This document shows positions 1-27,088 of a stretch of 27,088 nt of DNA, piece by piece. The translations under genes were made by a program, and so were the position numbers. Below the pieces are notes generated by a model that worked only from the letters and a program-made list of their open reading frames with translations, had not been told where the DNA came from and did no database searches. This DNA is from a virus (Duplodnaviria; Caudoviricetes): IMG/VR virus record IMGVR_UViG_3300005611_000167, positions 1 to 27,088 of that record; one strand, written 5' to 3'. Each line of letters begins with the position of its first letter. Within the stretch, counting starts at the first letter, position 1.

Positions 1-43
1 CCAAGAAATCAACGTATTAGCACTAATGGGTAAAACGGTATGA
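1..43 (+). CDS. 3' end of upstream virion gene (probably tail tubular/nozzle protein), partial
   Basis: Frame from base 2 reads QEINVLALMGKTV then TGA at 41-43, overlapping the next ATG (ATGA). Product inferred only from position. Confidence 0.5.
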   Translation, partial: QEINVLALMGKTV

Positions 44-273
44 GTAATTATACAAAGACTACAAACTTTACCGCTAAGGACACTTTGCCTTCTGGAGACA
101 GCGGTAAGATCATTCGGGGTAGTGAGTTTGACACTGAGTTTGACGCAATCGCAACAGCCAGTGCAACCAAAGCTGACTTAGCTTCTCCTACATTCACGGG
201 TACTGTAACAATCCCTAACCTCACGTTTACGGGAACTCTGTCTACAGGGACGATTGACGGAGGGACTTACTGA
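40..273 (+). CDS. small virion protein resembling a tail-fibre N-terminal segment
   Basis: 77 aa, Thr-rich, with EFDAIATA..KADLASPTFTG typical of phage fibre/adaptor segments; coupled to both neighbours. Confidence 0.6.
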   Translation: MSNYTKTTNFTAKDTLPSGDSGKIIRGSEFDTEFDAIATASATKADLASPTFTGTVTIPNLTFTGTLSTGTIDGGTY

Positions 274-1856
274 TGATTACAGGCGGACCCACAGATCCAG
301 CTACTACAACCAGCACAGGTAGTACGGGCAGTAATTTAGTTCAAGGACTATTGGGCGCACTGGGCATTGGTGCTACTGCTTTTGGTGGCGGTGCGCTAAC
401 TCAGGACGCTTATCAAAGACTAGGTGAAATAGGACAACAAGCTGTACTAGGCACCACTGTAACAGACGAAACAGGGGCATCTCAATACATTCCCGGTGCT
501 GCACAGCTGGCCGCAGAGTCTCTTGGTCTGTCTCAGTTTAGACCCTTCACAGTTACAACAGCTACTGGTGGACAGTTCGGTGTTACCCCGCAGGTAGATC
601 CTACTACTGGTGTAGTTACCGGATTAGGCACAACAATGGGTTTGTCACCAGCAGAGCAACAGCTTCAGCAGACTCTTATGGGTCAAGCAGCAACTGGCTT
701 AGGCGCTACACCTTTTGGTCAGCAGATGGGTCAACAGGCAGCAACATCTGCGTTTGGTTTAGGTAGTCAGTTCATGGGCGCTGCCGGACAACAACCGTTT
801 GACCTTAACTTGTTGCGCGGTCAGTTTGCAGGACAAGTCGGTGGACTGCTTGGGCAGCAGCCTAGCCCAGCTATAGGTCAGTTCGGACAACAAGCGTTGA
901 GCATGGGACAAGCGGGTTTAGGCGCTATGGCTCCTGCTGACGTAGAAGCGCTTAGGCAGCAGTACGGTGGACTCGCTGGACAAGCAGCGCAAGACGTACT
1001 AATGCCTAATGCACAGCGCGAGGCTGATGTTTTTGAGCGTATTAGGGCTACACAGCGTCCTGAGGAAGAGCGTCAGCGGCTACAGTTAGAAGAGCGTCTA
1101 GCGCAACAAGGGCGTTTAGGTGTACGTACAGCAATGTTTGGCGGTACGCCAGAGCAAATGGCGTTGTCTAGGGCGCAAGAAGAAGCGCAAGACAGAGCTT
1201 CACTGATGGCAATGCAGCAAGCACAGGCAGAACGCCAGCAGGCTCTAGGCACTGCACAGACTCTCGGTGGTATGTTTGGTCAACAAGCAGGACTCTCTAG
1301 CCAGCTTCAGTCAGCAGCGCAACAACGTGCAGCACAGCTTTCACAGCTTGGATTCAGCGCACAACAGATTGAGTCTCAGTTGCAGTCTGAAGGACTCAGC
1401 AGGGCAGCTACAGCGGCTGGTCAGGCAGGACAGCTGGCACAGCTTGCTGGTGGATTGCAGGCTCAACAGGCAGGCTTGGGCGCACAGTACGCTAGTTTGG
1501 GTAGTCAGCTGGCTATGCAGAATCTTGCAGCACAGCAGGCACAACAGCAGTTAGGTCTTGGTGCGCTGACTGGCGCTTATATGCCACAGGCACAGCTTCT
1601 GAACGCAATGCAGGCACAGCAGTTGTACCCGCAGTTGCAGCAGCAGGCTCAGTTGTTCGGCACAGGCCAGTACGGTGAGACTATGATGAGTGGTCTTGAG
1701 GCTCGACTGATTGCTGAACAAGCACGAGCTAACTTACTTGGCGGTATAGGTTCAGGACTGTTGGGCGGCTTGTTTAGCCCGATTGCTACAGCAGGCGGTG
1801 GAGTAGGCTCGCTGTTCGGTAGCATACTTGGCGACATTTTTGACGGAGGAGGCTAA
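273..1856 (+). CDS. internal virion (DNA ejection/pilot) protein, Gln/Gly/Ala-rich
   Basis: 527 aa; hydrophobic Gly-rich segments at both ends and long Q/A helical centre; TGATG coupling and GGAGG SD; position after tail genes. Confidence 0.65.
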   Translation: MITGGPTDPATTTSTGSTGSNLVQGLLGALGIGATAFGGGALTQDAYQRLGEIGQQAVLGTTVTDETGASQYIPGAAQLAAESLGLSQFRPFTVTTATGGQFGVTPQVDPTTGVVTGLGTTMGLSPAEQQLQQTLMGQAATGLGATPFGQQMGQQAATSAFGLGSQFMGAAGQQPFDLNLLRGQFAGQVGGLLGQQPSPAIGQFGQQALSMGQAGLGAMAPADVEALRQQYGGLAGQAAQDVLMPNAQREADVFERIRATQRPEEERQRLQLEERLAQQGRLGVRTAMFGGTPEQMALSRAQEEAQDRASLMAMQQAQAERQQALGTAQTLGGMFGQQAGLSSQLQSAAQQRAAQLSQLGFSAQQIESQLQSEGLSRAATAAGQAGQLAQLAGGLQAQQAGLGAQYASLGSQLAMQNLAAQQAQQQLGLGALTGAYMPQAQLLNAMQAQQLYPQLQQQAQLFGTGQYGETMMSGLEARLIAEQARANLLGGIGSGLLGGLFSPIATAGGGVGSLFGSILGDIFDGGG

Positions 1857-1858
1857 TC

Positions 1859-3166
1859 GTGGCTAGATTTTCACAAACATTTTTACAGGGACTTCTGCAG
1901 CCTACGTATCAACAAGGGCTGTTTGAGGCTGCTAAGGGTCTTGGGCAGACTCCCGCTATTATGGGTTTGCAAAAGGAGCAAGAGCAACAACGGCAGAAAA
2001 TGTCTGAGATATACAGTACGGCTATGCAGCCCGGAGTAACTTCTACTCAACTTCTGCAAGCAGCGCGACAACTGTCAGCAGCAGGTAGAACAGAAGAGGC
2101 TTTAGCGTTAGCTAATCAAGCTAGACAACTCAGCCAAACCGAAGCATCTCAAGTTCAACTACAGCAAAGACAGGAATCTATTTCAGAGTCTGCCCGAAAA
2201 CTAGGACTTCCTGAATTAGCAGAAAGAGCACTGCAAACAACAGATGAAGAATCTCTGAGGGCAATACAGAAAGACTTGAGGGCGTTTGAAAGAGAGGAAA
2301 TTCTCAAGACTCGGGGACTGCCCGGAAGAAAAGCACTATTGAAAAATGCGGGTATAGATTACGACCCAAAAGTTCACGATGGAATGTCGGACGACGGTAT
2401 CTTGAAACTCCTAGAAGGGTATGATGCTGAGTTAAAATCTTTCATAAATGCCAACAACGAAGAAGTTATGTTAGAAGTTGATAAGCAGGGCAGAGTCAGG
2501 GACCCGAATACAGACACTTTTGTAAGAGCAAGCGAGCTACAGTTACGCCGCGCCCCTAACAGACAGCAGGTGGAAAACGTAGTTAATTATACCAACGAAA
2601 AACTTGCGGAAGCCGGGGTAAAGCGTTACAATGATTTGGCTAACGCTGCTGACGATGCAAGCAGTATGATTAATAATATTACTGAGGTAATGCCTAATCT
2701 AGACGACATGGTTACTGGCAAGCTGGCTAATGCTGAAATGTTTATTAGAAGCTCTAAGCAAGCCATTGCTGCCGCTGTTGGTCTTGATCCAAGCGACCCT
2801 ACACTAGAAAACACACAGCAGTTTATAGCGCTTGCTGCGCCTAGGGTTGCTACCATCATCAAAGACTTTGGTGCAGGCACTGGATTGTCAGATGCAGACA
2901 GAGAATTTGCTCAACTTTCTGCAGGCGGCGACATTACAATGACTGCAACAGCCTTGAGAAACATTCTTAAAATTCTAAAGGACGACGCAGATAGGACTTT
3001 GACTTTGTTTGACGATATTACAGAAGACATAAGAAACGATCAAGGAGTAGATCCTCTGATTTTCTTTCGTATTCCTGCTTTAAAAACGCAGCCTACAATT
3101 CAACAGCCAACAAAAGCAACACCTGCTGACGTTCCTGAATTACCTCCGGGTGCAACCTTAGACTGA
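1859..3166 (+). CDS. putative internal virion/ejection protein
   Basis: 435 aa, GTG start after GGAGGAGG; helical; in the ejection cluster. Confidence 0.6.
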   Translation: MARFSQTFLQGLLQPTYQQGLFEAAKGLGQTPAIMGLQKEQEQQRQKMSEIYSTAMQPGVTSTQLLQAARQLSAAGRTEEALALANQARQLSQTEASQVQLQQRQESISESARKLGLPELAERALQTTDEESLRAIQKDLRAFEREEILKTRGLPGRKALLKNAGIDYDPKVHDGMSDDGILKLLEGYDAELKSFINANNEEVMLEVDKQGRVRDPNTDTFVRASELQLRRAPNRQQVENVVNYTNEKLAEAGVKRYNDLANAADDASSMINNITEVMPNLDDMVTGKLANAEMFIRSSKQAIAAAVGLDPSDPTLENTQQFIALAAPRVATIIKDFGAGTGLSDADREFAQLSAGGDITMTATALRNILKILKDDADRTLTLFDDITEDIRNDQGVDPLIFFRIPALKTQPTIQQPTKATPADVPELPPGATLD

Positions 3167-3173
3167 GGCTCTT

Positions 3174-4787
3174 ATGCAAACAGCTACTAATCAACAAACA
3201 GGCCAAAGATACTATCTTGACCCTGAGACAAATGAGTGGACTGAAATGCAAACCGCTACCGTACAGCGGACAGGACAAAAGTTTGGTCTTATCGGCGGTC
3301 AGTGGGTAGAAGTAGAAAAGGGACGCGCACAAGAGGAAGCAGAGCGTATGACTGCTTTTATGGAGCGTGTTCCTGAGTCTATTGAACGCGGCATAGAGGA
3401 ATACAAAGAGCGTACTGACGCTTTACGTATCGGCGGTTACGAGCCCAGCGCCTCACAAAAAGTTAGCACTGCTATTGCTACAGCCGGCATGACAGCGGGT
3501 GATATTATTACCGACTTTGCTATAACTTCACTACCCAACTCTGTACGAGCGGGGGCAGAACAGTTGTTTGGAGAAGTTAAAAATACTCAGTCTTTTCAAA
3601 CGGCAGCTGATATGGCACAAAAGGGTTTAGAGGCTTACGAACAGTTTAAGCAAGAAAACCCAGCCGCTGCTGCTACGTTTGAGAATGTAATTGACGTTTC
3701 TGTTTTATTTAGTCCGCGTCCTGATCTGAAGGTTTTGGAGGCTCCTGCTGAAAGAGCCGCAGGTAAAGCAAGCCGACTGCGTTTTGAAAATAGGCGACAG
3801 GGTATTAATCAACTACTTGCTCCAGAAACTTTAAAACCAAATGAGAGAACAGCGCCTACTGGATTCCTAGGAAGGGAGCAGTATGTGCCTGACAGAGAAA
3901 CAATGACCATTACCGGGATACTTGAGGGAATACCTGACGTAGACCCAAAGGCCTCTTATCATCACAACATGAGAGCAGTACAAGACCACATTACAGAGCA
4001 GGCTAAAAAGCTACGTCAGTTTATTGTACGCTCTAATAACCCCCGTATACGTAAAAACGACTTGGCAGCAGAGATGGGGCAAGCCATAGAAGAATACACT
4101 AAGTCGTCGGGTTATAGGGGAATAACGCCAGATGCTCAAAAGATTGTGCAAGCGTTGGCTGAAGATGCTCTAACTTTAGTATCTCGGTCAGGAACTAAAA
4201 ACACTGTTTCTGCTATGGACTTGCTCAACATTCGTCAAGAGTTTGATGACCTGATAAACGAGGCGTACGCAGGTGTTTTGGAAGCTACGTCAGCGTCTGC
4301 AAGATCAAAGGCATCTCGCGTAGTTAGGAACATTCTTAACGACAAACTAAAAGAGTTGACTCCCGGTGATGACGCTCGTCAGTTACTAGACAGACAGCAC
4401 AACGCATATCTTGCCCGTGATCGTATGAACAACAAAAGAAACAAAGAGGCTAACACTACTTTGGGAATTGTTGCTCGTAGGCTCAAAGACGCGGCTCTTC
4501 TACCGTCTACTTTAGGTTCGCTGTATTTTACAGGCAAAACCTTTGTTGAAGGTGCTGGTGGAATTGGCGCTGTTGCAGTGGGTGGTGCAGCAGGATTAGG
4601 AATTTATGGGACCATTCGGATGCTGTCAAAGCAGAACAGGCTAGACATATACGCTGAAACACTTTCTAGTTTGAACAAGCTGATACGCAATACTAAAGAA
4701 TCTGATAAACTGTTTGAGCTAAAGGCACACAGATTAGTAATCTTAGATTTGCTACGAGGAGAGCAGGAGTCTACCGAAGATGAGTAA
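3174..4787 (+). CDS. putative internal virion/ejection protein
   Basis: 537 aa, GAGG SD; N-terminal duplication MQTATNQQTGQR / MQTATVQRTGQK; C-terminal Gly-rich hydrophobic stretch. Confidence 0.6.
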   Translation: MQTATNQQTGQRYYLDPETNEWTEMQTATVQRTGQKFGLIGGQWVEVEKGRAQEEAERMTAFMERVPESIERGIEEYKERTDALRIGGYEPSASQKVSTAIATAGMTAGDIITDFAITSLPNSVRAGAEQLFGEVKNTQSFQTAADMAQKGLEAYEQFKQENPAAAATFENVIDVSVLFSPRPDLKVLEAPAERAAGKASRLRFENRRQGINQLLAPETLKPNERTAPTGFLGREQYVPDRETMTITGILEGIPDVDPKASYHHNMRAVQDHITEQAKKLRQFIVRSNNPRIRKNDLAAEMGQAIEEYTKSSGYRGITPDAQKIVQALAEDALTLVSRSGTKNTVSAMDLLNIRQEFDDLINEAYAGVLEATSASARSKASRVVRNILNDKLKELTPGDDARQLLDRQHNAYLARDRMNNKRNKEANTTLGIVARRLKDAALLPSTLGSLYFTGKTFVEGAGGIGAVAVGGAAGLGIYGTIRMLSKQNRLDIYAETLSSLNKLIRNTKESDKLFELKAHRLVILDLLRGEQESTEDE

Positions 4788-6465
4788 GGAAGACTTATAC
4801 GAATTGCGTAAGCAGTACAGAGAAAGCGCTAGGCAGAAAGAGAGAGAGTACTCAAAATCTGCCGTAAAAACAACTACGGACACGCTGGCCTACATAGACG
4901 AACAAATGATTAGGCCTGTTAGAAGAGCTATTGGCGCGAGCGCAGATGAGTTTATATCGGGTGATGTGTCTTTCTCAAGGCCCAGCGTTACCGGCGTAAA
5001 CATGAGTGATCCGACTAAACAGCTGCCTGACAGGGTAATGGAAAAAGAAAACGTAAACACTTTCCTAGACACAGTGCTCCACCCAACAAACGCGGCAGGT
5101 GCTGGGCTATTTACAGGAGGCACAAAAGCTGTTAATAGACTAACAGGGGCGCTTTCTGGTAGAGGCATGGTTGCGTCTTCTCCTCGCAATTATATACCTA
5201 ATTACTACGGGGCTAAAGATATACCAGAGGGGACAACTCCAAGCAAGTTCGATAAGGCGGTCTTTGAAAATAGAGATATGTTAGCAGGACTATCTTCTGC
5301 TGTTCCGAAAGTAGGTCCTAGACTTGCCACTAAACTGACACAAGCAAAAAACGCTGAAGACATAATGAAAGGGAGAACAACTACCGCTGACTTTACTAAG
5401 TGGGGTATACAGGGGTTAGCTAGAGCACTGGACAATCTGATGAGTCCTGAGGCTAGGGCACTGTACAGAGATACTGAGATAAACAGATCATTTAGAGACG
5501 ATGTTAGAGAGCTGTTGCAAGATGAAGCTGCTATGTCAGGCACAAGCAGAAGGCCTCAAACAAAAGCTGTTGCCCAAGGTCAGTTTAACTACTTGGTTGG
5601 TGAACAAGCTGGAAGAGAGGGTGCGAGAACAAGGGCGCTTGAAGAAATACGTAAGCGAAGTTACCTGACTGAAGCTGTGCCTTTTGAAGAAGGTTCGTAC
5701 AGCGGCCTAATCATGGGTCAAAAACTCAGTGGTACGGTTGAGGACGCCGTAGGTCGCTCTAGAAAACTTACGCCGCGTAAAGCCGATTTAGACTTTATTG
5801 AAGATCACATAGGCAACGTGTGGAAAGGCAGAGGAGAAGAAAAGTTTAGAGACGCCGCGACGCCTAAAATAGTCATCAAAGCACCCACGGGTAAGTATAC
5901 GGGTAATCACCAGTTTGACTTTAGGCAAAAAAGTGGCGTTTTTCCACTTATGAAAAAAATCTTTGGTGAGAATAAGAACCCGACAAGGGAAGAGTTTTCC
6001 AAGCTGCTAAAAAAACACCAAAACGACAAGGTAAAAGTTCACCCCAATTCAAACTCTGAGTCAGGGTTTTGGGTTACTGGTTCATTTGAAGGAACCGCAG
6101 TGACTGAGGGCGGTGTAAACTTTATAGCCAAAGTGCAGCCTAACGGCAGAATTATGGCTGTAGTGTCTGATGAGCATAACTTTTTGGAGAAAACCCCTGT
6201 CGTCGGGTCTGTTGTGGAGGATGCACTACCTAATAGAGTTGTAGCTGCTACTCCCCCTATGTTTTTTGATACAAAATCAGCGGCAACAACAAAGGCTGCA
6301 AAAGCAGAGACAGGGGAGCAAAAGTACACAGAGCTTCTGCAAGAAATAGCTAGGACTAAACCCAGAAAAGAAGTACTAAGAGCAGAACAAGCTAGGCAGG
6401 CCGGTGCCGGTATGCTGGTTGGACGTATGGCGACAGGAGGCCAAAATGAAGAAGAACAAAGATAA
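4780..6465 (+). CDS. putative internal virion protein of unknown function
   Basis: 561 aa, AGGAG SD, overlaps upstream stop; last large gene of the structural arm. Confidence 0.55.
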   Translation: MSKEDLYELRKQYRESARQKEREYSKSAVKTTTDTLAYIDEQMIRPVRRAIGASADEFISGDVSFSRPSVTGVNMSDPTKQLPDRVMEKENVNTFLDTVLHPTNAAGAGLFTGGTKAVNRLTGALSGRGMVASSPRNYIPNYYGAKDIPEGTTPSKFDKAVFENRDMLAGLSSAVPKVGPRLATKLTQAKNAEDIMKGRTTTADFTKWGIQGLARALDNLMSPEARALYRDTEINRSFRDDVRELLQDEAAMSGTSRRPQTKAVAQGQFNYLVGEQAGREGARTRALEEIRKRSYLTEAVPFEEGSYSGLIMGQKLSGTVEDAVGRSRKLTPRKADLDFIEDHIGNVWKGRGEEKFRDAATPKIVIKAPTGKYTGNHQFDFRQKSGVFPLMKKIFGENKNPTREEFSKLLKKHQNDKVKVHPNSNSESGFWVTGSFEGTAVTEGGVNFIAKVQPNGRIMAVVSDEHNFLEKTPVVGSVVEDALPNRVVAATPPMFFDTKSAATTKAAKAETGEQKYTELLQEIARTKPRKEVLRAEQARQAGAGMLVGRMATGGQNEEEQR

Positions 6466-6631
6466 GCACACAGTAGAGTACACCTCTATCGACTACCACA
6501 GTATGTGTCAGAAGTCAAAGGAACGCATCAAGAAGATGCAGGCTGAAGGAATACCTACGCCCCATGACCCGAAAGACAAGCCAGAGGACGTAGGCAAAAG
6601 CAACGGTTACTCTATATTCTTCATGTCGTAA
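6446..6631 (+). CDS. hypothetical protein (61 aa), last gene of plus arm
   Basis: AGGAGG at 6435-6440 precedes ATG 6446, a better start than 6404. Confidence 0.6.
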   Translation: MKKNKDKHTVEYTSIDYHSMCQKSKERIKKMQAEGIPTPHDPKDKPEDVGKSNGYSIFFMS

Positions 6632-6633
6632 CG

Positions 6634-8499
6634 CTATAACTCACAGTTGTTACCTGTGCAGGCCAGTTGCTGTGACCCCTCAGTCATATCGCTGGCCTCT
6701 TCTATATCCCACGATATTTCCTTAGGAAAGTCCTTGACCAGCTGGTTGTACGTCTTTTTGTCCACAGGCTCGTACGGTGCCTGCTGGTACGTGTGGTCTG
6801 AGTAGGGCAGGAAAGAGATGCCACTGACCTTATCAAACTTGTTGTACAGCCACTGTCCCACCTCTAGAAACTCCTCATCACGATAGTAGCAGGTCATTGA
6901 TGGCTTATGCTCACACCAGTAGTCCTGATATATCTCCCAGAGATCCAGCTGCTCCATAGCACCCATGTCTGAGGCTGTCACAGCGCCCTCAGGAGACGCG
7001 ATAGGGAAGCTGAATACCCGTGTACTGGGGGACATTAGATCGTCCTCCACAGGGACACCAGCGGCCTCTAGGACGCTACAAAGTGGGTCACGAGCGTCTG
7101 CACGGACTCTGCGAATATATTGACTGCTGTAGCGAGGGTGAATCCCACTAGCAGAATCGACCAGCTGACTAACAGTACCGCTAGGCTTGACCGCAGTAAT
7201 AGCGGTAGAAGGGTTAATCCCTAGTTTCTTAGCCCACTGCTCGTTGGTAACGATAGCTTCATTACGCATCTCCGTAAGCCACTTCTTCAGCTTTGCCTTG
7301 TCCTCTCGTCCTGACAGGATAGGATGATCCATGATACCCGTGAGGGACACCCCTAGCAACGCCTCTTCCTCTGTGTTAGTCTTCCAGATGTTACGCAGGT
7401 AACGGAAGTCAGTCAACGTCGCCTGTAGAGTTCCAAGGATAGACGCAATACGTACCTTTCGTTTGAGGTTTGCGAGAGTATCGGTTGGCCTGATAACAAC
7501 TTCAGACAAGTTGCAGAATTGATAGGGTCTGAGGATGATTTCGCTACATGGATTAGTTCCAAAATCATAGGTAGCATCTCGTCGCTCGTTCTTTGCAGCT
7601 TGCTTTTGACTTGCGACTCTAGAGAACACACCTCGTTCTCCTGATCTTGATTCATACAGGCTTGTCCATTCGTTTAAAAACGCCTCAAAGTCAGGCTTCT
7701 CTGTGTAACACGCTGAGTTGTTAGCTAGTCCTCGCTGTGGTTCATCGACCCACCACTGTCCGTGCTTGCATCGTCTGATGCGGTCATCGGTGAGGTTACT
7801 GAGGCTGATGAGGGCTGACCTTCGGACTCCTCCGACGACGACGATTTGAGCAATCTTGCAGCAAAGATCGTGGCACTCAATGGACGTAAGTTTTCGTCCA
7901 GCTGCTCCTTGAAAGAGTTCAACTGTGAACTTGAAAAGATCGATGAGAGGTTCAGGACCACTTGCACGGCCTCCGAAAGTCTTGAGCGGGGCACCTGCAG
8001 GTCTAACTCTGCTAACGTCCCATTCGGGAATTTGACCTGAGTACAGCAGTGATACCAACTCCCTAAACGATTTCGCCCATCCGATCTTCGAATCTGCAAC
8101 ATTAATAACTGTGTCGGTTGCATGGAATGTCTCCGCTACATCTGGTAGTTTTGTTATGTACTGACGCTCGACACTGAAGCCTACCCCTGTTCCGCATAGC
8201 AAGACGTACATCAGTTCGTCAAAGGCCTTGGGGTGGTCTATAGGCAGGTAGCTACAGTTGAACCCTGCTACGTTGTCACGCTCCAGTGCCTCACCAGCAG
8301 TCATCAGTGCCCTCATGCTGGGCATTACGTCCAGCTTGTGTATGGCATCGTACACCTCTTTGCGATCAGTATCTGGCAGATCGTCGCCCCAGAAGTTTAC
8401 GTAACGTGATACTGTTTCTTCCCAAGTCTCCCTGCGTTTCTCCTCAGGCAAGTACCGAGCGTACCGTGACTTGTGTATGTACTGTTGGTATGCGTCCAT
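6634..8499 (-). CDS. nrdJ: class II adenosylcobalamin-dependent ribonucleotide reductase (monomeric RTPR type)
   Basis: FNCSY, GGVRRSA, TNPCSEI, TAVKPSGT motifs and C-terminal CTGNNC redox pair; no nrdB gene nearby. Confidence 0.93.
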   Translation of the reverse strand: MDAYQQYIHKSRYARYLPEEKRRETWEETVSRYVNFWGDDLPDTDRKEVYDAIHKLDVMPSMRALMTAGEALERDNVAGFNCSYLPIDHPKAFDELMYVLLCGTGVGFSVERQYITKLPDVAETFHATDTVINVADSKIGWAKSFRELVSLLYSGQIPEWDVSRVRPAGAPLKTFGGRASGPEPLIDLFKFTVELFQGAAGRKLTSIECHDLCCKIAQIVVVGGVRRSALISLSNLTDDRIRRCKHGQWWVDEPQRGLANNSACYTEKPDFEAFLNEWTSLYESRSGERGVFSRVASQKQAAKNERRDATYDFGTNPCSEIILRPYQFCNLSEVVIRPTDTLANLKRKVRIASILGTLQATLTDFRYLRNIWKTNTEEEALLGVSLTGIMDHPILSGREDKAKLKKWLTEMRNEAIVTNEQWAKKLGINPSTAITAVKPSGTVSQLVDSASGIHPRYSSQYIRRVRADARDPLCSVLEAAGVPVEDDLMSPSTRVFSFPIASPEGAVTASDMGAMEQLDLWEIYQDYWCEHKPSMTCYYRDEEFLEVGQWLYNKFDKVSGISFLPYSDHTYQQAPYEPVDKKTYNQLVKDFPKEISWDIEEASDMTEGSQQLACTGNNCEL

Positions 8500-8763
8500 C
8501 TATTCTGTTACTCCTAGTGTTTCATTAATGATTGCTTGTGCTGCCATCTGTAGCAGCATATATACCCCATCAGGGTACTGCTCATTGGACGCTACTTCAA
8601 ACATCTCACCGTCCTCGTACATGATAACAGCACACTTTACTTTCCTGCCCTCGTTCTCGTGAGCCATAGCCTTACCAACAAACACAGATAAAAACTCTGA
8701 GGTGGGTGTCTCTAGCTTCTCTTCTTTTGTTTTATCACCAAACTTACCTTCAATGACTTTCAT
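8500..8763 (-). CDS. hypothetical protein
   Basis: MKVIEGKFG..., ATG 8763 with GAGGT SD; stop abuts nrdJ start. Confidence 0.7.
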   Translation of the reverse strand: MKVIEGKFGDKTKEEKLETPTSEFLSVFVGKAMAHENEGRKVKCAVIMYEDGEMFEVASNEQYPDGVYMLLQMAAQAIINETLGVTE

Positions 8764-9004
8764 GTTTACCTCTCTTGTGGTACTCCTTGCACACTTGGTC
8801 AAAGGTTTCCCACATTGAATCAAACTTGATCTCGTACAGTTCCTTGATGGCAAAATATTTGTTAATTATTGCGTCAGATGCTGTAGGGCTGATGTGGTCA
8901 TTCCACTCTGCGGAGTCTAGGAAGTATCTAGTTACTAGGTCGATGTCCTTAGTGACGTTTGCGAAATCTAACATCTGCTGCTCTAGGTCAAAGATAGCAC
9001 TCAT
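8750..9004 (-). CDS. hypothetical protein
   Basis: MSAIFDLEQQ..., ATGA overlap with upstream stop, GAGG SD. Confidence 0.7.
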   Translation of the reverse strand: MSAIFDLEQQMLDFANVTKDIDLVTRYFLDSAEWNDHISPTASDAIINKYFAIKELYEIKFDSMWETFDQVCKEYHKRGKHESH

Positions 9005-9357
9005 AAGGCAACCTCTTTGATAAGCCACTCAAGGTAGACACGGGCCTTACGTAAGTCCTCGACACCGTTCTTGTACTCGTAGCGCCAGAGGTACTTCAGG
9101 CAGTTACCCTTGAGATACCCCTTGTACTCCTGCGGGTGCATAGATGCCTTGATAGCTTCGATGGCTTCGATAGCGCCCTTGTTGTAGTGATCTGGTTGAG
9201 TTACGGGATTGTGGTTGTCGTTAGGGTGAAACAGTTTGCCTGTGAAGGTTTTGCTCTTGTTCATCTTGTCCCAGTCTTCTGGTTTAGCATCGTCTATAGA
9301 TTTGTAAGAGGCCACTTCTGTATCTCCGTCTGTGTAAGTTGTCCACTCATTCCGCAT
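9001..9357 (-). CDS. DUF3310 family protein (T7 gp1.7-like nucleotide kinase family)
   Basis: V..PDHY..G.IEAIEAI, GN.LKYLWRY..KNG.EDL.KA..YL signature. Confidence 0.85.
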   Translation of the reverse strand: MRNEWTTYTDGDTEVASYKSIDDAKPEDWDKMNKSKTFTGKLFHPNDNHNPVTQPDHYNKGAIEAIEAIKASMHPQEYKGYLKGNCLKYLWRYEYKNGVEDLRKARVYLEWLIKEVAL

Positions 9358-9520
9358 AATCTTCTTCTAGCTCCTCTTGAAACTGATCTAGTTTACGTAG
9401 GAGCTTGTCCTCAAACCTATCCAGCATCTCTTCAGACGAAATCTGCAGGGCTTCCAGAAGATCATCGGGATCGTATAACCGCAACAGACGCTCCTTAATT
9501 TCTTCTAGTGTCAGAGACAT
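9347..9520 (-). CDS. small acidic helical protein (57 aa), missing from ORF track
   Basis: MSLTLEEIKERLLRLYDPDDLLEALQISSEEMLDRFEDKLLRKLDQFQEELEEDYAE; AAGGAG SD; fills gap between neighbours. Confidence 0.75.
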   Translation of the reverse strand: MSLTLEEIKERLLRLYDPDDLLEALQISSEEMLDRFEDKLLRKLDQFQEELEEDYAE

Positions 9521-9905
9521 AATCAACCAACTCCTTAAGTGTATCTATATTATACCATAGAATCTCGTGTTTGTCACACCATTCTGCCATAGTAAGTTTG
9601 GTACTTTTACTCACTTTCTGATTAGGCTTCATCAGTACAAATATGAGTTCGTGCGTCCACGGGATTGACCTAGAGATCGAGCGATACTTCTGCGTGTCTC
9701 CTGCGCGAAAATATCCTTTGCACTCGATGAGGTAAGTCCGTCCGTTTTGTTCGTACACAAAGTCTGGTGTGTACTTTCGTTCGATGACGTACGGGATCTG
9801 GTACGGCTCGTAGCTAAAGCCAAATGGTTGTAACTGCGTTGCAACATCTTTTTCAAACTCCGACCTAAAGTTTCCTAGTTTAGACTTCCGCGACCTTCGG
9901 CTCAT
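9495..9905 (-). CDS. endonuclease I / Holliday junction resolvase (T7 gp3-like)
   Basis: FRSEFE, YTPDF, IECKG PD-(D/E)XK motifs, W..KH.I.W tail. Confidence 0.85.
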   Translation of the reverse strand: MSRRSRKSKLGNFRSEFEKDVATQLQPFGFSYEPYQIPYVIERKYTPDFVYEQNGRTYLIECKGYFRAGDTQKYRSISRSIPWTHELIFVLMKPNQKVSKSTKLTMAEWCDKHEILWYNIDTLKELVDYVSDTRRN

Positions 9906-10731
9906 TGACCACCTCTGTTAAGTATCTGGGTCCGCCTGAGTACAGGAATGTTCTTACTCCGGGCCAGCAGGTATGCTTGTAGGGACAATAGGAACAACCG
10001 ACTGCGAGCTTTTGATTTCCACTTTTGCCATCTGGTACGGTTTCGTGGCAGTGCTCTGGTGCTTCCGGTTGCTCTACGAGCTTTTTTACACGGTTGATGT
10101 GCTCCTCTATGTCGTACGAAATCTTGTCGTACACAGGCGCTTGTGTGTCCTCAGAATCGTACATCAGGTAAGTCAGATGCCCGTTCTGTTTGTCCATAGC
10201 TAACCAGCCAAACTTGGTTTCGCCTTCCGAGTGTGCATACCCTTTAATTTGAGCAACGTATCCAAACGGGTCATCAAAAGCGAGACTTCCATCTTTGAAT
10301 TTTTTAAACCCAAAACTCGACACAGATTTAACATCAGTGACAACACCATCAATTTTGCAATCCATAGAGCCTGTGATACCCGCCACTTCACACTGCTTCT
10401 GTTCATCTGTAACCTCGTGTCCTGATAGTCTAGTGAGAAATAAAAGCATCTCTTCGATCAGATGCCCGTACATAAATTTGACGTACGTGTTGGGGGTCAT
10501 CTCCTCTTGTACGTCTGGGTTGTTGACCACGTTCCAGAGATACCTGTCGTCGCGCCCGATGTTAGACATTCGTAGCTTGCGTCCGTCACGTTTCTCTGTG
10601 AACAGGTTTGCCATGAGTCGCTTGCAGTTTTCACCAAAGCGATCAATCTCATCGTACAGATCGACACCTTCTGCTGGCTCCTTCTCAGAAACCACCTTGT
10701 AAATGTCGTCTACCAGTGAGTATATATTCAT
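9880..10731 (-). CDS. PD-(D/E)XK exonuclease, RecB/Cas4-like
   Basis: LRMSNIG, GHLIE, GSMD..IDG...DVKS, QIKGY and C-terminal CSYCPYKHTCW. Confidence 0.8.
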   Translation of the reverse strand: MNIYSLVDDIYKVVSEKEPAEGVDLYDEIDRFGENCKRLMANLFTEKRDGRKLRMSNIGRDDRYLWNVVNNPDVQEEMTPNTYVKFMYGHLIEEMLLFLTRLSGHEVTDEQKQCEVAGITGSMDCKIDGVVTDVKSVSSFGFKKFKDGSLAFDDPFGYVAQIKGYAHSEGETKFGWLAMDKQNGHLTYLMYDSEDTQAPVYDKISYDIEEHINRVKKLVEQPEAPEHCHETVPDGKSGNQKLAVGCSYCPYKHTCWPGVRTFLYSGGPRYLTEVVNEPKVAEV

Positions 10732-11018
10732 GCTGCGTCCTTGTGGTGGTTAATCCACCGTAGCTTTCGTGTTGCGGGGTCAAAGCCAACGATTCTGACG
10801 CCCCTCTCTTTTTGCTCTTTGGTTCTGGTGTTGTGAATCTGTGACTTGTAAAGGGTTTTAATATCAATCAAGATACACTCACCCTCCTTCCATGCCACCA
10901 TGTCAGCAAAGCCTGTGGCTCCGGGGTTCAAGAACACCTCGTATCCGTTGTCCCAGAGCCAAGTCACTGCGTAAAACTCTGCAACGTCTCCTACTCTATT
11001 GCTGTCTGTAATCTTCAT
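10728..11018 (-). CDS. small PD-(D/E)XK nuclease-fold protein (Hjc-like)
   Basis: GDVAE..A...L...GYEV, ADMVA, LIDIKT; TGATG overlap with polymerase stop. Confidence 0.65.
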   Translation of the reverse strand: MKITDSNRVGDVAEFYAVTWLWDNGYEVFLNPGATGFADMVAWKEGECILIDIKTLYKSQIHNTRTKEQKERGVRIVGFDPATRKLRWINHHKDAA

Positions 11019-12667
11019 CAGTGTGTCTCCGACCACGTATCTCCGACTTGGTACTCCCCGTCGAGGGGACACCTGAGTTCAAAAGAAATGCCAGCCGCCT
11101 TGATGCACTCGACTGCGAGCCAGCCGTACTTCTCTGCTTGTTCAGTAGCCACCTCCGATTGTATCTCGTCATGTACGTTCCCCACAAACTTGTAGTCAAT
11201 GTTGTGCTGTGTCGCGTAGTCATCCAGAAGAACCAAAGCCCTCTTCATAATGATTGCACCAGCCGCCTGTAGCAGTGTGTTCAATGCACTATGTTCTGAC
11301 CTGACCCAGAGTTTTCTTCCGTCGAGTCCAACGAGATGACCCTTCCGAGACGCCTGTCCAACTCTGTCTCGTAGAGTTTCAAGAGCAGGTGTATTTCGTA
11401 GAAAGCGTGTCCTAAGCTCATTGCCATCTCGCGCAGATCCTCCGACGATGCTTCCAATTTTGGCGTCCCCTGCTCCGTAGAGGAAAGCGTAGATGAAAGT
11501 CTTTGCCTGAGGTCTTGTTGCAAGTCCTGCAGCAGTTTGATTTCTGGTGTGAATGTCGTCTCTAAGCAAGACATTTGTAAACTCCTCATCGCCCATGTAG
11601 TGAGCGAGCATCCGTAGTTCTAGTCCACTAGCGTCAACACCCACTAGCTTACGTCCCTCTGGTACAATCCAGCAGTCACGGCACTCCTTGCCAAACTGAG
11701 AGTTGATAGACGGAACCTGTGCCATGTTGGGATTCTGGTGCGTCATACGTCCTGTGATAGCACCGTTTGTTGTAACCCTTCCGTGTACTCTACCGTCGTC
11801 CTGTACGTGTTCTATCCAAGAGGATACTTGTGCGTATCGCTTTTGCAAGAGTAGGTACTCAAGTACGAGGACAGCCTCCGGTATATGTTTATTCTCCTCC
11901 AGCGTTTTCTCGTCCACTTGCGGCCTACCGGATGGCGTGAGTTCCGACCATACCGCACCTTTAGCTTCAAGTCGTTCTGCCACCTGTTGACGGGAACCGG
12001 GGTTGAAGACCGTAACCTTATCCTTAAGACGCTTGCCTGTCTTCTCCGACCACCTTTCCTCAACAATCGGCGGGAACACCCTCTGGAGTTCTTCCTCAAT
12101 ATCATACATACGCTCCTTGAACCTAGCACACAGCGTGTGACACAGCCGTTGATCCAGTAACCACCCGTTGTTCACCTGTCCCTGTATGATCCACTGTACC
12201 TGATGCTCCAGATCCTGTGACTCTTTGGAAAACCCGTCTAGCTCCACACGTAGCCTGCTGTACACAGCCTCAGTCAACTCTACGTCACGTATGCAGTAGT
12301 CGATCATGGCTGGGGATAACCTAGTCCAGTCCTCGTGGTCGCCTTTTGCAAAGCCTAGGATGTTGCCCCAGTTACGCAGAGAGTGTCCACCAGACCTGCT
12401 AGGGTCTGCCAAGCGTGACAGTACTAGAGTGTCAAGGACCATGCTCCGGTCAAAAGTAAAATTCCAAAGACGCTCGACCACAGGAACATCAAAGCCAATT
12501 CCGTTGTGGAATACGAATTGAGCCGGTGCTTTACGCGATACATACGCTTTGAAGTCTTTTTCATTGCAGATTACCTCCGCTTCTCCGTTGTGTTGGCAGA
12601 CCGCACACCAGATAACACTAGGGTCCAGCCCGTCAGTTTCGATATCTACGAAAATTAAGTTAGCCAT
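11018..12667 (-). CDS. polA: family A DNA polymerase with 3'-5' exonuclease domain
   Basis: DIETDG, HNGIGFD, YCIRD exonuclease motifs; DASGLELR (A), RPQAKTFIYAFLYG (B), NVHDE (C). Start moved to ATG 12667. Confidence 0.95.
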   Translation of the reverse strand: MANLIFVDIETDGLDPSVIWCAVCQHNGEAEVICNEKDFKAYVSRKAPAQFVFHNGIGFDVPVVERLWNFTFDRSMVLDTLVLSRLADPSRSGGHSLRNWGNILGFAKGDHEDWTRLSPAMIDYCIRDVELTEAVYSRLRVELDGFSKESQDLEHQVQWIIQGQVNNGWLLDQRLCHTLCARFKERMYDIEEELQRVFPPIVEERWSEKTGKRLKDKVTVFNPGSRQQVAERLEAKGAVWSELTPSGRPQVDEKTLEENKHIPEAVLVLEYLLLQKRYAQVSSWIEHVQDDGRVHGRVTTNGAITGRMTHQNPNMAQVPSINSQFGKECRDCWIVPEGRKLVGVDASGLELRMLAHYMGDEEFTNVLLRDDIHTRNQTAAGLATRPQAKTFIYAFLYGAGDAKIGSIVGGSARDGNELRTRFLRNTPALETLRDRVGQASRKGHLVGLDGRKLWVRSEHSALNTLLQAAGAIIMKRALVLLDDYATQHNIDYKFVGNVHDEIQSEVATEQAEKYGWLAVECIKAAGISFELRCPLDGEYQVGDTWSETH

Positions 12668-13016
12668 AGGTGTGAACCATGTGGCAGTTAGCGCATAGAA
12701 CTCTACACTTTTTAATCTCCTCCCAGACAACCTCTGCTGGTCGCCTCTGAGACAGCAATGTAGCCACAGCCGCGTGTTTACTATTGCGGTCTATGTGGTC
12801 AAACTGAAGCGCCGCAGGGTGTTCGTTGTACCCACAGATTTCACAGCCTTTCTCTACCTTGTAATCAAAGAACGGCTTTGTGTAGTTTTTACGCCGCACT
12901 GTCGCCTTCTCTGAACAACAATCCTTGCAGTAAGGGTTCAGGCCATCTTTGCGACTTCTGTTCTTATGAAACTCGGAGTGTTCTTTGTCCTGCTTACAGG
13001 ATGCGCAAGTTTTCAA
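12660..13016 (-). CDS. HNH endonuclease with N-terminal zinc finger
   Basis: CASC..CKDC, then CEICG..LQFDHID..LCANCHMVH. Confidence 0.85.
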   Translation of the reverse strand: MKTCASCKQDKEHSEFHKNRSRKDGLNPYCKDCCSEKATVRRKNYTKPFFDYKVEKGCEICGYNEHPAALQFDHIDRNSKHAAVATLLSQRRPAEVVWEEIKKCRVLCANCHMVHTYG

Positions 13017-14623
13017 AACTCAGTCTCCGGTGGGTTAGGGTTAGCGCACTCGTGGATACGCCCTGTAAACTTATCGTACCGTAGCCAACAGGCTGGTCCA
13101 GTCTCACCAGAGTAGCGATTCTTTAGGATACGTACTGTGGTCGTATTCCGTATGTCATCGTCCTGATGCTGCTGGTCACGCTCCATGCCTATGACTATAT
13201 CGGAGAGTTGAGCAATACTCTGGCTACCCCTGAGATCCTGAAGGCTGATGCGTCCTCCGTCCTCGTGTGCAGTGCCAGATGATCTACGCAGGTGCGACAC
13301 TAGGAACAACGTGATCCCTGTCTCTGCCACCAGTGTGCGTAGCTTGGTCATAATCTCATCTATAGCTTTCCGTTCGTCCCCGTTCTCTTGAGAAGAAACC
13401 ACGATGGACAGGTGGTCGAGGATGATATATCTGCAGTCGCAGGCCTTTGCCATGTGCCGTACTCTTGAAAGAAGCTCGTCGGCTGACGTTGATCCCCAGT
13501 GGTCGAACAGGTAATAACGTCCAGACCCCATCGTTGCTTCCCAATGAGGTCTAAGCTCATCAACAGGCGTGTCCTCCTCCAAGTGTAGTCGCCTAGATGA
13601 TGCCACCGACATAATTCCCAGAGCTGTCGTTGCGACATCTTCCTCCAGTGCAAGTACACCAATGTTGGCGTCTGTGCGTTGGAGCAAATCGTACTCAAGC
13701 TCTCTGATAAACTGGGACTTTCCCATACCACTACCGCTGGTGATAGTGACCAGCTCAAACGGTCTGTGTCCTCTTGTGATTTCATTTAGTCCATCCCACG
13801 GGTACGGTATGCTCTGTACCTGCCGCTTGTTTACCAAAGCCTCCCATGTGTCAGCACCAGCGATGATACCGTCTGGTCTGTACACCTTTGCGTCCCACCA
13901 CGCCTGTGTAAACTCTTGCACCCTGTTAGCCATCAGCATTTCACTGGCATCCTTCAAGGGTAGCTTACATATCTTCAGCTTGTTAGGACTAAAGAGGTCT
14001 TTGATCTGCTCTACAGCTAACTCTCCAGCCTTGTCTTGGTCAAAGCAAAGTACCACGTTATCGTAGCCCTCAAGCCACTCCAGCTGTGCTTTGATCTCCT
14101 TTGACGCACTACTAGCGCCTGATCTAAGTGATACCACATCGTACTTCTGTCCGAACATTTCGTAGACAGACATGGCGTCCAGTTCACCCTCAGTGATCGT
14201 GACAAACTTGCCCCTGCCACGGCACTGCTTCTGACCAAACAGACCTATGTTGGACATGGTGCCCGACGATAGGAAGTCCTTGGTCTTGACCACGCGAGAC
14301 TTAGCGGCAACTAGCTCGCCCGTGTCTACATCGTAGTACGGGTAGTAGTGCCTAGCGATCTTACCGTTAGCATCGTACTCCACCGTGACCTGATAGTGCC
14401 TAGTGGTCTTGGCAGACAAACGACGCTCTGGTATCTCAGCTACCACACCGCCCATGTTTAGGTTACTAGGTGTTGTCACCTGTGTTTCCTCTCCGGTTTC
14501 ACCGTTTACGTGATAGTCACAGTCGGCAGAAAAACAGTGGCGGCCCCCATTGGAGTAAACCGCCACATTGTTCCTACTACCGCACTTGGGACATTCCTCG
14601 TGGTGTAGGAATTTAGAGTCCAT
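13013..14623 (-). CDS. T7 gp4-like DNA primase-helicase
   Basis: Zn ribbon CPKC..HCF..C, TOPRIM EGELD and DQD, Walker A SGSGMGKS, ILDH, LRGS, KNRYSG. Confidence 0.95.
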   Translation of the reverse strand: MDSKFLHHEECPKCGSRNNVAVYSNGGRHCFSADCDYHVNGETGEETQVTTPSNLNMGGVVAEIPERRLSAKTTRHYQVTVEYDANGKIARHYYPYYDVDTGELVAAKSRVVKTKDFLSSGTMSNIGLFGQKQCRGRGKFVTITEGELDAMSVYEMFGQKYDVVSLRSGASSASKEIKAQLEWLEGYDNVVLCFDQDKAGELAVEQIKDLFSPNKLKICKLPLKDASEMLMANRVQEFTQAWWDAKVYRPDGIIAGADTWEALVNKRQVQSIPYPWDGLNEITRGHRPFELVTITSGSGMGKSQFIRELEYDLLQRTDANIGVLALEEDVATTALGIMSVASSRRLHLEEDTPVDELRPHWEATMGSGRYYLFDHWGSTSADELLSRVRHMAKACDCRYIILDHLSIVVSSQENGDERKAIDEIMTKLRTLVAETGITLFLVSHLRRSSGTAHEDGGRISLQDLRGSQSIAQLSDIVIGMERDQQHQDDDIRNTTTVRILKNRYSGETGPACWLRYDKFTGRIHECANPNPPETEF

Positions 14624-14997
14624 CAGAAGTCCACAGCCTCCTCAGATACTTCTGCTAACTCTAGCACCTTCACAGCCTCCAGATAAGTTGGAGTACCATG
14701 GACAGGATGTGCTGGACCTGTCTTGTACTTCAGACGTACACGAGAGTTATAGGGAACCTCGCCCTCAAAACGATCACCTTCGGAATTGTACATACCGATG
14801 GTGTACTTGGACTTAAACTTGCGTTGCTTGTTGCCCTCGTACTCCTTGATCTTGACACCCTGTGACGCCAGTGTTGCAGCATCGTCCTCTGACATGGTGA
14901 TTGTCATTGAGAAAGAGCCAGTGTCCTGACCGTTGTACACATCGTGCTTGGTGACGTTGCTGAAGTTTACTACACCTTCGATAACTTGACTTGCCAT
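14623..14997 (-). CDS. single-stranded DNA-binding protein (gp2.5-like)
   Basis: 124 aa beta-rich, acidic tail ending in Phe (EEAVDF), directly upstream of primase-helicase. Confidence 0.75.
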   Translation of the reverse strand: MASQVIEGVVNFSNVTKHDVYNGQDTGSFSMTITMSEDDAATLASQGVKIKEYEGNKQRKFKSKYTIGMYNSEGDRFEGEVPYNSRVRLKYKTGPAHPVHGTPTYLEAVKVLELAEVSEEAVDF

Positions 14998-15045
14998 TGA
15001 GATAATCCTCGTTAGTTAATTAACTGTACCCAAAGGTACACCAAT

Positions 15046-15074
15046 AGTATACCACGGACCTCCTGTGTTTGCAA
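15046..15074 (-). promoter_or_regulatory. sigma-70 promoter for the replication operon
   Basis: Minus strand TTGCAA-17 bp-TATACT with extended -10 TG. Confidence 0.75.
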
Positions 15075-15347
15075 TTAAATGTTTACCCAACCGTAATTAT
15101 TCACAACTTTTATTGAGATGTACCCATCAGGGTGAAACTCGTAGGCCTCTTTCAGCGATTCAACAACCTTGAGTACTGCCTGATCTAGCTCTGGCCTCAT
15201 GTGTGCGCCCATGAACGGAATACGCGCTAGTTCTTCCAGAGATCCGTCTGACTGGTGTTCGTACACAATAATCACACAGTCGTGCCATAAGTCAGCTTCA
15301 GTTACTTCTGTAGTAACTTCTGTAGTAACTCCTGTAGTATTACCCAT
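15075..15347 (-). CDS. hypothetical protein with N-terminal TTEV repeats
   Basis: 90 aa, AAGGA SD. Confidence 0.65.
   Translation of the reverse strand: MGNTTGVTTEVTTEVTEADLWHDCVIIVYEHQSDGSLEELARIPFMGAHMRPELDQAVLKVVESLKEAYEFHPDGYISIKVVNNYGWVNI
15304..15339. repeat. 12-bp tandem repeat x3
   Basis: acttctgtagta acttctgtagta actcctgtagta. Confidence 0.85.
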
Positions 15348-15372
15348 TAGTTTATTCCTTTAGTTTATATCT

Positions 15373-15606
15373 TTAGTAGTCCTTAATACTACTTAAGATG
15401 TTATCATAGTTCTCCTGTAATTGCAACACATCATCCTGTGAAATAATACCGTCATTAGGTATTGACTCCATGTTCTCAAGCTCCCAGTGGGTAGCTATGG
15501 ATACTGTCAAACATTCTGTACACAAATCGTAGTGTACCCCGTTAGCATCTTTCTTTGCTGTCTCTACGTCATCTAATATAACGTCACACGCTTTACATCT
15601 CATCAT
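15373..15606 (-). CDS. small acidic zinc-finger-like protein
   Basis: RCKAC...DLCTEC; GGGAG SD before ATG 15606/15603. Confidence 0.7.
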   Translation of the reverse strand: MMRCKACDVILDDVETAKKDANGVHYDLCTECLTVSIATHWELENMESIPNDGIISQDDVLQLQENYDNILSSIKDY

Positions 15607-15733
15607 AATCTCCCTGACCAAACTTCTCTGGGTCTTTCCTAGTAACCAAAATTATGGCGTTTATTACGCAAAGAAATAAGCCCACTGCCCAAAAACCACA
15701 CCAGAGTAAAAACAAACTAAACAAAAAATCCAT
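15593..15733 (-). CDS. small membrane protein (46 aa)
   Basis: MDFLFSLFLLWCGFWAVGLFLCVINAIILV...; TAATG coupling, GGAGG SD. Confidence 0.6.
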   Translation of the reverse strand: MDFLFSLFLLWCGFWAVGLFLCVINAIILVTRKDPEKFGQGDYDEM

Positions 15734-15930
15734 TATCCGTTGTCCTCCGGTCCAAAGATTTGACCAAACGCCCTGCACAATTCGTTGTAACTCATGGCGC
15801 TGTACTTCTCACGTATCGACGTACGTGCAATGGCAACCACCGTTGCAAAGTCGATAAAGCCTAGCTCGTACTCTGTCAAGTCTTGTATCATCTGCTCCTG
15901 TGACAGATCAGGTTCGTTGTGTTCAAACAT
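15733..15930 (-). CDS. hypothetical acidic early protein
   Basis: 65 aa, AGGGG SD, coupled at both ends. Confidence 0.7.
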   Translation of the reverse strand: MFEHNEPDLSQEQMIQDLTEYELGFIDFATVVAIARTSIREKYSAMSYNELCRAFGQIFGPEDNG

Positions 15931-15998
15931 TATCTATCCCCTGTTGCTATACTGATTATCCAAAAGATTGCCACTGCCGCTATAAAACACCAAATCAT
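15930..15998 (-). CDS. membrane micro-peptide (22 aa), missing from ORF track
   Basis: MIWCFIAAVAIFWIISIATGDR; GGAGG SD; ATGA and TAATG overlaps fill the gap exactly. Confidence 0.6.
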   Translation of the reverse strand: MIWCFIAAVAIFWIISIATGDR

Positions 15999-16468
15999 GC
16001 CGCCTCCCGTCCGTACCAGCGCATAGGGATACCTCTAGCGTCCCAATCGTCTGCTTTGTAGTTGTAGTACACCTGATAGCCTAGCACAGCATCGGGTCGC
16101 TTGCACTCGTCTGGCATACACTGTGGTGGGTCAGTGAAACCACCGTCAGGGATGCCGTTAGGGGGCCACATAAGCGTCTCTGAGTGCTTTTGGATGGTGG
16201 CGTGTACCTTACCATAGCGTCGGGTATATTCGTCTCCTAGAGCCTCTAGATGCCTTCTAAGCCATCTGTAATTATGGCGACTCTGACGCACCCACACTGC
16301 GCTGGGGTGGTTCTTGTGCGTAGACTTGTACGCAATCTGCCCACCGTCTAGCTCATTGTGCGCCGTGCTGAGCAGCTGTGCTGTCTCTAGAATCATTTTG
16401 ACTACGTGTCGGTCACACTGTAGCTTTGCTGCCTCGTGTGGGTCACGTGATAGGTAAAATATGTTCAT
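15995..16468 (-). CDS. pyrimidine dimer DNA glycosylase/endonuclease V-like protein
   Basis: MNIFYL..DP...A....DRHVVKMILE.AQLLSTAH, H.NHP...W, EY..RYGK.H, PQCMPD signature. Confidence 0.8.
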   Translation of the reverse strand: MNIFYLSRDPHEAAKLQCDRHVVKMILETAQLLSTAHNELDGGQIAYKSTHKNHPSAVWVRQSRHNYRWLRRHLEALGDEYTRRYGKVHATIQKHSETLMWPPNGIPDGGFTDPPQCMPDECKRPDAVLGYQVYYNYKADDWDARGIPMRWYGREAA

Positions 16469-16704
16469 TTTTTCACCCTTTTGTGCTTAATGCAGCAACA
16501 CTCGTGTGGCTCGTATTCAATTCGTTGCCAACCTTCAATGTTCTCTGGTTTAACGTGAGTATAGAGGGCTAAAAACTCCACGATTTCCTCTAACCTGTAT
16601 CTGTCGTAATTATCTATCCGCTCGCCTACCTGAAAATTGGGAACACTCAATAAATCACTCAGCACAAACTCAATAACCTTTTTATCTTTTGCGTATGTTT
16701 TCAT
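16465..16704 (-). CDS. hypothetical early protein
   Basis: 79 aa, GGAGG SD, ATGA overlaps at both ends. Confidence 0.65.
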   Translation of the reverse strand: MKTYAKDKKVIEFVLSDLLSVPNFQVGERIDNYDRYRLEEIVEFLALYTHVKPENIEGWQRIEYEPHECCCIKHKRVKK

Positions 16705-16925
16705 GGTTCCTCCCCATGTGGTTCTCCGATCCCGTGTTTATAGTACTGCTCGTGTCGGTACTCGTCCTCGCAAGTCTCGCACAAGCCCGTGTCAATGTCA
16801 ACACTATCGACAATCTCGTAACACCCGCCGCAGATGTGCGTGTACTCTATTTCCGTTAGTCGCTTGTACGGGCCTGTGCCGTCAAAGTAGTGACTGTAGT
16901 CGCTGTATACGTCGTCTTCGTTCAT
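16701..16925 (-). CDS. acidic zinc-finger-like early protein
   Basis: CGGC...CETC, GGGGAG SD. Confidence 0.7.
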   Translation of the reverse strand: MNEDDVYSDYSHYFDGTGPYKRLTEIEYTHICGGCYEIVDSVDIDTGLCETCEDEYRHEQYYKHGIGEPHGEEP

Positions 16926-16938
16926 GTCTATCGCTCCC

Positions 16939-17019
16939 CTAGTATTCCTCTGAAAAGATTAGCCAAGTGGTTATCAAAAGACAACCAAAGCCCCACAACC
17001 ATACAACATCGTTTTCCAT
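16939..17019 (-). CDS. membrane micro-peptide (26 aa), missing from ORF track
   Basis: MENDVVWLWGFGCLLITTWLIFSEEY; GGAGG SD; TAATG overlap with upstream stop. Confidence 0.6.
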   Translation of the reverse strand: MENDVVWLWGFGCLLITTWLIFSEEY

Positions 17020-17375
17020 TAGTCAAACCTCCCAATTTTAGTCTCGCCTGTGTCGTTGTCTCTGATAGCCGTGATCGCGTAAGGGTAACAGTACATGGTA
17101 AAACGCTCCCGAAACGCTATTGTGGCGTACGGTTGCAAGTCTGGATCTTCTGGTGACTGGTACGCGCCAGAGTCTGCTACAGTCCCGCCGAATGGGTACT
17201 GAAAGCCCCCAAACTGATAGATTTCATCCATCGCATCCGCTAGGCTGTCTAGTGTGCCCGTGTCGCCTAGGTTTTGCGTAGCGCTGATAAAAAACTCTGG
17301 CAACAGCCCCAGATACTCCCGTGTGGCTTCTGGGTATACCTTAGAAGGATCCCAGCTTACTGTGTACTCTTTCAT
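17019..17375 (-). CDS. hypothetical acidic early protein
   Basis: MKEYTVSW..., AGGAG SD before ATG 17375. Confidence 0.7.
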   Translation of the reverse strand: MKEYTVSWDPSKVYPEATREYLGLLPEFFISATQNLGDTGTLDSLADAMDEIYQFGGFQYPFGGTVADSGAYQSPEDPDLQPYATIAFRERFTMYCYPYAITAIRDNDTGETKIGRFD

Positions 17376-17379
17376 GGTG

Positions 17380-18030
17380 TTATGCTCCTGTGGTTGCAAT
17401 TACGTCTCGCTGTCTCTTTTCCATACTGCGCCCGTGTCCGATATAGGCTACCACGGAAACGCTTTTATCCCAACACGCTCGGCATTTGTCGCATTTACCG
17501 GCGCGTGTGTACGCTTCGCAGACTACGGCATCTGTGGGCACCGTGTCAAGCGTTGCAATGGTGCTAGTAGTGCTACCCTGTATTGTCTCGCCTGTAATGC
17601 TGTCGGATGACAAGCGCACCACTACGTTAGGCAGTGACTCTAGTCTCGCTAGCACTAGCGCAAACTTCTGAAACTTGTGCATCCGTGTGGGTATCCAGTG
17701 TTTAACCCATGGTGTACGCTCGCAGACTTCTAGGATTTTCCTAGCGAGTCTGACGTCATACATATCGCCACTGTCAAACCACCGGAAATATCTGTCGTTG
17801 TCTAGCTCTGACACCATGTCGTCTGCCCAGTCGTCACGCTTCCAGTCGTCTCTGTTGTGCTCACGTGGTGCACGGACACTCTTAAACCTGTAGTTTCCCG
17901 TAGTCGCATAGCATCCGCTACACGCTGGCACTAGTGCACCACTGGCATCTCTGGACGCTGGGCATGTGTCTAACGCTTGCAGTGACCACGATCTACAGGG
18001 CATCTTTGATGCCTTCGATAGTTTCAACAT
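17380..18030 (-). CDS. GP88-family radical-SAM-like Fe-S protein
   Basis: CP-x12-CSGCYA, FRWFDSGD, HWIPTR, NVVVRLS and C-terminal C-x7-CDKCRACW. Confidence 0.75.
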   Translation of the reverse strand: MLKLSKASKMPCRSWSLQALDTCPASRDASGALVPACSGCYATTGNYRFKSVRAPREHNRDDWKRDDWADDMVSELDNDRYFRWFDSGDMYDVRLARKILEVCERTPWVKHWIPTRMHKFQKFALVLARLESLPNVVVRLSSDSITGETIQGSTTSTIATLDTVPTDAVVCEAYTRAGKCDKCRACWDKSVSVVAYIGHGRSMEKRQRDVIATTGA

Positions 18031-18032
18031 GG

Positions 18033-18224
18033 TTAAATCCCCCTAGTGTCTAGCACTATATCTGTTGCGATACCCCGCACCGAATACATGAGATCATAAG
18101 AGTATAGCCTACCCTCTGCGCCCGTGTAAGTCTCATGGGCAGAAATTAGTCTATTATCTACCCTAAATTCCCATAGTCCGCTGATGTCATTTTTGGCTAC
18201 TCTTAAATGCCTAGTGTTTGTCAT
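18033..18224 (-). CDS. hypothetical protein, first early gene
   Basis: 63 aa, AGGAG SD. Confidence 0.65.
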   Translation of the reverse strand: MTNTRHLRVAKNDISGLWEFRVDNRLISAHETYTGAEGRLYSYDLMYSVRGIATDIVLDTRGI

Positions 18225-18275
18225 CTTGTTTTGCTCCTATGGGGTGGCTGGTGTGTCCCCGCTCGCCGTGTGTAC

Positions 18276-18303
18276 ATAGTGCCACAACCAGAGATAAACG
18301 CAA
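18276..18303 (-). promoter_or_regulatory. putative sigma-70 early promoter
   Basis: Minus strand TTGCGT-16 bp-CACTAT with extended -10 TG, about 50 bp upstream of first early gene. Confidence 0.5.
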
Positions 18304-18314
18304 GTATTATCTTT

Positions 18315-18328
18315 TGGTAATTTTACCA
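18315..18328. promoter_or_regulatory. palindromic operator-like site
   Basis: TGGTAA-TT-TTACCA between back-to-back promoter elements. Confidence 0.45.
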
Positions 18329-18548
18329 CGTTTGGACTATTGACAACCTTTGTTGTCTCGTGCTATTCGCGTGTGCGCGTGTGTATAAAAGGCCACATGA
18401 ATTTATCCCTTGACATCTTGTGTCGTCTGTGGTTGGGGTGTAGCCATAGTGTAGCCAGAGGGTCCAACACTGGCACACACACTCTGTCAACGTGAATATT
18501 ACACTTGATTACGTGTGTCATCTGTGGTTGCGGCCTTAGGTTTACCCC

Positions 18549-18566
18549 ATGCAAAACCCGTGCCAA
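18549..18566 (-). promoter_or_regulatory. sigma-54 (-24/-12) site
   Basis: Minus strand TTGGCACGGGTTTTGCAT matches YTGGCACG-N4-TTGCW. Confidence 0.75.
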
Positions 18567-18584
18567 CTTTGGGGGCCTCTCGTG

Positions 18585-18602
18585 TTGGCATGAGTTGTGC
18601 TA
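18585..18602 (+). promoter_or_regulatory. sigma-54 (-24/-12) site
   Basis: TTGGCATGAGTTGTGCTA, GG-N10-GC spacing kept. Confidence 0.6.
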
Positions 18603-18620
18603 TAGCAAGACCCGTGCCAA
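18603..18620 (-). promoter_or_regulatory. sigma-54 (-24/-12) site
   Basis: Minus strand TTGGCACGGGTCTTGCTA; 18605-18624 matches 18551-18570 at 19 of 20 bases. Confidence 0.75.
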
Positions 18621-18651
18621 CTTTAGCAGCTCGCCTTTGGTACTATTACCG

Positions 18652-18681
18652 TTGACACGCGAGTTGGTCTTGTGTTATCAT
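18652..18681 (+). promoter_or_regulatory. putative sigma-70 promoter
   Basis: TTGACA-18 bp-TATCAT with extended -10 TG. Confidence 0.6.
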
Positions 18682-18909
18682 GGGGTGGGCCTTGTGTTGA
18701 CACCGGGGAGGGGGTTGACTTGTGTTTACTTTTGTAGTAGCCACCTCTGTTCACAAGAGGGTCAATTTAGGCTAAAAACTAGAAAAAAGAACATAATTTA
18801 TACACTAGCTAACCACTTGTTTTACCTCGTGTTTCCACAGGGGCGGGACTATAGTCATAAATATGGGTGTCTTTAGTACTATTTGTGATAAATTAACACT
18901 AAATAATGC

Positions 18910-18938
18910 TTGACTTTTGAGTAAAATTATGGTATAAT
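18910..18938 (+). promoter_or_regulatory. strong sigma-70 promoter for packaging/structural operon
   Basis: TTGACT-17 bp-TATAAT with extended -10 TG and AT-rich upstream DNA. Confidence 0.85.
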
Positions 18939-18950
18939 AATAAGCAGATA

Positions 18951-19055
18951 CTAGGTTGTATTTAGTACAGCAGATGTAGGGCTAAGTTTGAATGTTGAAT
19001 AGTTCGTATAGATCCCCTCTTCTGTTGCAACCTAGGCAGGGGACTCATGCGAACT
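18951..19055 (+). ncRNA. candidate structured 5' leader RNA of terS
   Basis: Stems 19001-19009/19047-19055 and 19013-19018/19038-19043; loop bases 19021-19035 complementary to 18968-18974 and 18951-18958. Confidence 0.45.
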
Positions 19056-19081
19056 CACGTTAAACACAAGGATACTGGATA

Positions 19082-19489
19082 ATGTCTGAAGAGACACCCA
19101 AAAAAAGAGGCAGAGGAAGGCCACGTAAGGGTGAAATTGTAGAAAAGACTGCAGGGAACCGTGGCAAAGTAGGTAGACCCAAGGGTGATGCCTCTATCAT
19201 TAACGAGTACAAGGCTAGAATGTTAGCCTCTCCTAAGTCAGAACTAGTACTACAAACGATATTTGACGCTGCAACTAACGATGACCACAAGAATCAGGCG
19301 GCGGCTTGGAAGCTAATCATGGATCGTATCCTCCCTGTGGGCGCATTTGAGAAGGACGTAATCAAAGATGCAGGACGAAACGCGATACAGATTAATATCA
19401 CTGGGGTGGGAAGCACGACAATTAGTGAGAGCGTTGAATCAGGAGAAGAAATTGATGGAGAAGCAGTTGATGTCACGGGACAAGTTTGA
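19082..19489 (+). CDS. terS: terminase small subunit (putative)
   Basis: AT-hook-like KKRGRGRPRK and GRPKG, helical core AAWKLIMDR, IQINITG tail; first gene of packaging operon. Confidence 0.7.
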   Translation: MSEETPKKRGRGRPRKGEIVEKTAGNRGKVGRPKGDASIINEYKARMLASPKSELVLQTIFDAATNDDHKNQAAAWKLIMDRILPVGAFEKDVIKDAGRNAIQINITGVGSTTISESVESGEEIDGEAVDVTGQV

Positions 19490-19760
19490 CGAAGTACTAG
19501 AAGAGGCCCTAGGATACGTCACAAGGGTAGGAGATGCCACTAGTCAACTAGTAAACGTAGCTATCCTATGGGGTGACAACGCTAATGAGTCCGTCTCAGG
19601 GCGATCACACAGGCTCAAGGACACTCACAAGGCTTGGGGATGGCTAAATGCCTCCATTGACTACGTATTTGATGAGGATCACTGTGAACGTGCGTACCTC
19701 AACGACGTAGCTAGGGCAGAGAAGACGGTACAAGAAGCAAAACCTAAGAAAAAGAAGTGA
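19470..19760 (+). CDS. conserved phage hypothetical protein
   Basis: MSRDKF..., GGAG SD; NESVSGRS...ID..F..DHC..AY pattern. Confidence 0.65.
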   Translation: MSRDKFDEVLEEALGYVTRVGDATSQLVNVAILWGDNANESVSGRSHRLKDTHKAWGWLNASIDYVFDEDHCERAYLNDVARAEKTVQEAKPKKKK

Positions 19761-20098
19761 AATACTTTAGTACTTCTGAGTTTGACTGTCAACATACAGG
19801 TGAGAACCGTATGGAGCCTGAGTTTTTACTCAAGTTAGACGCACTCAGGGAAGCCTGCGGGTTTCCTTTTGTTATCACCAGCGGCTACAGAAGCCCTGAC
19901 CACCCGATAGAGGCTGTAAAAGAGATACCGGGAACACACGCGCAAGGCATAGCAGCAGACATAAAAATAACTAACTCTGCTCAACGGTATACGATAATAA
20001 GAGAAGCCTTAGCACACGGCTTTACTGGTCTAGGGGTCGCTGGTGACTTTATTCACGTAGATACACGGGGCACAGTCCCTGTAATCTGGACTTACTAA
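19757..20098 (+). CDS. endolysin, peptidase M15A family
   Basis: ITSGYR, H..GIAADI, FIHVD zinc-peptidase motifs. Confidence 0.88.
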   Translation: MKYFSTSEFDCQHTGENRMEPEFLLKLDALREACGFPFVITSGYRSPDHPIEAVKEIPGTHAQGIAADIKITNSAQRYTIIREALAHGFTGLGVAGDFIHVDTRGTVPVIWTY

Positions 20099-20100
20099 CT

Positions 20101-20451
20101 ATGTTGTACACAAGAAATACTAATGTTACAACCACAGATGTAGCCACTATGGTTACTGTTCCTAGTGGTTACGTAGCGCACTGGAACATGCTCTTTGTTA
20201 GTAACTTAGGTGGCTCTACTAACGGTGCTGGAATCTACGTAGACAAAGCTGACGGAACCCGTGTAGATATTTTAGGCGGTGGTAACGTATCAGCTAAAGA
20301 CTTTTTGTTAATTGACGGTAACGCAGTGTTTGTTCTTCAAGCCGGTGACGCTATTAAGGCGTACACTACATCGGCAGGAGACATGGAGTTTGTTGTAACA
20401 TTTGACTTGCTAGAGCAGCCCGCAATCTTTGTAAACTTTAACGGAAGCTAA
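20101..20451 (+). CDS. beta-rich hypothetical protein, possibly virion-associated
   Basis: 116 aa with alternating beta pattern and VLQAGD.I; late operon. Confidence 0.6.
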   Translation: MLYTRNTNVTTTDVATMVTVPSGYVAHWNMLFVSNLGGSTNGAGIYVDKADGTRVDILGGGNVSAKDFLLIDGNAVFVLQAGDAIKAYTTSAGDMEFVVTFDLLEQPAIFVNFNGS

Positions 20452-20452
20452 C

Positions 20453-20695
20453 GTGATTACTATCGTAGGGGCAGACTGGTGCCCTGCTTGTAAAAGAGCA
20501 AAGAAAACAGCAAAAGAGTACGGACTAGAGTACAAGTACGTTCACATTCCTCCGGGTCAACCGGGGTGGGACATGGTAGAATCTTTGACAGGTAAAAGGA
20601 GTATTCCTCAGATATTCTACCACTTTGGCGGTTCAAACGAGTTTAACGAAGCCCTAAATAGTATAGGAGAACTTTCTAGTGAAAAACCTCAATGA
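20453..20695 (+). CDS. glutaredoxin
   Basis: WCPAC active site, SIPQIF cis-Pro motif, GG. Confidence 0.85.
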   Translation: MITIVGADWCPACKRAKKTAKEYGLEYKYVHIPPGQPGWDMVESLTGKRSIPQIFYHFGGSNEFNEALNSIGELSSEKPQ

Positions 20696-21377
20696 GATGT
20701 TTGTAGCCCTTTTGTTTGTAGTGTTAGCCTCGCTTGCTACACTAGCGGTAGCCGAAGAAAACAGAGTCACAACTATTGAGTACGAAAACGGAGATGTGTA
20801 CACTGTACCAGAAAACGAAAACGTGTTCGTATCTACTGAAGATAATTTGTTTGTGTACAAGTCTTACCCAAAAGCAGTTCATTTTAAAAAGCAGTGGCCT
20901 ACAGACAAAGTAGATAAGCCTATAGCCACGCCTAATCCCAATCCTGTAGGAACACACGAGTGGTGTAAAGCTCATGTGCCGTACGAAACTGGATATTCCT
21001 TTAGTGACCAAACTTGGGAGCGACACTGCGACACCAACAATGACAGAGAATACAGTTGCGGTGACGAAACATTCGATGCGTCTGACGAAGGTGCTTCTTG
21101 CTCAACCACTACTAACACTACAAGCTCCACAAGCTCCACAAGCTCTACAGGGTCCACAGGCAGCTTTACAGACGTTGATGAGTACGGATTCTCTCAAGCC
21201 TGTGCAGACTTTGACACTTCAGTGGGCTTTACGTTTGGTTATATAAACTGGCAACAACAGTGTGACACCAACAACGACGGTGAGTACAACATCTGTGACT
21301 ACTACGAGCCGACAGGTGGTGCTACCTTTGCAGACATTCAGTACAACAAGCAGTGTTCAAGTAGTGATGGATCTTAA
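20679..21377 (+). CDS. secreted Cys-rich repeat protein
   Basis: GTG after AGGAGA; signal peptide ending AVA; three Cys-bounded repeats, two DTNND.EY loops, Ser/Thr linker. Confidence 0.75.
   Translation: MKNLNEMFVALLFVVLASLATLAVAEENRVTTIEYENGDVYTVPENENVFVSTEDNLFVYKSYPKAVHFKKQWPTDKVDKPIATPNPNPVGTHEWCKAHVPYETGYSFSDQTWERHCDTNNDREYSCGDETFDASDEGASCSTTTNTTSSTSSTSSTGSTGSFTDVDEYGFSQACADFDTSVGFTFGYINWQQQCDTNNDGEYNICDYYEPTGGATFADIQYNKQCSSSDGS
21120..21155. repeat. 9-bp tandem repeat encoding Thr-Ser-Ser linker
   Basis: acaagctcc acaagctcc acaagctct acagggtcc. Confidence 0.8.
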
Positions 21378-22614
21378 TGTCCAGTTACTACCGTGGCAGC
21401 AGGAAGTCTACTCTGATCCTACACGTTTCAAGGTAGTCGCTGCAGGAAGACGGACAGGGAAGTCCAGACTCGCAGCGTGGATGTTAATCATCAATGCGCT
21501 GCAGGCCGACAAAGGCCACGTTTTTTACGTTGCGCCCACTCAGGGTCAGGCCAGAGATATTATGTGGCAGACCCTTTTGGAGCTAGGACACCCTGTGATA
21601 GCAGGTAGCCACATTAACAACCTGCAGATCAAGCTGGTCAACGGGGCCACGATTAGTCTCAAAGGAGCCGATAGGCCAGAGACAATGCGTGGTGTGTCCT
21701 TGAAGTTTCTTGTGATGGACGAGTACGCAGACATGAAGCCTGACGTATGGGAGCAGATTCTCCGTCCAGCACTGGCTGACCAAAAAGGCGCGGCTATGTT
21801 CATAGGTACGCCTATGGGCAGAAACCACTTTTACGAGCTGTATAAAATTGCGGAGCTAGGAGACGATGAAACTTATCGGGGCTGGCACTTTACCAGTTAT
21901 GACAACCCACTCCTCGACCCTCACGAAATTGACACAGCAAAGAAGTCAATGTCGTCCTACGCCTTTAGACAAGAGTTCATGGCCTCATTTGAAGCAAGAG
22001 GCTCCGAAATGTTTAAAGAAGACTGGGTACAGTACGGAGAAGAGCCAGAAGTAGGGGATTACTATATTGCTGTGGATTTGGCTGGCTTTGAAGAAGTAAA
22101 CAAGAAGCGAACAAAGAATACAAAGTTGGATGAAACGGCAATTGCTGTTGTTAAAGTTAGTCCTGATGGTTGGTACGTTGATAACATTATACATGGGCGG
22201 TGGAGCCTTGACGAAACTGCCACCAAGATATTTCAGGCCGTTAGAGACTACAGACCCGTCAGTGTTGGTATTGAAAGGGGAATTGCCAAGCAAGCGGTAA
22301 TGAGCCCGCTAACAGACTTGCAAAAGCGGTATGGCACGTTTTTCCGTGTCGAAGAGTTAACTCACGGAAACAAAAAGAAGACTGACAGAGTTATGTGGGC
22401 GCTGCAGGGGCGTTTTGAAAACGGCTACGTAGCAATAAACAAAGGTGAGTGGAACAACAGATTCTTAGACCAGTTGTTTCAGTTTCCAGATCCACTAACC
22501 CACGATGACTTGGTTGACGCACTGGCGTATATCGACCAATTAGCGCAAGTGGCGTACCACTACGACTACGAAATTGAAGATCACGAAATACTAGATGTAG
22601 TGGCAGGATACTAA
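21367..22614 (+). CDS. terL: terminase large subunit
   Basis: AAGRRTGKS Walker A, VMDE Walker B, GTP.G.N, nuclease AVDLAG and HDDLVDAL; start moved to ATG 21367. Confidence 0.95.
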   Translation: MDLNVQLLPWQQEVYSDPTRFKVVAAGRRTGKSRLAAWMLIINALQADKGHVFYVAPTQGQARDIMWQTLLELGHPVIAGSHINNLQIKLVNGATISLKGADRPETMRGVSLKFLVMDEYADMKPDVWEQILRPALADQKGAAMFIGTPMGRNHFYELYKIAELGDDETYRGWHFTSYDNPLLDPHEIDTAKKSMSSYAFRQEFMASFEARGSEMFKEDWVQYGEEPEVGDYYIAVDLAGFEEVNKKRTKNTKLDETAIAVVKVSPDGWYVDNIIHGRWSLDETATKIFQAVRDYRPVSVGIERGIAKQAVMSPLTDLQKRYGTFFRVEELTHGNKKKTDRVMWALQGRFENGYVAINKGEWNNRFLDQLFQFPDPLTHDDLVDALAYIDQLAQVAYHYDYEIEDHEILDVVAGY

Positions 22615-22615
22615 A

Positions 22616-22714
22616 TTGAGAAAAGAAGTTTTTAGAAAATTTAATACTTATGGTATATATGCAATTTCCGTTGCAGTATTTTTTACGCTTGGATATAGCA
22701 TAGCAATTATTTAA
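22616..22714 (+). CDS. putative single-pass membrane peptide (32 aa), missing from ORF track
   Basis: TTG after AGGA; MRKEVFRKFNTYGIYAISVAVFFTLGYSIAII fills the terL-portal gap. Confidence 0.45.
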   Translation: MRKEVFRKFNTYGIYAISVAVFFTLGYSIAII

Positions 22715-22724
22715 GGCTGACATT

Positions 22725-24749
22725 ATGGCAGACGATATTTATAGCCCAGATTCTTTAATGATGGAAGAGTCCTTAGAGGATTGGGTAATGACCAAGTGTG
22801 AAAACTGGCGGGATTACTACGAGTCTAATTACGAGGCTAAGTTTGAGGAATACTATCGGTTATGGCGAGGTCAATGGGATCCTGCTGACTCTGAGCGAGC
22901 GTCTGAGCGTTCTAGAATTATCTCTCCTGCGCTTCAGCAGGCTGTAGAGTCTAACGTAGCAGAGCTAGAAGAGGCTACCTTTGGTCGAGGCAAGTGGTTT
23001 GATATTGCTGATGACTTTGCGGATTCGCAAAAGCAAGAGGCGCTTTATCTTAGGAAGAAACTTTCAGAAGATTTTGAGTCATGCAAGGTGCGTAAAGCAG
23101 TTGCAGAGTGTTTGATTAACTCTGCTGTTTTTGGCACGGGCATTGGTGAAATAACGCTAGAAGAAATAAAAGAAATGGCCCCTGCTACAGAGCCCGTAAT
23201 GAATGGGGACTTGCAGGCTGTTGGCGTTAATATCACAGATCGAATTATGGTAAAGCTAAAGCCAGTTTTGCCGCAAAACTTTTTGATTGACCCTGTGGCG
23301 ACTTCAGTTGATGACGCTATGGGCGTTGCTATTGATGAGTTTGTTTCTAAGCACAGCGTTGAAATCCTGCAAGAGCAAGGCGTATATCGCGATTCTTATG
23401 TAGGCTCTGCTGCTCCCGATACAGATTTGGAGCCCGATCAAGACTTAACAATTTACAACGACGATAAGGTTCGGCTAACCAAATACTATGGATTAGTTCC
23501 TACTGACCTTCTAAAAGAAGAGGGCGTTGATGTAGAAGAAGACACAATGTACACCGAAGCAATTGTTGTTATTGCAAACGGCGGCGTGTTGCTTAAGGCA
23601 AGCGCGAACCCATACATGATGGGAGATCGTCCAGTTGTGGCATTTCCTTGGGATGTGGTGCCAGGACGGTTTTGGGGCCGTGGTGTTTGCGAGAAGGGCT
23701 ATAACAGCCAGAAGGCTTTAGACACTGAGCTTCGAGCGCGCATTGATGCGTTGAGTTTAACAATCCATCCTATGATGGCTATTGACGCGACACGTTTACC
23801 GCGAGGCGCTAAGCCCGAAGTTAGACCGGGCAAAATGATTCTTACCAACGGAGATCCCCGTGAGGTATTGCAGCCATTTAACTTTGGTCAAGTTAATCAA
23901 ATTACGTTTGGGCAGGCGTCTGCTTTACAGCAGATGGTTCAACAGGCTACAGGGGCGGTTGACTCAGCAGGCATTGCTGGGCAGGTTAATGGCGAGGCTA
24001 CTGCTGCTGGGATCAGCATGTCTCTCGGCGCTATTATTAAACGCCATAAGCGCACTTTGATTAATTTTCAGCAATCATTTTTGCTGCCGTTTGTAACAAA
24101 GGCAGCGCACAGGTATATGCAGTTTGACCCTGAGAACTACCCCGTGGCTGACTATAAGTTTAACGCTACGTCTACTTTGGGCATTATTGCCCGTGAGTAC
24201 GAGGTAACTCAGCTGGTTCAGCTACTACAGACTATGAAGCAAGACAGCCCGCTATATCCTGTGCTAATCCAAAGTATTATCGACAACATGAATCTGTCGA
24301 ATCGCGAAGAGCTTATTGGCGCAATGCAACAAGCATCACAGCCTAATCCCCAAGCGCAGCAGATGGCGCAAATGGCACAACAGTCTCAGCTGGAGTTCCA
24401 GCAGAGTCAGACTGCGGCGTTACAGGCTCAGGCTGCCGAATCTCAGGCTAGAGCGCAGAAGTACGCTATTGAGACTCAGTTGGCTCCAGAAGAGCTGCAA
24501 ATTGAAAAGATCAATGCAATTACCCGCAATCTCCAAGCTGGAGACGAGGAAGATAAAGAGTTTGAGCGTAGGCTCAAGGTAGCAGATGCCCTTTTAAAAG
24601 AGAAAGCTATAGAAGGAAAACGTCCCAATGCTAATGACACAAACAGAAATGAACCAGTTTCTACACCAAATCAACCAAGCGTTCAAAGACCAGTTCGACA
24701 GATTGGACTTGCTGGAGAACAAGGTCAAGGATTTGGAGGCCAAACTTAA
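22725..24749 (+). CDS. portal protein
   Basis: 674 aa after TerL; FGTGI, FWGRG, TAAGIS segments and Gln-rich C-terminal coiled coil typical of podovirus portals. Confidence 0.88.
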   Translation: MADDIYSPDSLMMEESLEDWVMTKCENWRDYYESNYEAKFEEYYRLWRGQWDPADSERASERSRIISPALQQAVESNVAELEEATFGRGKWFDIADDFADSQKQEALYLRKKLSEDFESCKVRKAVAECLINSAVFGTGIGEITLEEIKEMAPATEPVMNGDLQAVGVNITDRIMVKLKPVLPQNFLIDPVATSVDDAMGVAIDEFVSKHSVEILQEQGVYRDSYVGSAAPDTDLEPDQDLTIYNDDKVRLTKYYGLVPTDLLKEEGVDVEEDTMYTEAIVVIANGGVLLKASANPYMMGDRPVVAFPWDVVPGRFWGRGVCEKGYNSQKALDTELRARIDALSLTIHPMMAIDATRLPRGAKPEVRPGKMILTNGDPREVLQPFNFGQVNQITFGQASALQQMVQQATGAVDSAGIAGQVNGEATAAGISMSLGAIIKRHKRTLINFQQSFLLPFVTKAAHRYMQFDPENYPVADYKFNATSTLGIIAREYEVTQLVQLLQTMKQDSPLYPVLIQSIIDNMNLSNREELIGAMQQASQPNPQAQQMAQMAQQSQLEFQQSQTAALQAQAAESQARAQKYAIETQLAPEELQIEKINAITRNLQAGDEEDKEFERRLKVADALLKEKAIEGKRPNANDTNRNEPVSTPNQPSVQRPVRQIGLAGEQGQGFGGQT

Positions 24750-24834
24750 TGAGCAAGAAAAAAGACCCAAAGCTAGCGCGGGCAGGCGTAAGCGGATACA
24801 ACAAGCCGAAGAGAACGCCGAGTCATCCGACTAA
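24628..24834 (+). CDS. coiled-coil protein overprinted on portal 3' end and next gene
   Basis: AAGGA SD; heptad LDLLENKVKDLEAKL. Confidence 0.6.
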   Translation: MLMTQTEMNQFLHQINQAFKDQFDRLDLLENKVKDLEAKLNEQEKRPKASAGRRKRIQQAEENAESSD

Positions 24835-25015
24835 AAAGTTTGTTGTTGTTGCCAAGGAAGGCGATAAGACCAAGACGATTCGCTTTGGTGATGCTAAAAT
24901 GAAGATAAAGAAAGACCAGCCTGCTAGAAGAAAGTCTTTTAGGGCTAGGCACAAGTGCGATACTGATAAGCCAAGCAAACTTACAGCAAGATATTGGTCT
25001 TGCAAAAACTGGTAA
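24749..25015 (+). CDS. small basic protein, DUF5754-like
   Basis: KTIRFG, RKSFRARHKC, ARYWSC motifs; TAATG coupling to portal. Confidence 0.7.
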   Translation: MSKKKDPKLARAGVSGYNKPKRTPSHPTKKFVVVAKEGDKTKTIRFGDAKMKIKKDQPARRKSFRARHKCDTDKPSKLTARYWSCKNW

Positions 25016-25025
25016 GGAGATAGCT

Positions 25026-25121
25026 ATGCCACAGGGACCTGGAACATACGGAACCAGAGTTGGAAGGCCACCAAAAAAGAAAAAAGCCAAGCCTAAAAAA
25101 AAGAAAAATAAAGGCATGTAA
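25026..25121 (+). CDS. Lys-rich peptide (31 aa), missing from ORF track
   Basis: AAGGAG SD; MPQGPGTYGTRVGRPPKKKKAKPKKKKNKGM. Confidence 0.7.
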   Translation: MPQGPGTYGTRVGRPPKKKKAKPKKKKNKGM

Positions 25122-25123
25122 TA

Positions 25124-25282
25124 GTGCCTGCCAAAAAGAAGAAGGCAAATGATGCGTGCGCGAAAAAGGTCAAAGCCCGTTACAAGGTTTGGCCTTCTGC
25201 GTATGCGTCTGGCGCTGTAGCTAAGTGTCGTAAGGTAGGCGCTAAAAATTGGGGCAACAAACGTGGCCGTAAGAAAAAGTAA
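25124..25282 (+). CDS. small basic protein (52 aa), DUF5872 N-part-like, missing from ORF track
   Basis: GTG start; MPAKKKKANDACAKKVKARYKVWPSAYASGAVAKCRKVGAKNWGNKRGRKKK. Confidence 0.7.
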   Translation: MPAKKKKANDACAKKVKARYKVWPSAYASGAVAKCRKVGAKNWGNKRGRKKK

Positions 25283-25529
25283 AAAAGGCGCTGCACTTAA
25301 GAAATGGTTTAAGGAAGAGTGGGTTGATGTAAAGACCGGAAAGCCTTGCGGCAGAAAGTCTGCAACAAAATCTAAACGCCCTTATCCATCTTGCAGGCCA
25401 AAAAAGGTTGCAGCTAAGATGACAGCAGCTGAAAAACGGAGTTCTGCATCTCGCAAAACTGGCCCCGCTAGAATTAAACATGCAGTAACAGCGTCCGGAA
25501 GAAGACGTAAGAATACAAAAAAGAGTTGA
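25263..25529 (+). CDS. small basic protein, DUF5872 C-part-like
   Basis: LKKWFKEEWVDV, PCGR, YPSCRP motifs; K/R-rich. Confidence 0.7.
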   Translation: MAVRKSKKGAALKKWFKEEWVDVKTGKPCGRKSATKSKRPYPSCRPKKVAAKMTAAEKRSSASRKTGPARIKHAVTASGRRRKNTKKS

Positions 25530-25577
25530 CAAACCCCCTCTATAGATTTATTTATTATAAGCGGAAAAGGTTTTTAT

Positions 25578-25826
25578 ATGGATTCTGAAACTCAACAGTA
25601 CTACGACAATTACTTTAATCTTTTTCAAACTGATGGTTGGAAACAGCTAATGCAGGATTTTGGCAACAACGCTGTAAATATAAATAGCATTGAAGCCGTT
25701 AAAGATGCTGACGATATGTTTTTTCGCAAGGGACAACTAAATGTATTAGCCCACTTGATTAACATGGAAACTATCGTACAGAACAATTACGACGAGGCAT
25801 CCAAGCCTGCAGACGAAGATGATTAA
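25578..25826 (+). CDS. conserved hypothetical head-region protein
   Basis: 82 aa, F..DGWKQL...FFRKGQL; AAGG SD. Confidence 0.7.
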   Translation: MDSETQQYYDNYFNLFQTDGWKQLMQDFGNNAVNINSIEAVKDADDMFFRKGQLNVLAHLINMETIVQNNYDEASKPADEDD

Positions 25827-26040
25827 AGTATTTGATTTTCGCTGTGAAAATGGACATACATTTGAAGACTTTGTAGAAGGAGGCGTCACATCCAGTAGGT
25901 GCGGGTGTGGCGCTAACGCTACAAAAATTGCATCAGCTACTCATCATGTACTTGACGGTGCATCTGGAGATTTTCCAGGCAGGCACATGAAGTGGGTGCG
26001 AGAGCATGAGAATGCTGGGCAAACCAAGCAGGAATCCTAG
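25819..26040 (+). CDS. FmdB-like zinc-ribbon protein
   Basis: FDFRC..GH.FE...CGCG. Confidence 0.7.
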   Translation: MIKVFDFRCENGHTFEDFVEGGVTSSRCGCGANATKIASATHHVLDGASGDFPGRHMKWVREHENAGQTKQES

Positions 26041-26091
26041 CGGGCAACTCCTATATTTCTCCACAACCTAATGCGGGCGGGGTAAGTTTTA

Positions 26092-26895
26092 ATGTCACGA
26101 GCGACACTTATTGAAGAGCGTTTGGAAGACGAAACAGAAACAACAGATCAGCTAGAAACCCAAGACTCGATTGAGACTCCTGAAAATCAGGAGCAACCTC
26201 AAGAAAGTCCTGAGCTGCCAGAAAAGTACCGTGGTAAATCTGTCGAAGACCTTGTACAGATGCACCAAGAGCTTGAAAAGTTTTCAGGCAAACAGAGTAC
26301 GGAAGTGGGTGAGCTAAGAAAAGTTGTTGATGATTACATCCAGACACAACTCTCGACACAACAAGCACCTCTAGAACAGCAACAAGACGATGAAAGTGAT
26401 GTTGATTTTTTTGTCGATCCCAAGACTGCTGTTAGTCGAGCTATAGACAATCATCCTAAGATTAGGGAAGCGCAGGCGTATACAGAGCAAGCTAAAAAGC
26501 AAGCAACGCTAGCACAACTTCAACAACGCCACCCAGACATGGAAGCTGTATTGCAGAATCCTAAGTTTGCAGAGTGGATTAAAGGATCAAAAGTCCGAAC
26601 ACAGTTGTTTGTTCAGGCTGACCAACTGTACGATTATGATGCTGCAAACGAATTGTTTAGTCTCTGGAAAGAGAAAAACCAAGCAGTTCAACAGACAGCG
26701 CAAGCTGAAAAAACAGCTCGTAAGAATGCAGTAAAGTCGGCTAATACAGGCAATGCTCGGGGAACGGCAGAGGGATCTCGCAAAAAAGTTTATCGTCGTG
26801 CTGACATTATTAAACTTATGCAAGATGACCCTGATCGCTACATGGCACTACAGCCTGAAATTATGGCAGCCTATGCAGAGAAGAGGGTCAAATAG
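26092..26895 (+). CDS. capsid scaffolding/assembly protein
   Basis: Acidic N-terminus, PEKYRGKS.EDL, helical; directly before capsid gene. Confidence 0.8.
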   Translation: MSRATLIEERLEDETETTDQLETQDSIETPENQEQPQESPELPEKYRGKSVEDLVQMHQELEKFSGKQSTEVGELRKVVDDYIQTQLSTQQAPLEQQQDDESDVDFFVDPKTAVSRAIDNHPKIREAQAYTEQAKKQATLAQLQQRHPDMEAVLQNPKFAEWIKGSKVRTQLFVQADQLYDYDAANELFSLWKEKNQAVQQTAQAEKTARKNAVKSANTGNARGTAEGSRKKVYRRADIIKLMQDDPDRYMALQPEIMAAYAEKRVK

Positions 26896-26912
26896 CCTAA
26901 AGGAGATTTATC

Positions 26913-27088
26913 ATGGCTGGCGAAACCTCTGGTGCCTACTTTACAGCTAATGCTGTAGTAGACAAAACTGCTGCGGGTACTTTCATCCCCGAGATTTGGT
27001 CGGATGAAATTATTGCCGCTTATCAAAAGAACCTGAAGATGGCTCCCCTTGTCAAGCGTCTCGCTATGACTGGCAAGAAGGGTGACGT
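26913..27088 (+). CDS. major capsid protein, 5' partial
   Basis: AAGGAG SD; MAGETSG...FIPEIWSDEIIAAY...KKGD; runs off the window. Confidence 0.85.
   Translation, partial: MAGETSGAYFTANAVVDKTAAGTFIPEIWSDEIIAAYQKNLKMAPLVKRLAMTGKKGD

Follow-up and report, generated by a model that had tools for sequence, protein, structure and literature searches.

The window, by which we mean the whole stretch of DNA analysed here, is the entire 27-kb record (about 75% complete), and the virus is judged to be marine by the sequencing runs containing it. Two gene arms diverge from a gene-free gap at 18225-19081: a minus-strand replication arm with class II ribonucleotide reductase, endonuclease I, a T7-like polymerase, a primase-helicase and a GP88-family gene, and a plus-strand packaging arm with terminase and portal. 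The gap is bordered on the replication side by the first early genes, a 63-aa ORF and the GP88-family gene (17380-18224, minus strand), and on the other side by the first packaging-arm gene (19082-19489, plus strand), which has no profile match and by its position is likely the small terminase. The latter was the anchor for fetching relatives, with the GP88-family gene as second anchor. A near-consensus sigma-70 promoter of the packaging/structural arm (TTGACT-17-TATAAT, 18910-18938, plus strand) lies outside the repeat described below. Judged by gene content, the layout is of the cobavirus/Zobellviridae type with its two ends joined: ICBM1, SIO1, RIO-1 and VpV262 likewise have two opposed arms, a T7-like polymerase, a primase-helicase, a class II ribonucleotide reductase and short direct terminal repeats, according to the available text of the cobavirus paper (PMC6775973), and ICBM1 shares a C-run near the left tip as well. 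These phages are only distant kin of the window, however (polymerase at most 50% and portal at most 28% identical, anchor gene without a match), and no close cultured relative was found in homology comparisons.

The gap is predicted to contain a direct terminal repeat of 275 bp (18464-18738), transferred by alignment from the contig ends of relatives, which appears once in the window because the assembly joins both genome ends. The relatives were fetched by each flanking gene (80 loci each) and by a conserved motif, which gave 33 loci from viruses and 77 from metagenomes. At the left boundary four contigs (L487, L512, L541, L030) begin exactly between GAGGGT and CC, and L502 and G002 begin one base further in, L487 and L502 being from one sample and possibly not independent. 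At the right boundary contigs L432/G002, L440, L555 and L569 end 29 nt past the central base of a conserved G-run, and a scaffold gap of L411 falls exactly on this +29 position. In the set fetched by the GP88-family gene 3 of the 35 upstream-cut loci stop precisely there (L432, L440, L411). Among the 110 motif loci, four of the 13 left-cut ones start 2-3 nt before the motif, the other nine scattering over 85-410 nt, while two of the 22 right-cut ones end at +29 and a third is a repeat end. Two complete relatives have exact terminal repeats of 146 nt and 257 nt between the landmarks, which is the T7/cobavirus-type arrangement predicted for the window by homology. Among relatives the repeat length (205-356 bp) and the contents vary, and the landmarks stay. 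DNA contigs and RNA contigs from sequencing runs displayed neither ends nor starts of molecules here and were uninformative. The preliminary description had presumed a genome end at this location, and the contig ends of the relatives back it; it had missed that the location is a direct terminal repeat, belonging to both ends. Four other genomes are silent on the ends, since G001, G003 and G004 have no terminal repeat, and the 123-nt repeat of G005 sits inside a gene and was rejected as a genome end, being an assembly overlap.

Three sigma-54-type sites lie within this repeat, and their previously proposed coordinates and strands are confirmed by the sequence: site 1 (TTGGCACGGGTTTTGCAT, 18549-18566, minus strand), site 2 (TTGGCATGAGTTGTGCTA, 18585-18602, plus strand), which has one mismatch (G for T before TGC), and site 3 (TTGGCACGGGTCTTGCTA, 18603-18620, minus strand), which is 118 bp from the predicted early-side terminus. 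Their distances are 118-189 bp to the tip on the early side and 85-156 bp to the opposite one, and since they are inside a direct terminal repeat both virion ends are predicted to carry them. In all three, exactly 10 bp separate GG (-25/-24) from GC (-13/-12). When the seven consensus positions outside GG/GC were scored, these were the only sites in the 27 kb that reached at least 6 at 10-bp spacing; 1000 dinucleotide shuffles of the window gave a mean of 1.24 sites, and three sites within 100 bp in none of the 1000. It is clear that the three sites are real and far above chance. Their format matches the ChIP-mapped sigma-54 motifs of E. coli in the available text of PMC4591121.

Sites 1 and 3 point inward, at early genes 315-370 bp off, and transcripts from them would start near 18539 and 18593, whereas site 2 points outward, has no downstream gene in its own orientation, faces the early-side terminus and overlaps site 3. 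Sites 2 and 3 are head-to-head partners (GC-N4-GC), and the imperfect palindrome that they had been said to form (18584-18621) is indeed there, with 83% complementary arms; judging from footprints, the abutting pair probably cannot hold two holoenzymes together. The distance of 54 bp between the two minus-strand sites is correct as well. Its interpretation as five helical turns is unsupported, because a 54-bp unit occurs in tandem copies in the lineage (17 occurrences) and because 10.5-bp phasing is absent among 13 distinct same-strand spacings (Rayleigh p 0.17).

Several other elements were recognized in the repeat. The left landmark (18462-18490, minus strand; TTGACA, 17 nt, TG, TTGGAC, without a -7 T) is the most conserved block of the alignment, and we take it to be a sigma-70-like site, the -10 hexamer of which straddles the predicted repeat boundary. 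Next to it an AT-rich near-palindrome, GTGAATATTAC (18492-18502), is flanked by two back-to-back -35-like hexamers and is likely a shared UP-type element; the 62 kb preceding the anchor gene contain 69 matches to it, as against 4 in 406 kb of other sequence. A SlmA site was considered for it and ruled out, as the rule applied (G, T, A and G at positions 1, 2, 4 and 5 of a 12-bp palindrome) requires G at position 5 where GTGAATATTAC has A, and the SlmA pattern had no match in the 73 distinct junctions collected from the family. A second sigma-70-like site (18505-18533, plus strand; TTGATT, 17 nt, TGTGG, TTGCGG, no -7 T) faces sigma-54 site 1. The -10 hexamer ends in T in none of the 61 sigma-70-like sites of 63 distinct repeats, the -7 T being present in the packaging-arm promoter, from which we infer that the sigma-70-like sites would fire poorly. 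A good sigma-70 promoter match (TTGACA-18-TATCAT, 18652-18681, plus strand), missing in some relatives, points at the G-run and the early-side cut. The G-run itself, GGGGAGGGGG (18705-18714, plus strand), has its central A 29 nt before the predicted cut at 18738/18739, between GT and AGCCAC. The pattern GGGNAGGG is present in 59 of the 73 junctions and is presumably the FtsK-orienting (KOPS) motif; a G-run followed by a T-rich tract also resembles what we take to be R-loop-forming primer signals, and the G-run may simply be a terminase signal. For CRP, FNR, MatP, parS, IHF and NrdR, patterns written from the consensus sequences gave no match in the 73 junctions.

The sigma-54-type sites are conserved in the family by their two elements and the distance between them. 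Upstream of the anchor gene (68 kb) there are 58 sites at spacing 10 versus 0-2 each at spacings 7-9 and 11-13. In 46 non-duplicate sites of relatives the T-GG-C-A...T-GC columns are nearly invariant, with 23 different 5-base spacers, that is, the flanking consensus TTGGCAC...TTGC(A/T) is kept around a free spacer. It had been proposed to scan relatives for this spacing, a palindrome conserved without it being the outcome that would speak against sigma-54; the scan gave the opposite. Altogether 86 sites occur in 31 of the 73 distinct junctions (2.0 in shuffles), 55 of them inward, toward the early genes, and 31 outward. An abutting partner accompanies 22 of the 31 outward sites, while inward sites are often alone, as in L012, L025 and L035, which have single inward sites without a partner; therefore the basic unit is the single inward site, the head-to-head pair is a frequent add-on, and the palindrome emphasized in the preliminary description is not the unit. 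Among adjacent convergent neighbours 17 of 27 show the 18-bp start offset. The sites have a median distance of 137 bp from the end, and arrays reach 8 sigma-54 sites or 10 DnaA boxes. Contig L512, which starts at the left boundary, holds five sigma-54 sites, and L555, which ends at the right boundary, has the same minus-plus-minus trio and three DnaA boxes.

Beyond the family, among the viral contigs scanned the 4-base centre was present in 49 of 124 convergent-pair loci, nearly all peaks being at 3-7, and bacterial genomes had it in 42 of 135, of which about 38 are one dispersed Leptospira repeat and the rest of the loci spread across all spacings; a search with a 3-base centre (42 stretches) served as off-spacing control only. 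At least three sites were present in 59 of 80 viral convergent-pair loci versus 9 of 80 bacterial ones. The many-copy dispersed repeat of saprophytic Leptospira (L259, L261, L320 and about 35 more loci), which contains a head-to-head sigma-54-like pair with GC-N4-GC, is an exception to the idea that bacteria lack this layout. In three relatives (L001, L015, L017) a lone perfect sigma-54-type site is found among the early genes, 1.3-2.1 kb left of the anchor, the repeat having no site.

The main feature added here is that the sites occupy one shared, interchangeable slot with mapped ends. Among the 73 distinct junctions sigma-54 sites are found in 31, perfect DnaA boxes in 24, Fur-type boxes in 2 (near-identical) and the TGTGGTA core of the sigma-70-like sites in 20; the DnaA consensus is that of the T5 preprint (bioRxiv 10.1101/866236). 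The junctions contain 91 perfect DnaA boxes versus 0.2 in shuffles, 79 inward and 12 outward. Of 63 repeats with both landmarks, 20 have sigma-54 sites only, 5 sigma-54 sites and DnaA boxes, 2 DnaA boxes only and 27 a convergent sigma-70-like pair, and 9 contain none of the scored modules. When the four slot labels were placed on the 62-row tree of the anchor protein (built from loci having 700 bp or more upstream; 19 with less were excluded), 18 changes were needed, as compared with 25 for shuffled labels and a minimum of 3. The nearest relative, 97% identical in the flanking anchor gene, has a slot without a sigma-54 site; sigma-54 and DnaA sites are both missing from a deep clade that comprises 15 tree rows. 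Site 1 aligns in register with the minus-strand sigma-70-like site of L001/L010 (TTGGCAC versus TTGACAC), thus face-to-face polymerase-type sites are kept whichever sigma factor they match. Other repeat arrays, namely TTGAGTATTTCTCAA (three times), CTAAGTCTAACTGTTG, GCAGGTGTGC and TGTTACC, fill the slot in further relatives (L458, L071/L079/L080, L439/L440, L007/L421/L432), and these are candidates for further host-factor sites. A freshwater record combines, ahead of its G-run, one DnaA box with a sigma-54 site and a Fur-type box. In L411/L412, in the 300 bp to the left of the G-run, three boxes of the Fur type are found within the repeat, and LexA-type CTGT-N8-ACAG boxes and one sigma-54 site just outside it; these box types may point to a gamma- or betaproteobacterium as the host of that lineage.

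It should be emphasized that DnaA, Fur and the two kinds of polymerase site have only tight binding in common, therefore occupancy near the tip is likely the selected trait. In the explanation that we favour, with a probability of roughly 45%, the three sites would be docks where host sigma-54 RNA polymerase is parked without transcribing; they would be one of several interchangeable fillings of the predicted terminal repeat, which would cover the ends of the DNA with host proteins that bind tightly, and in this way protect and hold the end that enters first until the early genes have been expressed. The occupancy part alone, without a protective purpose, appears fairly probable. The host would have to possess sigma-54 and bind these sites with it, the early-gene end would enter first, which we assume by analogy with T7, and the occupancy would slow RecBCD-type end-loading nucleases or stop the end from sliding back. 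The preliminary description had mentioned a clamp protecting or anchoring the first-entering DNA among its options, and it is this putative role that the new data favour. According to the available text of PMC4591121 such sites are occupied by inactive sigma-54 holoenzyme, which fires only with an enhancer-binding ATPase, and the ChIP-mapped sites of E. coli include transcriptionally inactive ones.

How much protection such a coat could give may be considered from what is reported on RecBCD. In the accessible part of bioRxiv 10.1101/142224 single proteins do not make the enzyme pause but tandem arrays of them do (for 9.5 s at five EcoRI sites), and by analogy this would fit arrays of any tight binder; the same text reports that RNA polymerase holoenzyme is promptly evicted, also when pushed into other proteins. 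Since holoenzyme is quickly evicted and the terminal 118 bp are bare, the shield could only delay RecBCD. The end-coat reading also has to face the 9 of 63 repeats without scored modules, the 15-row clade without sigma-54 or DnaA sites, and the inward bias of the sites, which is as real promoters would show. Furthermore the location could be explained without an end-specific role, because the repeat region is the only large non-coding space.

The cultured Vibrio phage VpV262 (AY095314.2, locus L605) bears on the question of the ends. It has six sigma-54-type sites at 173-348, just inside the left end, with spacings of 41, 41, 21, 34 and 21 bp and two convergent pairs included; of seven high-scoring sites in the 46-kb genome only one lies elsewhere, and there is none at other spacings. 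Its terminal repeat is 1-138 (138 bp), the sites are outside it and therefore belong to the left end only, and such a left-end-only array points to the leading end as the place of action. ICBM1 and RIO-1, unlike VpV262, have no sigma-54-type sites at their ends. Of the 13 records of distantly related phages, 11 being from cultured isolates, 10 have no strict site at any position, and near the ends such a site was found only in VpV262 and one freshwater record.

Among the other explanations, a DNA decoy survives best, although we consider it doubtful: the repeat, which each genome contains twice and replication multiplies, would titrate sigma-54 holoenzyme here and DnaA or Fur in relatives, and so damp stress responses, host replication or iron control. 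The high-consensus arrays of up to 8 sigma-54 or 10 DnaA sites, the dose doubled by the repeat, the lack of an activator gene and the estimate of only some 250 sigma-54 sites in all of E. coli (in the available text of PMC4591121) are consistent with it. However, a separate and unrelated benefit would be needed for each cargo, yet near relatives swap cargo freely; a decoy needs neither a fixed distance from the end nor the polarity that the DnaA boxes exhibit, and the VpV262 sites are at the left end only. The sigma-54-specific version of the decoy, as it had been suggested, is weakened because the sites are freely replaced in the slot and absent from the nearest relative.

Rather improbable is an element of the concatemer junction, where parked proteins would act as a roadblock or insulator in repeat duplication and packaging, or would insulate the back-to-back early and late promoters once the ends are joined. 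The array does lie between two conserved cut landmarks, and in the window a sigma-70 promoter points at the cut. T7 provides a precedent for a transcription-linked packaging signal; any such signal must be supplied here by host polymerase, because the window encodes no RNA polymerase according to protein and profile annotation. On the other hand, the VpV262 sites are outside its 138-bp repeat, the repeat of the family varies in length and contents while only the landmarks stay, and sigma-54 bound inside E. coli genes gave no transcription roadblock in the available text of PMC4591121. A literature search on repeat duplication was without a match.

That the inward sites are true sigma-54 promoters, which drive or boost the early genes in response to an active enhancer-binding protein of the host and so form a host-state switch, is unlikely, and we give it a slender chance. 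Near-perfect consensus, the inward bias (55 of 86) and the existence of lone inward sites are what promoters would show. Against this, the slot is swappable, with sites missing from the nearest relative and from 42 of the 73 junctions and replaced in relatives by sites that are not promoters; outward sites face a DNA end, and the partners of the abutting pair overlap each other's start region. The lack of an AAA+ activator, already noted for the window, was confirmed by a profile search for the PF00158 domain, which is absent from all 10 related or cultured phage records searched (the window and nine others, 8 of them at least 90% complete), and no conserved upstream activator or enhancer motif was seen in the alignment; an activator might still be supplied by the host. 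The earlier judgement that the sites are ill-suited as ordinary promoters is upheld, with the spacing conserved and no activator gene; the nitrogen-gated switch offered next to it is unsupported, since DnaA, Fur-type or sigma-70-like sites freely refill the slot and the nearest relative has none of the sigma-54 sites. Equally unlikely, finally, is that the motif is not a sigma-54 site and is instead the target of some phage protein or of a different host dimer, or a neutral repeat expansion from neighbouring TTGACAC boxes. In favour of this, TTGGCAC differs by a single base from TTGACAC and takes its place in the same register, tandem copies of 54-bp units exist, and the Leptospira hairpin repeat has GC-N4-GC geometry too. 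Against it, the two elements and their distance of 10 bp persist although the spacer sequence changes, many sites are single or belong to same-strand arrays, the motif is common to unrelated phages and its presence is not followed by that of any phage gene: of 26 early-gene clusters none occurs in all 23 site-bearing loci (57 loci compared), the best association (uncorrected p 0.008) being a 5-locus lineage cluster.

The host-protein docks favoured here can be compared with known systems. Bacterial sigma-54 (RpoN) -24/-12 sites share with the window TGGCAC-N5-TTGC, the fixed GG-N10-GC and occupancy without firing (available text of PMC4591121). Unlike them, the window sites are clustered, partly abut head-to-head, are inside a predicted phage terminal repeat, have no activator gene or enhancer and are replaced by unrelated sites in relatives. 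A parallel in purpose may be T5: in the accessible part of a preprint (bioRxiv 10.1101/866236), T5-like phages keep DnaA boxes in the non-coding first-entering repeat of a lytic phage, and a model, not a test, assigns to these boxes a role in the entry of the DNA instead of its replication. The repeat of T5, a siphovirus that injects its DNA in two steps, measures 10 kb and has eight boxes in a conserved layout (same preprint), whereas the window has a podovirus-type genome, a 275-bp repeat, sites 100-200 bp from the tip and swapped cargo. The T5 iss element is characterized by a terminal repeat of several kb, the long inverted repeats of which contain DnaA boxes in pairs, and by the two-step injection genes A1/A2; the window's own repeat has no perfect DnaA box, and the 37 window proteins include no A1/A2 family match. 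Mu Gam and the phage exonuclease/annealing pairs address the same exposure of injected linear ends to RecBCD, but they are phage proteins that are made after entry and bind the tip (available text of bioRxiv 10.1101/2025.08.30.673261), while the proposed coat would be written in DNA, consist of host proteins, act at once and sit about 100 bp inside. Phage end-binding proteins can expose the phage to Gabija, as the same preprint reports in that text, so a gene-free coat would, speculatively, gain an advantage.

In a literature search with most subscription papers outside its reach, no description of sigma-54 sites in phage terminal repeats was found, and for DnaA boxes in such repeats only the T5 preprint; the available text of the cobavirus paper (PMC6775973) does not mention promoters or host-factor sites in the repeats. 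The presence of host-factor sites in the predicted terminal repeat of the window is real, and their function is putative. More generally, and tentatively, lytic phages might carry a DNA-encoded end coat, the terminal repeat being a plug-in cassette of high-affinity sites for fast and lasting host binders (sigma-54 and sigma-70 polymerase parked in face-to-face pairs, DnaA, Fur) which would shield or ratchet the first-entering end before phage proteins exist. How a linear phage genome survives and enters in the seconds before it has its own proteins is an open question, and the interior of short terminal repeats is usually taken as filler. One mapped slot filled by unrelated host-factor sites in close relatives is a natural swap experiment, and it argues for occupancy as the function. 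If the end coat is true, it would be a counter-defence or entry machinery without a gene, would bring together the DnaA boxes of T5 and the sigma-54/DnaA arrays, and would give silent sigma-54 closed complexes a structural, non-transcriptional use. The occupancy idea is directly testable in the cultured phage VpV262.

A few other observations were made around the gap. Scans of genome bins gave 7 loci with the large terminase and 2 with the anchor gene, in scattered unrelated taxa; as host evidence these were dropped and read as binning contamination or chimera. One long-read bin (L084, JAYQIQ010000001.1) has the phage packaging arm abruptly joined to a glycolate oxidase operon and looks chimeric, not like a prophage. 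In the packaging-arm leader the non-coding block 19005-19052 (GTTCGTATAGATCCC...GGGACTCATGCGAAC) is strongly conserved with complementary ends and is likely an RNA hairpin or regulatory leader; an Rfam search gave no match to the block and a single chance match overall (E 0.46). A hairpin-like leader (GGGGTGGC...TGTCCCC, 18241-18262) is directly ahead of the first early gene, and it is common to L001, L002, L020 and L035 whatever fills their slot.
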